From positions 1,568,001 to 1,632,000 of the forward strand of contig OZ242260.1 of assembly GCA_965207065.1 (NCBI GenBank): a stretch of DNA of 64,000 bases, read 5' to 3'. The notes below the pieces were generated by a model. It was not told the DNA's origin and did not search any database. It worked only from the letters and a program-made list of their open reading frames with translations. Shown here piece after piece: positions 1 to 64,000 of this stretch (positions are counted from its first letter, which is position 1; each line of letters starts with the position of its first letter). The position numbers were made by a program, and so were the translations under genes. The stretch comes from a bacterium. Lineage in GTDB: Bacteria > UBA8248.

Positions 1-641
1 AGAAGTATTTCCGCCGCTACAAGAAGCTCAAGCGCCGCGCCTCTACCGGGCTGGTGCGTCTCCAGGAGATGGAAGAAGAGGAGCGATACATCGGCGCCCT
101 GGCTTTCGATCTCGAAACGGCGGATGCGGTCGAAGACGTCTTGAGCGTGGAAGAAGCGCTGGCCCAGTCGGGTTACGCAGGGCGTGGAGGCCGGAAGAAA
201 GAGAAAGACGCGCGCCCCAAGGGTAGGCAGGCGGCGCGCGCGAAACCCTACAGGCGGTTCGTCTCCCCCGAGGGCTGGGAGGTCATCGTCGGCAAGAACG
301 CCATGGGCAACGACGAGATATTGAGAAGCGTGGGCCGGGCGAGCGATACCTGGCTTCACGCGCGCGGGGTTCCGGGCAGCCACGTGCTCTTGCGACGTAC
401 GGGCGATGGACCGCCCCTGGAGCCCGACGCGGAATCTCTCGCCCAGGCGGCGGCGATCGCGGCCTATTTCAGCCGGGGACGGACGGATTCCAAGCTCACC
501 GTCGCCTATCTTCCCTTCTCGCGCTTGAGGAAGCCCAAGGGGCGGCGCCCCGGCCAGGTGCTGATCGGCGCGCACGAAACTGTCCTCGTCGACCCGGATG
601 TCGGGAAGCGGCTCAGCGAGGATTGGGAGGAGGTTTTGTGA
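1..641 (+). CDS. NFACT family (FbpA/Rqc2/RqcH) protein, C-terminal part; 5' end lies outside the window
   Basis: Open frame from window start (KYFRRYKKLKRR coiled coil); NFACT-R motifs VGKNAMGND, WLHARGVPGSHV, AAAIAAYFS. Confidence 0.85.
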   Translation, partial: KYFRRYKKLKRRASTGLVRLQEMEEEERYIGALAFDLETADAVEDVLSVEEALAQSGYAGRGGRKKEKDARPKGRQAARAKPYRRFVSPEGWEVIVGKNAMGNDEILRSVGRASDTWLHARGVPGSHVLLRRTGDGPPLEPDAESLAQAAAIAAYFSRGRTDSKLTVAYLPFSRLRKPKGRRPGQVLIGAHETVLVDPDVGKRLSEDWEEVL

Positions 642-651
642 TATCAATCGC

Positions 652-722
652 GACTGATGAAGGAGCGATTGACAAGACTGATGAAGGAGCGATTGACAAG
701 ACTGATGAAGGAGCGATTGACA
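652..722. repeat. 24-bp tandem repeat, 3 copies
   Basis: GACTGATGAAGGAGCGATTGACAA starting at 652, 676 and 700 (last copy 23 bp). Confidence 0.95.
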
Positions 723-749
723 CCCTCATCACGGTAGAGACCAGAGAGT

Positions 750-819
750 GTAGGGGACGCATATATGCGTCCCTGCTTTTTCGCCGACATAATGCGGGTC
801 GCATGTATGCGACCCCTAC
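750..819. repeat. GTAG-type REP doublet (inverted pair)
   Basis: GTAGGGGACGCATATATGCGTCCCT followed by inverted GGGTCGCATGTATGCGACCCCTAC. Confidence 0.8.
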
Positions 820-917
820 AAGACAGGTAGGCAGGTGTTTACATATCTTGAAGGTCGGGCCTCTCCTTCGAGGAAGCCGATGACGAGCTAAAAAATCCCA
901 CGCATTCAGTCTCCCCC

Positions 918-1337
918 CTACTCCCCCTCCAGAATCCGCTTCAGATTCGCCAGTTCGCGTATGTTCCTGAGCGTGCCGTCGCGGTGTTTGGCCTGGTTCT
1001 CGTATTCGTCGCACTCGACGGTGTGGAGGATGTGGGTGTAGGGGCCTTCTTCCTCGAAGTAGTAGCTGATGATCATGACGGGTGTTTTCGAGTCGCCCTC
1101 GAAGTTGTGCCAGACGATCTTTTTGCCCGGCTCCCAGACCATCATCTCAGAAACGTGCTCGGACCCGCTCGTGTAGACCTGGTGAAAGCGCATACCCACC
1201 CCGCTTTTCTTCTCGGAAATGATTTTGACGCTCTGGCTGAAGTCCGCGATTTGCGGGTGCGTTTCCACATGGCCGATGAAGTTGAACACCTCTTCGGCGG
1301 AGGCCTGTATTTTCTCGATGACAGCCACGGGAGGCAT
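918..1337 (-). CDS. SRPBCC (START-like/polyketide cyclase) family protein
   Basis: 139 aa; IQASAEEVFNFI, GVGMRF and WEPGKKIVW pattern. Confidence 0.75.
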   Translation of the reverse strand: MPPVAVIEKIQASAEEVFNFIGHVETHPQIADFSQSVKIISEKKSGVGMRFHQVYTSGSEHVSEMMVWEPGKKIVWHNFEGDSKTPVMIISYYFEEEGPYTHILHTVECDEYENQAKHRDGTLRNIRELANLKRILEGE

Positions 1338-1349
1338 GCGTGTTCTCCT

Positions 1350-2513
1350 TTATAAGAATTTCGCCAGCACCTGGTTGGCGAGAAGGGTTCCCTTATCCGA
1401 CAGGCGAAGCCGGCCGTTCTCCCTGGCCAGGAGGCCGGAAGTCTCCAGTTCACGGAACAGTTCCCCGAACGCATCTTCGGGATCCGCGCCGCATTCTCGC
1501 GCGATGCGCATAAGCGAGACGCCCTCTTTCACCCGCAGGCCGAGCATCAGGGCCTCGCCGAGCGCTTTTTCAGGCTCATCCACGCGCTCTTTGCCGGCTG
1601 TGGGGTCGCTCGCGTTCTTCGCATATACGTCCGGCCGGGCGTGGTTCCAGAAGCGCTCCCCCTCCACCAGGGAATGCGCGCCCGCGCCCAGGCCGAGGTA
1701 ATCCCCCCTGCGCCAGTAGTTCAGGTTGTGCCGGCACGCGAAGCCGGGTTTTGCGAAGTTGCTGATCTCATAGCGCTCATAGCCTGCGGCGGACAGGGCC
1801 GAATCCCTGAGCTCCCACATGCGAAGCGCCGTATCCTCATCGGGGAGGCCGCTTAGTTCTCCCCGCGCCTGCTGCGCATGAAACGCCGTGCCCGGTTCGA
1901 TGGTCAGCTCATACGCGGAGAGGTGCTCGGGCCCCAGATCGAGGGCGCGCTCGATGTCGCGCGCGGCCATGTCTATCGTCTGAAACGGAATTCCGAACAT
2001 GAGGTCGAGCGAGACGTTGGTGAAGCCCGCCTCGCGAGCGGAGCGGAATGCGCGCTCAGCGTCATCGCCCGTATGGACCCGGTCGAGCCTCCCCAGCGCC
2101 TCGTCATCGAACGTCTGCACGCCGATGCTGATCCGGTTGACGCCGGCTTCTCTCAGCGCGCCGAAGCGCTCGGCCTCCGCCGCGCCCGGGTTCGCCTCGA
2201 GCGTGATCTCGCAATCAGGCGCGAGGTCGAACGATGCGGTGATGAAGTCCAGAACGCGCCTCGTTTCTTCCGCCGGGAAGAGCGAGGGCGTGCCCCCGCC
2301 GAAGAATATCGTGCCGACTTCCCGGCCATTCAGCGAGAACTGCTCCGCCCTGCTTTTCGTTTCCGCCATCAGCGCATCCCCGTAGCGGCGCGCCCAGTCC
2401 TCGCCCGCGTGGCCTTTTTCCAGGAGCGTATCCAGTGCGTAGGAGTTGAAATCGCAATACCCGCACTTGACGATGCAGAACGGAATATGGACGTAGAGCG
2501 ATAGCGGTTTCAT
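1350..2513 (-). CDS. hemW: Radical SAM heme chaperone HemW
   Basis: LYVHIPFCIVKCGYCDF (CxxxCxxC), FFGGGTPS, YEISNFAK, HNLNYW. Confidence 0.92.
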   Translation of the reverse strand: MKPLSLYVHIPFCIVKCGYCDFNSYALDTLLEKGHAGEDWARRYGDALMAETKSRAEQFSLNGREVGTIFFGGGTPSLFPAEETRRVLDFITASFDLAPDCEITLEANPGAAEAERFGALREAGVNRISIGVQTFDDEALGRLDRVHTGDDAERAFRSAREAGFTNVSLDLMFGIPFQTIDMAARDIERALDLGPEHLSAYELTIEPGTAFHAQQARGELSGLPDEDTALRMWELRDSALSAAGYERYEISNFAKPGFACRHNLNYWRRGDYLGLGAGAHSLVEGERFWNHARPDVYAKNASDPTAGKERVDEPEKALGEALMLGLRVKEGVSLMRIARECGADPEDAFGELFRELETSGLLARENGRLRLSDKGTLLANQVLAKFL

Positions 2514-2609
2514 GTCGTGGTCTTCTTGTCGGTGAAATTAGCAGCACCAAATCCATTTGGGATATGATACCCTTCCTTTCCATCAATTGGGAGATCAGGG
2601 GGAGCAGAG

Positions 2610-4172
<1,563 letters not shown>

Positions 4173-4209
4173 ATCGTTACTTGGGACATGAGGCGCAAGG
4201 AGAGATTTG

Positions 4210-4941
4210 ATGGACAGAGCGATTTGGGCGACGTGGTACGACCTGCCCGCCGAGGGGGCGAACGAGTACATCGCATGGCTGCACGAAGTGCATCTGCCCG
4301 AGATGCTGGAGCGATCCGGCTACCTCTGGGCGGCGCACGTGGACAACGACAAGAGCGAGGAGCGCAGGCAAAACGTGAACCGGCGCCTCACGCACACCGA
4401 CGACCCCTCCGTGCCCACGGGCAACGGGTATCTCATGCTCTTCGGCGCCGAGAGCGTCCACACGTTCCTGAATCCCTCTCCTGCGCAGTTGGCCGAAAAA
4501 TGGGGGCCGGATGAGCGCGAGATGCTGGGGATGCGCGCAGGCGTGCGCGAGTGCGTTTTCGTGGAGACGGGCCGGATCGACGGTCCCGAGATAGCGCAGC
4601 GCGCCCCGGGCATCACGCCGGGCCCCAGGGTCCAGATGGGGAGCTTCAACAGCAACGCGCTCGAGAACGAGGAGGGCATGGGCGCGTGGTACGTGCAGCT
4701 TCGCTTTCCGCGCATGCAGACCCTGGAGGGCTGCGTGGGCATGCGCAAGCTGGTTTCCGTTAGCGGGTGGGCCAAGCACGCCGTGCTCTATGAGTTCGAC
4801 CTGAACACATCCGTCGAGCATTATTTCCAGAAAGAACTCGAGAGCGAGGACTGGTCGCGCGAGATGGTGGGCAGCCTCGTTCACGCGCCCGGCTCCCCGA
4901 GCACCGGAAAGCGCATCTGGCCGCCGGTCGATTCGCCTTGA
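4210..4941 (+). CDS. Hypothetical protein, probably a duplicated dimeric alpha-beta barrel (EthD/DUF4286-like)
   Basis: Two related halves, EYIAWLHEVHLPEML and MGAWYVQLRFPRM; host-like codon usage. Confidence 0.6.
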   Translation: MDRAIWATWYDLPAEGANEYIAWLHEVHLPEMLERSGYLWAAHVDNDKSEERRQNVNRRLTHTDDPSVPTGNGYLMLFGAESVHTFLNPSPAQLAEKWGPDEREMLGMRAGVRECVFVETGRIDGPEIAQRAPGITPGPRVQMGSFNSNALENEEGMGAWYVQLRFPRMQTLEGCVGMRKLVSVSGWAKHAVLYEFDLNTSVEHYFQKELESEDWSREMVGSLVHAPGSPSTGKRIWPPVDSP

Positions 4942-5029
4942 GGGCGCAACCGCCTTCCTCGCCCTGTGTCGTCCTGGAGCTCCCCCTTTTCCCACATCCC
5001 GGGTAAACGCTCCGCTCGACTGGAAAACC

Positions 5030-5350
5030 AACCCCCCCTACCCCCCTTGTCAGGGGTCAAACGCGAGTGAGGAACGAGCGTTTGCATAAGCCATTCACGA
5101 GAAACACATCGGCTCGCAAAACCTCCCTCTTCGGTCGGTTTTGACCCTGACTAGGGGGGGTAGGGGGGGTTGCTCTCTCGACAATGGCTTTTTCAATACC
5201 TCCTTCAAGAGGGGAGTGATTCTCGCTTTTGCTCGCATTGCCGCCAGGTTTTCCAAGGAGGATCGATCCGATCCGCTAGGGGTTTTTCAACAGCCCTCCT
5301 CGGTCGGGTTTCAAATTCACTCCTCCCTTGAGGGGGCTGTTGAAAAAGCC
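5030..5350. repeat. Cluster of intergenic palindromic/MITE-like repeats
   Basis: CCCCCCTACCCCCCTTGTCAGGGG with inverted copy, CACTCCTCCCTTGAGGGGG and GGCTGTTGAAAAA/TTTTTCAACAGCC motifs, which recur at 10.6, 15.2, 40.8, 55.7-56.2 and 60.9-61.4 kb. Confidence 0.75.
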
Positions 5351-5378
5351 GTATGGGCAGTCTGTAAGTAGATGGCTT

Positions 5379-5498
5379 GTAGGGACAGGCCCCCGTGCCT
5401 GTCCGAGGTCAATTCGTTGCCACCGCGCTTATCCCTGCAAAGCGCAACCACGGGGATGGATAGATCTGATACGGGCGGCCACAGGGGGCCGCCCCTAC
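5379..5498. repeat. GTAG-type REP doublet
   Basis: GTAGGGACAGGCCCCCGTGCCTGTCC ... GGGCGGCCACAGGGGGCCGCCCCTAC; near-identical pair at 15400-15489. Confidence 0.85.
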
Positions 5499-5580
5499 GG
5501 GTGAATGCGGTTATTGGTCGTCATACCGGTGTCGGAGCTGATTGAGGAATGAGGTCAAACCCGACCGATGAGGGAGAGTT

Positions 5581-5614
5581 CGCCGGGGCCTCGCGCGAGG
5601 CCCCGGCGGTTTTT
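5581..5614. terminator. Intrinsic terminator hairpin downstream of tctC
   Basis: Palindrome CGCCGGGGCCTCGCGCGAGGCCCCGGCG next to a T-tract. Confidence 0.6.
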
Positions 5615-5625
5615 CTTGGTGAGGC

Positions 5626-6615
5626 CTATTTCTTCTTCACGCCGATGCTGGCGAAAATCTTCCCGAAACGATTATATTCATCCGCGAGGTCTTTTTTGAG
5701 CGCCTCGCCGTAGAGCGGCGTAGGCACTTCGCCCATTTTGCTGATGAGCCTGCGGTAGGACTTGTTCTTCAGCAGCTTTTTGAAGCCTTCCACGAGAAAA
5801 TCGACGCGGTCCTGCGGGAGACCCTTGGGCCCGATGTAGAAGCGCTTCGAAGCCAGTATGAAGTCCACCCCGTTTTCCTTCATGGTCGGAACCTTGGGGA
5901 ACAGTGGCACACGCTTCTCCGAGCAGACGCCCAGGATGTTCAACTGCCCGCGCTTGTAGCGTCCCAGCGTGCCGCCCGTTGCGGGAAGCGCGCCCGCGCT
6001 GTCCACGTGGCCGCCGAGCATGGCGCGGAAGGCGGGGCCGCCGCCCTTGAAGGGAATGTGGTTCAGCTTGATGCCCGTGTCGGCCATGATCTTGAGGATC
6101 ATCAGATGCCCCGTGCCGTAAACCCCCGAGGAGCCGTAGCTCACTTTCCCCGGGTTTTTCTTGGCCGCCGCTTCGAATTCCTTGAAATTCTTCCAGGGCT
6201 TCGACGCCGGGGAGACCATCATGTAGTCCGCCTTGTTGATCATGAAAATGGGCACGAAGTCCTTGAGCGGGTGGTAGCCCATGTTGCGCACGTGCGGGCC
6301 GATGGTGAGGTGGGAAGCGGAGGCCAGCATGATGGTGTGGCCGTCGGGCTTCGCGCGCTTGAGCGCCGTCATCCCGATCTTGCCGCCGCCGCCCGGCATG
6401 AGCTGCACGATCATCGGCTGGCCGAAATAGTCGTTGGCCACGCTCGCCACGGCGCGGGAGTTCATGTCGTGCGAGCCGCCCGCGCCCAGGGCCACGATAA
6501 CGCGGATGGGCTTCCACGGAAACTTTCTGGCGGCGTCGGCGGGCGTCGCGCTCGTGAGGAAAACGAGTGCGAGCGCAAGCGCGAGTCCTGCCGGTAGCAT
6601 TTTCGTGATTTTCAT
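5626..6615 (-). CDS. tctC: Tripartite tricarboxylate transporter substrate-binding protein (TctC/Bug)
   Basis: Start reassigned to MKITKML (signal peptide, RBS GGAG); PIRVIVALGAGG, PGGGG, KPDGHT, HIPFKGGG. Confidence 0.9.
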   Translation of the reverse strand: MKITKMLPAGLALALALVFLTSATPADAARKFPWKPIRVIVALGAGGSHDMNSRAVASVANDYFGQPMIVQLMPGGGGKIGMTALKRAKPDGHTIMLASASHLTIGPHVRNMGYHPLKDFVPIFMINKADYMMVSPASKPWKNFKEFEAAAKKNPGKVSYGSSGVYGTGHLMILKIMADTGIKLNHIPFKGGGPAFRAMLGGHVDSAGALPATGGTLGRYKRGQLNILGVCSEKRVPLFPKVPTMKENGVDFILASKRFYIGPKGLPQDRVDFLVEGFKKLLKNKSYRRLISKMGEVPTPLYGEALKKDLADEYNRFGKIFASIGVKKK

Positions 6616-6641
6616 GTCCGGTCTCCTTTTGGGGTAGGCAT

Positions 6642-8138
6642 CTATTCGCCCCCGGGCGTCGCCCAGGGCCGCTTCCAGATGCTCATGAAAAGAATCAGTG
6701 CGGCCAAGAGAATGAAGAACAGCGAAATCGGGCGCGTGAAGAACACCGAGTAATCGCCTTGCGAGAGCAGCAGGGCCTGCTTGAAGGAGCGCTCCGCCAT
6801 CGGCGTGATGATGTAGGCGATGACAAGCGGCGCGAGCGGGTAGTTCATCTTCCGGAGAAGGTAGCCGAACACGCCCGCGATGAGGGAGAGCTCCACGTCG
6901 CCCAGGTTGTTCTGGAAGATGTAGCCTCCCACCACGCAGAACATGATGATGCACGGCAGCAGCAGCGACTGCCGGATGGTGACCACCCAGGCGAATATGC
7001 CCGTGAGCAGCCAGCCCTGGACGAGCATGATGGGGTTTCCGATCAGGAGCAGGGCGAAGATGGCGTACATCGTCGTGGCGTTTTCCTCGAACAGGGACGG
7101 CCCGGGCCTTAAGCCCTGGGCGATGAACGCCCCCATCAGGATGGCCGCCGTCCCCCCGCCGGGGATGCCCAGCGTGAGGGTGGGGATCAGGTCCGCCCCC
7201 GCCACGGCGCTGTTGGCCGCCTCGGCCGCCGCCACGCCCTCGTAGCTGCCGTGGCCGAATTCCTCGGGTTTTTTGGAAGCCCGCTTCGCCGCGCCGTAGC
7301 CGATGAAGGTGGCGATGGAAGAGCCCGTCCCCGGAATCGCGCCGACGATGGTGCCGATGATGGAGGAGCGGAAGATCGTCCGGCCCGAAGCGGTGAACTC
7401 CTCCATCTTGAGCGAGCGCCCGCCCCTTAAGTGGGAGGTCGGCGGCTTTTCGGCGAGTTGGGATACCTTCTTCTCCACCTGGATGAGCACCTCGCTCACC
7501 GCGAACAGGCCGATGAGCAGGGGCACGAGGCCGATGCCGCCCTCGAGCGTGGGCAGGCTGAAGGTGAATCGCTCCGCCCCCGAGATGGCGTCCAGCCCCA
7601 CCAGGCCGAACATCAGCCCGATGAGGGCGGAGAGGATGCCCTTCGAGACCGATGCGCCGGTGACGCTCGATATGACGGTGAGTCCCATGACGAGCAGGCC
7701 GAAGAAATCCGCCGGCCCGAACTTGAGCGCCATCGCCGCGAGCGGGATGGCCGCGACGATGAGCGCGATGTCGCTGAACGTATCGCCCAGGGTGGAGGAG
7801 TAGAGCGCCATCTGGATCGCGCTTTTCGCCTCGCCCTTCTGGGCGAGGGGGTATCCGTCCAGGCAGGTGGCCGCCGCGGGCGGCGTTCCGGGCGTGTTGA
7901 CGAGGATCGCCGGAATCGAGCCGCCGAAGAGCGCGCCCTTGTGCACGCCCAAAAGGAAGGGGATGCCCAGCGTGGGCGCCATGAAGAAGGAAAACGGCAC
8001 GAGAATCGCCGTCGCCATCACGCCGGTGAGGCCTGGAATCGCGCCCACGGTTATCCCTGCGAAAACGCCTATCGCCACCATGCCAATCGCCTGGAAGGTG
8101 AACGCGATAGAGATGCCTTCGAGGATTTGTTCGATCAC
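6642..8138 (-). CDS. tctA: Tripartite tricarboxylate transporter large permease TctA
   Basis: GTG start overlapping tctB stop (GTGA); GAIPGL, GGSIPAILVNTPGTP, AAEAAN, PTLTLGIPG. Confidence 0.92.
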   Translation of the reverse strand: MIEQILEGISIAFTFQAIGMVAIGVFAGITVGAIPGLTGVMATAILVPFSFFMAPTLGIPFLLGVHKGALFGGSIPAILVNTPGTPPAAATCLDGYPLAQKGEAKSAIQMALYSSTLGDTFSDIALIVAAIPLAAMALKFGPADFFGLLVMGLTVISSVTGASVSKGILSALIGLMFGLVGLDAISGAERFTFSLPTLEGGIGLVPLLIGLFAVSEVLIQVEKKVSQLAEKPPTSHLRGGRSLKMEEFTASGRTIFRSSIIGTIVGAIPGTGSSIATFIGYGAAKRASKKPEEFGHGSYEGVAAAEAANSAVAGADLIPTLTLGIPGGGTAAILMGAFIAQGLRPGPSLFEENATTMYAIFALLLIGNPIMLVQGWLLTGIFAWVVTIRQSLLLPCIIMFCVVGGYIFQNNLGDVELSLIAGVFGYLLRKMNYPLAPLVIAYIITPMAERSFKQALLLSQGDYSVFFTRPISLFFILLAALILFMSIWKRPWATPGGE

Positions 8139-8611
8139 GGGAACAGGCTCCCCTCGGGCAGGACGACCTGGAAGCTGTACCAGAAGAAATACGTCAGGAA
8201 CAGCGGGAACAGGATGGCGGTCGATACGAGCAGGCGCCAGTCCCTGATGCCGAGCATGTAGATGATGGCGGCCATGAAAAACGGCGACGTGTAGGCGAAG
8301 CCCAGCAGCTTGAGCGCCTGCACGAAGAGGAATGTCAGGGCGAGGACGGCGCAGACCCGGGTGAGCGAGCCTTTCGCGTCGTCCCACAACCGCTCGCCCG
8401 ATAAATTCTTGAGCGCGGCGCCCATCATCAGCACGCAGGTGATGGCGAACAACACCATGGTGAACTGCGGGAAGAACTCGGGCCGCAGCACGGCGGGCGT
8501 GGACTCGTCGATGGGAATGGAGGAGACGATCTGGTACGGGATGAGATATGCGAAAGCGACTATCGTGAACACGAGAAAAACGACGCCCGTTATCAGATCG
8601 GCCTTGCGCAT
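8135..8611 (-). CDS. tctB: Tripartite tricarboxylate transporter small permease TctB
   Basis: 4-5 TM segments, PEFFP motif, C-terminal FQVVLPEG; in operon with tctA/tctC. Confidence 0.88.
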   Translation of the reverse strand: MRKADLITGVVFLVFTIVAFAYLIPYQIVSSIPIDESTPAVLRPEFFPQFTMVLFAITCVLMMGAALKNLSGERLWDDAKGSLTRVCAVLALTFLFVQALKLLGFAYTSPFFMAAIIYMLGIRDWRLLVSTAILFPLFLTYFFWYSFQVVLPEGSLFP

Positions 8612-8815
8612 ATCTGGTCCCGTTCTTTACGCGCCGACAGCTTTGGAAGCGCCCGGCGCTGCGGGAAACTGCTCATGGGTCGTTCGCGTTCGAGCGGCGC
8701 CCGCCTTCCGGTAGATTTTCTCTTTATGGGGAAATAATGTATCTTCATTGCTCGCTTCGCGCAATCGGGATGAGGGGGTCGGCTCCTTATCGGGTTGCGC
8801 CCGTGAGGAGGGGAT

Positions 8816-9253
8816 ATGTTCGAGACGACGCGCGGCGGCGTGGACGTGGGGCTTACCACGAGAAACATCGCCGCGATGAAGAAGTTCTACACCGAAGTGC
8901 TGGGGCTCGAGGAAGCGGCGGTGGTCGACGTGCCGGGCGATTTCGTGCGCGCGGCGGGCTTCGCCGGGGACGGCGTGAAGCTCCACGCCCTGAAATCGGG
9001 CGAGGTGCTCATCAAGCTGCTCGAATTCGCCGACCCGCCCGGCTCCTCGGATGCGCTTGCGGATTCGCTGTCCGGGTTTCGCTACCTCACCTTCTGGGTG
9101 AAGGACATGGAGGCCGCCGTGGCGCACCTGCGCGGCGCGGGCGTGGAACTGCTCTCGGATATCCTGTCCCGCGTTCCCGAGCGGAAGACGATTTTTTTCA
9201 AGGACCCCGACGGCAACCTGCTCGAACTCAACTGGGTGGACCCGGCGGTTTGA
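8816..9253 (+). CDS. VOC/glyoxalase family protein
   Basis: FYTEVLGL, FFKDPDGNLLEL. Confidence 0.85.
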   Translation: MFETTRGGVDVGLTTRNIAAMKKFYTEVLGLEEAAVVDVPGDFVRAAGFAGDGVKLHALKSGEVLIKLLEFADPPGSSDALADSLSGFRYLTFWVKDMEAAVAHLRGAGVELLSDILSRVPERKTIFFKDPDGNLLELNWVDPAV

Positions 9254-9307
9254 GGTAAAAGAAACGCACAGGCTTTTTTAATCCATACCGACAGGAGATG
9301 AAACAAG

Positions 9308-9691
9308 ATGAAACTGACTTTTGATCACATTCATTGCGTACACACCGACGTGGACGAGGCGGTGGCCTTCTACGTGAACGTTTTCGGGGCGACCGAGACC
9401 AACCGCATCGACAGGGGCGGCGCGCCGCAGGTCTATCTCGACGTGCACGGCGCGAGCATCATCATCCGAGGCAAGCGCGACGGCGAGGAACTGGCAGCGG
9501 GACCTGGCGGCTGGCCGCGCTACAGCATCGATCACTATGCGTACTGCGTGGAGGGCAAGCTCGCCGATGCGGTCGCCGAGGTCCGCGCGAACGGCGGGAA
9601 CGTCGTGGCCGAAGGCGAGGCGGACGAGCTCTATTTCGCCTACGTGGAAGGCCCCGACGGCGTCGTCGTCGAGATGATGGAGATGAAGTAG
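9308..9691 (+). CDS. VOC/glyoxalase family protein
   Basis: FDHIH, IDHYAY, YVEGPDGVVVE. Confidence 0.85.
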   Translation: MKLTFDHIHCVHTDVDEAVAFYVNVFGATETNRIDRGGAPQVYLDVHGASIIIRGKRDGEELAAGPGGWPRYSIDHYAYCVEGKLADAVAEVRANGGNVVAEGEADELYFAYVEGPDGVVVEMMEMK

Positions 9692-9720
9692 AAACGAGGC
9701 CTAAGCCAAAGGCATTGAAG

Positions 9721-10377
9721 ATGTTCCAGAGAATCTTTTTCGCGGCGATCGTCTCGGGCGTCATCGCGGGGCTTTTCGCCACCGCGGTGCAGTCGACTCA
9801 GGTCATTCCCTTGATAGTCGAGGCGGAAAAATACGAGCGGCGAGAACCTGTCCCTATCCCCCAAACCCACGAAGACAACGTGGATGAGGGAGGGGACTCC
9901 TCGCGTCTGGCGCTCACCCTGGTTTCGAACGTCGTATCGGCGATAGGCTTCGCTCTTTTGCTCGTCGGTTGTTTCGCCCTTCACGGAAACGTGGACTGGC
10001 GGCGGGGGATCCTCTGGGGAGCGGGCGGTTTCGTTGTTTTCTCTCTCGCACCCGCAGTGGGTTTGCCGCCCGAACTCCCAGGTGTCGACGCGGCCTCCCT
10101 GCCGCACAGACAGATTTGGTGGATTCTCACCGTGGCGGCCACGGCGGCGGGCCTCGCCCTGTTGGCCTTCAAGCCGGGAGCAGCCTTCAAGGCGCTGGGC
10201 GTCGTCCTCATCGTCTTGCCGCACCTCCTCGGCGCCTCACACCCCGAAGCGGGCGGCGGACCGGTTCCCCGGGCGCTTCTCGAGAGGTTCATCCTCACCG
10301 CGCTCATGGCTTCGGCCGCCTTCTGGGTCGTTCTGGGCCTTTGCGCGGGCTATTTCTTCAACCGTTTGAAGGGGTGA
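9721..10377 (+). CDS. cbtA: Cobalt transporter subunit CbtA family protein
   Basis: Start MFQRIFFAA; PLIVEAEKYE, APAVGLPPELPG, RQIWW, PHLLGA. Confidence 0.85.
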   Translation: MFQRIFFAAIVSGVIAGLFATAVQSTQVIPLIVEAEKYERREPVPIPQTHEDNVDEGGDSSRLALTLVSNVVSAIGFALLLVGCFALHGNVDWRRGILWGAGGFVVFSLAPAVGLPPELPGVDAASLPHRQIWWILTVAATAAGLALLAFKPGAAFKALGVVLIVLPHLLGASHPEAGGGPVPRALLERFILTALMASAAFWVVLGLCAGYFFNRLKG

Positions 10378-10869
10378 GGAAGGGGATTGTTGAACTCCCC
10401 CCTCGTTCGTGTTTGGCTCGTAGGGGCTGTTCGCGGACGGCCCTCCCCGGAGAAAGCGGGCGCTTCACGAATTCCCCCTCCACTCGGCTTGGACCCAAAA
10501 ACCATCGTTCCGGAGTCAGACCCGATCAATGCGGGCGGGTTCGGTCCCACCGGTGCGGCAGCGGGCTTCGCAGAACACCTGACGCCCTCATCCCGAGCAA
10601 CCCCCCCCTGCCCCCCCTTGTCAGGGGGTCTTTTTCAATAACCCCGGTGAGGAACGGTGTCGAGGATCTGCCGGGGTTGACGGTTCGGTGCCACGGTAAA
10701 TCTCTCGCCGTAACTTCGTCGTTCAGTGTATAAAACACGCCAAAAAGTCAGTGATTAGCGGCCAAATCACGATATATGGTTTTTTCTACGAATATTCCCC
10801 CAGGTTCTGACCCTGCCGGCAATTCCATAACCCATTGTAAAATATGCCGTTCGTGAATTCCTCCAGAAT

Positions 10870-10885
10870 TGGCGCATATTTTGCT
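10870..10885 (+). promoter_or_regulatory. Sigma54 -24/-12 promoter
   Basis: TGGCGC-ATATT-TTGCT, close to the TGGCAC-N5-TTGCW consensus, about 60 bp before an ATG. Confidence 0.75.
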
Positions 10886-10943
10886 TCAGAATGAGGGAAG
10901 AGCAGCTGCCTGGTTCCCGGAGTGAGCAGGAAAGGGGGATGAG

Positions 10944-11144
10944 ATGGAATTTCTAAGCAGCTATTTCATGGTGGCGCTTCCTGTATTCATCGCATTCGTC
11001 GCGATTTGGTGGTTCTTGACTATCTACGTTCTGGCGAGTTCCATCAGGAGCGCCTCCCGCGTCAATGATATCGAGACGCACCAAGCCGGACCGAAGCGAT
11101 CGAACGCCGACGCACGGCAGCCGAATTTACGCAAAGCCGCCTAG
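10944..11144 (+). CDS. Single-TM microprotein (66 aa) ending LRKAA
   Basis: Purine-rich RBS; paralog of 11557-11757. Confidence 0.75.
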   Translation: MEFLSSYFMVALPVFIAFVAIWWFLTIYVLASSIRSASRVNDIETHQAGPKRSNADARQPNLRKAA

Positions 11145-11377
11145 AAACATGGGTTGCACGTTCATGTAGCGAGTAGATAGAACCTGCGGTCGACAGGGGC
11201 GCCACCTTGGATGGCGCACAAGAAGCAATTGCCGTTTTGGGTTTGCCGCCCGAACGAACGGCCCCTCACAGTTTTGCTCTTGCCCTGTCTACTTTGGTGG
11301 CCCTTCTCTGTTTCGGGAAAGCCGCCAGGCTTGATTCGCCATATCGTTTCGGACAAAAAGTCAGCGATAATCAGTAA

Positions 11378-11397
11378 AATTACGATATATCGTAATT
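11378..11397. promoter_or_regulatory. Perfect 20-bp palindrome, candidate bEBP upstream activating sequence
   Basis: AATTACGATATATCGTAATT about 120 bp upstream of the predicted sigma54 start; degenerate copy at 10764-10783. Confidence 0.6.
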
Positions 11398-11481
11398 ATG
11401 GGCCATAATTTAATTCATCCTGCAAACCATTTCCCGTTGTAAAACCTTGTAAGTTAGCTGGTTTCTGTGAATTTCCAGTTT

Positions 11482-11497
11482 TGGCACGAATATTGCT
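11482..11497 (+). promoter_or_regulatory. Sigma54 -24/-12 promoter
   Basis: TGGCACGAATATTGCT, consensus match. Confidence 0.85.
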
Positions 11498-11556
11498 TAT
11501 AAATATAGACAAAGGAGTTTTCTGAGTACCGCAGTATGAGGGAAAGGAGGCGCGAG

Positions 11557-11757
11557 ATGGAATTCATCAAGATGTACGCAATGGCGGGGCTTCCGGTTTT
11601 ATTCGTATTCGCCGCGATTTGGTGGTTCATGACCTCCAGCATCATCCATCAGCCTCGGGCGAAAGCAGCTCAGACGAATGACGCCAGGATAGCCCTGGTC
11701 GAAACGAAACTGCTGGACGCCATCAACCCGGAATCGGAATTGCGGAAAGCCGCCTAG
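11557..11757 (+). CDS. Single-TM microprotein (66 aa) ending LRKAA
   Basis: RBS AGGAGG; MEFIKMYAMAGLPVLFVFAAIWWF aligns with MEFLSSYFMVALPVFIAFVAIWWF. Confidence 0.78.
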   Translation: MEFIKMYAMAGLPVLFVFAAIWWFMTSSIIHQPRAKAAQTNDARIALVETKLLDAINPESELRKAA

Positions 11758-11794
11758 AGACGTGGCTCAGGAATTCAGGAAACGGAGAGAAACG

Positions 11795-12265
11795 ATGTAC
11801 GAGCGAATACTGATTCCCCTGGACGGTTCGGAAGAGGCGGAAGCCGCCGTGCATGAGGTGGTCCACCTCTCGATGAACCCGCAAGTTGTTCATCTGCAAC
11901 TGGTGGAAAACGGCGTCATGCAGTCGCGGCAGCTGGAAGGCTACACGGTGTACGCCGATCAGATTCACGATGCGCGCGCCAGGTTCGGCGATGCGTATCT
12001 CGAACCCTTGCGTCGGATGCTGGGAGACCGGGGCCTGCGCGTCGAGGTTTCCGTGACGAACGGCGCGCCGCTGCATGAGGTAGCCGGGACGGCGGAGAAA
12101 CTGGACGCCGACCTCATTCTCCTCGGCGCCGGAGAGGGAGGATGGCTGAGGCGGCGCATCGGGCTGTCGCACATCGCCCCGCGTCTCGCGAAGAAAGTGA
12201 AAGCCCACGTCCTGCTGGTGCAGGGAGGGGCGAAACAGAAAGAGGCTCTCCAGAGAGCCGCATAG
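11795..12265 (+). CDS. Universal stress protein (UspA family)
   Basis: MYERILIPLDGS, ADLILLGA, HVLLV. Confidence 0.88.
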   Translation: MYERILIPLDGSEEAEAAVHEVVHLSMNPQVVHLQLVENGVMQSRQLEGYTVYADQIHDARARFGDAYLEPLRRMLGDRGLRVEVSVTNGAPLHEVAGTAEKLDADLILLGAGEGGWLRRRIGLSHIAPRLAKKVKAHVLLVQGGAKQKEALQRAA

Positions 12266-12447
12266 AAAATCCTGCCGTGGCCCAACCAATGGGCCGCGCC
12301 CCACATACCTCCCCCTCGGTGGCCCACGCCATCCGGCAACGGGCCGCCGGGAGGGGAATCCTCACTTTCCATGATCAGAGTCGTTCCTTAGCCAACACCC
12401 GGATGCTAGAATCTCGCCACATTCATGATTCGCGTAAGGAGTGAAGG

Positions 12448-13344
12448 GTGAGAATCGGTATCCTGTGTCGGGACAAGACCCTACACGGCGTGCGCAGAAT
12501 TTCAGAATCCGCAAGGAGCAGGAAGCACCGGGTGCGCGTGCTGGATCCGTATCGCTTTCTGCTGAAGCTGAACGATGGAGAAATATCGCTCGAATTCCGC
12601 GGAAAACCCTTTACGAGGGCGGACGTATATCTTCCGCGCCTCGGGGCGAACATATCCGAGCATTCCCTGGCGCTCATCCGCCACCTGGAAGCTTCCGGCG
12701 CATTGGTGATCAACGGCTCAGGCGCGATCGAGACGGCGCGGGACAAGCTGCGAACGCTTCAGCTTCTGGCGCAAGAGGGACTTCCCGTACCGAATACTGC
12801 CTTCGCGCCCGACCCGGCCTATCTGCGCGCTGCGCTGGATAGCGTTGGAGGCGCGCCCGTCGTCATGAAGCTGCCGCGCGGCACGCAGGGCAAGGGCGTC
12901 ATGCGCGCCCACGACGCCCAGGAAGCGCAGGCCATATCCGATGTGATGTGGAACCTGCAGCGGGACGCCATCGTCCAGGAATACGTCGAAGAGGCCAGGA
13001 AGGGGGATTTGCGCGTCATCGTCGTGGGCGGTGAAGTGGCGGCCGCCGTAAGAAGGCGCGCCTCGCGGGATGAGTTTCGCACGAACCTGCATCGCGGCGG
13101 CTCCGTCAAGAAAGTCACGCCTGCACGGCATGTGGCGGAACTCGCCAGAGACGCCGCAAAACTCTGCGGCCTTGAGATCGCGGGCGTGGATTTGCTCGAG
13201 ACGAGCAGGGGCCCTCTGGTCCTGGAGGTGAACGCCGCGCCCGGCTTCGAGGGCGTGGAGCGCGCCGGCGGTCCCGAGGTCGCGCCGGTCATCATCGACT
13301 ACGTCGAGCGGCGTGTTGAGGAGCGTAAGAAGAAAAAGAGGTGA
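12448..13344 (+). CDS. rimK: RimK family ATP-grasp alpha-L-glutamate ligase
   Basis: ARDKLRTLQLL, GTQGKGV, EFRTNLHRGG, LEVNAAPG. Confidence 0.85.
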   Translation: MRIGILCRDKTLHGVRRISESARSRKHRVRVLDPYRFLLKLNDGEISLEFRGKPFTRADVYLPRLGANISEHSLALIRHLEASGALVINGSGAIETARDKLRTLQLLAQEGLPVPNTAFAPDPAYLRAALDSVGGAPVVMKLPRGTQGKGVMRAHDAQEAQAISDVMWNLQRDAIVQEYVEEARKGDLRVIVVGGEVAAAVRRRASRDEFRTNLHRGGSVKKVTPARHVAELARDAAKLCGLEIAGVDLLETSRGPLVLEVNAAPGFEGVERAGGPEVAPVIIDYVERRVEERKKKKR

Positions 13345-13402
13345 ATCGTTTGCCGGTCGATTCGCTCCGGCCTATAATCCAGCGCTGGTTTTCGGGAACT
13401 GA

Positions 13403-14731
13403 TTGAGGAGACTCGACTTGAGCGACATCGACGCCATATGCCTTGCGGCGAGGAGTGCGGCCCTCGCGCTTGCGCCCCTGACGAACGAGGTGCGGAATCG
13501 TGCCTTGGCCGCCATGGCGGACGCGATTGACGAAAACTCGGGGTCTATCCTCGAGGCGAATGCGGAAGACGCCGCCGCGGCGGAACCCTTGGTCGCGAGC
13601 GGGGAGATGTCCGAGCCTTTGCTGAGACGCCTGGAACTGAGCGAGCGCAAAGTCGCGCAGATGGCGGACGGCGCGCGCGCGGTGGCCGCCCTGCCCGACC
13701 CCCTGGGGGTGGCGCGCATGGCTACCCTGCTCGATGAGGAGTTGACGCTCAGGCGGGTCACCTGTCCCCTGGGCGTGGTCGCCGCCGTGTTTGAATCCCG
13801 GCCCGACGCGCTGGTCCAGATCGCATCGCTGTGCCTGAAATCCGGCAACGCCTCCATCCTGAAGGGGGGCCGCGAGGCAGCGCACACGAACCGCCTGATG
13901 TCCGGGCTTTTAAGAGACGCGGCGGCTTCGTCCGGCGATGTGCCCGCCGACGCCTCCCAACTCGTCGAGGCGCGCGAGGACGTGCAGGCCCTCCTTTCGC
14001 GCGACGATGCGGTCGACCTGCTCATACCGCGCGGGAGCAACGAGTTCGTCCGCTACATCAAGCAGCACTCGAACATCCCGGTGCTCGGCCACGCGGACGG
14101 CATCTGCCACCTCTACGTGGACGAGGCGGCTGACACCGAGATGGCCGTACGGCTGACGTTCGACGCCAAGACGCAATACCCCGCCGTCTGCAACGCCATC
14201 GAGACGCTCCTGGTGCACGAGAAAAAAGCGGGCGAGTTCCTGCCCCTGGCCGCCGAGGCGCTCAAGGAAAAGGGAGTGGCCATCCGGGGCTGTGATGCCA
14301 CGCGGGCGATTCTCGAAAGCGCAGGCGCGGCTTCTGAAGAGGACTGGAATACGGAATATCTGGACCTCATCCTCTCCGTCCGGGTGGTGGAATCTCTGGC
14401 CCAGGCCGTTGATCACATCAACCGCTACGGCTCGCGCCACACCGACGCCATCGTCACGGCGGACGAGGCGGCGGCGCGGACGTTTCTTTCGAGAGTGGAC
14501 GCCGCCAGCGTCATGTGGAACGCGTCCACCCGCCTGGCGGATGGTTTCCGCTACGGTTTCGGCGCCGAGGTGGGCATCGCCACGGACAAGATTCACGCAC
14601 GCGGCCCCGTGGGTCTGGAAGGCCTGGTGACCTACAAGTACCAGCTCGAGGGAAACGGCCAACTCGTCTCCGACTACGAGGGGGCCGATGCGCGGGTCTT
14701 CCTCCACCGGCCGATTCCCATAAACGAATAG
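13403..14731 (+). CDS. proA: Gamma-glutamyl phosphate reductase
   Basis: PLGVVAAVFESRP, ILKGGREA, CNAIETLL, NASTRLADG, HARGPVGL; exact start uncertain. Confidence 0.93.
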   Translation: MRRLDLSDIDAICLAARSAALALAPLTNEVRNRALAAMADAIDENSGSILEANAEDAAAAEPLVASGEMSEPLLRRLELSERKVAQMADGARAVAALPDPLGVARMATLLDEELTLRRVTCPLGVVAAVFESRPDALVQIASLCLKSGNASILKGGREAAHTNRLMSGLLRDAAASSGDVPADASQLVEAREDVQALLSRDDAVDLLIPRGSNEFVRYIKQHSNIPVLGHADGICHLYVDEAADTEMAVRLTFDAKTQYPAVCNAIETLLVHEKKAGEFLPLAAEALKEKGVAIRGCDATRAILESAGAASEEDWNTEYLDLILSVRVVESLAQAVDHINRYGSRHTDAIVTADEAAARTFLSRVDAASVMWNASTRLADGFRYGFGAEVGIATDKIHARGPVGLEGLVTYKYQLEGNGQLVSDYEGADARVFLHRPIPINE

Positions 14732-14753
14732 AGCGCTTGGGACGCCTTGGGAC

Positions 14754-15077
14754 TTGGGCAAGTGGGTCGTCGTCTCGTTCCTCGTCCTGGGCGGTGCGTT
14801 CGTCGTCTTTCTGCTCGTTTTCCAGAACCCCCGGCAGGAAAAAACGCTCCTCACCACGGGTGAAGGCGCTGCGATCTACCGCCAGACCTGCGCCGTCTGT
14901 CATGGCGCGCGCGGCGAGGGAAAAGGCGGACTCGGGAATCCCCTGCGCGGTCGTAAACTGCCTCTCGCCTATATCAAAGAGGTCATCACGCGGGGCAAAA
15001 ATAAAATGCCCGCCCTGCCTCACATCCAGGGAGAGGCACTCGATAACGTGGCGAGATTCGTGAACGGCCTTCGCTGA
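14754..15077 (+). CDS. Membrane-anchored monoheme cytochrome c
   Basis: N-terminal TM, CAVCH, distal MPA. Confidence 0.85.
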   Translation: MGKWVVVSFLVLGGAFVVFLLVFQNPRQEKTLLTTGEGAAIYRQTCAVCHGARGEGKGGLGNPLRGRKLPLAYIKEVITRGKNKMPALPHIQGEALDNVARFVNGLR

Positions 15078-15181
15078 TTCTTGAGTCGGGCGTGATCCCG
15101 CAACAACGATGATGCGGCGCCTTCGGGGTTGTGGAAAAGTCCCTGGAAGCGACTTTGAGTTTCGCGCGCGCATTTGAAGTC

Positions 15182-15365
15182 CACTCCCCCCTTGAGGGTC
15201 GGTCTCCCTCGGGGAAGACCGACGGTGAGCTAAGGGTGCATACCCGCAAGCGAATCGGTGGGGGGTATGATTGAAATTGCACGATAAAACACGATTCACC
15301 CCCCACCACATCGGCCTTCGTCCAAAGGACTCGGCCTCTGTGACTCCCCCTCAAGGGGGGAGTGA
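15182..15365. mobile_element. MITE-like element with TIRs CACTCCCCCCTTGAGGG / CCCTCAAGGGGGGAGTG
   Basis: Inverted termini; interior shared with 55966-56128 and 61190-61368. Confidence 0.65.
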
Positions 15366-15399
15366 TTTCATGTCAACAAGGGTATTTTCAAGGCAGTTG

Positions 15400-15489
15400 G
15401 TAGGGCCAGGCCCCCGTGCCTGTCCCTGAGAAGCACAACCACGAGAATGGGCATATCCGATACGGGCGGCCACAGGGGGCCGCCCCTAC
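15400..15489. repeat. GTAG-type REP doublet
   Basis: Same REP pair as 5379-5498. Confidence 0.85.
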
Positions 15490-15526
15490 GGCCGAATGCG
15501 GTTTTGCTCGTCATTCCACGCCGGAA

Positions 15527-16306
15527 TCACCCCTCGCTTCGCTCGGCGGTCCTCACCGCGAGAGAAAAACACACCCCGCCGAAGGCGATCATGACGAGCA
15601 CCGAAAGCCAGAGCCCCGGCAGATTGGACACGGCCTCGGGCGCGCTCAGGTAGAGAGTTCTTCTCAGGGCCGCCACGCCGTAGGTGAGCGGGTTCACCTG
15701 CATGATGAGGCCGATGAGCGGGTGCGCGCCCGCGACCGGGAACACCGCGCCCGAGAGCAGCCACAAGGGGATGAGCAGCAGGTTCATGATGGAGTGGAAC
15801 CCCTGGGTGGATTCGATCCGCCAGGCGAGCAGAAGCCCGAGCGCTGTCAGCGCGAAGCCGATCAGGCCCATCACCAGCACCGAGGCGAGAGCCGCTTCGA
15901 GCGTGAGCGGAACGCCCGCCAGAGGGGTGGCGATGAGCAGGAGCACGCCTTGTAAGAGCGCGAGCGTCGCCCCGCCCGTCACCTGACCCAGCACGATGGC
16001 CGAGCGCGGGACGGGCGCTGCGAGCACGCCTTGCAGGAAGCGCGCCTTTCTGTCGTCCACCACGGCGAAGGTGGAGAAGATGGCCGTGAAGAGCACCACC
16101 ATCGCGATGATGCCCGGGTAGAAGTATTCCAGGTAGCCCTCCCCCCCGCCACCTGCGTAGCGGAAGTTCCGTCCGAAGCCGCTGCCCAGCAGCAGCCAGA
16201 AAAGGATGGGCTGGCCGAACGCGCCGATGATGCGGCTGCGCTGGCGGACGAAGCGCACAATCTCGCGCTGCCATATCGTTCCCGTGCAAAGGAGGTAGGG
16301 GGTCAT
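15527..16306 (-). CDS. ABC-2 type transporter permease
   Basis: WQREIVRF, YFYPGII, LSGAVFP, NPLTY. Confidence 0.9.
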   Translation of the reverse strand: MTPYLLCTGTIWQREIVRFVRQRSRIIGAFGQPILFWLLLGSGFGRNFRYAGGGGEGYLEYFYPGIIAMVVLFTAIFSTFAVVDDRKARFLQGVLAAPVPRSAIVLGQVTGGATLALLQGVLLLIATPLAGVPLTLEAALASVLVMGLIGFALTALGLLLAWRIESTQGFHSIMNLLLIPLWLLSGAVFPVAGAHPLIGLIMQVNPLTYGVAALRRTLYLSAPEAVSNLPGLWLSVLVMIAFGGVCFSLAVRTAERSEG

Positions 16307-17277
16307 GATTTTTTCGCTTCCGCAGCGGGGAGGTCCTCGTCCGCGTCGATGAAGCGCTTTCCCGTCTGGTTGATGAACACGTCCTCGAGCGTGGGCTTGC
16401 CCAGCGTGATGGAGCGCACCTCGCCGGGGAAGGCCTCGGCGATCCTGGGGATGGCCGCGTGGGCGTCGCGCATCTCGACGCGAAGCGATCCGTCCACGCT
16501 CTTCACCTCACAGGAGAACATTTTCTCCAGTTTCTCGCGCAGGATTTCCGGCTCTTGCGCCTCGATGGTCAGCACCTCGCCGCCCACTTCCTTCTTGAGC
16601 GCGTCGGGCGCGCCGATGGCGACGAGGTTCCCCTCGTGGATGACGCCGACGCGGTCCGCGTGGTCGGCTTCCTCGATAAAGTGCGTGGTGAGCACGACCG
16701 TGGTGTTCGTCTCGCTCCTCAGGCGCATGAGCTCGTTTCTGAAGTCGATTCTGGCCCCGGGGTCGAGGCCCGTGCTGGGTTCGTCGAGAAACAGTATCTC
16801 GGGCCGGGGCAGGAGCGCTTTGGCGAGTTCCGCCCTGCGCTGAAGCCCGCCGGAGAGCGTCTCGACGTAATCCTTCTTCCGGTCGCTCAGGCCGAATTGC
16901 GCGAGGAGCGCGTCGGCGGCGTTTCGGAGCGTGCTCCCGAGCATGCCGTGGAGTCTGCCGTGGTGGATCATGTTCTCGAACACAGTGAGCTTGGGGTCGA
17001 GCCCCGGTTGCTGAAAGACGACCCCGATTTTCCTTCGCACCGCATGGGGCGCGTCGCGCACCGAATGGCCGAAGACCTGCGCATCGCCCGAAGTGGGGCG
17101 CATGAGGGTGGTGATGATGCGGAAGAGAGTCGTCTTGCCGCCGCCGTTCGGGCCCAGGAGCGCGAATATCTCGCCCTCTGAAACCTCGAAGCGCACGTCC
17201 TTGAGCGCAGTGCGGCTGCCGTAGCGGTGGGTGACGCCTTCAACGGCGAGAGCGGGGTTCTGATCCAATGCGCTCAT
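16303..17277 (-). CDS. ABC transporter ATP-binding protein (DrrA-like)
   Basis: GPNGGGKTT, LSGG, LDEPSTGLDP, PTLEDVF. Confidence 0.92.
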   Translation of the reverse strand: MSALDQNPALAVEGVTHRYGSRTALKDVRFEVSEGEIFALLGPNGGGKTTLFRIITTLMRPTSGDAQVFGHSVRDAPHAVRRKIGVVFQQPGLDPKLTVFENMIHHGRLHGMLGSTLRNAADALLAQFGLSDRKKDYVETLSGGLQRRAELAKALLPRPEILFLDEPSTGLDPGARIDFRNELMRLRSETNTTVVLTTHFIEEADHADRVGVIHEGNLVAIGAPDALKKEVGGEVLTIEAQEPEILREKLEKMFSCEVKSVDGSLRVEMRDAHAAIPRIAEAFPGEVRSITLGKPTLEDVFINQTGKRFIDADEDLPAAEAKKS

Positions 17278-17642
17278 TCCCCATCATCGTCGGGTGAGAG
17301 TTTCCGGTTGAAATAATAGTCCGCGTTCAGCCAGATGGCGCGGGAGTAGCGGAACGAGAATAGCGGAATCAGGATGCAAAGCCCACCCCATATGACGAGC
17401 TGCGCCGCAAGGCCGGGCGCGAGGAATATCTCGGTGAGCAGATAGCCGCCCAGGCAGATGATGATCGTGATGGCGTAGTTGATGTAGATGGCGCCGACGA
17501 AATAGCCCTGCTCACGCTCGAAGAGGTAGCCGCAGCCCGGGCATCGTTCGTGCATGCGGAATGGGCCGGTGAAAAGGGGTTCGGGGCATCTCGGGCATAT
17601 CAGGGCGCACCCGCGTCTTAAGGCGCGCAGGAATTCTCTCAT
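17274..17642 (-). CDS. DUF983-like zinc-ribbon membrane protein
   Basis: Start MREFLRALRRG (ATGA overlap); CPRC...CPGC, EREQGYFVGA, two TM. Confidence 0.75.
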   Translation of the reverse strand: MREFLRALRRGCALICPRCPEPLFTGPFRMHERCPGCGYLFEREQGYFVGAIYINYAITIIICLGGYLLTEIFLAPGLAAQLVIWGGLCILIPLFSFRYSRAIWLNADYYFNRKLSPDDDGE

Positions 17643-18064
17643 GCCCCCGGGTAGAAGACGTAGAGTATCAAGTAGACCGCGACGCCCGTGAACGAAACAT
17701 AGAGCCAGATGGGGTAGGTCCAGCGGGCGATGCGGCGGTGCCGCTCGAAATCCTCCCGCCACGCCCTGTAGAGGGTGATGACCGCCATGGGCGGCACCAG
17801 GACCGCCAGGGCCGAATGCGTGATGAGGATGATGAAATACACCGGACGAATCCAGCCTGTGCCGGTGAAGCCCACCGAGCCCACGTTGAAGTGGTAGACG
17901 AGATAGGAGATGAGGAATAGAGTGGAGACCGCGAACGCGCTCACCATGAGACGCTTGTGGGCTTCCACGTCTTTGACGTAGATGCGCCTCATCCCCGCCA
18001 TGAGCAGGAATGCGCACGTGAGGTTCAACAAGGCGTTCAGGGTGGGCAGATATCGAAGCGACAT
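17639..18064 (-). CDS. DUF420 (CtaM/YozB-like) oxidase assembly membrane protein
   Basis: LNALLN, AHKRLM, FLISYLVYH, HRRIARWTYPIWLYVS. Confidence 0.88.
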   Translation of the reverse strand: MSLRYLPTLNALLNLTCAFLLMAGMRRIYVKDVEAHKRLMVSAFAVSTLFLISYLVYHFNVGSVGFTGTGWIRPVYFIILITHSALAVLVPPMAVITLYRAWREDFERHRRIARWTYPIWLYVSFTGVAVYLILYVFYPGA

Positions 18065-18110
18065 GAATTATGTATTTTTTATATAACGTCTGGCGTAGGG
18101 TAGGAGCGGC

Positions 18111-18407
18111 CTAAAAATCCGGCAGCACCATCAACACCACGAACACGCACAGCACGAGCGGTATCATGGCGATGAAGCCCAGCGCCACTTTCTCGAACTT
18201 CAGGTGCATGAAGTAAAGCGCCACGAGCACCGCCTTGGCCACGGCCATGCCAACGAGGAGCGCCCCCTTCAAAAGCTGCGGATAGGCGGGACTCGCCTGG
18301 GGGATGCCGGCCAGGACCTCGAGTATCGTGAGCGCCAGGAGCCACCAGAAGATGGCCATGTAGTTCACGTGGTGGTCGTCGTGTTCCGAGTGGCTTGCGC
18401 TCGCCAT
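18111..18407 (-). CDS. ctaF: Cytochrome c oxidase subunit IV family
   Basis: His-rich N-terminus, LLALTILEV, AKAVLVALYFMHLKFE. Confidence 0.85.
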   Translation of the reverse strand: MASASHSEHDDHHVNYMAIFWWLLALTILEVLAGIPQASPAYPQLLKGALLVGMAVAKAVLVALYFMHLKFEKVALGFIAMIPLVLCVFVVLMVLPDF

Positions 18408-18464
18408 GATGTATGTGCTCTCCCTCGAACGAACCGGGCGCGCTCAGGCGCTTGCCCGTGATGA

Positions 18465-19088
18465 TTACAGTAGATAAATGAACGTGAAGACGAGAATCCA
18501 GACGAGGTCCACGAAGTGCCAGTAGAGGCCCGCGATTTCCACCTCGTTCCAGTTCGTCGCCGAATAAACGCCCTTTTGGCCGCGCATCGCGATGACGGCC
18601 AGATAGATGACGCCGCCGGTCACGTGCATCCCGTGGAAGCCCGTGATGATGTAGAAGGTGGTGCCGAAGAGGCTGTCGCCCCACTTGTTGGCCGAAAGGT
18701 GGAGGCCCAAATTGATCAGATGGGTCCACTCATAGGCTTGTAAGGCGAGGAATATGAGTCCGCCGCCTACGGTGAGCCACATGTACTTCACCAGGCCCGC
18801 CTGATCGTCATTTTTGATGGCGTCCAGGCCCTTCACCATGGTGACGCTGCTGCATATGAGCAGGAACGTCATGAACGCGGTGAGCGAAATGCCCAGCACG
18901 TCCACGGGCACCGGCCAGTTCTCGCTGTTGCCCCGCATGATGGCGTAGCCCGCCAACAGGGTCCCGAACGACATGGCGTCGCCCGCCAGAAATACCCACA
19001 TCCCCAGCTTGCCCCAGCTTTCGGGGGTAAGCGGAGTTTCCGCTGGTTCCACTCCGTGGGCGTGATCCACGGCGGCGGCATCAGTCAC
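18465..19088 (-). CDS. ctaE: Cytochrome c oxidase subunit III (copy 2)
   Basis: KLGMWVFL, LICSSVTM, TGFHGMHV, LYWHFVDLVW. Confidence 0.9.
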   Translation of the reverse strand: MTDAAAVDHAHGVEPAETPLTPESWGKLGMWVFLAGDAMSFGTLLAGYAIMRGNSENWPVPVDVLGISLTAFMTFLLICSSVTMVKGLDAIKNDDQAGLVKYMWLTVGGGLIFLALQAYEWTHLINLGLHLSANKWGDSLFGTTFYIITGFHGMHVTGGVIYLAVIAMRGQKGVYSATNWNEVEIAGLYWHFVDLVWILVFTFIYLL

Positions 19089-19103
19089 TTCGCCTTCTCC
19101 TTC

Positions 19104-19340
19104 TTATTCAGAAAATATGCCTTTGTTCGCCGGCTCTCTCTTTGCGCGCCGGGAATTGTATACGAAATAACCGCCCGTGACCGTTGCGATCGCGAACGGC
19201 ATGCTGATCAGAAAGCCCATGCTCCAGAGAAAACCAGGCTCCGAGTCCACCCCGCACACCGCGCAGGCGAAGGCGTGATCCTGACTTGAGAGGACGACGC
19301 CAAAGGCTGTGGCGATGAGAATGTAAACGACCGGTTTCAC
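19104..19340 (-). CDS. Small exported CxxC membrane protein (78 aa)
   Basis: GTG start with RBS AGGAG; signal peptide ending AFA followed by CAVC, then one TM. Confidence 0.7.
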   Translation of the reverse strand: MKPVVYILIATAFGVVLSSQDHAFACAVCGVDSEPGFLWSMGFLISMPFAIATVTGGYFVYNSRRAKREPANKGIFSE

Positions 19341-19411
19341 CTGATTCTCCTTGAAGCGAGTATGCCACCCGCTTCGGGAAAGTGTCAACGTTTTCAGCGG
19401 TTCCTGCACCG

Positions 19412-20122
19412 CTACAACAGGTAGACCAGATAGAACAGAATCGGCCAAAGCCCAACCACCAGATGCCAGTACATTGCGCATGCGACGACCCCGTTGGGTT
19501 TGCGGGCGGAGTATTTTCCCAGATGCGCGCGAACGAGTACCACGACCAGCCAGACGACCGCGCTCAGCACGTGAACCCCGTGCGTTCCGATGATGGTGTA
19601 GAATAGCGATCCGTAGACGTTCGCCGACGCGGTAAGCCCGAAGCTGACCAGGCGCACCCACTCGTAGCCCTGTATGGCGAGGAAGACGACGCCCAGAACG
19701 CCCGTGATGGTAAGCAGACGCGGCAGGGACTTCGCGTCGCCTCTTTTCAGCGCAAGCTGCGCGCGGACCATCGTGTAGCTGCTGAGCAGCAGGAAGGCCG
19801 TGTTGACGGCGGTGACTTCCACTGGCAGGCGCGGCTGGAATGGCGGCGGCCAGGGCTTTCCGCTGAAGCGAAAGACCAGAAAGGCCCCAATGAGGCCCGA
19901 GAAGAACATGATTTCAGCCGCGATCAAGACCAGCATGGCGAGCTGGGTGTTTCCAAGCAAAGGTTTTCCGGCGGGAGGCGTATCCGGGGAGTCGTCTCCT
20001 CCTCCGTTTCCGTTGCCCCCGTTATCGTCGGGTGGTTCCGGCGGAGGCGGAGGAGGCGCGCCTTCCCATCGCTCCAGTTTTTCTTTCGGAGGCGCATCGA
20101 GTACCGGATTCAACGAGGCCAC
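19412..20122 (-). CDS. ctaE: Cytochrome c oxidase subunit III (copy 1)
   Basis: AEIMFF, NTAFLLLSS, GTHGVHV, MYWHLV; Pro/Gly-rich N-terminal extension. Confidence 0.9.
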   Translation of the reverse strand: MASLNPVLDAPPKEKLERWEGAPPPPPPEPPDDNGGNGNGGGDDSPDTPPAGKPLLGNTQLAMLVLIAAEIMFFSGLIGAFLVFRFSGKPWPPPFQPRLPVEVTAVNTAFLLLSSYTMVRAQLALKRGDAKSLPRLLTITGVLGVVFLAIQGYEWVRLVSFGLTASANVYGSLFYTIIGTHGVHVLSAVVWLVVVLVRAHLGKYSARKPNGVVACAMYWHLVVGLWPILFYLVYLL

Positions 20123-20128
20123 TCCCGT

Positions 20129-20239
20129 CTAGTTCCTGATGATGGCCACGGTCCACGCGAACGCGGCCAGGCACACGATGAAGAGAAAAAGCAAAAGCCC
20201 GGTGAGCCTGATCCTGTTTTTTGTTTGTGGCTTGTCCAT
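20129..20239 (-). CDS. 36-aa single-TM peptide within the cox operon
   Basis: MDKPQTKNRIRLTGLLLFLFIVCLAAFAWTVAIIRN, RBS GAGG; fills the gap between ctaB and ctaE. Confidence 0.6.
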   Translation of the reverse strand: MDKPQTKNRIRLTGLLLFLFIVCLAAFAWTVAIIRN

Positions 20240-20247
20240 CGGCAGCC

Positions 20248-21138
20248 TCATCCGAATATCATGCCCAGCAGGAGTGCCGGCAGATAAATCAGCGAGAAGT
20301 AGAACAACCGCCTCGCGGACGTAGGGCCTTTTTCCCTCGCCATGTGAACGCCGTAACCGAAATATACGAACCCCAGGATGGTGGAGACCGCGAAATAGGC
20401 GGGGCCGGCCATGCCGATCAGGGCCGGGGCCATTCCTGCGGGAATGAGCGCCATGCAATAGGAGATAACCTGCCTGCCCGTGCTGGCGCCGCCCGGGTCC
20501 TCTACGGGCAGGAGCTTGATGTCCGCTCTCGCGAAATCCTCGCGGTACATGACGGCGATCGCCAGCGCGTGGGGGATCTGCCAGAGGAACATGATGCAGA
20601 ACACCACGAACGCCTCGACCGAGAGCGCGCCCGTGGCCGCCGCCCAGCCGATGACCGGCGGCATGGCGCCCGGAACCGCGCCCACCACGCTGTTGAACGA
20701 GGTCGTTCGTTTTAGCGGCGTATACAGGAAAAGATACAGCCCGCCGGTGGCGGCGATGAGGAGCGCCGTGAAGGGGTTCACGAAAATGGCCAGATAGGCC
20801 ACGCCCAGCAGCATGACGGCGGAGCCGAACAGGAGCGCGTCGAACTTGAGAAGCCGCCCGTCTGGCAGCGGGCGTTTTTGCGTCCGGATCATCCGCGCGT
20901 CAAGGTCTTCTTCGGATGCCTGGTTCAGCGCCAGCGCGCCGCCCGTCGCAAAGGCCGAGCCGATGAGCGTGTGGATGAGCAGGGTAATATCGAGCCCTGC
21001 GCCCGAGGCGAGGTAGAAGCCCGCGGCGGTGACCACCAGCACCATCGGCAGGATGCGCGGTTTCGTGAGTTCCAGGTAATCCACCGCCCTTCGCCTGGCG
21101 GCGTCGAGATTCATCGCCTCGGTGCGGAAATTCGTCAT
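20248..21138 (-). CDS. ctaB: Protoheme IX farnesyltransferase (heme o synthase)
   Basis: LTKPRI, DARMIRTQKRPLP, YTPLKR, FLWQIPH. Confidence 0.93.
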   Translation of the reverse strand: MTNFRTEAMNLDAARRRAVDYLELTKPRILPMVLVVTAAGFYLASGAGLDITLLIHTLIGSAFATGGALALNQASEEDLDARMIRTQKRPLPDGRLLKFDALLFGSAVMLLGVAYLAIFVNPFTALLIAATGGLYLFLYTPLKRTTSFNSVVGAVPGAMPPVIGWAAATGALSVEAFVVFCIMFLWQIPHALAIAVMYREDFARADIKLLPVEDPGGASTGRQVISYCMALIPAGMAPALIGMAGPAYFAVSTILGFVYFGYGVHMAREKGPTSARRLFYFSLIYLPALLLGMIFG

Positions 21139-22079
21139 GCGCGCGCGCCTCCCGCCGCAACGGGCGCTTCGGTGTCCTTCAAGGCGAACAGGCCGCTTTT
21201 ATTGAGGCGAAGGGCCACGACGAGCGAGGCCGCGAAGAGCATCGCGCCCACCACGACGTGGGCGGAGGTTATCGCGATGATGAGAACGGGCGTGAAGGCC
21301 TCGCCCATGGCGGCGTATTTCCCGACCCACGAGGCGCCGCCGAGCGCGAGTTGAACGATTAGCAGGACCCACAGGAAGTTCGCCTCTTTCGCCAATGCGC
21401 CGGGATTCGGCAGCTTCAGGGTCTTATAAGAGAGGAGGATGACGTGGATAGTGCTCAACACGGCGAAGAGCAGATGGGCGTCGAGCCTGTTTCCGGTGTG
21501 GCGCAGCACCGCGCCGAAGATAATCTGGACGTATAGCAGCGAAACGGTGATGAGGCCCAGTCTAGCCAGTCCCTTGTCCCCCGTTTCACCTGTATCATCT
21601 CGCCAGCCGCGTGAGGTGAACAATGCCAGGCTCACCATGAGTGCGAAGAAAACTTGCGCGACGCAGGCGTGGACGATGGCCAGGTTGAGTTTGATGAGAA
21701 CCACCCGCATCCCGCCGAGCACGCCCTGTAAAATCACCAGGCCGACGGCGAATGCGCCCAGCCTGCGCATCCATTTACGTTCATTGGCTTTCCAGATGGC
21801 GGCGGCCGTCAGGATGGTGAGAAACCCCACCAGCGAGCCGAGCAGGCGGTGCGAGTGTTCGATGAAAACGCCGCCCACCATCTTCGACCACGGGAAGAGG
21901 AACATGTTGTAGCCGAACGTGTTGGGCCAGTCGGGAACCGCGAGGCCCGAACCCGTGCTCGTCACCAGACCGCCGGCGAGGATGAGCACGACGGTGAAGA
22001 CGCAGGTCAGCAGGGCGAAACGATGGGGCCAGCCTCCCCCATTTTCGGCGGGAAGGCCGGCATGGCGATCAGATGCCAT
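21135..22079 (-). CDS. ctaA: Heme A synthase (CtaA/Cox15)
   Basis: GGLVTSTGSGLAVPDWP, EHSHRLLG, QGVLGG, conserved His residues. Confidence 0.88.
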   Translation of the reverse strand: MASDRHAGLPAENGGGWPHRFALLTCVFTVVLILAGGLVTSTGSGLAVPDWPNTFGYNMFLFPWSKMVGGVFIEHSHRLLGSLVGFLTILTAAAIWKANERKWMRRLGAFAVGLVILQGVLGGMRVVLIKLNLAIVHACVAQVFFALMVSLALFTSRGWRDDTGETGDKGLARLGLITVSLLYVQIIFGAVLRHTGNRLDAHLLFAVLSTIHVILLSYKTLKLPNPGALAKEANFLWVLLIVQLALGGASWVGKYAAMGEAFTPVLIIAITSAHVVVGAMLFAASLVVALRLNKSGLFALKDTEAPVAAGGARA

Positions 22080-22111
22080 GCGCGTTCTCTCCCGGGGTAA
22101 TTGCGGCGGCG

Positions 22112-24073
22112 CTAGTGTCCGGCTTCGGCGAGCGCCGGGTCGATGGGCTCGGTCTGCGGTGCCCAGTCCGCTTCCTCGCCGGGGACGCTGTATTCATAGG
22201 GTCCGCGCTGGACCACCGGCAGCGTGGGGCCGAAGTTCCCGTGCGGCGCCGGCGTGGGAGCCACCCACTCGAGCGTGTTGGCGTCCCAGGGGTTCTGGGG
22301 CGCGTCGGCTCCCAGCGGAGCCATGTTCTTCTCGAGATAGCGGTAGATCCAGACCGCAAGCGCCACGAAGACGATCGTGCCCACGATGCGTCCACCCGTC
22401 GAGGGTACGGGCTCCATCAGGCCCTCGAACATCACCGCCGCGCTCTTGTAGCCGATGAAGCCGACGATGAGAGCCGAGACCGCCTGGGTGAGCACGCGGA
22501 ACCACTTCGCGTTCCAGCGGAAGACGGTGGCGAAGAAGTTGAACACGAAGGGAATCTGCGAGAGCCCCAGCGCAAGCGCCGAGAGGGTGATGATCACGTT
22601 GATCGGCTGCATCCCTTGCAAGAACTCATACTGCATGGGGTTGTAGATGCGCCGCATGTGGCCGCCCACGCCCAGGATGTGCATCGGGAAGAACACCATG
22701 TTGAAGAAGATGAACGTGAGCCAGAAGTGCACCTTGCCCAGCGCTTCGTCCATGGACCTTCCGAACATTTTCGGGAACCAGTGCTGTATTCCGCCAAAGA
22801 GCGCGAATACGCTGCCGCCGAAGATGACGTAGTGGAAATGCGCCACGATGAAGTAGGTGTCGTGTATGTAGATGTCCACCACGTTCGACGCCATGAAGAT
22901 GCCGCTCAGCCCGCCGATGACGAACAGGATGACGAACGCCAGGGCATGGAGCATCGGCACGGTGAAGCGGATCGAACCGCCCCACAGGGTGCCCAGCCAG
23001 TTGAATGTCTTGATCGCCGATGGTATCGCGATGACGAGCGTCGTCATCATGAAGGCCGAACCAAGTGCGGGGTTCATGCCGGACTGGAACATATGGTGGC
23101 CCCAGACGATCCACGAAAGGAAGGCGATGGCGAGCATGGCGTACACCATGGCCCGGTAGCCGAAGATCGGTTTTCTGCAGTAAACGGGCAACAACTCCGA
23201 AGCGATGCCCATGCCCGGAAGTATGAGAATGTAGACTTCCGGGTGCCCGAAGTACCAGAACAGGTGCTGCCAAAGGAGGGGTTCGCCCCCCTTCGCCGGG
23301 TTGAAGAAGTTGGTCTCGAACACGCGGTCGAAGATCATCATCGCGGCCGCGGAGCCCAGAATGGGCAGGGCCAGCAGTCCCAGGATGGCGGTGACGAACA
23401 ATGACCACACGACCAGCGGCACCCGGAACCAGGTCATGCCCTCGGTGCGCATGTTGATGAGCGTGGTGATGTAGTTGATCGAGCCCATGAGCGAAGAGAA
23501 ACTCAGCACGAACAGACTTAATGCCCATAATGTCTGCCCCATGAATACGCCCGTGTATTCCGGAATGGTGGATAACGGCGCGTAGCCTGTCCAGCCGGCG
23601 GCGGCGTGTCCTCCCTCGACCAGGAACCCCGCGCTCATGATGACGGCGCCCAGAACGGCGACCCAGAAGGAAAGCATGTTCAATACCGGGAACGCCATGT
23701 CGCGCGCCCCGATCATCAGCGGGATGAGGAAGTTCCCGAAACAGCCCACCAGTATCGGCATCACGACCAGGAACACCATGATGGTCGCGTGCATGGTGAC
23801 CGCCATGTTGTAGAAGTTCGGCGTGACGTACCCCTCGGGCATGCCTTCGCTCTCGTCCGATATCCATTCTAAGCCCCAGACCTGCGTTTCCGGCCAGGCG
23901 AGTTGCCAGCGGAAGATCAGGGCGAGAATTCCGCCCACGACCATCATGATGAGGCCGAGCCAGAGGAACTGCCTGGCGATCATCTTGTGGTCCAGCGAGA
24001 AGACGTATGTGCTCCAGAACCCACCTTCGTGGTGGTCGTGAGCGCCGTGTGCGTCTGCCGTGGTTTCGCTCAT
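22112..24073 (-). CDS. ctaD: Cytochrome c oxidase subunit I, A1 type
   Basis: DHKMI, HATIM, ARDMAFP (D-channel), WYFGHPEVY, WGHHMF, AIK (K-channel), VAHFHY, MRR. Confidence 0.96.
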   Translation of the reverse strand: MSETTADAHGAHDHHEGGFWSTYVFSLDHKMIARQFLWLGLIMMVVGGILALIFRWQLAWPETQVWGLEWISDESEGMPEGYVTPNFYNMAVTMHATIMVFLVVMPILVGCFGNFLIPLMIGARDMAFPVLNMLSFWVAVLGAVIMSAGFLVEGGHAAAGWTGYAPLSTIPEYTGVFMGQTLWALSLFVLSFSSLMGSINYITTLINMRTEGMTWFRVPLVVWSLFVTAILGLLALPILGSAAAMMIFDRVFETNFFNPAKGGEPLLWQHLFWYFGHPEVYILILPGMGIASELLPVYCRKPIFGYRAMVYAMLAIAFLSWIVWGHHMFQSGMNPALGSAFMMTTLVIAIPSAIKTFNWLGTLWGGSIRFTVPMLHALAFVILFVIGGLSGIFMASNVVDIYIHDTYFIVAHFHYVIFGGSVFALFGGIQHWFPKMFGRSMDEALGKVHFWLTFIFFNMVFFPMHILGVGGHMRRIYNPMQYEFLQGMQPINVIITLSALALGLSQIPFVFNFFATVFRWNAKWFRVLTQAVSALIVGFIGYKSAAVMFEGLMEPVPSTGGRIVGTIVFVALAVWIYRYLEKNMAPLGADAPQNPWDANTLEWVAPTPAPHGNFGPTLPVVQRGPYEYSVPGEEADWAPQTEPIDPALAEAGH

Positions 24074-24175
24074 GGTTACCTGCATCCCTCGTAAGTTCGG
24101 TTTATCGGAGGAAAACTCCCGACGACCCGTTCAAGATATGAAAGAGGGCGCGGGCGCCCTCATGAATACAGCCGT

Positions 24176-24844
24176 TTATTTGTCCTTCTCGGCCCAGGCT
24201 TTCTTGCGCCACTTCGCGTAGTCGGCCTCGGAGTGTACGATGAACTCCCCGTTCATGCCGGAGTGCCCGAAGCCGCAGAGCTCCGCGCAGGGGATTTCGT
24301 ATTTGCCCACCTTGGTCGGCGTAAACCACAGCGGAATCGTCCGGCCCGGAACCACATCCTGCTTCATGCGGGTATGAGGTATGAAGAAGCTGTGGATGAC
24401 GTCCGCCCCCTTGAGCGAGATGAGCAACTGCTTGTTGACGGGCACGTTCAACTGGTTGTCGAGCACCAGGTCGTCCTTGGTGCCGAACTTCTTGTCGTCT
24501 CCAGGGTAGCGGACGATCCAGTTGAACTGCTTGCCGGTAACCTCGACGCGCACGTGCGGGTTCTGGGGGATCGCCAGCTTGAGCTTTGCCCAGGAGGTCT
24601 GTGTCATCAGGACGAAGACGAGCAGGATGAGGGTGGGGATCACCGTCCAGAGAATCTCCAGCGTGTTGTTGCCGTGCATGTATTTCGCCTTCACGCCGGG
24701 TTTGGCGCGGTACTTGATGAGGAAATAGATCATCGCGGCGGCGACCATGACGAAGACGACCACCGTCAGGTAGTAGGAGATATAGAAGAGAAAATCGATT
24801 TCCTCTCCTTCGAGAGAAATATTCTCGGGGAGCCAACTCATCAT
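24176..24844 (-). CDS. ctaC: Cytochrome c oxidase subunit II (CuA; no fused cytochrome c)
   Basis: LEILWTVIP, DVIHSF, CAELCGFGHSGM. Confidence 0.94.
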   Translation of the reverse strand: MMSWLPENISLEGEEIDFLFYISYYLTVVVFVMVAAAMIYFLIKYRAKPGVKAKYMHGNNTLEILWTVIPTLILLVFVLMTQTSWAKLKLAIPQNPHVRVEVTGKQFNWIVRYPGDDKKFGTKDDLVLDNQLNVPVNKQLLISLKGADVIHSFFIPHTRMKQDVVPGRTIPLWFTPTKVGKYEIPCAELCGFGHSGMNGEFIVHSEADYAKWRKKAWAEKDK

Positions 24845-25136
24845 GATGAAGCGTATCCTCCGGGCCAAGCCGCGTGCAGGGCGAAGCGCACGGACGCTTC
24901 CCCATAACCGCGAAAAATGTATGGATTCCCTATAACCGCACGGGGAGTCTAAAGGATAAGCGAGAGAGTTTTCAAGCGCGCGCGGGAAAATAATTTGCAT
25001 AGAGGACGGGCTGTTCCCGTCTCCTCGGAGGTGAGACGCCCGGCGCATCCCCCGCCCCTTGACCCTGCTCCCGCCCGGGGGTAGTGTCCCCGTTTTGTTT
25101 GCAAGACGCGCGTCTTGCGGGCTATAAAGGAAGAGC

Positions 25137-25213
<77 letters not shown>

Positions 25214-25228
25214 TTCAAACAAAAGAGT

Positions 25229-25255
25229 CCGGGGCCATGCGCCCCGGCTTTTTTA
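25229..25255 (+). terminator. Intrinsic terminator after the tRNA
   Basis: CCGGGGC-CAT-GCGCCCCGG hairpin followed by T-tract. Confidence 0.7.
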
Positions 25256-25320
25256 GGTTGGGGGAGTACATGGCAGCGCAATATATCGTGTGAGGTTAAA
25301 GGCTAGGAAAGGAAAGAGGA

Positions 25321-26196
25321 ATGAAGCGGAGAATAGTGTCGAAATCCGAAAATCACCTTCTTTCGGAATCAGGTGGCAAAATCGAACTCTGGATGACGAA
25401 AAGATTGCGTAATGAGCCAAATGACTCTTGGATGCAAAAAGCACGAACATGTTTACGAAAGCAACTGAAAACCCTCAAAGCAAATTCGGATGAGATAATT
25501 GAAGGAATATACATCTCAAGGGGAGGTGGAGGACATTCCACAGATGTCGACAATGTTCTTTTCTACAATGTTAGAGGAGGCTATTTCAAAGAATCTTCAC
25601 AACATGGCCTTCGGTTTTGTTACTTGGATGAAGACCCTCCGCCGTCGGGACATGCCAAACTTTTCGCTCACTATCAAAGCTACAAATTGGTCAACAAAAA
25701 AGAGGATTTCTCCTTCCTGAGAAAATGCAGGAATGTAGCGAGTTATGAATTCTGTACTATCCCCTCGCAAGACTTAAAGCTGAAAGAGGATATTTGGTGG
25801 GGCTCCATGAATACTAAATGGAACGCGAAGAAGGGAGAGGTTTTGGAGAAGTTCGCCTTGCGCGTTTGCGCACGATATCCGCAGTCTCGTAAGAAACAAT
25901 TTGTCGCATACGATGGAAAAGACGAAGACGTGTTTGACGGCATCGCCTCGGCGATGCACGTTTGGAGCAATGAAAAATGGGTCGATGAAGTCGCCGGTCG
26001 TGTTGCGAACGCCAGGGAGGTTTCCTGTGAGTCCGTTCGTGCGAAACTCCAAAATAAGGCTCATGCCTTTCTTGGTGAAAACAAAAATCAGCGTTGGGAC
26101 CCCGCAGACGACAGATGTGTCGCAGGAGAACACTTTCTCTCTCCCAGCACGGAAGACGAATGGCGCTTCAAGGTTGAAATCCTGGCTGTCGGATAG
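25321..26196 (+). CDS. AT-rich hypothetical protein downstream of tRNA-Arg
   Basis: 291-aa ORF with purine-rich RBS; visibly lower GC than its neighbours. Confidence 0.7.
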   Translation: MKRRIVSKSENHLLSESGGKIELWMTKRLRNEPNDSWMQKARTCLRKQLKTLKANSDEIIEGIYISRGGGGHSTDVDNVLFYNVRGGYFKESSQHGLRFCYLDEDPPPSGHAKLFAHYQSYKLVNKKEDFSFLRKCRNVASYEFCTIPSQDLKLKEDIWWGSMNTKWNAKKGEVLEKFALRVCARYPQSRKKQFVAYDGKDEDVFDGIASAMHVWSNEKWVDEVAGRVANAREVSCESVRAKLQNKAHAFLGENKNQRWDPADDRCVAGEHFLSPSTEDEWRFKVEILAVG

Positions 26197-26706
26197 GCTC
26201 TCGGGAAATCTGATATCAACCCCCTCAAAAAACCACCCTTGCCTCTCTTGCGGGATGCCCCTGCAATATCCCCCATATTTTCATCGCTCCGGCGGGTGCG
26301 CTTCGCTGGTTTCGGGTCTCGCCTCACCGCTTGGATATTTTAGGATTTTCATAATATTCACCTGTGAGAAAGCAGTTACTCCTCGGAAAATCTTTCACCG
26401 GCCACGCCCTCGCGAGAGGGTTGTTTTTGCTGGAAATAACGCTATATGGAGGATTCCGGCGAAACGCCCCGTTTTTTTATGTTTTGCTTTTTGTTACGGA
26501 AAGGTTACAATACCGGACATATTTGAGAACGTATTTATATATGCGCCAATAAAAATTTCGCCCTGTGGATGTTCGAAGTTTCCGTCAAGAGGGAGGAATC
26601 TTTATTAGAGGATGCTCAATGTTTGCGGCGCGGGATGCGGCTCGGGTCTCGCGTTCAAGATGTACGGCATAATTGGGTTGGTTCCTTTCAATAAGGAGGC
26701 GCTTGT

Positions 26707-28680
26707 ATGAATGCGAAGATCTTCTGGCTATTCGCCTTCGTCGTGCTCTATTGGGCCTACTGCATTTTCTGGGGCATCAAGTGCGCGAGGATGGCGAGAA
26801 CGGCCGGCGACTATTTCATTGCGGGTCGCCAGCTATCCATGTGGGTGTTCGTCCTGGCGGCGACGGCGACGTCGTTTTCGGGGTGGACGTTCATGGGTCA
26901 CCCGGGACTGGTCTATCGAGACGGGTTCCAGTACGCCTACGCATCCTTCTACACCATCACCATTCCCTTTACCGGGGTGATATTCCTGAAGCGCCAGTGG
27001 ATGCTGGGCAAACGCTACGGATACGTCACGCCCGGGGAAATGTTCGCCGACTACTTCCAGGGCGACGCCATCCGCATCCTCACGGTCATCGTGGCGCTGC
27101 TGTTCTCGATTCCCTACCTCGGTGTTCAGCTCGGGGCCTCGGGCTTCTTGTTCAACGTGCTGACCGATGGTGCTTTCAGCGTTAACGTGGGTATGTGGCT
27201 GCTCTCGGCGGTCGTGCTCATCTACGTGGCAGCCGGGGGTCTGCGCGCCGTTGCCTACGTGGATACGCTCCAGTGCATTCTCCTCGCGCTGGGTATCATC
27301 ATCACCGGCTTCATCGCGCTCAGCATCGCAGGCGGATGGGGCGCGCTGAACGAAGGCCTCGCCAAGCTGGCGGCCTCCCCGGTGGGCAAGTGGGGGACGA
27401 CGAAAGGATACGGCGGCGGCGACTACAACGCCTACTTCGCCATTCCGGGCGTCATCCAGTTCACGGCCGGCCTGGGCAAGCAGACGCCCGTGGGCGGTCT
27501 GTGGACGGGCATCATGTGCCTGACCTACATGTTCGCGCTGATGGGGATTCAGTCTTCCCCGGCGTTCTCCATGTGGGCGTTCTCGAACAACAACCCGCGC
27601 CCCTTCGCGCCCCAGCAGGTCTGGGCGTCTTCTGCGGGCATCGGGTTCATCCTGTTCTTCTTCACCGCGTTCCAGGGTATGGGCGCGCACCTTCTCGGCG
27701 CGAACCCGGCGGTGACCAAAGCGGGACTTGCGCTATCGGACGTGCTAGCCGCGTCCATTGCGAAAAAGCCCGACTCGCTGGTGCCGTACTATTTCAACTA
27801 CATTGCGGACGCGGCGCCATGGCTGGTCGGACTTCTCGCGGTCTGTGCGCTGGCCGCCATGCAGTCCACGGGGGCGGCGTACATGTCCACGGCGGGCGGC
27901 ATGCTCACCCGCGACCTCTACAAGAGGTACCTGAACCCCGGCGCCTCGCATGAAACCCAGAAGGTGGCGGGCCGGATCGGCGTTTTGATCATCGTGGTCT
28001 CGGCGCTCCTTGTGGCGACGTTCTCAAGAGACGCGCTGGTGTTGCTTGGAGGACTCGCCGTCGCCTTCGGCTTCCAGATGTGGCCGCCGCTGGTGGCGGT
28101 GTGCTGGTACCCGAAGATAACGAGGCAAGGCGCCACGTGGGGTCTGGCGGCGGGTCTTTTGGCCGTCATCTTCACGGAGAACTTCGGCCTCACGATTCTC
28201 AAGGGAATCGGCATCGACATCTGGGGACGCTGGCCGTGGACGATTCACTCCGCCGGCTGGGGCATCATCTTCAACGTGGCGGTGTGCTGGATCGTCTCCG
28301 CGCAAACGCAGGACGCGGCGGCGGCGGCTCACCGGCAGAAGTACCACGACTTCCTGGCCGAGCACGCTTCGCTCTCGCCGGAGAAACAAGGCCTCGTCCC
28401 GATGGCGTGGGGCATTACGCTGGCCTGGATGTTCTTCGGCATCGGCCCGGGCGCCGTTATCGGCAACTGGATCTTCGGCGCTCCGAACGCTGGTTACGCA
28501 GGATGGACGTTCGGCATGCCCTCTATCTGGGCCTGGCAGATTCTCTTCTGGGTCCTTGGCGTGGGCATGATGTGGATGCTCGCCTACAAGATGGAGATGT
28601 CCACGGTGCCGGATACGGAAATCGAGGCGCTTGTGGAGGACATCGGCGACGTGGTCGCAGAGCAGGCGGGTTCGTCCTAG
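26707..28680 (+). CDS. Sodium:solute symporter (SSS) family protein
   Basis: DYFIAGR, ATSFSGWTFMGHPG, YVAAGGLRAVAYVD, AAMQST; RBS AAGGAGG. Confidence 0.92.
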   Translation: MNAKIFWLFAFVVLYWAYCIFWGIKCARMARTAGDYFIAGRQLSMWVFVLAATATSFSGWTFMGHPGLVYRDGFQYAYASFYTITIPFTGVIFLKRQWMLGKRYGYVTPGEMFADYFQGDAIRILTVIVALLFSIPYLGVQLGASGFLFNVLTDGAFSVNVGMWLLSAVVLIYVAAGGLRAVAYVDTLQCILLALGIIITGFIALSIAGGWGALNEGLAKLAASPVGKWGTTKGYGGGDYNAYFAIPGVIQFTAGLGKQTPVGGLWTGIMCLTYMFALMGIQSSPAFSMWAFSNNNPRPFAPQQVWASSAGIGFILFFFTAFQGMGAHLLGANPAVTKAGLALSDVLAASIAKKPDSLVPYYFNYIADAAPWLVGLLAVCALAAMQSTGAAYMSTAGGMLTRDLYKRYLNPGASHETQKVAGRIGVLIIVVSALLVATFSRDALVLLGGLAVAFGFQMWPPLVAVCWYPKITRQGATWGLAAGLLAVIFTENFGLTILKGIGIDIWGRWPWTIHSAGWGIIFNVAVCWIVSAQTQDAAAAAHRQKYHDFLAEHASLSPEKQGLVPMAWGITLAWMFFGIGPGAVIGNWIFGAPNAGYAGWTFGMPSIWAWQILFWVLGVGMMWMLAYKMEMSTVPDTEIEALVEDIGDVVAEQAGSS

Positions 28681-28710
28681 ACGAGACCGTGATGTAGAAG
28701 CACCATCATG

Positions 28711-28747
28711 CGGGGGAGGGGCGAAAGTCCCTCCCCCGTGTTGTTTC
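28711..28747 (+). terminator. Hairpin/terminator after the SSS gene
   Basis: CGGGGGAGGGGC-GAAA-GTCCCTCCCCCG followed by a T-rich run. Confidence 0.6.
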
Positions 28748-28775
28748 TTCGCCGCCCTGATGGCTAAATAACCCC

Positions 28776-29015
28776 ATGGCTGAATTGTTCACCGCACAAT
28801 ACTCGCTGCTCTGGGTCATCGCGCTGGCCGCCGCGCTGTTTCTGCCCGTGCGTCAACTCATCTGGACGCTCTATGTCAGGCGGGCGGAAAAAGACGGGGC
28901 GGAAACCTCCGACGCTGAACGCCTCGACCTCAAAAAGCGCGCGGGTATGACGGCGTTGCTGCTTTGTTTCGTATTCTCCTACTTCTATGTGGCGCATCTT
29001 TTCCGGGGGCCATGA
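28776..29015 (+). CDS. Small two-TM hypothetical protein
   Basis: 79 aa, two hydrophobic segments; stop overlaps next start. Confidence 0.7.
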   Translation: MAELFTAQYSLLWVIALAAALFLPVRQLIWTLYVRRAEKDGAETSDAERLDLKKRAGMTALLLCFVFSYFYVAHLFRGP

Positions 29016-29626
29016 TGAATCCGCGCGTACTCAAGCGCTTCATCAAGAACATGGCGATTCTCATTTTCGTCATGTTTTCCGCATGGGCGCTGTGGGAGAT
29101 GTATACCGACGAGAAGCCGGGGGATTACGCCACGCGCGAGGGCGATATCCGCCTGAGCGAGGGGAACTACGAGGAGGCGCTGACGAGTTTCAACCGGGCG
29201 CTTCGCGAAATGCCCAACCACCGCGGCGCGCTGATGGGCCGCGCGCTGGTGTTCATCCGGACGAAGGAATACGACAAGGCTTCGGCCGAACTCACCTACC
29301 TCATCGATTACCTCAAGAAAAACATCGAACCAGACGACGCGACGGGCGCCGGCCTCATGGCGGCGGCCTACGCCAACCGGGGCATCGTCCACGACACCAG
29401 GGGCCGCTATAAGGAAGCGCTCGCCGATTACATCGAGGCGCTCAGGACCGACCGGGGAGCGGTGGACGGGCCGGGAATCATCGACAAGGTGATCTACGGC
29501 ACGCCGAACCCGTCCTCTGTGCGCAAGCGCGCGATATACCTGAAAGAACAACTCGCCCTCCCGCCGGAAAGACGCCTGTTGCGCGTGCCGGAAATCGACG
29601 CGGAACAGCGCATGCACAAGCCCTGA
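29012..29626 (+). CDS. Membrane-anchored TPR protein
   Basis: N-terminal TM; TPR motifs GNYEEALTSFNRAL, AYANRGIVHDTRGRYKEALADY. Confidence 0.85.
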   Translation: MMNPRVLKRFIKNMAILIFVMFSAWALWEMYTDEKPGDYATREGDIRLSEGNYEEALTSFNRALREMPNHRGALMGRALVFIRTKEYDKASAELTYLIDYLKKNIEPDDATGAGLMAAAYANRGIVHDTRGRYKEALADYIEALRTDRGAVDGPGIIDKVIYGTPNPSSVRKRAIYLKEQLALPPERRLLRVPEIDAEQRMHKP

Positions 29627-29669
29627 TATTTTCCTTGAAGCGTTTTTCTGTACCCGGGGGAGTGAAGCG

Positions 29670-29870
29670 TTAGAATCGCACGATGCCGAGCACGTCCTGG
29701 AACAGGACCAGAAAGAAGAACACCGCGGCGATGCAGCCGAAGAGAAGGTGCACGAAATCCGCCCCGCCGTCGGGGTTTTTCGTGCGGATGGCCTTGATGG
29801 CGATGAAGCCCGTGACGAACAGGAAGATGAAGTTCACGGCTTGCTGGTTCTCGCCTGCGAATTCGAACAT
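29670..29870 (-). CDS. Small two-TM hypothetical protein
   Basis: 66 aa, host-like codon usage. Confidence 0.65.
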   Translation of the reverse strand: MFEFAGENQQAVNFIFLFVTGFIAIKAIRTKNPDGGADFVHLLFGCIAAVFFFLVLFQDVLGIVRF

Positions 29871-29900
29871 GAGGGATCCTGCCGTTAAAGTTTTTACACC

Positions 29901-30416
29901 CTATCTGGTGTAGCGTCCCGGCGCCAGGGAAGTCTCTTCGATTTTGCGCTCCTTGGCCATGGCCTTCATCTCTTTTTTCTCGAAATATGGCGGCAGGAAA
30001 GAAGTGCTCTCCCCGGCGACGAGGTGACTCAGCCAGACGATGCCGGTCATGACCGACACCATGAGGGTGGCGGTCACGATGAAGCGCTTGATGTCTGCGG
30101 GGATTTTTTTGCCGTAATCCTTGTCATACCTGTGATAGGCGGGGTCGTTTTCATCCAGATCACCCTGTTTGTCCAGGGCCAGTATCTGGTGCGCATGGCG
30201 GCGCGCCCAGAAGGGCACCTGATCGTAGAGCATGTAGGCCATGAAGAGTTGATTGATGAGTTCTTCGGACATCTCCTCGCCGTACCATTCGCTGTAGGCG
30301 AGTTGCAGAAACTGGAACTCCCCCACCTGGAGCAGGTTCGCCGCTTTGGCGACTTCGGCGCGCTGGGCGCTTTCCTCCCTGTCAGGGCGGATGAGCGTCT
30401 GGAAGAAAGTCACCAT
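29901..30416 (-). CDS. Hypothetical membrane protein
   Basis: Start MVTFFQTL with RBS GAGG; GEFQFLQLAY..W, VPFWAR, one C-terminal TM. Confidence 0.7.
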   Translation of the reverse strand: MVTFFQTLIRPDREESAQRAEVAKAANLLQVGEFQFLQLAYSEWYGEEMSEELINQLFMAYMLYDQVPFWARRHAHQILALDKQGDLDENDPAYHRYDKDYGKKIPADIKRFIVTATLMVSVMTGIVWLSHLVAGESTSFLPPYFEKKEMKAMAKERKIEETSLAPGRYTR

Positions 30417-30779
30417 GGCGACCTCTCGAGAAATAGCCTTTCCCGGCGGCATTTTCGTTGAAGACCGAAGGAACACTCCCACACTAAGCCCTTTGCCGGT
30501 CTGCGTCAATTTTGAGTCTGGAGGGACATTTTCTCACGGGCGAAACTAGACGGACAACCTCACCCCCGCTCTCTTTTTTATGTGATGTCCGTCCAAGTAC
30601 TCATTCCGAAGGGAGCGATACGTCACCAGAAATTCGTATTTTTCGGGTCCCGTGGATATTGTGCTATCATTTTCCCATCACCGCGTGAAACTGATTTACA
30701 GAAACTTGTTTTTTGTCCAGGCGCTTTTCTCCCGACAGAGGGAAGGAGTTGTCTTCTTTATTCCCAAGGAGGTATTTCG

Positions 30780-31748
30780 ATGAAACGGGCTTATCTGAGT
30801 ATCGTCGTCGCGGTTTCGGCCGTATTCGTTTTCACCGCCGCCGCGTCGGCGCAGTCGGTCACCATTCTGGGCGGCGGCCTCAAGGGCCAGCCCTATCAGT
30901 TCGCCGTGGGGCTGAGCAAGATCCTCAAGTCCAAGGCGGGCGTCAGCGCCACGCCGCAATCGGCCAAGGGCATGGTGGCGCAGGCGCGCATCATCGCCAA
31001 GGGCCAGGCGCAGTTTGCGTGGGGCCTCGGCGGCCCGGTGGGCGCATGGGCCTACAAGGGGGAGAGGCGCTTCAAGAAGGAAGGCCCCAAGAAGAACCTG
31101 CGCGCCGTCCTGGCGTATCCCTTCGGGCAGTTCCAGTGGCTGGCCCTGGCGGATTCGGGCGTCATGAATCTCAAGGACGTGAAGGGAAAGAAGGTATCGG
31201 TGGGCTCGGCCGCCAGCACCACGCAGACGTATGCGCGCTACTTCCTACCCGCGCACGGTCTCAAGAAGGGCCAGTATAATGAAAGCACGCCCGGTTTCCG
31301 GGGCGGATTCGGCCAGTTGAGAAACGGCAACGTCGCGGCCCACCTCACGATGGGAATGGCGCCGATGGGCCTCGTGCAGGAGTTGGCGGCGCTCAAGAAA
31401 ATCCGCCTGGTGGACATGGACGAGGCGGCTGTGAAGCACGTGGTCGCCACCTACGGCCCCGGCCTCACGGCGACCACCATCGCGCCGGGCACCTATGGCA
31501 AAAACCAGGTGAACAAAAAGCCGATCCGCACCATCTTCATCAACTTCGGGTTTTCCACCAGCACTCACGTGAGCGCCGACACCGTGTACAAGGTGACGAA
31601 AACCCTGTTCGGCAACCTCAAGGAATTCTACGGCACGGCCAAGGCGGCGAAGAACGTCACGCTCGCGGGGGCATGTCAGGGTCTTTCATTCCCGCTGCAC
31701 GACGGCGCCAAGCGCTACTACAAGGAAGTGGGCGCCAAGGGCTGCTAG
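30780..31748 (+). CDS. TAXI-family TRAP solute-binding protein
   Basis: RBS AAGGAGG, signal peptide; KGKKVSVG, VYKVTK, PLHDGAKRYY. Confidence 0.88.
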   Translation: MKRAYLSIVVAVSAVFVFTAAASAQSVTILGGGLKGQPYQFAVGLSKILKSKAGVSATPQSAKGMVAQARIIAKGQAQFAWGLGGPVGAWAYKGERRFKKEGPKKNLRAVLAYPFGQFQWLALADSGVMNLKDVKGKKVSVGSAASTTQTYARYFLPAHGLKKGQYNESTPGFRGGFGQLRNGNVAAHLTMGMAPMGLVQELAALKKIRLVDMDEAAVKHVVATYGPGLTATTIAPGTYGKNQVNKKPIRTIFINFGFSTSTHVSADTVYKVTKTLFGNLKEFYGTAKAAKNVTLAGACQGLSFPLHDGAKRYYKEVGAKGC

Positions 31749-31839
31749 CGCGTCCTGAAAATCAGGAAATCCCCCCTGTGGATGTGAAAATCCACGGGGG
31801 GGAGGATTCTTCGCCTCATTTTCTAAGGTGTGAACCGCA

Positions 31840-34242
31840 TTGGACGCCTACCGAAGGCTCAACGCCAGAATCGTAACGGCGCTCGCGCTGGGTTTTTCCC
31901 TGTTCGAACTCTATACCGTCGGCTTCGGGATTCTCTCCCCCTTCGCGCAGCGCGCGACCATGCTTACCTTCGCGAGTGTGCTGGTCTTCCTCACGAGGCC
32001 CATGCTGGACTGGCGCGAGCGCGAGGACATGACTCCCTCCTCCCGCGCGTTCGCTATCGGGTGGGACGCGCTTTTCATCAGCCTCGCCCTGTATGCCTGC
32101 ACCTACCTCATTATCGAGGAAGAAGCCCTGGCGGACAGAAGCGGCGCCGAGACCGGGCTCGACCTCATCGTCGCGGGGCTGGGCCCCGTCATGCTGCTCG
32201 AGATGGTGCGCCGCGCGGTGGGCGTACCGCTCTTCATCGTGACGCTGTGCATCGTGGTCTACTCCTACCTGGGCGACGTGACGCTCATCTTTTTTTCCTG
32301 TGTTCTCATATTCGTGGGGCTCAAGCGATACGCGAGCCTCAAGGTCGCGGTGGGCTTCGCCGCCCTCGCCGCCTTGTTCCTGCTATGGCCCGGGCGCGGT
32401 TTTCTCGACCCGGCCATCTACACGTTCAAGGGAGAGGAACACAGCCGGCTGGCTGCCTACCTGTGGCTCACCTCCGAGGGAACGTTCGGAACCATCTCGG
32501 CCATCATGAGCGAGTTCATTTTCATCTTCATCCTGTTCTCCGCCCTGCTGGAGGCGACGGGCACCGGGCAGATACTCATCAACCTGGCCTTCGCGCTCAC
32601 GGGCCGCTTCCGCGGGGGACCCGCCCAGGCGGCCGTCGTCGCGAGTTCGATGTTCGGCATGGTCTCGGGCTCCACGATGGCCAATGTTGTAAGCACGGGC
32701 ACGTTCACGATACCGCTGATGATCCGAACCGGATTCTCGCGCCTGTTCGCGGGCGCGGTGGAGGCGGTTGCCTCGTGCGGCGGGCAGATTGTGCCGCCCA
32801 TCATGGGCGCGAGCGTCTTCATCATGTCCGAGATCATCGAGGTGCCTTACGTCTACTTGATGCTCTACGGGCTGATTCCCGCCTTTCTGTATTACTTCAG
32901 TCTATCCACGTCGATTTATTTCGAAGCGCGCAGGCTCGGCCTGGAAAGAATGGACAGATCGGAAATACCCGACGCCCGAGAGCAGGTACAGCAGGGGGGC
33001 TACCTTCTGATCCCCGTGCTGATCCTGCTGGGCAGCATCGTGAGCGGCGAGACGCCGGGCCTTGCGGGATACAAGGCGGTGATCTCGCTCATTGTGATGG
33101 TGGATCTTGTGCGCTCGCTGAGGTTCATCCGGGTGCGGTGGGGAAACCCGGGGGTCTGTCTGGCGGGCGCACTGATCCTGGCGGCCATCTTCTTCGCCTT
33201 CGGTCCGGTGAGCGCGCCGGCGGCCATCTCTCAGAACGTCCACCTTCCCCTGTGGGGCGAGGTTCCGCTCCACAGGATGGCGTTGGTTTTGCTCGGGGTC
33301 TGCTTTGCGGTGGTTCCGGGGTGGCGGGGGCTTCCCATCGTCTTTCCCGTCGCGCTGGGTCTGGCGCGCTGGAAGATACCATCTGAACTCGGGTGGATAG
33401 GCCAGATACCCTTCGTCGGGATATTGCTGCCCATCGCGTTGTGCTGCATGGTGGTCTATCTGATCGCGCTGCCGGTGTTCAGGGCGGGGGAGACGCCCGA
33501 GGCGAAGGCGAGCGCGCGCGATCTGGGCGGCGCCGTCTGGAGGAGCCTGGAGGCGGGGGCGAAAAACGCCCTTGGTCTGGTCGCGGCCACCTCGGCCATC
33601 GGCCTCATCGTCGGCCTGTTGGTGCTCGCAGCTGTCGGCGTGCGCATATCGATCCTGGTGACGGAGATGGCCGCGACCTCCCTGTTCCTCGCGTTTTTCC
33701 TGGTGATGATCGCCTCGCTCGTGATGGGCATGGGGCTTCCGACCATCGCCGCCTATCTTCTTTTGGTGATCGTGGTGGCGCCCTCGGTCACGAGCCTGGG
33801 CGCGCCGCTGGTGGCCGCGCACTTCTTTATCTTCTATTTTGGGGTCATCAGCTCCATCACGCCGCCGGTCGCATTGGCCGCCTACGGCGCGTCGGGCATT
33901 TCGGGCGCGAACCCGATGCAGACGGGCTTCACCGCCTGCCGGCTGGCGGTCACCGCCTTCATCGTGCCGTACCTGTTCGTCTACTACCCCGAACTCCTGT
34001 TGCTCGAGGGAACGTACTGGACGGTGGCTTACCGTCTCGCCGTGAGTTGCGCCGGAATCGCGCTTCTCTCGATGGCGACGATGGGCTTCGGTAGAGCGCC
34101 GATGAGCGCACCGCTGCGAACCGTCATGACGGGCGCGTCCCTGCTTCTGTTCCTGGGGCCTGCGTGGCTGCACGTTCTGGGTCTGGCTGCGGGGGGCGCG
34201 GTCCTGTTCCGCCAGAAGGCGGGTGCGGGAGAAGCTACTTGA
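31840..34242 (+). CDS. TRAP transporter fused 4TM/12TM permease (TAXI type)
   Basis: GGPAQAAVVAS, SGSTMANV, TGTFTIP, GGQIVPPIMG, GMGLPT, ITPPVALA. Confidence 0.92.
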   Translation: MDAYRRLNARIVTALALGFSLFELYTVGFGILSPFAQRATMLTFASVLVFLTRPMLDWREREDMTPSSRAFAIGWDALFISLALYACTYLIIEEEALADRSGAETGLDLIVAGLGPVMLLEMVRRAVGVPLFIVTLCIVVYSYLGDVTLIFFSCVLIFVGLKRYASLKVAVGFAALAALFLLWPGRGFLDPAIYTFKGEEHSRLAAYLWLTSEGTFGTISAIMSEFIFIFILFSALLEATGTGQILINLAFALTGRFRGGPAQAAVVASSMFGMVSGSTMANVVSTGTFTIPLMIRTGFSRLFAGAVEAVASCGGQIVPPIMGASVFIMSEIIEVPYVYLMLYGLIPAFLYYFSLSTSIYFEARRLGLERMDRSEIPDAREQVQQGGYLLIPVLILLGSIVSGETPGLAGYKAVISLIVMVDLVRSLRFIRVRWGNPGVCLAGALILAAIFFAFGPVSAPAAISQNVHLPLWGEVPLHRMALVLLGVCFAVVPGWRGLPIVFPVALGLARWKIPSELGWIGQIPFVGILLPIALCCMVVYLIALPVFRAGETPEAKASARDLGGAVWRSLEAGAKNALGLVAATSAIGLIVGLLVLAAVGVRISILVTEMAATSLFLAFFLVMIASLVMGMGLPTIAAYLLLVIVVAPSVTSLGAPLVAAHFFIFYFGVISSITPPVALAAYGASGISGANPMQTGFTACRLAVTAFIVPYLFVYYPELLLLEGTYWTVAYRLAVSCAGIALLSMATMGFGRAPMSAPLRTVMTGASLLLFLGPAWLHVLGLAAGGAVLFRQKAGAGEAT

Positions 34243-35851
34243 CGGTCTCTTTTTGTATTTCCTCGACTTCCTGCGGAAAGAGCGCCGCGTGGGTTTCCTC
34301 GAAAAGGTGCTTCCCGACGGCGAGTTGCATGGTGGCGGGCATGACCTTTTTCGCGAGGCGGATCATCTGCGTGGACTTGTCGCGAATGTCCCACTGGGCG
34401 TGGGGGTCTTCCCTGAGCCTCGATACGTGGTAGAGCTCACGCGCGTTCGATGAGAACAGCACGCGCCGTTTATGCGCGTTCGTGAGCACGTAGGGCGCGG
34501 CCAACGGGGTATGCGCGGCGATTTTCTCGTACGCGGCGTTGGTTTCATCCACAGCGGCCTGAAACTCAGGTCTTGCGCCTGCTTCGGGGATAGCCGAGGG
34601 CATCGTCACGCCCAGAGAGATGTCGTAGGGCTGGGTGTTGAGGGTGGACATGCGGTGGCGTTTTAACTGCCCGAAACACGCTGCGGAAAGCGTCACCTCG
34701 AACACGCAGCGCACGTTCTCGAATTCGCGAAGCACGGCGTCGTGACCGCGCATGAGCTTGAAGGTGGAGGCGATGAAGCGCGCGCGTTCATCCTCGCTCA
34801 TCTCTTTGGCCGCCGCCTTACAGTGCGGCATCGTTTTCCCTGAGGAAGAATGGAGCAGCGCCGCGGCGATGAGCGCATCCGCGTCCGGGGTGACGTCGAT
34901 GAGGGAGACGTCTTTCTCTTGGGCGATGGGCGGAACCGGTTCGGTTTCCTCGTCCACTCGCCCCAGGATGTCAGAGGCCGCCTCGCGCAGCGCCGCCCGG
35001 GTGTGGGAGTTGTATTCGGTGGGGTCGGTGTATTTCACGAGCGAGGGCGCGACGCCGCCAACGCATTCATACAGACGGCGCGCGTATTCCCTGATTTCCG
35101 CGAGGGGATGCGAAGCGCAGCGGCAGATGACGTGCTCGAGGCTCCTCGCGCTGAGCGTCATGCCGATTTGTGATTCCGTGGCGAAGGAGACGATGTAGCG
35201 CGCGTCCTCTTTGGCCCAGCCCTCCAGCGTCTTGTGGTTTCTCTTCTTGGCGGCGAGTTCGGGATTCTGGTCGAACACCCAGGGCCTGAGCTTCTCGTAC
35301 AGCACGTGGTAGCAGGCGTTCTGGGCCTTTATCGTCCGTACGAAGAGGTTTTTGAGGCCTGCTTTCTCGATCTCCTCAGGGATTACGAAATCGTCTTCGA
35401 GCAGGATGTAGCGCTGGCTCTTCTCGGTGTAGGCCAGGAGCCTGAATTTCTGAATCTCCTCCACCGCGTAGCGGCTCACGCCGATGACGTCGATGTTGAA
35501 GCTCGCGTGCTCGGCCACGGAACTGTGCCCGTAGCCGAAGATGATGGTCTGGTTGCTCTTTCGCGCCTTCTCCACCTCTTCGCGCGCGATGGCGCGGAGT
35601 TCGTCGATGGGCCGCGGATCGCGGCTGATGCGCGCATAGGACGCGCTGATGGGCTCGGGCGTCAGGTTGTCGCGCTCGATAAAATCAGCCGCCCTGCGCT
35701 GTAGCTCCGCCGCCTGCGCGCGCAGTTCGGCTTCGCTCATGGCGTCGAGACGGCTCTCCTCCCACCCGCGGGCGGCGGGCTCGATGATCTCTTTTTTCAT
35801 CTGGCGGAGCACGTCGACGTCGACGTTGTGACCGGCGAGAACGATGCGCAT
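34235..35851 (-). CDS. thyX: FAD-dependent thymidylate synthase, two-domain form
   Basis: GYGHSSVAEHA, EKSQRY, EDARY, second domain QLKRHRM, NARELYH, HAQWDIR. Confidence 0.85.
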   Translation of the reverse strand: MRIVLAGHNVDVDVLRQMKKEIIEPAARGWEESRLDAMSEAELRAQAAELQRRAADFIERDNLTPEPISASYARISRDPRPIDELRAIAREEVEKARKSNQTIIFGYGHSSVAEHASFNIDVIGVSRYAVEEIQKFRLLAYTEKSQRYILLEDDFVIPEEIEKAGLKNLFVRTIKAQNACYHVLYEKLRPWVFDQNPELAAKKRNHKTLEGWAKEDARYIVSFATESQIGMTLSARSLEHVICRCASHPLAEIREYARRLYECVGGVAPSLVKYTDPTEYNSHTRAALREAASDILGRVDEETEPVPPIAQEKDVSLIDVTPDADALIAAALLHSSSGKTMPHCKAAAKEMSEDERARFIASTFKLMRGHDAVLREFENVRCVFEVTLSAACFGQLKRHRMSTLNTQPYDISLGVTMPSAIPEAGARPEFQAAVDETNAAYEKIAAHTPLAAPYVLTNAHKRRVLFSSNARELYHVSRLREDPHAQWDIRDKSTQMIRLAKKVMPATMQLAVGKHLFEETHAALFPQEVEEIQKETVK

Positions 35852-36096
35852 GTGAAAGGCCGTTTCCCGAGCGGTGGGTGTCGCTTCTGGTTCATTAAAT
35901 TTTTGGAAGCGCTATTATGAACCTTGGGTTCTGAAAGAACAAGTAGAAAGTTTCAGCGCGGCGCCCAAGCTGAGTTAGCTATTATGCCTGAACTTCTTAG
36001 TTGCGGTTTTTCAAGGGTTTTGGGATGATGTTTTTCATTGTTGCCGCTGAAGAGCCGACGCGCAATGCGTGGCCCTTTTGAGAAAAGAGGAGATTC

Positions 36097-37458
36097 GTGA
36101 ACTCTCTCGTCGCCCGAGCCATTTCCGTTCTCATCATTCTTGCATCTTTCGGCTTGAACATCGCCGCCTCCGAGGCCGGGCGTCCGCGCAAGCGGCCCCC
36201 GCCGCTGGTGTCGGTGGCGAAGGTGGTGGAGCGCCAGGTGAGAAACCGCCTCACCGCCGTCGGCAGCGTGGCGCCCTATCGCCGCTCGGTCGTGAGCAGC
36301 GAACTCGAGGGCCGCGTGCAGTCGGCCCCGATCAAGGTGGGCGATTTCGTCCGCGCGAACAAGACGGTGCTCGCCACCGTGGGGCGCTCGGGTCTCCAAA
36401 TCGACCTGCGCATCCTGCGGGCGGAACTCGAAAAGGCGCGCCAGGACCTTCTGCGCCTGGAGCGTGGAATGCGCCCCGAGGAGATCGCAGCGCATCAGGC
36501 CAAGGTGCGCGAGCGAGAAGCGCAGATGAGAAACAACGAACTCGAACTGAACCGCGCGCGGGATCTGTATGAGAAAAAAATTCTGGACAAGGCCAGTTTC
36601 AACCGCGCCGAGGCCGCCTACGAGGCCAGTTGGCAATTGTTCGAGGAGGCCTCCCGCAACCTGGAGATCGCCAGGCTCGGCCCCCGGAGGGAGGAGAAGG
36701 CCCGCGCCAAGGCGGAAGTGGACCGGGTGCGGGCGCGCGTCGCCCGGGTGCGCGACGATCTGGCCAAGACGAAGATTCGCTCCCCGCTCACGGGCTTTAT
36801 CACCCAGGAATGGGTGGAGGTCGGGCAGTGGCTCACCAAGGGGGGCCGCGTGGCCGAGGTCATCGAACTCGACAGGGTGCTGGTGCAGGCCCCGATTGCG
36901 GAGCGGCGCATATCCCTGGTGCGCGTGGGCGATGAGGCGCGCGTGGTCGTCGACGCGCTGGGAGGCCGGGCGTTCAAGGGCCGGGTGCGCGGCGTCATCC
37001 CCAAGGCGGACCCCAAGAGCCGCACGTTCCCTGTGGAAGTCGAGATAAAAAACACCGAATCCTATGACTTGAAGGCCGGCATGTTCGCCCGCCTGAGCGT
37101 TGAATACGGACAAGCGGCCCGCATGGTTCTGGTACCCAAGGACGCGTTGATGCTCAGGGCGCGGGGTGCTTCGGTCTTCGTGTTCGAGAAAGGGCGCGTT
37201 CGCGAGGTATCCTTCGCGCAGGGCAGAAGCGTGGATTCCTTCATGGAGGTCACGGGCGGCGCGCTCAGGCCCGGTATGCAGGTGGTTGTGAAAGGAAACG
37301 AGAGATTGAGAGCCGGGATGCCCGTTCGCTTGCAGGGTAAGGGCGGCAGGCCCGGCGGAGGACGCGGCGGCCCTCCGAGAGGCGGCGCTCCTCGCGGAGG
37401 CAGTCCCGGAAGAGGTGGAAAGCCCGCCGCTGATTCCCGGCGCGGAGCCGGTGGATGA
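36097..37458 (+). CDS. RND efflux periplasmic adaptor (MFP)
   Basis: Lipoyl halves VKVGD-like and IRSPLTG, long coiled coil, SRTFPV, LKAGMFA; Gly/Arg-rich tail. Confidence 0.9.
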   Translation: MNSLVARAISVLIILASFGLNIAASEAGRPRKRPPPLVSVAKVVERQVRNRLTAVGSVAPYRRSVVSSELEGRVQSAPIKVGDFVRANKTVLATVGRSGLQIDLRILRAELEKARQDLLRLERGMRPEEIAAHQAKVREREAQMRNNELELNRARDLYEKKILDKASFNRAEAAYEASWQLFEEASRNLEIARLGPRREEKARAKAEVDRVRARVARVRDDLAKTKIRSPLTGFITQEWVEVGQWLTKGGRVAEVIELDRVLVQAPIAERRISLVRVGDEARVVVDALGGRAFKGRVRGVIPKADPKSRTFPVEVEIKNTESYDLKAGMFARLSVEYGQAARMVLVPKDALMLRARGASVFVFEKGRVREVSFAQGRSVDSFMEVTGGALRPGMQVVVKGNERLRAGMPVRLQGKGGRPGGGRGGPPRGGAPRGGSPGRGGKPAADSRRGAGG

Positions 37459-37573
37459 TGCGCGTCCGGCTAAGGGCTGTTGAATTCATAGAAGCCAGTA
37501 TGCGGTGGAACGGAAATAGACACAGCCGCGCAAAAGAGCGAATGAAAGAGAAGCCGCCGATGAAGGAGAGGGC

Positions 37574-40500
37574 ATGAATCTGCCCCGCGCGAGCGTTAAA
37601 TACCCCGTCACGACTACCGTCGGGGTCATACTGGCGGTGCTCTTCGGCGCGATCAGCCTCTACTGGATTCCGGTGCAGATGACGCCCACGATTGACAGGC
37701 CCGTCATCACGGTGGAGACCGAATACAGGGGCGCGGCGCCGCTGGAGGTGGAGGAAGAGGTGTCGAAACCCATCGAGGAGAAGCTCACCTCGGTGGAGGG
37801 CCTGAACCGGATGACCTCGCGCAGCGAGGAGGGAAAGTCGCGCGTCTTTCTTGAATTCGACTGGGACGTGAACAAGGACGTGGCCCGCCTCGACGTCTCG
37901 GAAAAGCTGGGTCTCGTGCGCAACCTGCCCGATGATTCGGACCGCTCCACCGTCAACGCGCTCAACTCAGATGCGGAAAACCCCATCGCCTGGATGGTCG
38001 TCGAGACCGATCTCCCCATCAACGAGGTTCGCATCGAGGCGGATAACGTCATCCGCCCCAAGCTCGAGCGCGTGGAGGGCGTGGGCCAGGTGTGGATGTT
38101 CGGCGGACAAGACAGGGAAGTCCGCGTCACGCTCGATTACGCCGCCATGAGCGCGCGCGGCATCACGGTGTCCGCCCTCAGAGAGGCCCTGCAGCGCGAG
38201 AACAAGAACACCAAGGCGGGGAAGATCGACGAGGGCAAGCGCAGCTATTCGGTTCGCACGGTGGGCAACTTCACCCGCCTCGATCAGCTGCGCAACACCA
38301 TCATCGCGCAAAACGGGAGCGGCGCCGTCTACCTGCGCGACGTCGCGAAGGTTTCCTTCGACTACGGCGATCTCCAGCGGCGGATTCGCGTCCGGCGGAA
38401 GCCTACCCTGGCTTTCGGCGCCTTGCGGAAAACCGGCGCCAACACCATCGAGGTGATGGCGGGGGTTAAAAAGGCGCTCGCCGAGATCAACGAAATCTAT
38501 GCGGGGCGCGGCATCAGGCTCAAGCAGGTCTATGACGAGACCGTCTACATCGACCAGTCCCGTTCCCTCGTGATCAACAACATCTTCATTGGCGGCGCTT
38601 TGGCGATAGGCGTGCTGCTCCTGTTCCTGGGCAGTCTTTCGAGCGTCATGATCATCGGCGTCGCGATTCCGGTCACCGTGGTCTCCACGTTCATCTTCAT
38701 CTTCGTGCTGGGCCGATCCATCAACATCATCTCCCTCGCGGGCATGGCGTTCGCCGTCGGCATGGTGGTGGACAACTCCGTCGTGGTGCTGGAGAACATC
38801 TTCCGCCACCGCGAGATGGGCAAGAGCAAGTGGGACGCCGCCGTGGACGGCGCGCACGAGGTATGGGGAGCGGTGCTGGCCTCCACGCTCACCACGCTGG
38901 CCGTCTTCGTCCCGGTGGTGTTCGTTCAGGACGAATCGGGCCAGCTCTTCCGCGACATCGCCATCGCCATCAGTGTGGCGGTGGCTCTCTCCCTCATCGT
39001 ATCCATCTCCGTGGTGCCCATGCTCAGTTCGCGCATCCTAAGCGGGGCGGGGAAAATATCACCGGTGGGTCGCTTATTCAGCGCCCTGGGGGTGTATGCG
39101 CTGGGCAGGCTTTGCCGGCGAATCTACGTGGCTACCCTGGGCTGGCTGCTGCGCGGGGTGATGAGACGCGTCATCGTGGCCGCGCTCATCACGGCGGGCG
39201 CCATCGCCGTGGCGGTTTTGTCCTTTCCTCCGATCGACTATCTGCCGAAAGGCAACCGCAACCTCCTGTTCGTGATCGTGCGCACGCCCGCAGGGCTGAA
39301 CCTCGAAGAAGTGGACAAGGTCGTGCAGACTCTGGAGGCGAAGCTGGAGCGCGCCCCGGAAGTTGACCGGTTTTTCGCCGTGGTGCGTACGCAAAACCCC
39401 ATTGTCGGCATCATCGCCAAGAAGGAATACTCCGACCTCGCCTCCATGCGGAGCCTCGTGCAAAAGTTGTTCAGAAACCTCCAGGGGACGCCCGGGGTGC
39501 GCACGTTCGTCACCCAGGCTCCCCTGTTCCGGCGGCGGGGTTCCGGCTTCATCGGCGGGATTAACCTCAAGGTCGACATCACGGGAGACGGTTTGAGCGA
39601 GATTCAGCGCATTGCCGGAGACGTGGGGGCCCGCGCGCGCGGGCTCGGCGGCGTGCGTTTCGTGAACTCGAGTTTCGATTTGGGTAATCCCGAGCTTCAG
39701 GTGCACGTGGATCGCCAGAGGGCGTCGGATTTCGGCGTGTCGGTCGCAGAACTCGGGAGCGTTGTGGAGACGCTCGTGAACGGAACCAAGGCGGGCATTT
39801 TCCGGGATCGCGGAGAGGAACTCGACATTATCCTGCGCGGGCCGCTTTCGGATTTCACCCAGACGCAGCGGATCGAGGAACTCAAGCTGCACACGCCCGA
39901 GGGGCAGGTCGTTTCGCTCGGGGACATCGCCCGGGTGCAGGCGGCGCTCGGGCCGACTAAGGTCGAACACATCGACCGCGACCGCTCGGTTACGCTCACG
40001 GTCAACATCGGCAGCGAGCTGCCGCTTCAGGTGGCGATCGACAAGATGAAGAAAGAGGTCATCGAACCGATGCGCCAGACGCTTCCGCTCGGCTATTCGC
40101 TGGGCGTGAGCGGGCGGGCGAAGGACCTGGAGCGGACCTGGGCGTCGCTCAAGTGGTCGCTGTTGCTCGCGCTCCTGATTACCTATCTGCTGATGGCCGC
40201 CCTGTTCGAGGCTTGGAGCTACCCGCTCATCATCATGTTCAGCGTGCCCTTCGCCGCCACGGGCGGCGTGCTGATGGTGAGCCTCATGAACACGATAGAA
40301 CCGTCGGTGAAGATGGACACGCTCACCATGCTGGGCTTCATCATCCTCACTGGCATCGTGGTAAACAACGCGATTCTTCTCGTCCACCAGGCGCTGAACC
40401 ATTTCCGCGCCGGTCTGCCCATGCGCGAGGCGATTCTAGAGAGCGCGCGCGACAGGATGCGCCCCATCTTCATGACGACCACGACGACCGTGCTCGGCAT

Positions 40501-40777
40501 GCTGCCCCTGGTGGTCTCCTCGGGTTCTGGCAGCGAGCTCTACCGGGGACTGGGCTCGGCCGTCCTTGGCGGACTGGCAATGTCCACGATCTTCACCCTG
40601 CTGCTGATACCGGTCGTCTTCTCGCTGTGGGTGGATTTCCTCGCGCTCATAAGGCCTGCGAGCTTCGCCGCCGGAGCGGCGGTTACATCGCCGAGCGGCG
40701 CCAGCGGCGCGCCCTCAAATCGCGTACGACCCCGGAAAGCGGTCAACCTGATCGAACAAGAGGAAGAAGAAGCGTAA
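37574..40777 (+). CDS. RND efflux permease (AcrB/AcrD/AcrF family)
   Basis: 1067 aa; GMVVDNSVVVLENI, GIVVNNAIL, RMRPIFMT. Confidence 0.95.
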   Translation: MNLPRASVKYPVTTTVGVILAVLFGAISLYWIPVQMTPTIDRPVITVETEYRGAAPLEVEEEVSKPIEEKLTSVEGLNRMTSRSEEGKSRVFLEFDWDVNKDVARLDVSEKLGLVRNLPDDSDRSTVNALNSDAENPIAWMVVETDLPINEVRIEADNVIRPKLERVEGVGQVWMFGGQDREVRVTLDYAAMSARGITVSALREALQRENKNTKAGKIDEGKRSYSVRTVGNFTRLDQLRNTIIAQNGSGAVYLRDVAKVSFDYGDLQRRIRVRRKPTLAFGALRKTGANTIEVMAGVKKALAEINEIYAGRGIRLKQVYDETVYIDQSRSLVINNIFIGGALAIGVLLLFLGSLSSVMIIGVAIPVTVVSTFIFIFVLGRSINIISLAGMAFAVGMVVDNSVVVLENIFRHREMGKSKWDAAVDGAHEVWGAVLASTLTTLAVFVPVVFVQDESGQLFRDIAIAISVAVALSLIVSISVVPMLSSRILSGAGKISPVGRLFSALGVYALGRLCRRIYVATLGWLLRGVMRRVIVAALITAGAIAVAVLSFPPIDYLPKGNRNLLFVIVRTPAGLNLEEVDKVVQTLEAKLERAPEVDRFFAVVRTQNPIVGIIAKKEYSDLASMRSLVQKLFRNLQGTPGVRTFVTQAPLFRRRGSGFIGGINLKVDITGDGLSEIQRIAGDVGARARGLGGVRFVNSSFDLGNPELQVHVDRQRASDFGVSVAELGSVVETLVNGTKAGIFRDRGEELDIILRGPLSDFTQTQRIEELKLHTPEGQVVSLGDIARVQAALGPTKVEHIDRDRSVTLTVNIGSELPLQVAIDKMKKEVIEPMRQTLPLGYSLGVSGRAKDLERTWASLKWSLLLALLITYLLMAALFEAWSYPLIIMFSVPFAATGGVLMVSLMNTIEPSVKMDTLTMLGFIILTGIVVNNAILLVHQALNHFRAGLPMREAILESARDRMRPIFMTTTTTVLGMLPLVVSSGSGSELYRGLGSAVLGGLAMSTIFTLLLIPVVFSLWVDFLALIRPASFAAGAAVTSPSGASGAPSNRVRPRKAVNLIEQEEEEA

Positions 40778-40986
40778 GGGGGTTGTTGAAAAAGTCCTTG
40801 TATCCCCCCGGTCGACGACGTGATGATCCCGTAGGGACAGGCCTCCATGCCTGTCCTTTTGCAGGATGGTTTCAATCAGGACAGGCACGAAGGCCTGTCC
40901 CTACGGTGAATAATTCGATGATCGGGATTCCCTCCCCTTGAGGGGTTTTCGATGGCCTTCCTCGGGAGGCTTCTTCAACAACCCCC
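40778..40986. mobile_element. TIR-bounded MITE-like element containing a REP doublet
   Basis: GGGGGTTGTTGAAAAAG ... CTTCTTCAACAACCCC termini; GTAG REP pair at 40831-40904. Confidence 0.65.
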
Positions 40987-41783
40987 TAACCACTCGCTTC
41001 GGCCAGGAATGAATCCACGGCCGCGTTCCATTCGGTGTGGGAGCGGCGGTAGCTGTAGTGGCCTCCCTCCTCCAGGATCACGAGCTCAGAACCCGCTATC
41101 GCCTTCTGCAGGTCCTGGGCGAAATACGGCGGGGTGAGGGCGTCGTCCTTTGCGGCGATGATGAGCGAGGGCTTGTCGATCTTGTGAATCTCTGACGTCC
41201 TGTCGTGGGAGAGCGTCATGTCGAGGCGCGCGGTGATGACATCAACGGGCGCGATGGTGTCCTTCTGGCGCGCTTCGAGGTCGAGCAGGTTCTCGTACAT
41301 GTTCCGGAACTGCGTCCACCCGCACGTCCAGAGCGAACTGAACTTGATGTATTCCTCCAGCCCGTAGGCCTCGGCGATCTGCTTGCGCGAGGTCTGTAAG
41401 CGCGTCATGTAGGGGTCCGCCGTCGTCCAGGTGTTGGTGAATACGCAGCAGTTGATCCGGTCGGGATAATCGAGCGCGAGGTTCTGCAGTATGCAGCCTC
41501 CGGTTGACGTGCCCGCCACGTGGGCCTTTTCGATTCCCAGCGTGTCGAGCAGGGCGACCGCGTCCTGCGCGATGATGCCGGTGGAATAGGCGTCTTTGGG
41601 CTTGTCGCTCTCGCCCGTGCCCCGGTGGTCGAAGGTGATGCAGCGGTAGCGATCCGAGAAATGGGGCATCTGGAAATCCCAGGCGTCGAGAAGGCCCATG
41701 AGGCCGGGGATGAAGAGGAACGCCTCCCCCTCTCCTCGTTCCGCGTAGTTGAGTTGCACCTCACCTGCTTGAATGCGTGGCAT
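40986..41783 (-). CDS. Alpha/beta hydrolase (RutD-like)
   Basis: DHRGTGES, GTSTGG, D and H (EEGGH) catalytic positions. Confidence 0.85.
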   Translation of the reverse strand: MPRIQAGEVQLNYAERGEGEAFLFIPGLMGLLDAWDFQMPHFSDRYRCITFDHRGTGESDKPKDAYSTGIIAQDAVALLDTLGIEKAHVAGTSTGGCILQNLALDYPDRINCCVFTNTWTTADPYMTRLQTSRKQIAEAYGLEEYIKFSSLWTCGWTQFRNMYENLLDLEARQKDTIAPVDVITARLDMTLSHDRTSEIHKIDKPSLIIAAKDDALTPPYFAQDLQKAIAGSELVILEEGGHYSYRRSHTEWNAAVDSFLAEASG

Positions 41784-41808
41784 GGTTTCTCCTTTCAGAT
41801 TTTATGAT

Positions 41809-42822
41809 TTATTCGTTCGGGTCATTGAGGATTTCGGTCACTTCCACCCGGCGTCCCTCTTTCGCTGAGCGCACGCCCGCGCGGATGACGGCGAGAGAGG
41901 ACACGGCGGCGTCGCCTTCCATCTCGGGCGCAGCGCCTCCGCGAACGGCGTCCGCGAATTCATCGAGCTCTTCCCTGATGGTGTCGTTCTTCTCGCACGC
42001 CACCGCCTGGGGCGCCTCCTCTCCCCGGTAGAGGACGCGCAGGCCGTCAAAGAGCGTGTAGTAGGCCGTGGCCGTCTTCCCGTAAATGTTCATGAGGTAA
42101 TACTCCGACGCCGAGGCGTAGCTCGCCGTCAGGTTCGAAATGGCGCCCGATTCGTGCTCGAGAATCAGGTTCGCCACGTCGGGATTGTCACCGGGGAGGA
42201 CGAGTTGCGCCGTCCGGCCCGATACGGCGACTATCGGCCCCATGAGGTAGGTCAGCACGTCGGCGTAGTGGATGCCTATCTGGAGCATGACGCCGCCCGG
42301 CATGGCGTCCGACTGGTAGCGCCAGTGGCCGAGTTCGAACTGGCCCTCCCTGTCCCTGCTGATGTTGCACTCCGCCTGCACGAGCCTGCCGAACTCGCCC
42401 GCTTCGATCTGGTTCCTGATCCAGCGGAAGTGGTTCTCCCGCCGCCGCTGGTAGCCGATGGCGAGCACCACGCCCGCCTCGGCGCACGCGCGGGTGAGCG
42501 CCTTGCCGTCGGCGACGGTGTGGGCGATGGGCTTATCGAGAAACACGTGCTTGCCCGCCTCCGCCGCCGCTTTCGTGGTTTCCAGGTGAACGTGGTTGGG
42601 CGTGGTGTTGATGACGGCCTCTATGGAGTCATCCGCCAGAATTTCCTCGTAGCTCGCGGCCGCCTCACAATTATATTTTTCGGCGAAGGCCGCGCGCTTG
42701 TCTTCCGAGCGCGTGAAGCAGGCGGCAATCTCTATCTTGTCGGTTCTGCCGATGGCGTCGGCCAGAACGTCCGACCACCAGCCCATGCCGAGTGCGGCCA
42801 CCCTCAGGGGTTTTGAGCTCAT
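41809..42822 (-). CDS. Gfo/Idh/MocA family oxidoreductase
   Basis: ALGMGWW, TPNHVH, GKHVFLDKP, GGVMLQIGIHYAD. Confidence 0.9.
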   Translation of the reverse strand: MSSKPLRVAALGMGWWSDVLADAIGRTDKIEIAACFTRSEDKRAAFAEKYNCEAAASYEEILADDSIEAVINTTPNHVHLETTKAAAEAGKHVFLDKPIAHTVADGKALTRACAEAGVVLAIGYQRRRENHFRWIRNQIEAGEFGRLVQAECNISRDREGQFELGHWRYQSDAMPGGVMLQIGIHYADVLTYLMGPIVAVSGRTAQLVLPGDNPDVANLILEHESGAISNLTASYASASEYYLMNIYGKTATAYYTLFDGLRVLYRGEEAPQAVACEKNDTIREELDEFADAVRGGAAPEMEGDAAVSSLAVIRAGVRSAKEGRRVEVTEILNDPNE

Positions 42823-42928
42823 TTTTTGTATGACTCCTTATGATGCCGATACAAGTGATGGAAAATGCTTTTGCGGGTTATGGCGAAGGCTCGTCGCGCC
42901 AGAGTATTCTTCAATCCGCGCCCCGGAA

Positions 42929-43366
42929 TTAAAAAGAAGCGCCCACCGCCTCGACGGCCACGCGCGCGATGGCCAAATCCTGCTCCCAGTCGCCCCCGCT
43001 GACGCCGATGCCGCCCAGGCACTCGCCCTCATAAAGAATCGGGAAGCCGCCCTCCATCGCCGTCCACCGCTCGGGACCTGCGGCCAGGGCCAATCCTAAG
43101 GCGTGGGCCGTATCCAGATGCTGCGCCTGCGCGCCCTGCGTGGTGGTGGGCCGCTTGTTCGAGGCCGAACACACCGCCTTGGTGGTGGATGAGTGAACGG
43201 TATGAAAACGCCCGCCGTCCATGCGCTCGAGCAGGACGAGGTGTCCGCCCGCGTCGGCGATGGCCACGGTGACGGGGATGCCGAACTCCTCCGCCTTGGC
43301 GATGGCGGCCGTCATCATCAGCTTGGCCCCCCTGGTGGTGAGTCGATGGGTACGGGCGAATGGCAT
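42929..43366 (-). CDS. GlcG/HbpS heme-binding family protein (DUF336)
   Basis: VAIADAGG, ERMDG, GGFPI, GGIGVSG. Confidence 0.88.
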   Translation of the reverse strand: MPFARTHRLTTRGAKLMMTAAIAKAEEFGIPVTVAIADAGGHLVLLERMDGGRFHTVHSSTTKAVCSASNKRPTTTQGAQAQHLDTAHALGLALAAGPERWTAMEGGFPILYEGECLGGIGVSGGDWEQDLAIARVAVEAVGASF

Positions 43367-43539
43367 GGATGCATCTCCTGTGTCTGTGGGCTTCCCGCAA
43401 AGCGAGCGAAATTTTCCACCTTTTAACAATTCATCCCCCTTTTGTCGATGATTCGGCTTTGCGCCCTCTCTTCCTTGTCTTGTGCTCAAGGCTCCTCCAT
43501 GATGCGCGCACCCCGGAAGTGCAGGAAAAGGAGAGTCAG

Positions 43540-44316
43540 GTGTCAGATGTCGTTTCCTTTATAGAGGAGACCGCGCGCAAGGCGGGCGCGCGCGCGATGG
43601 AGCTGTTCGGCCAGGTAGAGGCGGAATCCAAAGGACGCAGCATCGTCTCGCGCGCCGACAGGGAGGTGGAGCGGATCATCATCGGGGAGATTCGCGGGGC
43701 GTATCCGGACGATCCCGTCCTCGCGGAGGAAAGCGGCGCGAGCGGCGCGGGCGATATCGGCCCCGATACGCGCTGGTGGGCGATAGACCCCATCGACGGC
43801 ACGGGGCCTTATCTCAAAGGACTCCCCTTCTGGGCGGTCTCTATTGCGTGTCTGAGAGGCTCGCGCGTCGTGGCGGGCGTCGTCCACATGCCCGCGATGG
43901 GGCAAATCTTCACAGCCGAGGCTTCAGGCCCTGCCATGAGAAACGGCGCGCCGCTGGCGCAAGTCAGTCAGGGGGTTCCCGGCGATCACGATTATCTCTT
44001 CGTGCCGTGCGGCGAGGTGGCGGGTCTCTCGCACCAATACCCCGGACGCTTTCTGGCGCTGGCGTCCGCCGCCTGCCACATTTGCCTGACGGCGGCTGGG
44101 TCGGCCTTCGGCACGCTGATGGAGCCGATTCGCGCGTATGACTTCGCCGCTGCAGCGCTCATCTACGAACGCGCGGGGGGAAGCGTCGGCTACCTCTCGG
44201 GAGCGGAGATCGACTACGCCGCGCTGGCGGATGGACGCCGGGCGCCCGAGCCCGTCCTGGCAGCGCCGGCAGGGCAAATCGACTGGCTGAGGGAGAGAGT
44301 GTTCTGGGAGCAGTAG
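43540..44316 (+). CDS. Inositol monophosphatase family protein
   Basis: GTG start with RBS AGGAG; AEES, WAIDPIDGT, YDFAAA. Confidence 0.88.
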   Translation: MSDVVSFIEETARKAGARAMELFGQVEAESKGRSIVSRADREVERIIIGEIRGAYPDDPVLAEESGASGAGDIGPDTRWWAIDPIDGTGPYLKGLPFWAVSIACLRGSRVVAGVVHMPAMGQIFTAEASGPAMRNGAPLAQVSQGVPGDHDYLFVPCGEVAGLSHQYPGRFLALASAACHICLTAAGSAFGTLMEPIRAYDFAAAALIYERAGGSVGYLSGAEIDYAALADGRRAPEPVLAAPAGQIDWLRERVFWEQ

Positions 44317-44338
44317 GGACAGGCCCCCGTGCCTGTCC
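44313..44338. repeat. Single GTAG REP supplying the stop codon of the upstream gene
   Basis: GTAGGGACAGGCCCCCGTGCCTGTCC, identical to the copy at 5379; its TAG is the stop. Confidence 0.8.
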
Positions 44339-44371
44339 GTGGCCGCTTAATCAACAGCCCTTACGCCGAGC

Positions 44372-45175
44372 CTACATCCACATGCCGGCGCGCTGCATCA
44401 TCTGGTCGAGCTGGAAGCTCACGCGGTCCGCGCACTCGAACGGCGTCGTGTGGCCGGCGCCCTCCACCAACTCGATGACGGAATCGCCCAGCCCCTCGTG
44501 CAGGTCGGTCATCTGCGCGTGCGGCACCAGCGCGTCGCCCGTGCCGCCGAACACCAGGCAGGGCACGGCGATTTCGCCCAGGCGCGGCGTCAGCTCCTCG
44601 CGCGTACGAAGCGCGTCGATGAGCGAGGCGATCTGGTCCGGGATCTGAGAGAGCACGACCTTCTGCGTGGCCTCGATTTCGAGCGGATGGGAGGCGATGT
44701 AGGCGGGCGCGAACAGGCTCTCGATGAAGTGCCCGGCGAACCCCGCCATTCCCTCGTCGATGACGGTCTGCATGTGCTGCAGGCGCACCTTTTTTCCCTC
44801 TTCTGTATCCGCCGCCGCCCGTGTGCTGATGAACCCGCACGCGCGCACCTTGAGCGGGTGGCGGAGCACCATCTGGAGCAGGATGTAGCCGCCCAGCGAG
44901 AAGCCCGCCACGGCGGCGGCGCTGATGTCGAGCGCGCCGAGAAAGCCCGCCATGTCGTCGGCCATCATCGAGACCGTGATTTGGCCGCCGTCGTGGGGCG
45001 TGCGCCCCATGCCGCGCAAGTCGGGGACCAGGAGGCGGTAGCTGCTCTGCAGGGCTTCCACCTGCGGCGCCCAGATGGTGTGATCCAGCGAAAAGCCGTG
45101 CAGGAGCAGGAGCGGCGGCCCGCTCCCCGATTCCTGGTAGGCGATGTCGATTCCGTTCACGGATACGGTTTTCAT
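44372..45175 (-). CDS. Alpha/beta hydrolase (enol-lactonase-like)
   Basis: LLHGF, DLRGMG, GFSLGG, GAGH. Confidence 0.88.
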   Translation of the reverse strand: MKTVSVNGIDIAYQESGSGPPLLLLHGFSLDHTIWAPQVEALQSSYRLLVPDLRGMGRTPHDGGQITVSMMADDMAGFLGALDISAAAVAGFSLGGYILLQMVLRHPLKVRACGFISTRAAADTEEGKKVRLQHMQTVIDEGMAGFAGHFIESLFAPAYIASHPLEIEATQKVVLSQIPDQIASLIDALRTREELTPRLGEIAVPCLVFGGTGDALVPHAQMTDLHEGLGDSVIELVEGAGHTTPFECADRVSFQLDQMMQRAGMWM

Positions 45176-45177
45176 GG

Positions 45178-45276
45178 CGCGCTCCCATCGTGTCTGAACC
45201 GGCTTGTAGACGCCGAGTTGTTTTTTGAGGACTTGGATTCTAGCACACGGGAGAAAGAGCCGGAACGCGGGGAGGG
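45178..45276. repeat. About 95-bp direct repeat, copy 1 (promoter and RBS of the hydrolase gene)
   Basis: CGCTCCCATCGTGTCTGAACCGGCTTG...ATTCTAGCACACGGGAGAAAGAGCCGGAACG recurs at 50411 and 53306; minus strand has extended -10 TGCTAGAAT. Confidence 0.9.
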
Positions 45277-45361
45277 TTAGGCGGCGTGCAATGTGGGGAA
45301 GAGTTAATCTCATAGGCGAAAAATGAAGGGGGCGGCCGCAAAGCCGCCCCCTCACGGTTGA

Positions 45362-46549
45362 TTATTGTTTATACGCCCCGAAAGCGCCGGTGATGGCCTG
45401 GAGATCATCGGCCGTCTTGGCGCCGAAGGTGCCTGCCACCGAACCAGGATGATCGGTCGCGCTTGCTCCGTTGCCGAATAGCCTGCCGCCCCATTTGCCC
45501 GTCAGGCCTTCGCCGCTGGTGTCGCCATTAAAATTTGAACCACTCTGGGTGAATTCGGCGGGCTCAAGTGTCAGTTCGGGCAGGGCTACGCCTCCATCCG
45601 TCATACCTTCGGTGATTGTTCCGGAGACGCTTCCGAACTCGCTCTCATCGCCGAAATCAGCCGTCAGTCTCGCCTTCGCGTTGAAGTAATCGAATGCTGG
45701 TGTAGCGTCGGCGTTTTCCTTTGTCATGTGCAGGCCGGTCGCGGGGCCTTCGTATGTCGCTTCTCCTGTGAGGGGGGCTGTATTGCTTCTTTCGAAAGGA
45801 TCGTTGCCGCTGGCAAAAATAACCAGACCATAGTTGGAAGCGTCGTCTCTTCTCTGTTTTCTGACCCGAACCCAATACCCCAGAACCAGATAATCAGAAT
45901 CTGAGTTGCCATTGATATCGGATAAGGCATCCACATGGTAATACCATGAAGGGGATTCATCCCGGAACTCAACGCCTTTCCAGCCTGCCGCCGGGATGTC
46001 CTTGATCCTGTTGACCGACGCTTCCGGTTCGTTTGTGGAAAGTCTGGTCGCACTACCGCTATCAGGCACAACTCTCACGAAAACATCCAGCATTCCGTCG
46101 GCGCCATATTCCGCCCTGGCGGATATTCTTCTGTTCGTCACGCCGCCTCTTGTTGAAGAGTTCTGCGTCACGCTGCTGATTGTTGGTCCCAGCCTGGTGG
46201 AGGTCAGACCTCTTGGCTGGTTTATAGCCGTTTGCAGGATGTCTCTCACAACGTCATCATCACTGTCATTGGCGTGCTCCGTAGCCTGGATTTCATTGAT
46301 ATTGCTAAGCATTAACTCTCGGCGCATCGGTTCCTGGCCACCACTGCCAGGCATCTCCTGGCCACCTTCATCGGGCATTTGCTGGCCGCCGCCAGTCATC
46401 TCCTGGCTATCATCGCCGGGCATCATTGCGCTACTGCCCCCGCCTCCCCCGCCACAGCCTGATAATGTGAAAACACAAACAAGGACTACCAAAATCCCTG
46501 CGAAACGAAATGAGGTATTGTTGAGTATTTGTTTGTCGAGTCGCGCCAT
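45362..46549 (-). CDS. Surface lipoprotein with TbpB-like C-terminal beta-barrel
   Basis: Lipobox LSGC then poly-Gly and Met/Gln/Gly linker; ATYEGPATG, LTADFG, GKWGGRLFG, VAGTFGA, GAFGA. Confidence 0.75.
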   Translation of the reverse strand: MARLDKQILNNTSFRFAGILVVLVCVFTLSGCGGGGGGSSAMMPGDDSQEMTGGGQQMPDEGGQEMPGSGGQEPMRRELMLSNINEIQATEHANDSDDDVVRDILQTAINQPRGLTSTRLGPTISSVTQNSSTRGGVTNRRISARAEYGADGMLDVFVRVVPDSGSATRLSTNEPEASVNRIKDIPAAGWKGVEFRDESPSWYYHVDALSDINGNSDSDYLVLGYWVRVRKQRRDDASNYGLVIFASGNDPFERSNTAPLTGEATYEGPATGLHMTKENADATPAFDYFNAKARLTADFGDESEFGSVSGTITEGMTDGGVALPELTLEPAEFTQSGSNFNGDTSGEGLTGKWGGRLFGNGASATDHPGSVAGTFGAKTADDLQAITGAFGAYKQ

Positions 46550-46728
46550 TTTGTTTCCCCTAAATTTTAGAAACCAACCAGTGGTAAGCATGATCGAGAC
46601 GACCCCCGACAGGGCGATCGACCCTTCGCTGTGTGCGCTCATTCCGATGGCTGCTTTGCTCCCGTCTGCTGCAATCCAAAATCCTCGGCTCCGGTGATAC
46701 CCGAAGCCGCCAAGAGTTCGATCACATG

Positions 46729-46885
46729 CTCGCAAACGCCACGAAGTTTCACGCCGGCTCCGTTCCAATGTCGCTGAAGAGATATTTGAATTATAGAAAT
46801 TCGCACACTCCTTCGCGTCCCCAGTTTTGGGGAGTTCCAGTATTTTTTTGCAATTTCCAAGGAGTTATCGGGAAGATATACGGCG
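46729..46885 (-). promoter_or_regulatory. 157-bp duplicated promoter element, copy B (box 46818-46833, -10 46790-46795)
   Basis: Near-identical to 48865-49021; TCCCCAAAACTGGGGA-N22-TATAAT on the minus strand. Confidence 0.8.
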
Positions 46886-47061
46886 ACGGATATCGCGGCG
46901 GCCCGGGTGGAGAAGTTCCATGCGACGCCGTACGATGAATAATCGAATCCACGTTCGTCGTGCTTGTATGCCACCGAATACCATTTGCGGCTGTCTTCCG
47001 CGCTCGCCTCGGCAGCGAGCAGGGCAAGCAGAAGACCGGACACGGTAGTAATTTACTTCAT
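46886..47061 (-). pseudogene. DUF4189-like secreted protein remnant
   Basis: RBS GGAGAG, ATG AAG TAA (stop at codon 3), signal peptide, YSVAY...SYGVAWNFSTRAAA; cut off at the repeat. Confidence 0.6.
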
Positions 47062-47090
47062 ACTTGTCTCTCCTGGATTCGACTCCTCTG

Positions 47091-47843
47091 TTATCGGGAT
47101 ATCAGGTGCTTTTTGAAGAATCGCACCACGTGATCGCGGGATTTGTGAGCCGCATCTTCATCCCATCTCATAATTCGACCGCGCCGGTTGCGATTCACTC
47201 CTTCCTTGTCGAACCCGTGATGCGCGCCTTCAAAGAAAATCACGGGCACGTTGTGGTTGTGCTGGAATTGAAAGCACCTGTCGGGATCCACAATCGTGTC
47301 GGCGGTGCCCATCAGCATCAACATCGGAAGATTGTACAGACTCACCCTGGGGCTTCGCGTGCATCCGCCGTAGATCCCCACGTGGGCGGCGAAGACCGGG
47401 GCATGGGTCTTTTCGGTATTCACCATACGAAACGCCACCGTGCCGCCGAAAGACCACCCCATGATCCCGACGCGCTCGCCGTCCACGTCGGAGCGTTTGC
47501 GAATCCGTTTTGCAGCCGCCAACACCACCGGAATGTAGTCATCCGCCGGGGGGCGATCATGGCGGTTCCTGAAGATGCCCTTCTTGATGTCCAAGATGAA
47601 GGTAGCTATCCCTGCGCGCAACAGGTGCGATCGGTAAAACTTCTGCCTCCGATCCACGCCCGACGTTCCCGGGATCATGACCACCAGCGGGACGGGGCCT
47701 GCCGCCTTCGGCAGGTGAAGCTTCGTGCCGTACCGCTTGCCGTCAACTGTAATCGAGCCGCGTTCGGTTGAAGCTCCATAAGCCGCCAGGGGCAGCAGCT
47801 CCGCCAAGGCAAGGCTTACGCAAAGCGAAAATATTTTCGGCAT
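47091..47843 (-). CDS. Secreted dienelactone-hydrolase-like alpha/beta hydrolase
   Basis: Signal peptide; GWSFGG, GTAD, GAHHGFD. Confidence 0.82.
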   Translation of the reverse strand: MPKIFSLCVSLALAELLPLAAYGASTERGSITVDGKRYGTKLHLPKAAGPVPLVVMIPGTSGVDRRQKFYRSHLLRAGIATFILDIKKGIFRNRHDRPPADDYIPVVLAAAKRIRKRSDVDGERVGIMGWSFGGTVAFRMVNTEKTHAPVFAAHVGIYGGCTRSPRVSLYNLPMLMLMGTADTIVDPDRCFQFQHNHNVPVIFFEGAHHGFDKEGVNRNRRGRIMRWDEDAAHKSRDHVVRFFKKHLISR

Positions 47844-47877
47844 GGGAATCCTCCTGAATATGGCCTCCTGGGGCGTT

Positions 47878-48543
47878 TCACTGTTTCCAGGCGTTCGTCA
47901 TTCCCTCGTTGGGGACGTAGCGGTAGATGTGATCCAACCTGTCCCTCCTGGACCAATACTCGAATTTAAGTTCGCTCAGGTGGCCTTTATCATCCAGACC
48001 GACATGGGTGATTTTCAACGAAGTCTTGACGCAGTCTGTCTTAACGCCAATTTTCCACCCGTGTCCGGCAGGAAACTTGCAGCGTCCAATACGGTAATAT
48101 CGTGGCTTCCGGCTGTCATACAGCCTGCCGATCCCTTTCTCATGACAGGTGAAGTACTGCTCCTTGAACCCCTGGACCTTTTCCCGGACCCAGACCATTT
48201 CTTCTTTGTCCGTTTTGGGGTTCTTCCATTTCTTCGGGCCCCAGATCCTCGTCTGGCTCCTGTTGTTGACGGTGAAGGTGTTGTCGGCCTTGTGCATGCA
48301 AGGCCCGTCCTTGCGGCCGTCCCACTTCGCGCCGGTCCAGAGATGATACGGAACGAACATTTTACGGGTCTCGCAATCATAGAGGTTCTTTACGTGCCAG
48401 GGAGATGAACTTTGCGGATAGTCCACGCAGGCGAGCTTGTGGAATTTATCCGCTGTTGCCTCTTCCGCCCATGCAGGCGTAAAGAGACCAAGGAGAAACC
48501 CGCTTGCAATAAGAGTCAGCAACACCGAGTGTAAAGTCTTCAT
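47878..48543 (-). CDS. Secreted hypothetical protein with six Cys
   Basis: Start MKTLHSVLL, signal peptide ending AWA; basic, Trp/Lys-rich mature region. Confidence 0.72.
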   Translation of the reverse strand: MKTLHSVLLTLIASGFLLGLFTPAWAEEATADKFHKLACVDYPQSSSPWHVKNLYDCETRKMFVPYHLWTGAKWDGRKDGPCMHKADNTFTVNNRSQTRIWGPKKWKNPKTDKEEMVWVREKVQGFKEQYFTCHEKGIGRLYDSRKPRYYRIGRCKFPAGHGWKIGVKTDCVKTSLKITHVGLDDKGHLSELKFEYWSRRDRLDHIYRYVPNEGMTNAWKQ

Positions 48544-48626
48544 GTCTATTTCCTCTCCATTGCCCTCATCCAATATAGAACGACACAATTGTTAAAAATG
48601 GTCATTACGGTGTTAACCGTCTGCAG

Positions 48627-48864
48627 CTATCGATCATCCAGCCCAAAGGCGTCCCGAGCCTCGAAAGCGCGTAACATCCGACGGGCCGAATGGCCCACTC
48701 CATGTGCGAGTATGAGCTTCCAATTGAAATCCCACCCCTTTTCAAGCGCCAAGGCTCGCGCGGCTTTGAATGCATTCTTGCCGCGCTCCAAGCGATTCTT
48801 TCCTTGACGGACGGCTCCCGCCCTGCGGCTAAGACTCCGTTTTCGCGTATCTTTCGAGCCCATC
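48627..48864 (-). pseudogene. 3' remnant of a hydrolase-like gene
   Basis: RQGKNRLERG...FNWKLILAHGVGHS resembles an alpha/beta hydrolase C-terminus; 5' part replaced by the repeat. Confidence 0.45.
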
Positions 48865-49021
48865 CTCACAAACGCCACGAAGTTTCATGCCGGCTCCGTT
48901 CCAATGTCGCTGATGAGATGTTTGAATTATAGAAATTCGCACACGTCTTCGCGTCCCCAGTTTTGAGGAGTTCCAGTATTTTTTTGCAATTTCCAAGGAG
49001 TTTTTGGGAAGAAATACGGCG
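48865..49021 (-). promoter_or_regulatory. 157-bp duplicated promoter element, copy A (box 48954-48969, -10 48926-48931)
   Basis: TCCTCAAAACTGGGGA-N22-TATAAT on the minus strand. Confidence 0.78.
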
Positions 49022-49050
49022 CCAGCGACAGCCCAGGGCTACTCCTGCCT

Positions 49051-50199
49051 TCAGTCTTGAGGCTCCGGAATGCCAGCCAGAGCCAGTATAAGCCGTACCA
49101 GATCGACCTGCCGTGAGAGGCCGTGTTTTGTGAAGATGTGCTTCACGTGCGTGCGGATCGTGCTTTCCTTCCGGCCCATCGCCGCGGCAATCTCACGGAC
49201 GCTCTTGCCTTCGGCCAAAAGCACCGCCACCCGGCTCTCCATTCCCGTCAGGCCGAGAGCCACCCTGGTCACGGCCGGATCGATGCGTAATCGGCTCTCC
49301 GGGTCGACGACCAGTACGAGCGCCGCGACCGGCCAGGCGCGGAAATCCGACTCTTGCCAAACGACCGGGTTGACGTGTATCAGCAGCGGAAGGGCCGATG
49401 CGCGTCTGATCATCGTTGAACCGGCGACGCCCTGAACCTGGAACGGCGGCAGCGCGCGCTTGAGCAGTTGCTGGAGTTTGGCGTTTTCCTCCGGCGTTCG
49501 GGCGAACAGGAAACCGTGCGCGTCGAAAAGACCGTCTCCGCTCCGCAGCAAATCCCGGGCGCGGCCGTTCATATCGACGATTCGCCCGCGCCGGTCGAGT
49601 TGGATGTTGCCCAGCCCTGTGGTGTCGAGCAATCCCGTTAAGGACGCGCCAAGCGCATCCGTGCCTGCCAGCGCCTGCCGGACGCGCACGTATTGGCGGA
49701 TATGGGGCTGTAGACGCCGGACCAAATCGAGCCGGGCGGACGACCAGTCTTCACTGCCAACCGGGTCGTAGACGCCCCAGAAAATGCTCGAACCGTCCGG
49801 TCCGTCCAGGCGCATGTTGATGCTGTTCCGGTAATGCACAAGGGTCGAGAAATCGTTGTATACCGCGGAGGTTTTCCGCTCATACTCGGAGTACAAGTCG
49901 TTCAGATGGATCAGTTGGCCGTCGGGCATTCGCTGCGCGCGGGGAACCCGCTCGTCCAGGGGGTAATAGACCTCGTAGTACACGCGTTCCCATTCGCGGT
50001 TCCGTTGGCCGTGATAGAAAAACCCCAAAAAGTAAATCTGGATGTTCTCAGGGGAGTTTAAGTCAACCAGCACCAAGCCGTTGCCGTGTACATTCAGGGT
50101 ATCGTCGATCAGCGCGGAGGCGGTCGACCAGTGCGTATCGTCCAGCGCCGCCTCGTGCAACGACGCCAGGATGCGATCGAACGCCTCCCGTTCGCTCAT
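49051..50199 (-). CDS. LuxR-type HTH regulator with GAF/PAS-like sensor region
   Basis: C-terminal LTGMESRVAVLLAEGKSVREIA...TIRTHVKHIFTK...RQVDLV; PAS-like LDRRGRIVDMN. Confidence 0.88.
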   Translation of the reverse strand: MSEREAFDRILASLHEAALDDTHWSTASALIDDTLNVHGNGLVLVDLNSPENIQIYFLGFFYHGQRNREWERVYYEVYYPLDERVPRAQRMPDGQLIHLNDLYSEYERKTSAVYNDFSTLVHYRNSINMRLDGPDGSSIFWGVYDPVGSEDWSSARLDLVRRLQPHIRQYVRVRQALAGTDALGASLTGLLDTTGLGNIQLDRRGRIVDMNGRARDLLRSGDGLFDAHGFLFARTPEENAKLQQLLKRALPPFQVQGVAGSTMIRRASALPLLIHVNPVVWQESDFRAWPVAALVLVVDPESRLRIDPAVTRVALGLTGMESRVAVLLAEGKSVREIAAAMGRKESTIRTHVKHIFTKHGLSRQVDLVRLILALAGIPEPQD

Positions 50200-50264
50200 G
50201 GCGGATACCTCGCTTGCTGTTCCTCGGCCGACCTATACCTCATCGTCTCGTGAGGTATAGGCCC

Positions 50265-50508
50265 TTCTGTTCCGAGTTTTCAGGCCAAACAACAATACTT
50301 AAAGTATAGGATATCGCGCGCTTGTTCTCTTCCCCAATATTGGGGAGTTTTTGCGAAATCTTTCGCAGCGGCTTGGGAGTCTTCAGGAAGGTGCATTACG
50401 TGAGCGCCGACGCGCTCCCATCGTGTCTGAACCGGCTTGTAGACGCTGAGTTGTCGTTAGAGGCATCGATTCTAGCACACGGGAGAAAGAGCCGGAACGT
50501 TGGGAGGG
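50265..50508. repeat. About 240-bp direct repeat (box promoter plus 95-bp repeat copy 2)
   Basis: Matches 53158-53398; contains TCCCCAATATTGGGGA (50331-50346) 22 bp from TATACT (50303-50308, minus strand). Confidence 0.9.
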
Positions 50509-50735
50509 GGTGGATGCTTCAAGATCAAGGGAGGGATTTCCACCTGCTCTTTTTAAGATTACAGGGCCGCGCTCTCGAAAAAATTTCAGGCTTGCATTGC
50601 TACCCTCTTCATGGTACTTGGGCCTCGTGATTTCGCTCCGTCACGGTCATGCGCTCAGTCAGTGGCTTGGCGAGCCGCCAACCGGCGGGATCACAAAGCT
50701 TTTCGGGATGGACACTTTCTGAGGTTTCTCATCCG

Positions 50736-51554
50736 ATGAGCCCCGCGCCGCCCGGCCTCGTTCACTTCCGAAGCGTCTTCATATCCGACATCCACCTGGG
50801 CACCAAAACCGCCCAGCCCGCAGCACTGCTCGAATTCCTCAAAGTGGTCGAGAGCGACAGGCTCTACCTCGTCGGCGACGTCATCGACAACTGGGCGCTC
50901 AAGCGCAACTGGTACTGGCACCAGACTCACAACGACGTCATCCAGAAACTCCTCCGGAAGGCGCGCAAGGGCACCAAGGTCTTCTACATTCCCGGCAATC
51001 ACGACGAGATGTTCCGCGACTTCTGCGGGCAGCACTTCGGCCGCGTGCGGGTGCGGCACGATTACGTGCACCGCACGGCGGACGGCAAGAAATACCTGGT
51101 GCTCCACGGCGATCAGTTCGACGGCGTCGTCCTCTACGCCAAGTGGCTGGCGCACTTCGGAGACCGCGCCTACAAGACGGCCATCTGGGTCAACCAGCGG
51201 TTCAACAAGCTCAGGCGCGTGGTGGGCCTGCCCTACTGGTCGCTCTCGGCCTATCTCAAGCGCAACGTGAAGCGCGCCGTGGAGTTCATCTCCAATCTCG
51301 AGCAGGCGGTCGTGCGAGCGGCGCGTGACGCAGGCGCCGACGGCGTCATCTGCGGGCACATCCACACGCCCGACATGCGCATGATCGAGGGAATCCACTA
51401 CTGCAACGACGGCGATTGGGTGGAGAGCTGCACGGCCCTGGTCGAGCACATGGACGGACGCCTCGAACTCATCTACTGGAACGAATACAAGAAAACCCTG
51501 GAGGAGGAACATGCGCGTTCTCATAGCGACGGACGCCTGGCGGCCGCAGGTTAA
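50736..51554 (+). CDS. plcP: Metallophosphoesterase, PlcP-like phospholipase C (LpxH-like family)
   Basis: SDIHLG, GDVID, GNHD (His rather than LpxH Arg), HGD, CGHIH, NDGDWVES; overlaps a GT4 gene. Confidence 0.7.
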   Translation: MSPAPPGLVHFRSVFISDIHLGTKTAQPAALLEFLKVVESDRLYLVGDVIDNWALKRNWYWHQTHNDVIQKLLRKARKGTKVFYIPGNHDEMFRDFCGQHFGRVRVRHDYVHRTADGKKYLVLHGDQFDGVVLYAKWLAHFGDRAYKTAIWVNQRFNKLRRVVGLPYWSLSAYLKRNVKRAVEFISNLEQAVVRAARDAGADGVICGHIHTPDMRMIEGIHYCNDGDWVESCTALVEHMDGRLELIYWNEYKKTLEEEHARSHSDGRLAAAG

Positions 51555-52602
51555 CGGGGTCGTCCGCACGATAGAGAACGTCGCGGCGCAACTGGAGGCG
51601 GCCGGACACGGCGTCCGCATGCTGACGCCCGAGGGACGCCGCACGGCCGCGCTGCCTTATTATCCCGAAATCAGGCTCGCGCGGCTCTCGCAAAAAGAGA
51701 TCACGAATACGGTTGCCGATTTCCTGCCCGACCACGTCCACGTCTCGACCGAAGGCCCCATCGGACTCGCCGTGAGGCGCTGGTGCATGAGGCGCGGACT
51801 CCCCTTCACGACGGGCTATCATACGCGCTTCCCTGAGTTTCTCGCCGCGCGCTTTCCACTTCCCGGCATGCAGCGTATTGCCTACGCCGTCCTGCGCCGG
51901 TTCCACGGGCCGGGCCTGTGCGTCATGGTCCCCACGCCGAGCATGGCGCGCGAACTGGGGGAACGGGGCTTCAACGAAGTCAGGATCTGGACGCGCGGGG
52001 TGGATCATGCGCGCTTCCGCCCCCTCCCGGGCGGCGCAACGGCGAACCTCCCCGGCCCGAGGCTCGTCTACGTGGGACGCCTCTCGGTGGAGAAGAATAT
52101 CGAGGCGTTTCTGGGTGCCGAGACGCCCGGCACCAAGGTCGTCATCGGCGACGGCCCGTCCCGCAAATCGCTCGAAGCCAGATACCCTGAGGCACATTTC
52201 ACCGGCTACCTCTTCGGCGATGATCTCGTACGCGAGATATCGGGCTGCGACGTCTTCGTCTTTCCGAGCCGTTCAGATACCTTCGGCCTCGTTATGATAG
52301 AGGCCATGGCGTGCGGCCTGCCCGTCGCGGCCTATCCGGCGCCCGGCCCCATCGACGTCGTCGAACACGGCGTGAGCGGCTGGCTAGACCAGGATTTGAG
52401 ATTAAGCATAGAGAACGCCCTCTCGCTCGACCCCGCCGCCGCCATCGCCCGCGCGCGCAAATACACCTGGGCCGAGTCGGCGCGGCAGTTCGCAGGTTCT
52501 CTCGCCCCCATCGCGCCCGAGACCGTCGACGCCGCCCTCAGGAGAGACGCGCGGCCCCGAACCACCCAAGGCGGAGCGTCGTCGACGGGGAAAGCGAGAT
52601 AA
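51511..52602 (+). CDS. GT4 glycosyltransferase (Agt/MgtA-like diacylglycerol glycosyltransferase)
   Basis: TDAWRPQVNGVV, TEGPIG, YHTRFPE, VGRLSVEKN, DTFGLVMIEAMACG. Confidence 0.85.
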   Translation: MRVLIATDAWRPQVNGVVRTIENVAAQLEAAGHGVRMLTPEGRRTAALPYYPEIRLARLSQKEITNTVADFLPDHVHVSTEGPIGLAVRRWCMRRGLPFTTGYHTRFPEFLAARFPLPGMQRIAYAVLRRFHGPGLCVMVPTPSMARELGERGFNEVRIWTRGVDHARFRPLPGGATANLPGPRLVYVGRLSVEKNIEAFLGAETPGTKVVIGDGPSRKSLEARYPEAHFTGYLFGDDLVREISGCDVFVFPSRSDTFGLVMIEAMACGLPVAAYPAPGPIDVVEHGVSGWLDQDLRLSIENALSLDPAAAIARARKYTWAESARQFAGSLAPIAPETVDAALRRDARPRTTQGGASSTGKAR

Positions 52603-52687
52603 TGGAACTGACTCAAGGCAGGTTTTTATTCTGCATTTATTTTGCGCCTGTTATTTTCAGGTGATGATGCACATGATTCCGGCGGGG

Positions 52688-53020
52688 TCAGCTTCCACCC
52701 AGGACGAACCTTGCGTTTTCGCGACGCAACATTTCAAACGGCGTCAAATAGCCGATATCCAAACCCTCGCATACATCGGGAATCTTGGTCTTCTATTGCG
52801 AACCAGATTTGATTTCGTGCGTTACGATCTCGTAGCCGCCGAAAAGAGCGTGCGCAACCAGGAAATAATCCGCATCTTGAAAAAACTCCTGACAGCGGAT
52901 TGCTCGTAATCTTGATTGGTTACCCACTCGGCTACCTCTGCGAGCGCGGAGGACATATCGGGAAGTTTGAGGAAAAATTCATCGTCACGCTTACCGGCCC
53001 ATTCGGATAGTTCGCTTTCA
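52688..53020 (-). pseudogene. DUF4411 (PIN-like) pseudogene
   Basis: ELSEWA..FFL..YEQSAV, frameshift at a T-run, ADYFLVAHAL..VTHE, internal TAG, KIPDVC..TPFEMLRRENARFVLG; 5' end missing. Confidence 0.7.
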
Positions 53021-53157
53021 GATGCCGGTCCGGCAAATATCGCCTTGGAAGCGGGTGAGAGCCGCATTCCTGGGCCAGAGTCATTTGACCGACTTCGAAT
53101 TCCACTCCGCCAGTGTTTTACTCCCCTGCACTGAGCGGCGCAGGGGTATCTATCCAT

Positions 53158-53398
53158 TTCTGTTCCGAGTGTTCAGGCCAAACAACAATACTTAAAGTAT
53201 AGGAAATCGCCCGCTTCTTATCCTCCCCAATATTGGGGAGATCCAGCGTAAATATTCGCAGCGGCTTGGGAGTCTTCAGGAAGGTGCATTACGTGAGCGC
53301 CGGAACGCTCCCATCGTGTCTGAACCGGCTTGCAATTGCCGAGTTGTTATTGAGGCCTTGGATTCCAGCTCACGGGAGGGAACGCCGAGAGGGAGGGG
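53158..53398. repeat. About 240-bp direct repeat (box promoter plus 95-bp repeat copy 3)
   Basis: Matches 50265-50508; box 53224-53239, -10 53196-53201. Confidence 0.9.
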
Positions 53399-53525
53399 TG
53401 GAGGAATCGAGGTGAGTTTTCTGTTGCTCGTTCAGGGTCACGGCAAGCGGGGCGTCGTGACTAGCGGCAAATTGAAGTAGCAGAGCGAGGTATCAGGCGA
53501 GGTTAGTAGCGAATCAGATTGTTTT

Positions 53526-54767
53526 TCACTCCCCCCACCCCAGAACAGGCAGGGACATCAGGGAGAATTCTCCGAGCGCCAGTTCGATCTCCTCGCGCAC
53601 CCAGGCGTCTCTTTCGACCTCGAGTCTTGCCTCGAGAGCGAGGCGCGTGCGCTCATCGCGCAGGCGTTTGCCGACCCGTGCCAGTGCCCAGGCGGCGTGG
53701 CCTCGGGCGAGGGGTTCGCGGTGCTCCAGCGCGCGGGCGAGGATTGCCAAGCTCTCCGCTCCTCCCGTGTTGCCGATGGCGACGATGACGTTTCGGAGAA
53801 ACCCCCCGTAGCGCGCGCGCATGACGGGCGTGCCGCGAAACGCCTTCTGGAACTGCCGCTCGTCCATCGCGGCGAACGCGTGCAAGTCGGGCGCCAGCGC
53901 CGCCGGGCGGGGGTCGAACCTCGGCTCGCGCGCGTTGGGGACGTCGTCGTTCCAGGGGCAGACCTCCTGGCAGATGTCGCAGCCGAAGATGTGAGCGCCC
54001 ATAGGAGCGCGGAGCTCCCGGGGAATCGGGCCCCTCAGTTCGATGGTAAGATAGGAGATGCAGCGCCTGGCATCTACCACGCCGGGCGCGATGATGGCGT
54101 CGGTGGGGCAATCGTCGATGCAGCGCGTGCACGTGCCGCAGTGCTCATCCATGAAGGGCGCATCAGCTTCGAGCACCCTGTTCAGGAGAAGACAGCCCAA
54201 AAAGAAATAGCTCCCCAGCTTGCGCGAGAGGAGCAGCGAGTTCTTCCCTTTCCAGCCGAGGCCCGCCATGACGGCGAGGTCGCGCTCGAGCAGGGGGCCG
54301 GTGTCCACGTAGCTTCTGCCCTCGACGCCGGGGTCGATTTCCTTCAAATCGCGCAGGACGCGGATGAGACGTTTCTTCATGAACTTGTGGTAATCCCCGC
54401 CGTGGGCGTAGCGTGCGATTTTTCCATGTCCCTCCGCGTGGGGCGTCTCCCGCTCTGGCTTGTACTGCATGGCGACGACCAGGGCCGCGCGCGTCTCCGG
54501 CCAGAGACGGCGCAAATCGCCGCGCACGTAGGGGTTTCTGGCGAGATAGCTCATCTCGCCCGCGTAGCCGCGTTCGATCCACTCGAGGTATCGCCCGTGC
54601 GCCTCGCCCAGGCCGGGCGGAGCGACGGCGGCGAGGTCGAAGCCGTGTGTGAGGGCGCATTCCTTGACCTTGCTCGTAAGCTCGCCCGCGCTCATGCGGC
54701 CCACGCCGGTGTGTGCGGAGTCTGCGCCCCTGTTTTCGGGATGCGGGTTCGGGCGGGCGTCGGCCAT
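53526..54767 (-). CDS. queG: tRNA epoxyqueuosine(34) reductase
   Basis: IARYAHGGDYH, YVDTGP, GKNSLL, CGTCTRCIDDCPT, CISYLTIE, GCDICQEVCPWN. Confidence 0.95.
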   Translation of the reverse strand: MADARPNPHPENRGADSAHTGVGRMSAGELTSKVKECALTHGFDLAAVAPPGLGEAHGRYLEWIERGYAGEMSYLARNPYVRGDLRRLWPETRAALVVAMQYKPERETPHAEGHGKIARYAHGGDYHKFMKKRLIRVLRDLKEIDPGVEGRSYVDTGPLLERDLAVMAGLGWKGKNSLLLSRKLGSYFFLGCLLLNRVLEADAPFMDEHCGTCTRCIDDCPTDAIIAPGVVDARRCISYLTIELRGPIPRELRAPMGAHIFGCDICQEVCPWNDDVPNAREPRFDPRPAALAPDLHAFAAMDERQFQKAFRGTPVMRARYGGFLRNVIVAIGNTGGAESLAILARALEHREPLARGHAAWALARVGKRLRDERTRLALEARLEVERDAWVREEIELALGEFSLMSLPVLGWGE

Positions 54768-54945
54768 GTCTTCTCCAGGCAAAACAGGATAAGTCTCGTG
54801 AACCACCGATCTTGGGGCGCGAGTGGTTCTCTTGTCAACAATTGCGCGGATATGATTTTTTAGTTACCCATGCAAGGGATTTGGTGGTATGTATTGATTC
54901 GCTTTTGCTTCAGGTGTTTCATCGCCCGCACGAGGAAAACCCGAG

Positions 54946-55659
54946 TTGAACGGCAAGACGAAAATTCTGTGGATCGCGGGGCTCTGCCTGCTGCTGACCG
55001 TGTTGCTCGCCTACCTCTTCTGGGGGCAGATAGACGACGCCTGGGCGTATCTTCTGAAGCTCCAGGACAAGAAGGAAAAATTCAGGGACTGGATTCACTC
55101 CTTCGGCCCCTGGGGGCCCGCCGTGTTCATCGGCGTGCAGGTGCTCCAGGTGGTTTTCTCCCCCATACCGGGCGAATTGACGGGGTTTCTGGGCGGGTTC
55201 GTTTACGGCGCGCTCACAGCGACGATCCTGAGCACCATCGGCCTGACGATAGGCAGTTTTCTCGCCTTCTACATCGGGCGAAGGCTGGGCCGTCCCTTCG
55301 TGGAAAAGCTCATCCCGCCCAGGATTCTCGATAAATTCGACTTCCTCATCTCGAACAGGGGCGCTTTTATCGCTTTCATCCTGTTCTCGATACCGGGTTT
55401 CCCGAAGGACTACATGTGCTACCTGCTGGGTCTGAGTCCTCTCAAGACCCTGACGTTCGTGCTCATCGCGTTTCTGGGCAGAATCCCCGGCACCATCATG
55501 CTGGGCATCCAGGGAGCCGGGATGTACAAGGAGCAATACGGGATGGTGGTCGCCCTGCTGGTGGTCATGGTGCTCTGCGGCGCGGCGGCGGTCTATTTTC
55601 AGGAGCCTCTGAGACTCTGGCTCAAGGACAAGGCCGGCCACGGGGTCGAACACGATTGA
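54946..55659 (+). CDS. TVP38/TMEM64 (VTT/DedA superfamily) membrane protein
   Basis: QVVFSPIPG, GFVYG, IPGFPKD, GRIPG. Confidence 0.88.
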   Translation: MNGKTKILWIAGLCLLLTVLLAYLFWGQIDDAWAYLLKLQDKKEKFRDWIHSFGPWGPAVFIGVQVLQVVFSPIPGELTGFLGGFVYGALTATILSTIGLTIGSFLAFYIGRRLGRPFVEKLIPPRILDKFDFLISNRGAFIAFILFSIPGFPKDYMCYLLGLSPLKTLTFVLIAFLGRIPGTIMLGIQGAGMYKEQYGMVVALLVVMVLCGAAAVYFQEPLRLWLKDKAGHGVEHD

Positions 55660-55719
55660 TGATTGAGTGATTGCGCTTTTTGAGCCGGAGGCGCGCGTTG
55701 TCTCCCAAGAGCTGGAGCA

Positions 55720-56190
55720 ACCCTCCAACCCCCCTTGTCAGGGGGGCAAGAAAAAGCAACCCCCTATCGAACGGGCAAGAGCAAAGTCACCTCTGCCCGG
55801 CGGGGGCGCATCGCCTTTTTATACCCCCCTGACAAGGGGGGGTAGGGGGGGGGTGATTTTGTAGGGACAGGTCGCGACCTGTCCCTACGGTCGAAACCCG
55901 ACCGACGAGAGAGGAAAATCACTCCCCCCTTGAGGGTCGTGGCCGACACACGAGAGGGAAGAATTACTCCCCCCTTGAGGGGGAGTCGAAGAGCTGAGGG
56001 CGTAAGCCCGAAAGCGATTCGGTGGGGGGTATAACTCGAAGTGACGATAAAACGCGATTCACCCCCCACCGATTCAGCCTTCGCACAAACCGCTCGGCTT
56101 CATCGACTCCCCCTCAAGGGGGGAGTGATATCTCTTTTCTCGTCGGTCGCGTCGAATCCTCATTGATTGGGACTTTTTCAACAGCCCGAT
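55720..56190. repeat. Dense repeat cluster (TGTCAGGGG pair, 28-bp palindromic REP at 55861-55888, MITE at 55966-56128)
   Basis: Same repeat families as at 5.0 and 15.2 kb. Confidence 0.8.
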
Positions 56191-56362
56191 ATGCGACCCC
56201 CCCCTACACCTTCACATCCGTCGAACCAAATCACGAAATCGGGCTTTCCCAACAACCCCCACTGCCGCGGTTCGTCGACAATCCCTGTCGGTTGGAAAAT
56301 CCAGGTGAGGAAAGCTGATTCGTTATGGCTGGATGCTTGTAGCTTGGCGCTAATCCCTGCCC

Positions 56363-57247
56363 CTATGAAACGCCCAGATAGAGCAGGAGCAGGGGAATGG
56401 TGATGAGGCTCAGCGCCGTGCCCGTGAAGACGATGGAAGCGGCGAGAGAGCCCTCCTCGCAGTAGCGCTCGGCGAAAATGTAGTTCAGCACGGCGGGCGG
56501 GCTGCACGACATCAGAAAGAGCGCCGCGCGGGAAGCGCCGGTGAGCGCGAAGGCTTCCGAAAGCGCCCAGGCGAGCACGAACCCGAGGCCGAACCGGAGC
56601 GCCGCGACGGAGAGGCTGATTTTGAAATCAGACGCCCGGATGGAGCGGAGCCGGTAGCCCAGCGTGAAGAGCTCCACCGGGAACATGCCGCGTCCGGTCA
56701 GGTGCGAGAAGCGCAGGATGAACTTCGGCACGGGGATCGCCGCCAGCGCGATGACGATGCCGGCAACCGCCGCGTAGAGGGCGGGCATCTTGAGGGGTTC
56801 CTTCACGCTCGCGCCGCCGCCGTAGGCCATGATCCCCAGCGTGAAGCTGATGAAGATGTTCGGAATGGAGAGCAGCACCACGTACGCCAGACCCTCTTCG
56901 CCGAAGGCCAGAAGCGCCAGGGGATAGGGCAGCGAGACGGAGTTCATGAGCATCACGCTGGGCACGAAGGGGCGCTGCGTCAAGCCCGCCGCGCGCTTGA
57001 CGGCCAGGGCGACGGCGGCCGGGATGATATGTATCAGAATCGAAATGACGCCCGTCTTGGCGAGCTCCTCCCAGTGGATCTGCTGGCGCGCCAGCGCGTC
57101 GAACACCACGGCGGGGGCGAGCAGGAACAGGACGAGTTCGGCCAGCACCCTAGGTTCGATCTTTTTCCACCGGCCGTAGAAGAAGCCGACCCCGATCACG
57201 GCCATGACCGGAAAGACGATGTTCAAAAGCGGCAATATGGAAGACAT
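56363..57247 (-). CDS. AEC (auxin efflux carrier-like) family transporter
   Basis: About 10 TM; PAVVF, NSVSLPYP, PPAVLNYIFAERY. Confidence 0.85.
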   Translation of the reverse strand: MSSILPLLNIVFPVMAVIGVGFFYGRWKKIEPRVLAELVLFLLAPAVVFDALARQQIHWEELAKTGVISILIHIIPAAVALAVKRAAGLTQRPFVPSVMLMNSVSLPYPLALLAFGEEGLAYVVLLSIPNIFISFTLGIMAYGGGASVKEPLKMPALYAAVAGIVIALAAIPVPKFILRFSHLTGRGMFPVELFTLGYRLRSIRASDFKISLSVAALRFGLGFVLAWALSEAFALTGASRAALFLMSCSPPAVLNYIFAERYCEEGSLAASIVFTGTALSLITIPLLLLYLGVS

Positions 57248-57560
57248 GCGTTTTCAGATATTCCTCTGTTGCACAAAAGAGGCTGAGTATACATACCGCT
57301 CTACCGGGCGGCCACCCCACAGGGGTGGCTGCCCCGGTAGGGTGGCTGCTCCGACAGGCAGGCCCTCAAGGCGAGGCGTCCCGTCGGATGAACCGCCTTT
57401 GCAGGCGGCTGCCTCCCTTGCGGGCGCCTTCCGCGCTCGAGAGAGAGCGACGCTCACGGCGGGAAGAATTTGCGCTCGGGCGCGGGGACGCGCTAGCCTG
57501 CGGGCGGTCTGTCGCATCAATCGTCTTTCGTTTTCTTGTTCCTGAGAGGGGTTTTGAAAA

Positions 57561-57998
57561 ATGCCGAAAGTGGATCACCTGGGTTACGCCGTGAACAATC
57601 TGGATGAGAAGAAGAACGTGATGGAGGACTTGCTGGGTTTCCGGTTTCTCGAAAGAAAGGTGTATGAGCGGCCCGGAAACACCGCGCGGCTCGATTTCTA
57701 CGAGGCCGAAGGCGCCGTGATGGAGCTCGTGGAGATGAGCGACCCCGACGCGCCGCTCAACCGGTTTATCGCCGCGCGCGGCGAGGGGCTGCACCACATC
57801 TGCTTCGTCGTCGACGACTTGAGAGCCACGATGGCCGAATGGGAGGCGAAGGGAGTCGAGTTCGTCCTCGCGCCCACATACGGCTCGCGCGGCGGCGTCA
57901 TCACCTTCACGAACGCGGCCACCACGGGCGGGCTCGCGATAGAGCTGGTGCAGTACGTCCCCGAGGGGGAGGAGATTCCCGACTGGGCGCAGAAGTAG
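57561..57998 (+). CDS. VOC family protein, methylmalonyl-CoA epimerase-like
   Basis: VDHLGYAV, MELVE, RGEGLHHICFVV, IELVQ. Confidence 0.8.
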   Translation: MPKVDHLGYAVNNLDEKKNVMEDLLGFRFLERKVYERPGNTARLDFYEAEGAVMELVEMSDPDAPLNRFIAARGEGLHHICFVVDDLRATMAEWEAKGVEFVLAPTYGSRGGVITFTNAATTGGLAIELVQYVPEGEEIPDWAQK

Positions 57999-58199
57999 GG
58001 GTCGCTTTCGAGGAGCGCGGGCCGCGCGCCGGACACGCCCGGAGCGCGAAAGGGCTCATGGCGCCCGGAGGTTTTCGGTGAGATTCGCTCTGAAAGCGGA
58101 TTCAGGGCGACGCCGGTAATTTGTGAAAAACCGTAAAACCCGAACAAAAGCCTCAATTCTTTCTTGACAAGTCGGGTTCAATCCCCCACTATTTCACCC

Positions 58200-58441
58200 G
58201 GCATACAATCCATGTGCGGTCGATCCACGGGCTGCCCGCTGAATACAATACGACTCTTCCCAAGAGTTGGAATAGGCGGGAACCCACTTTTCTTCCAAAA
58301 CGTGGATTGTATGCCAACCAGCCCGTACTTCGTCCGATGGTTCGAGTGGATCAATCCGGGTGCGGATCGGGAAGGATTGTATGGGTCGAGCTAATTCATG
58401 ATGAGCGCACCTATCTAAACCATACAAGGGCGGCTTTTTTT
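58200..58441 (+). ncRNA. Candidate structured RNA/leader, family unknown
   Basis: TTGACA-N17-CACTAT upstream; 13-bp stem 58200-58212/58303-58315 with internal helices; ends in a T-tract. Confidence 0.4.
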
Positions 58442-58572
58442 CAGGAAACTGATGCTGGAGGTGCACTATAGTTAAAAATGACCGATTGGTCAAATATGGT
58501 AACCGGCTACCGGAAATGGCGCCGGGGCGGGTTTCAGGAACGCCTCTGGAACTCAGGAAAGAAGAAGAATTT

Positions 58573-58673
58573 GGGGGTTACTCATTGGCTGCTTGACCTC
58601 GTGGAGTAGTAAGTACCGTTCCGGGTTCGAGTTGGGTCCTCAGGCCCGAGACGGGAATCAATGAGTAACCCCC
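58573..58673. other. Structured element closed by a perfect 15-bp stem
   Basis: GGGGGTTACTCATTG / CAATGAGTAACCCCC enclosing two internal hairpins. Confidence 0.55.
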
Positions 58674-58958
58674 TCCTTCTCTGGACGATGCGCGCTCGAA
58701 AGCGGATTCAAGCAAAATCAACTCTCGCGTCGGCTCCCCGAGTCGGGGGCGACCAACCCCATTATAGTCTCATCTCCCCGCCGATTGCGAGTTATTTCCC
58801 GGCCGCGGGTTTCGCGCCCCGGCGCCGGCCGCTTTTGGGGACGCCCGGCAAGGGGAAGGATGGGCGGCCGGGCCAGGAGGATGATAGTATAATGACATAT
58901 GCTCTCTCCGGTGATTTGGCCAATCGGCTGAAATCGAGAGTTGCTCGGGAGGCGCGCC

Positions 58959-59204
58959 ATGGAAAATGGATTGAACGATGAATTTAAATACTATTTGGAA
59001 AACCAGACGAATCTCGCCGAGAAGTATGACGGCAGGTATATCGTAATCAAAAATCGCAATGTAATCGGAGACTACGATACCAAGAGAGTTGCAATCGAAA
59101 CGACGATGAAAACACATATGCTGGGCACTTTTCTGGTACAGAAATGTAGCAGTGACCCCGACAGCATAAAACAAAGGTTTCTGTCGCGGGCCAATTTTTC
59201 ATAA
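58959..59204 (+). CDS. Small DUF5678-like protein
   Basis: EFKYYLENQ.NLAEKYDGRYIVIK...VIG pattern; RBS GGAGG; AT-rich. Confidence 0.65.
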   Translation: MENGLNDEFKYYLENQTNLAEKYDGRYIVIKNRNVIGDYDTKRVAIETTMKTHMLGTFLVQKCSSDPDSIKQRFLSRANFS

Positions 59205-59668
59205 TGTTCGAAAAGAAAAGTTTTGCTTTCACGACATATTGCAGAGGATATGAAAACGTCCTTTCCAATCTGGTCGAAGTCGCACCTGCCTATGACCCTG
59301 AATCAGGTTTCTCCAAGTCTTCCTTCAGGAAATACAGAGCGGTTTGGGATACCGGCGCGACGCACAGCGCGATAACGTCGCAAGTGGTTCGGGATTTCGC
59401 TTTGCGGGCTACTGGCATGGCCGTCGTTTATGACGCTACCACTACGCAAAATGTCCATACGTTTTCCGTCAACATCTTATTGCCCAACCATGTAGAGTTC
59501 CCCGATTGGGAAGTGACCGAGGCGGGTGGACTTGTCGGGAATGAAGATATCCTGATTGGCATGGACATCATCGGGACCGGGGATTTCGCGGTCAGCAATA
59601 AAGAACGAACGGTATTCACCTTTCGCTATCCTTCGCAAGAAGAAATCAGTTTTTCCAGGCAAGGCTGA
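59204..59668 (+). CDS. Retropepsin-like (clan AA) aspartic protease
   Basis: AVWDTGAT catalytic motif, ILIGMDII; TAATG coupling to the upstream ORF. Confidence 0.85.
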   Translation: MFEKKSFAFTTYCRGYENVLSNLVEVAPAYDPESGFSKSSFRKYRAVWDTGATHSAITSQVVRDFALRATGMAVVYDATTTQNVHTFSVNILLPNHVEFPDWEVTEAGGLVGNEDILIGMDIIGTGDFAVSNKERTVFTFRYPSQEEISFSRQG

Positions 59669-59719
59669 TATCCAAGACACTTTATCGGAAATATGGCGCC
59701 ATGACTCGACGGCCCCGCG

Positions 59720-60727
59720 CTATGACTTACCACTCTCCCCGCCGAAGAACGCGGCGATTTTGCCGAGCGACGCCGGGATGTCCACGTCCCACTGGCGGTT
59801 CGAGCCGCCGCCGGTGTGGGGCAGAAGCACGGCGTTCGGCAGCCCGATGAGGGGGCTGTCGGCGGGCAGGGGTTCGTAGCGGTAGACGTCGAGACCGGCC
59901 ATGGCGATCTCACCCGCCCGGAGCGCTTCGGCGAGCGCCGCCTCATCGACCAGCGCCCCCCGGCCCACGTTGATGAGCGCCGCCGTTTTCTTCATGCGCT
60001 CAAGCTCACCGGCGCCTATCATCCCCTCGCTTTCCTCGGTGTGCGGCAGGACAAGGACGAGATAATCGACGCGCGCGAGCAGGTCGTCAAAGCCCAGATA
60101 CCTGGCCTGATACTCTGCCTCCACATCTGCCGTGTGGCGCGTCCTCTGGTAGTAGAATATCTCCATGCCGAAGGCCAGACAGCGCCTGGCGATGTCCATG
60201 CCGATGTCGCCCAGGCCGATGATGCCCACGCTCTGCCCGAAGAGCTCCGCGACGCCCTCAATCTCCGGCCAGTTGGGCCGGATGTTCCACTGGCTGGTGG
60301 CGACCGGCTCCAGCCCCATCTCGCGGTAGACGCCCGCCTCGACCGCCTTCTGGCCCAGAATCGCCTTGCGCTCGCAGCAGAGCATGAGGGTCAAGGCCTG
60401 CTCGGCCACCGTGGCGTTCCGCATGAGCGACTGCGTGCCGACGGGGACCCCCCGCTCGCGCGCCGCGTCGGCGTCGATGTTCTTGCAGTTCAGCCCGTGT
60501 TTCTGGATGTAGCGCAGCTTCCCCGCCGCATGGATGACCGAGGCGGGGAGCGCCGCCTTGTAGCAGAGGACCGCCTCGGCCCCGGGCGCGAGCGCCAGGA
60601 GCGCATCCAAATCCGCGCTGTCGGGCGCCGTGATATCGAAAGGCGCGGAGGCTGCGTTCGCCTTCACCCTCTTCAGAAAATTGCCCGACGCCCCGTCGGC
60701 GACGAGCAGGCGTATCTTGTCGCTCAT
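59720..60727 (-). CDS. D-isomer-specific 2-hydroxyacid dehydrogenase
   Basis: VAEQAL, GIIGLGDIG, INVGRG, GLDVYRYEP, LPHTGG. Confidence 0.9.
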   Translation of the reverse strand: MSDKIRLLVADGASGNFLKRVKANAASAPFDITAPDSADLDALLALAPGAEAVLCYKAALPASVIHAAGKLRYIQKHGLNCKNIDADAARERGVPVGTQSLMRNATVAEQALTLMLCCERKAILGQKAVEAGVYREMGLEPVATSQWNIRPNWPEIEGVAELFGQSVGIIGLGDIGMDIARRCLAFGMEIFYYQRTRHTADVEAEYQARYLGFDDLLARVDYLVLVLPHTEESEGMIGAGELERMKKTAALINVGRGALVDEAALAEALRAGEIAMAGLDVYRYEPLPADSPLIGLPNAVLLPHTGGGSNRQWDVDIPASLGKIAAFFGGESGKS

Positions 60728-60827
60728 GTGCTCTCCTTGCGCGGTATGAATGATGAAGGCGGTAGAGCGGTTTTTTTAGCATAGTCGGGGCGGTGGGTGC
60801 TACGGGGTCGAACCATCTGTGGAGGGA

Positions 60828-61368
60828 GGGACGCATTTATGCGTCCGCTACGGAACCCCCCAACTCCCCTTGTCAGGGGTTGTTGAAAAAGCCTGATTTC
60901 GCGTTTCTGCGTATGCAACCGACCGGAGAGGGAGGAGACAACACTTTCCCCATGTAGAGTACTCAACAATCACTCCCCCATTGAGGGGGTTGTTGAAAAG
61001 TCCGGACTCTGCGGTTCGGTTCGACGTATGTGAATGTGTAGGGGGCGCATATATGCGCCCCGCACCAATTTCCCACCAAAAGGGCCGCATACTATGTAGC
61101 GCTCCCTAGGAGGGAGCGCTACATACAAAAACCGTCCCTACCCGGTCGAGTCGAATCCTCGTTCATAAGGACTTTTTCAACAGCCCCGTGAGGGTCGTGC
61201 TTCCTGAGGGGAAATCTCGACGGTGAGGTGAGGGTGCATACCCGAAACCGAATCGGTGGGGGGAGTATTTTCTGTGGCATGTCCCCCACCACATCGGCCT
61301 TCGCACAAATCGCTCGGCCTCTGTCGGGCTTTCCCCTCGGGAAGCCCGACCCCCTCAAGGGGGGAGTG
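60828..61368. repeat. Nested repeat cluster: TIR element 60985-61187 (with REP) inside a CACTCCCCC-type MITE
   Basis: CACTCCCCCATTGAGGG, then GGTTGTTGAAAAG...CTTTTTCAACAGCCCC, then MITE interior and CCCCTCAAGGGGGGAGTG. Confidence 0.7.
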
Positions 61369-61618
61369 GAATCCGAAGTACGCATTACGGAAACCTGCAC
61401 AGCATGGTTCACAACCGCCGCGTCGCGTTTCTTCTTTATCCCCAAAGCAGGGCGGTCCGCGAACCGCCCCTGCGGGATGCCGAAAGGGGCTCCGGCGCGA
61501 GCGAACCGACGGGCGACCGCTCTTCCATCGGCCGGCCGCCGTGCCCGCCGCCGCTGCTTCGCCTTCATCGCGTCGCTCCCCGATCGCGTTCAGGCAGTCG
61601 GGGAGCGCCGCGCTATGA

Positions 61619-62101
61619 TCAGTTGGATCCTGTCGCTGTCGAAAGGCCGTTCGCCTTCGCCGTATCGGCGTCGGTATCGTCGCTGGCGCATCCCGCCTTC
61701 AATTGCATCCCCCACTCGGTCTTTCCCTGGCCGACGCCCTCCGTCTTCACGAAGCAAACGTCGAGAAGCTTAAGGTCGGCAGGGCTGATGTATACCGGAT
61801 TATCCCATGAGGCCAACAATGAGACGCTAATGTCGTACGACGTTTCGACGCCGTCGACCTTCACCGTGACGGAGCAGCTTCCAGAGTACCAGCACATGTT
61901 ACTGGCACTGATGAATTCAGCGACCGCGTTCGCTTTCAGCTCCGGGCAATGCGTCTTGGCGGTGGAGTCATCCATCGCATCGCGGCACTCCTGTACACGC
62001 GGGTTTACATCCTGAGCGGATGCCTGCGTCGCAGGAAGTGCGGCATACGCAACCACGGCAAGTGCGAAGATGATTGTCCTGGTAAAGAGTCTGGCTTGCA
62101 T
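61619..62101 (-). CDS. Secreted six-Cys protein, paralog 1 (160 aa)
   Basis: RBS AGGAG; signal peptide MQARLFTRTIIFALAVVAYAALPATQASA. Confidence 0.8.
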   Translation of the reverse strand: MQARLFTRTIIFALAVVAYAALPATQASAQDVNPRVQECRDAMDDSTAKTHCPELKANAVAEFISASNMCWYSGSCSVTVKVDGVETSYDISVSLLASWDNPVYISPADLKLLDVCFVKTEGVGQGKTEWGMQLKAGCASDDTDADTAKANGLSTATGSN

Positions 62102-62444
62102 CGGGTGTCTCCTATCACTGGTTGTCTGTAACGGGTCCTCCCGCCATCGAAGATAAGTAGTGAATATTGTGTCGATGAGGGCCTGCTCGGGATGAAGAAG
62201 GTTTTTGTTTTTCTCACCCTGAGCAGCCGCCGAAGGTAGAACGTGACTGAAAAAGGAGCGTTCGTATCGAAGGGCGCTCATGGGTCCGCGAACCGCCCCT
62301 GCGGGATGCCGAAAGGGGCTCCGGCGCGAGCGAACCGACGGGCGACCGCTCTTCCATCGGCCGGCCGCCACGCCCGCCGCCGCTTCGCCTTCATCGCGGC
62401 GCTCCCCGATCGCGTTCAGGCAGCCGGGGAGCGCCGCGCTATGA

Positions 62445-62918
62445 TCAGTTGGATCCTGTCTCTGTCGAAAGGCCGTTCGCCTTCGCCGTATCGGCGTCGG
62501 TATCGTCGGCGGCGCATCCCGCCTTCAAAAACATCCCCCACGAGGTCTTTCCCTGGCCGACGCCCTCCGACTTCACGAAGCAAACGTCGAGAAGCCGAAG
62601 GTCGGCAGGGTCGATGTATACCGCATCTCCATATGAGACGCTCACTTCGAACGAATTATCGGCGCCGTCGACCTGCACCGTGACGGAGCAGCTTCCGTAG
62701 TACCAGCACGTGTGACTGGGGCCACTGGTGCTTTCAGCGACCGCGTGCGCTTTCAGCTCCGGGCAATGCGTCTTGGCGGTGGAGTCAGCCATCGCATCGC
62801 GGCACTCCTGTACAAGCGGGTGTACATACTGAGCGGACGCCTGCGTCGCAGGAAGCGCGGCATACGCAACCACGGCAAGTGCGAAGATGATTGTCCTGGT
62901 AAAGAGTCTGGCTTGCAT
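62445..62918 (-). CDS. Secreted six-Cys protein, paralog 2 (157 aa)
   Basis: Identical signal peptide and the same six Cys; tandem duplication unit of about 826 bp. Confidence 0.8.
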   Translation of the reverse strand: MQARLFTRTIIFALAVVAYAALPATQASAQYVHPLVQECRDAMADSTAKTHCPELKAHAVAESTSGPSHTCWYYGSCSVTVQVDGADNSFEVSVSYGDAVYIDPADLRLLDVCFVKSEGVGQGKTSWGMFLKAGCAADDTDADTAKANGLSTETGSN

Positions 62919-63368
62919 TTGGGGTCTCCTTTCACTGGTTGCCGGCAACGGGTCCTCCCACCACCGAAGCAATGTAGTGGATATTGCATAGATAATATTA
63001 TGTATGAATTATCCAATGCAATATTTTTCGTACCCCGCAGTAACATTTTTTTGTCAGGGTGACTGTCCGCTGTGGACATGCCCGGCGCATCTCCCCGCAA
63101 CTGGCGTCATGGGGCTCGAAGGGAGTTCGCGTATGATGGGGAAGCCGCCGGGCGCGTTCGAAAATACGGAATTTCGGAGAATATCGATAAATATCGATAA
63201 ATTCACGGGGTTTTTCGATAAATTGACGATGTTTTTCCGGGAATGAAACCGGCGGGAAACGGGGGGCGGGCCGGGGGGTTCTTCCGCCGGCGCGATGATG
63301 TATATTAGGCGCATCCGCCGCCCGCGCGAAACCGGGAAATGCGAGAATACGAGAGGAGATGCGAGCAA

Positions 63369-64000
63369 ATGCCGGAAATTATCGACCTGTCCATGCCCGT
63401 CCACATGTGGATGGAGCGCTACCCGGGCACGCCGCAGCCCGTCATCCAGATGATAGAGACGACGTTCGAGTCCGCGGCGCGCATCGGCACCGACAAGATG
63501 GGCTTCCCCGAGCTGTTCGCCCACAGCGTGTGCATCTTCAGCGAGCATTGCGGCACCCACATCGACGCGCGAAGCCACGGCGGCATGAACGATTCGTGGT
63601 CCGAGGACATCCCGCTGGACAAATGCTACGGGCCGGGTCTCAGGCTCGACATGCGGGGAAAGAAACCGGGCGAGGCCATTCAAATCAATGACTTGAAAGA
63701 AGCGCTCGCGAAGGAGAAATACACGATCCGGGGCGGTGAGATCGTCTTCCTCTGGACGGGGGCGGCCGACTACAACGAGGAGCCGCGCTACCTGACGGAC
63801 CACCCCGGCATGGTGGGCGAGAGTGCGGAGTGGCTCATCGACCAGGGGGTGAGCGTGATGGGCATCGACGCGCCGGGCTTCGACCTGCCCATCAAGGAGA
63901 TGCTGGAGAGACGCGACCCCTGGCCGTGCCACCGCCTCTTCCAGACGCGCGAATACTGGCACATCGAGAACCTCTGCAACCTGGACGCCATTCCCGCCGC
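63369..64000 (+). CDS. Cyclase family (kynurenine formamidase-like) metallohydrolase; runs off the window
   Basis: Absent from ORF track (no stop); MPEIIDLSMP, SEHCGTHIDA, HPG, MGIDAP, HIENLCNLD. Confidence 0.88.
   Translation, partial: MPEIIDLSMPVHMWMERYPGTPQPVIQMIETTFESAARIGTDKMGFPELFAHSVCIFSEHCGTHIDARSHGGMNDSWSEDIPLDKCYGPGLRLDMRGKKPGEAIQINDLKEALAKEKYTIRGGEIVFLWTGAADYNEEPRYLTDHPGMVGESAEWLIDQGVSVMGIDAPGFDLPIKEMLERRDPWPCHRLFQTREYWHIENLCNLDAIPA

Follow-up and report, generated by a model that had tools for sequence, protein, structure and literature searches.

An undescribed sigma-54 module of membrane microproteins and a universal stress protein with shared, degron-like Ala-Ala tails

Introduction

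Within the window, the 64,000-nt stretch of bacterial DNA analysed here, two small membrane proteins and a universal stress protein (USP) are encoded one after another, and all three end in Ala-Ala. Why should membrane microproteins and a soluble stress protein carry the same last residues, and what would switch their genes on? A preliminary description, made from the DNA letters and open reading frames, had proposed that the tails are degrons recognized by ClpXP, FtsH or Tsp and that the genes form a short-lived stress-response module driven by sigma-54. Here we consider these proposals against related genomes, profile and structure searches, predicted models and RNA-library contigs. The host is a sponge-associated relative of nitrite oxidisers.

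Results

Two membrane microproteins and a USP with a common C-terminal pattern

The genes and elements of the window that are described here lie on the + strand. Microprotein A (10944..11144), preceded by the Shine-Dalgarno sequence GGAAAGGGGG at 10929-10938, is a 66-aa, lineage-specific paralog with one N-terminal transmembrane helix and the tail NLRKAA. Microprotein B (11557..11757; Shine-Dalgarno GGAAAGGAGG at 11541-11550), the conserved member, is also 66 aa long, with a transmembrane helix at about residues 2-30, predicted cytoplasmic helices and the tail ELRKAA. The USP that follows (ATG at 11795, stop at 12265; 156 aa) has a 13-residue C-terminal extension ending ALQRAA. A, B and the USP all end L-x-[KR]-A-A, and the two 66-aa paralogs and the AA-ended USP of the preliminary description are confirmed. 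Upstream of the three genes, a terminator-like hairpin and T-run (10610..10639) would close the cbtA transcript. Downstream are a conserved two-hairpin RNA element 3' of the USP stop (12276..12365), a RimK-family ATP-grasp ligase (12448..13344) and ProA, the glutamate-5-semialdehyde dehydrogenase (13403..14731), a conserved neighbour.

The two microproteins are identical at 25 of 66 residues (E 3e-14), and their alignment shows a common N-terminus (MEF..LPV..AIWWF), a divergent middle and identical ends (LRKAA). In the earlier view that both termini are conserved around a free middle, the freedom of the middle is overstated: the middle is conserved within the B lineage, and long microproteins of other genera keep their last ~17 residues as a conserved charged helix, RRhNAhhEEEhxRRAA. 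A third type of microprotein in other genera lacks the AA tail and ends WEVF, WEVY, PLI, PLG or SWQI. The search for further copies that had been proposed returned only A and B in this genome, the next homology match (E 0.53) being noise. Relatives form only eight clusters among 1.84 billion representatives, no source in the cluster look-up names these microproteins, and in the ESM Atlas every look-alike of B scores below 0.9, with no family emerging. One apparent relative, P0029 (E 2.8e-4), is a repetitive, unrelated protein and was dropped. These sequences define a family of microproteins of 40-85 aa with a single transmembrane helix that is new to Pfam and NCBIfam, neither of which holds a matching family. 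Together with a literature search in which no paper describing the module was found, this upholds the claim that the sigma-54 module is undescribed.

Two known small membrane proteins were considered and rejected. CbtB, the small partner of the adjacent CbtA, is not matched on A or B by PF09489 even at E <=10, and a true CbtB is located elsewhere in the genome (G000:282246, 74 bits). The PspB profile reaches E 0.49 on A (10.9 bits against a cut-off of 25.6), where it aligns with the transmembrane segment, and does not match B; a genome scan for PspB does not recover ORFs A and B, and PspA was not found in this genome, which is 96% complete.

Net charge is zero or negative in 22 of 25 N-terminal flanks of the transmembrane helix, and every C-terminal flank has one to five Lys or Arg residues, a bias that would place the N-terminus outside and the microprotein tails in the cytoplasm. 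This orientation makes Tsp, one of the three proteases first proposed, an unlikely reader of the tails, since Tsp is periplasmic, whereas the USP lacks a signal peptide and the microprotein tails are assigned to the cytoplasm.

The USP gene product matches Pfam Usp (PF00582) at 3.6e-14 (53.9 bits, gathering cut-off 24), and its AF2 model (pTM 0.75) has alternating strands and helices. In the model the last strand spans residues 138-143 and is followed by a tail (146-156) modelled at pLDDT below 50; the tail is thus predicted to be exposed and to extend at least five residues beyond the folded domain. USPs can carry an ATP-binding motif, G-2x-G-9x-G-[ST]; the glycine region here reads GAGEGGWLRRRIGLSHIA, with glycines present at a spacing that is not exactly that of the motif. 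The other single-domain USP gene in the genome ends ESVES, and a third USP gene is a tandem-USP reading frame.

Sigma-54 promoters, an activator site and a linked activator gene

Each microprotein gene has its own -24/-12 promoter: TGGCGC-N5-TTGCT before copy A (TGGCGCATATTTTGCT, 10870..10885) and TGGCAC-N5-TTGCT before copy B (TGGCACGAATATTGCT, 11482..11497). The pattern occurs three times in the window, against 0.14 matches expected from shuffles, and no sigma-70 promoter was found in 10350-12600. The upstream regions of A and B are homologous, and each holds a ACGATATAT[C/G]GT site, of which none would be expected by chance. The claim of separate promoters behind homologous upstream regions is thus borne out by both promoter pattern and alignment.

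Further upstream, copy B has an activator site (11362..11398) made of GCGATAATCAGT at 11364-11375 and the perfect palindrome ACGATATATCGT at 11382-11393. The corresponding site of copy A (10749..10785) has a degenerate first half-site and a second site, ACGATATATGGT, at 10769-10780. With a position-weight matrix for the activator site, copy B scores 53.6, the best in the 4.48-Mb genome, and copy A 37.6, the second best, whereas the best unrelated score is 24.3; in this genome the twin-palindrome site is therefore unique to these two promoters. Between activator site and promoter lies a box of columns conserved in 22 upstream regions (10826..10855 in copy A, 11436..11469 in copy B). It occupies the position where IHF usually binds, and from that position may be an IHF site. 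Promoter, twin palindromes and middle box are retained in all 22 orthologous upstream regions, with the GG-N10-GC core kept 72-79 nt before the ATG in each. The ACGATATATCGT palindrome recurs, exact or with one to three changes, in seven loci of other genera (five genera), and an eighth such locus, G048, is without it.

The genome has rpoN, and the window itself contains a candidate activator gene (2610..4172), which encodes a 520-aa enhancer-binding protein of GAF, sigma-54 AAA+ and HTH_8 domains (Pfam Sigma54_activat 2.5e-71, GAF, HTH_8). It is one of only two full-length sigma-54 activators in the genome and falls below the NCBIfam equivalog cut-offs for NifA, FhlA and NorR. Wherever both genes could be placed, the activator ortholog is upstream of the microprotein gene (0.3-8.3 kb): by 1.2-8.3 kb in 14 genomes of the genus, and by 0.3-0.45 kb in genera g3 and g19, where the two genes are immediate neighbours. 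Solved structures give only weak matches to the GAF domain and no clue to a ligand, the best (E 0.0013) being to the GAF domains of PtsP and of a sigma-54 regulator. Orthologs of the activator are also present where the module is missing (G050) or deleted (G010), so the activator may have other targets. Sigma-54 control, as first proposed, is strongly supported by the conserved promoter architecture and the linked activator gene, and we suggest that the GAF protein is the regulator.

The conserved unit is B and the USP

B and the USP are present in 20 of the 22 genus genomes, and more divergent forms, with one to three microproteins and an AA-ended USP, are seen in a further five genera of the family (Nitrospinota). 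Among the genomes searched, copy A was found elsewhere only in G014, and the other genomes of the genus showed no remnant of it; the pN/pS of copy A against the G014 copy is 0.30. By these comparisons copy A is a tandem duplication restricted to one lineage and has a promoter of its own, and it is B with the USP, rather than the A/B pair, that is conserved. The twin arrangement emphasized in the preliminary description is therefore no general feature among the genomes searched. The module is dispensable: G010 has lost it by deletion, and in G020 the USP carries an internal deletion.

The Ala-Ala tail is conserved as protein

The preliminary description had listed a tail not conserved in homologs among the findings that would count against it, and the tail is kept in the genus and in five other genera. 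All 23 distinct microprotein coding sequences of the genus end in AA, although their Arg codons (CGG, CGC, CGA, CGT or AGA), last Ala codons (GCC, GCT or GCG) and stops (TAG, TGA or TAA) vary. Microproteins of other genera end RRAA, HRAA, RQAA or RKAA, and once RVA; in the genus with RVA the USP ends GAGAA. Among USP orthologs, 18 of 19 sampled in six genera end in AA, with varying codons and stops and with insertions and deletions in the linkers. Full-length relatives of the USP in databases, in a search that reached the same orthogroup only, end in AA in 30 of 32 cases and in VA and IA in the other two. Judged from these alignments, selection acts on the tail at the protein level, because its residues stay constant while codons, stops and preceding linkers vary.

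Could a constraint on the nucleotides (translational coupling, RNA structure or gene conversion) explain a tail that is functionless as protein? The stretch AAAGCCGCCTAGA is near-identical in A and B, the identity reaching 8 nt past the stop, and the penultimate Ala codon of the genus microproteins is GCC in 23 of 23. Synonymous changes at the Arg, Lys and last Ala codons and the use of all three stops speak against such a constraint, as do the unrelated USP gene, which retains AA with different codons, the other genera, which retain it after quite different preceding sequence, and copy A, which has no USP following it. In addition, both 5' leaders and the region after ORF A fold no better than shuffles (z -0.25, -0.22 and +1.25). 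We consider a purely nucleotide-level origin very doubtful indeed.

Of 3797 ORFs collected crudely from this genome, 58 (1.5%) end in AA; the Ala frequencies at single positions predict about 1.3%. AA endings are thus not depleted in the proteome, which argues that AA alone is not strongly counter-selected. The fuller ending hydrophobic-x-[KR]-A-A is found in only four of these ORFs, three of which are A, B and the USP; permuted motifs are found in 0, 0, 1 and 3.

RNA-library contigs and the 3' RNA element

Contigs from four RNA libraries of two studies cover parts of this stretch, and two of them (11513-12014 and 11575-12033) bridge B and the USP. Such contigs cannot prove transcription or give transcript starts, so that the start of one at 11513, 3' of the copy B promoter, is a hint only; another, X16 (11403-11768), starts upstream of that promoter. 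No contig lies on ORF A, cbtA or rimK, although contigs cannot show absence. RNA-library pieces end at 12365, before rimK, at the last position of the RNA element. This element has a fold z of -3.8, hardly varies across the genus, retains 72-78% identity in two further genera and shows compensatory change in 5 of 25 pairs; Rfam has no match over 10300-12500 at E <=1. In G048 the element travels with rimK, and it is either the 3' end of the operon or a rimK leader.

Discussion

The tails of A, B and the USP resemble the C-terminus of the host tmRNA tag, ADNELALAA, and degradation is the explanation that appears to fit them best. As set out in the available text of PMC7652416, a ClpX C-motif-1 (ssrA-like) tag requires at least five residues beyond the folded domain. 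Both the microproteins and the USP carry its terminal Ala-Ala, and the tails would agree with these published ClpX rules. The tag-reading GYVG, NPSITRDV and GGRKH loops of the host ClpX are identical to those of a solved ClpX chain (9ndj_F), their correspondence to E. coli residue numbers being our own mapping. A difference from the tag is at position -3, which is Lys or Arg here and Leu in the tmRNA tag. This counts against the degron reading, as do the undepleted AA endings of the proteome, the microprotein type that lacks the tail and the genus with RVA and GAGAA ends.

We tentatively propose, with slightly less than even confidence, a family-specific, sigma-54-dependent stress module whose products share a C-terminal tag and are cleared after induction. 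Upon a signal, which we would guess to be low oxygen or nitrosative stress, the GAF enhancer-binding protein (2610-4172) would bind ACGATATATCGT some 100-130 nt upstream of the -24/-12 promoter and turn on a short operon of one or more single-pass membrane microproteins and a cytoplasmic USP. Both kinds of protein end hydrophobic-x-x-Ala-Ala-COOH, the five-residue pattern that closes the host tag (LALAA), and the reader would most likely be a cytoplasmic AAA+ protease, with ClpXP as first candidate and FtsH as the alternative for the membrane-embedded microproteins. Turnover of the induced proteins would then be continuous, and they would disappear shortly after the end of transcription. Tails like the host's destruction tag, together with a dedicated on-switch, point to a stress response that is probably cleared fast.

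The same tails could instead be docking motifs, in which the charged C-terminal helix and the Ala-Ala carboxylate bind a common partner, for example a receptor assembling USP and microproteins at the membrane, or in which the microprotein tethers the USP. The conserved charged helix exceeds what a minimal degron needs, the C-terminal part of B is modelled as helices by AF2, and membrane microproteins are coupled with a soluble USP in all six module-carrying genera. Docking is nevertheless unlikely in our estimate: the module has no conserved gene for a candidate receptor, the short, low-confidence USP tail after a variable linker suits a tag better than an interface, and the tail pattern matches that of the host tmRNA tag. 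A different role would make the microproteins membrane-anchored decoys or modulators of a protease, which, as abundant competing substrates, would protect other proteins with AA or ssrA tags, the USP among them, under stress, much as lambda CIII and SpoVM act on FtsH. The common tail, a copy number of one to three across lineages, as expected of a dosage device, and, in this lineage, a tandem duplicate that has its own promoter are compatible with this, but the proposal is purely inferential and one microprotein type lacks the tail, and we regard it as improbable.

A further reading concerns the neighbouring ligase, which might add glutamates to the Ala-Ala tails of USP and microprotein and so mask or alter the tag. 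The ligase gene encodes the sole RimK-family member in the genome and directly follows the USP gene in all 18 loci of the genus and in 8 of 9 USP-containing loci of other genera, the ninth contig ending just past the USP. It passes its subfamily cut-off (224.6 against 143.4) and falls below the S6-glutamate ligase equivalog cut-off (268 against 331 bits), and ribosomal protein S6 here ends DDSKS, not in glutamates. We know of no RimK that accepts an Ala C-terminus. In other bacteria, according to the available text of PMC10375531, RimK adds glutamate to the C-terminus of S6. The synteny of ProA is just as strong, so the position of rimK next to the USP gene may be inherited gene order, and the RNA-library pieces stop short of rimK, while the conserved RNA element between the two genes moves with rimK in G048. 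Modification of the tails by RimK is thus highly improbable; if it did occur, a degron would become a stable end and the lifetime of the stress module would be set after translation.

Returning to the degron reading, the closest parallels are the ssrA-like C-motif-1 degrons of native proteins, which share with the tails described here an exposed Ala-Ala-COOH end of at least five residues (available portions of PMC7652416 and PMC12723719) and a hydrophobic residue at -5 (YALAA in E. coli, LALAA in this host). In contrast to them, position -3 is basic here, which recalls the basic C-motif-2 of MuA (RRKKAI), and the tag is genome-encoded on at least three co-regulated proteins, two of them membrane microproteins, whose degradation is proposed from their tails. 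Membrane-associated anti-sigma factors of M. tuberculosis likewise bear, at a cytoplasmic end, ssrA-like tags for ClpX (bioRxiv 10.1101/491043, as far as its available text describes them); those proteins are of normal size, whereas the present ones are microproteins (40-85 aa) that belong to no known family and come with a USP. Should the tails prove to be degrons, the locus would be a compact natural case of a whole small regulon built to be transient, in which a dedicated sigma-54 on-switch is matched by a common, genome-encoded, ssrA-like off-switch.

In its regulation the module resembles the phage-shock (Psp) system, an envelope-stress operon driven by sigma-54 and an activator, with the small single-pass proteins PspB and PspC. 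Both have a sigma-54 promoter, an upstream activator site, a middle box and an activator gene nearby, and in both small bitopic membrane proteins are co-expressed with a soluble effector. The module differs by the GAF sensor domain of its activator, by having a USP as effector and by the AA tails, which have no Psp counterpart. A clear regulatory context of this kind is rare among microproteins, and the new family comes with one. The GAF-type activator and ACGATATATCGT also offer a candidate activator-site pair in a phylum with almost no genetics.

Low oxygen induces USPs in the proteome of Nitrospira marina (PMC8115632), and the module here would resemble that case in that a marine nitrite-oxidiser lineage uses a USP as an inducible effector of its stress response. 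Nitrospira marina belongs to a different phylum, and the available text of that study mentions neither a sigma-54 link nor a microprotein partner nor an AA tail. The lineage studied here includes both sponge symbionts and marine nitrite oxidisers that are exposed to oxygen swings.

A duplicated microprotein gene ahead of a universal stress protein gene

The two membrane microprotein ORFs, A (10944-11144, + strand) and B (11557-11757, +), each comprise 66 codons and are followed by a universal stress protein (USP) gene (ATG 11795, stop 12265, +; 156 aa; Pfam Usp, 3.6e-14), which begins after a 37-nt gap from B and whose product ends ALQRAA. Proteins A and B are identical at 25 of 66 residues (E 3e-14), the identities falling in an N-terminal hydrophobic helix (MEF..Y.M..LPV..F.AIWWF.T) and in the final five residues, LRKAA. 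At the DNA level the copies can be aligned from about 200 nt 5' of each ORF to 8 nt beyond each stop, and promoter and gene thus form a tandem duplication of 613 nt. The preliminary description, which had noted two 66-aa paralogs with an identical LRKAA end, homologous upstream regions and a following USP ending LQRAA, is correct on each of these points. Its twin arrangement holds for the window and is not general: among the genomes searched, copy A occurs only here and in G014, a genome of the same genus, which implies a lineage-specific duplication. No copies other than A and B were found in the window's own genome. The MEF start is supported by a Shine-Dalgarno sequence, GGAAAGGAGG, directly 5' of it in all orthologs, whereas an in-frame ATG upstream is not conserved among them. 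The two copies differ by a synonymous divergence (pS) of 0.50; when this genome is compared with G014, small counts give a pN/pS of 0.30 for A and 0.17 for B.

Elsewhere in the window, cbtA (9724-10377, +) has no cbtB alongside, a true cbtB lying 1.3 Mb away (G000:C1:282246), and an unremarkable aa3-type cytochrome c oxidase cluster (COX2, COX1, CtaA, CtaB, two COX3, COX4 and DUF420) occupies 17640-25050 (-).

Conservation and placement of the C-terminal tail

The 23 distinct microprotein coding sequences of the genus specify proteins of 54-66 aa with a middle of varying length and a constant tail: all 23 end AA, preceded by LRK, WRK, WQK, LQK or WRE, and a metagenomic relative ends LRRAA. Their tail arginine is encoded by CGG, CGC, CGA, CGT or AGA, the last alanine by GCC, GCT or GCG, and the stop is TAG, TGA or TAA. 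USP orthologs from six genera end AA in 18 of 19 cases (QRAA, SRAA, DRAA, QTAA, QKAA, TQAA, TKAA, KAAA, APAA or GAGAA), the other ending KRVA; their final codon varies among GCA, GCC, GCG and GCT, each of the three stops occurs, and the linkers before the tail differ by insertions and deletions. The USP of G049, which lies outside this count, ends KKAA. Among USP database relatives, 31 of 37 end AA; five have aberrant lengths and are fragments or frameshifts, and those of normal length end AA in 30 of 32 cases, with one VA and one IA. Because the tail stays constant while codons, stops and linkers vary, selection evidently acts on the protein tail, as had been suspected from A and B, and does so in two unrelated proteins of one operon.

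The motif is also rare in its own genome. A crude set of 3797 ORFs contains 58 (1.5%) that end AA and only four that end hydrophobic-x-[KR]-A-A, three of these being A, B and the USP; permuted motifs gave 0, 0, 1 and 3. There are two other USP-domain genes, a single-domain one ending ESVES and a tandem-USP reading frame.

In the AF2 model of the USP (pLDDT 77, pTM 0.75) residues 138-143 form the last strand and pLDDT falls below 50 over residues 146-156, so that the tail appears as an extension beyond the fold. The model of B, of modest confidence (mean 69), places successive helices at residues 2-30, 34-56 and 58-65. Net charge of the N-terminal flank is zero or negative in 22 of 25 tailed microproteins, and the 15 residues after the helix contain one to five Lys or Arg in all 25, a bias that favours a topology with the N-terminus outside and the C-terminus inside. 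Since the USP has no signal peptide, a reader common to both tails would have to be cytoplasmic, which argues against Tsp/Prc, one of the proteases earlier proposed.

A putative sigma-54 regulatory unit

The expectation that each microprotein gene has its own -24/-12 promoter is confirmed: TGGCGCATATTTTGCT precedes A and TGGCACGAATATTGCT precedes B, 73-74 nt upstream of the ORFs, and the pattern matches three times in the window against 0.14 expected. All 22 upstream regions compared, drawn from 20 genomes, have the GG-N10-GC element at 72-79 nt 5' of the ATG. These 22 regions also share a palindrome pair, consensus ACGATAAATCGT-N6-ACGATATATCGT, situated some 100 nt 5' of the promoter, and a second block, ..ATAAAGCCTTGTAAGTTTGATGGTT.., between the pair and the promoter. 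IHF usually bends sigma-54 promoters, binding between activator site and promoter, and from its position the ..ATAAAGCCTTGTAAGTTTGATGGTT.. box is a candidate IHF site. With a weight matrix of the palindrome block, B scores 53.6 and A 37.6 in their own genome, the best unrelated site reaching 24.3.

The genome contains rpoN and only two full-length sigma-54 activators. A loose -24/-12 pattern matches 28 times genome-wide; six matches are intergenic, and four of these, including the promoters of A and B, have an ORF within 400 nt. The sigma-54 regulon thus looks very small. One of the two activators, the candidate regulator here, is a 520-aa protein with GAF, AAA+ and HTH_8 domains (2610-4172, +) that falls short of the NifA, FhlA and NorR equivalog cut-offs. 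Its ortholog lies 1.2-8.3 kb from the microprotein gene in the 14 genus genomes where both could be placed, and 0.32 kb (G046) and 0.45 kb (G024) away in two other genera. In seven loci of other genera the ACGATATATCGT palindrome is again present 5' of the promoter, exactly or with one to three changes, and in G049 it occurs twice without a mismatch, at a spacing of 18 bp. Given this constant proximity and recurrence across genera, we take activator, palindrome site and promoter to form one unit, and control of the module by sigma-54 and the GAF activator is very probable.

In all 13 family loci examined, the activator has a hemN-like radical-SAM gene (1350-2513, - in the window) as its divergently oriented neighbour. 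Directly downstream of the activator, a 244-aa ORF (4207-4941, +; 91% identity in G010, of the same genus) belongs to no Pfam or NCBIfam family.

Distribution in relatives

A 14-sequence profile (E <=0.01) matched 23 of 51 Nitrospinota genomes: the window's own, 20 of 22 others of the genus, and a single genome from each of the genera g3 and g19. When 1.84 billion cluster representatives were searched exhaustively with HMMER, eight clusters emerged, of which P0029 was rejected as spurious. P0027 (119 aa) and P0028 (139 aa) are metagenomic A-type copies in which the tail is absent and the frame runs into downstream DNA; they may be decaying duplicates or frameshifts. Past the tail position, this frame enters an apparent next upstream region.

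Profile-negative genera were examined by following the activator ortholog. The layout of activator, palindrome, sigma-54 promoter, one to three microproteins, USP, RimK and ProA was found in g17 (G041, G043), g2 (G055, G056, G023) and g21 (G049). Long microproteins in other genera end ..RRhNAhhEEEhxRRAA, NYHRAA or FRQAA, short ones (40-44 aa) end RRAA, and an extra one in G049 ends PMRKAA. A third type, absent from the window's genus, lacks the tail and ends WEVF, WEVY, PLI, PLG or SWQI; these proteins, of 45-54 aa with one transmembrane helix, lie between the tailed microprotein and the USP (loci L045, L047, L049, L050, L051 and L042).

There are exceptions. In G048 (g20) the USP is divergent and a tailed microprotein is lacking, and the 2.2-Mb genome G050 (g22) retains the activator alone. 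G010 has deleted the microprotein gene together with most of its USP gene and retains promoter, palindrome, RNA element and rimK; at this deletion (L059, 5630-6100, -) a frameshifted USP 3' remnant persists and the promoter now faces the RNA element and rimK. In G020, also of the genus, an internal deletion has cut the USP to about 72 aa still ending ALERAA (L044, ~2750-2960, -), and the upstream microprotein is intact.

RNA-library contigs and a conserved RNA element

Assembled contigs from four RNA libraries of two studies, which show presence of sequence and not transcript start, strand or level, are 95-99% identical to the B-USP stretch. X15 (11513-12014) and X18 (11575-12033) bridge B and the USP, X16 (11403-11768) starts upstream of the promoter, and X17 (11919-12365) ends at 12365, where adapter sequence follows, consistent with a bicistronic B-USP mRNA ending near that position. 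Directly after the USP stop and before rimK lies a two-hairpin RNA element (12276-12365, +) that is single-copy, has no Rfam match, folds with a z of -3.8, and is more conserved than the flanking genes, hardly varying among 13 sequences of the genus and retaining 72-78% identity in g17 and g20, with compensatory change in 5 of 25 pairs. A 100-nt piece of X18 (12266-12365, depth 84), which has adapter on one side and covers just this element, could together with the X17 end represent a stable 3' fragment or small RNA. In G048 the element adjoins rimK, far from the USP, and its role may therefore be that of a leader for rimK-proA and not of a terminator.

Interpretation of the tail

The module combines known kinds of part (sigma-54 promoter and activator, USP, putative Ala-Ala C-terminal degrons) with a new microprotein family, its fixed pairing with a USP, a tail common to the operon and a proposed activator-site pair. 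The family is absent from Pfam and NCBIfam and unnamed in all sources checked, and we found no description of the module in the full-text literature, in agreement with its being called undescribed. Its layout resembles that of the Psp response, to which it does not belong.

The hydrophobic-x-x-A-A pattern is common to the host tmRNA tag (ADNELALAA), to B (L-R-K-A-A) and to the USP (L-Q-R-A-A), and the genome encodes a ClpX that matches a solved ClpX chain exactly in its GYVG, NPSITRDV and GGRKH segments. In PMC7652416, GFP-YALAA is degraded and GFP-LAA is not, so that about five exposed residues are needed; the tail's basic residues at -3 and -4 also recall the MuA-type C-motif-2, RRKKAI (PMC12723719). 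We suggest that sigma-54 and the GAF activator would induce microproteins and USP carrying a built-in ssrA-like tag, that ClpXP, or FtsH for membrane proteins, would read this tag, and that the response would decay fast once induction ends. As a whole this account is plausible, if somewhat short of probable.

Other readings of the same tail must be weighed against degradation. It could serve as a docking motif, which we consider unlikely, or the microproteins could act as a protease decoy, which is distinctly improbable. [quoted passage not shown] A nucleotide-level constraint on the tail, given the varied codons and stops, has a slimmer chance still.

Hints at the inducing signal are weak: low oxygen strongly raises the USPs of the nitrite oxidiser Nitrospira marina (PMC8115632), and the hemN-like gene always stands beside the activator.
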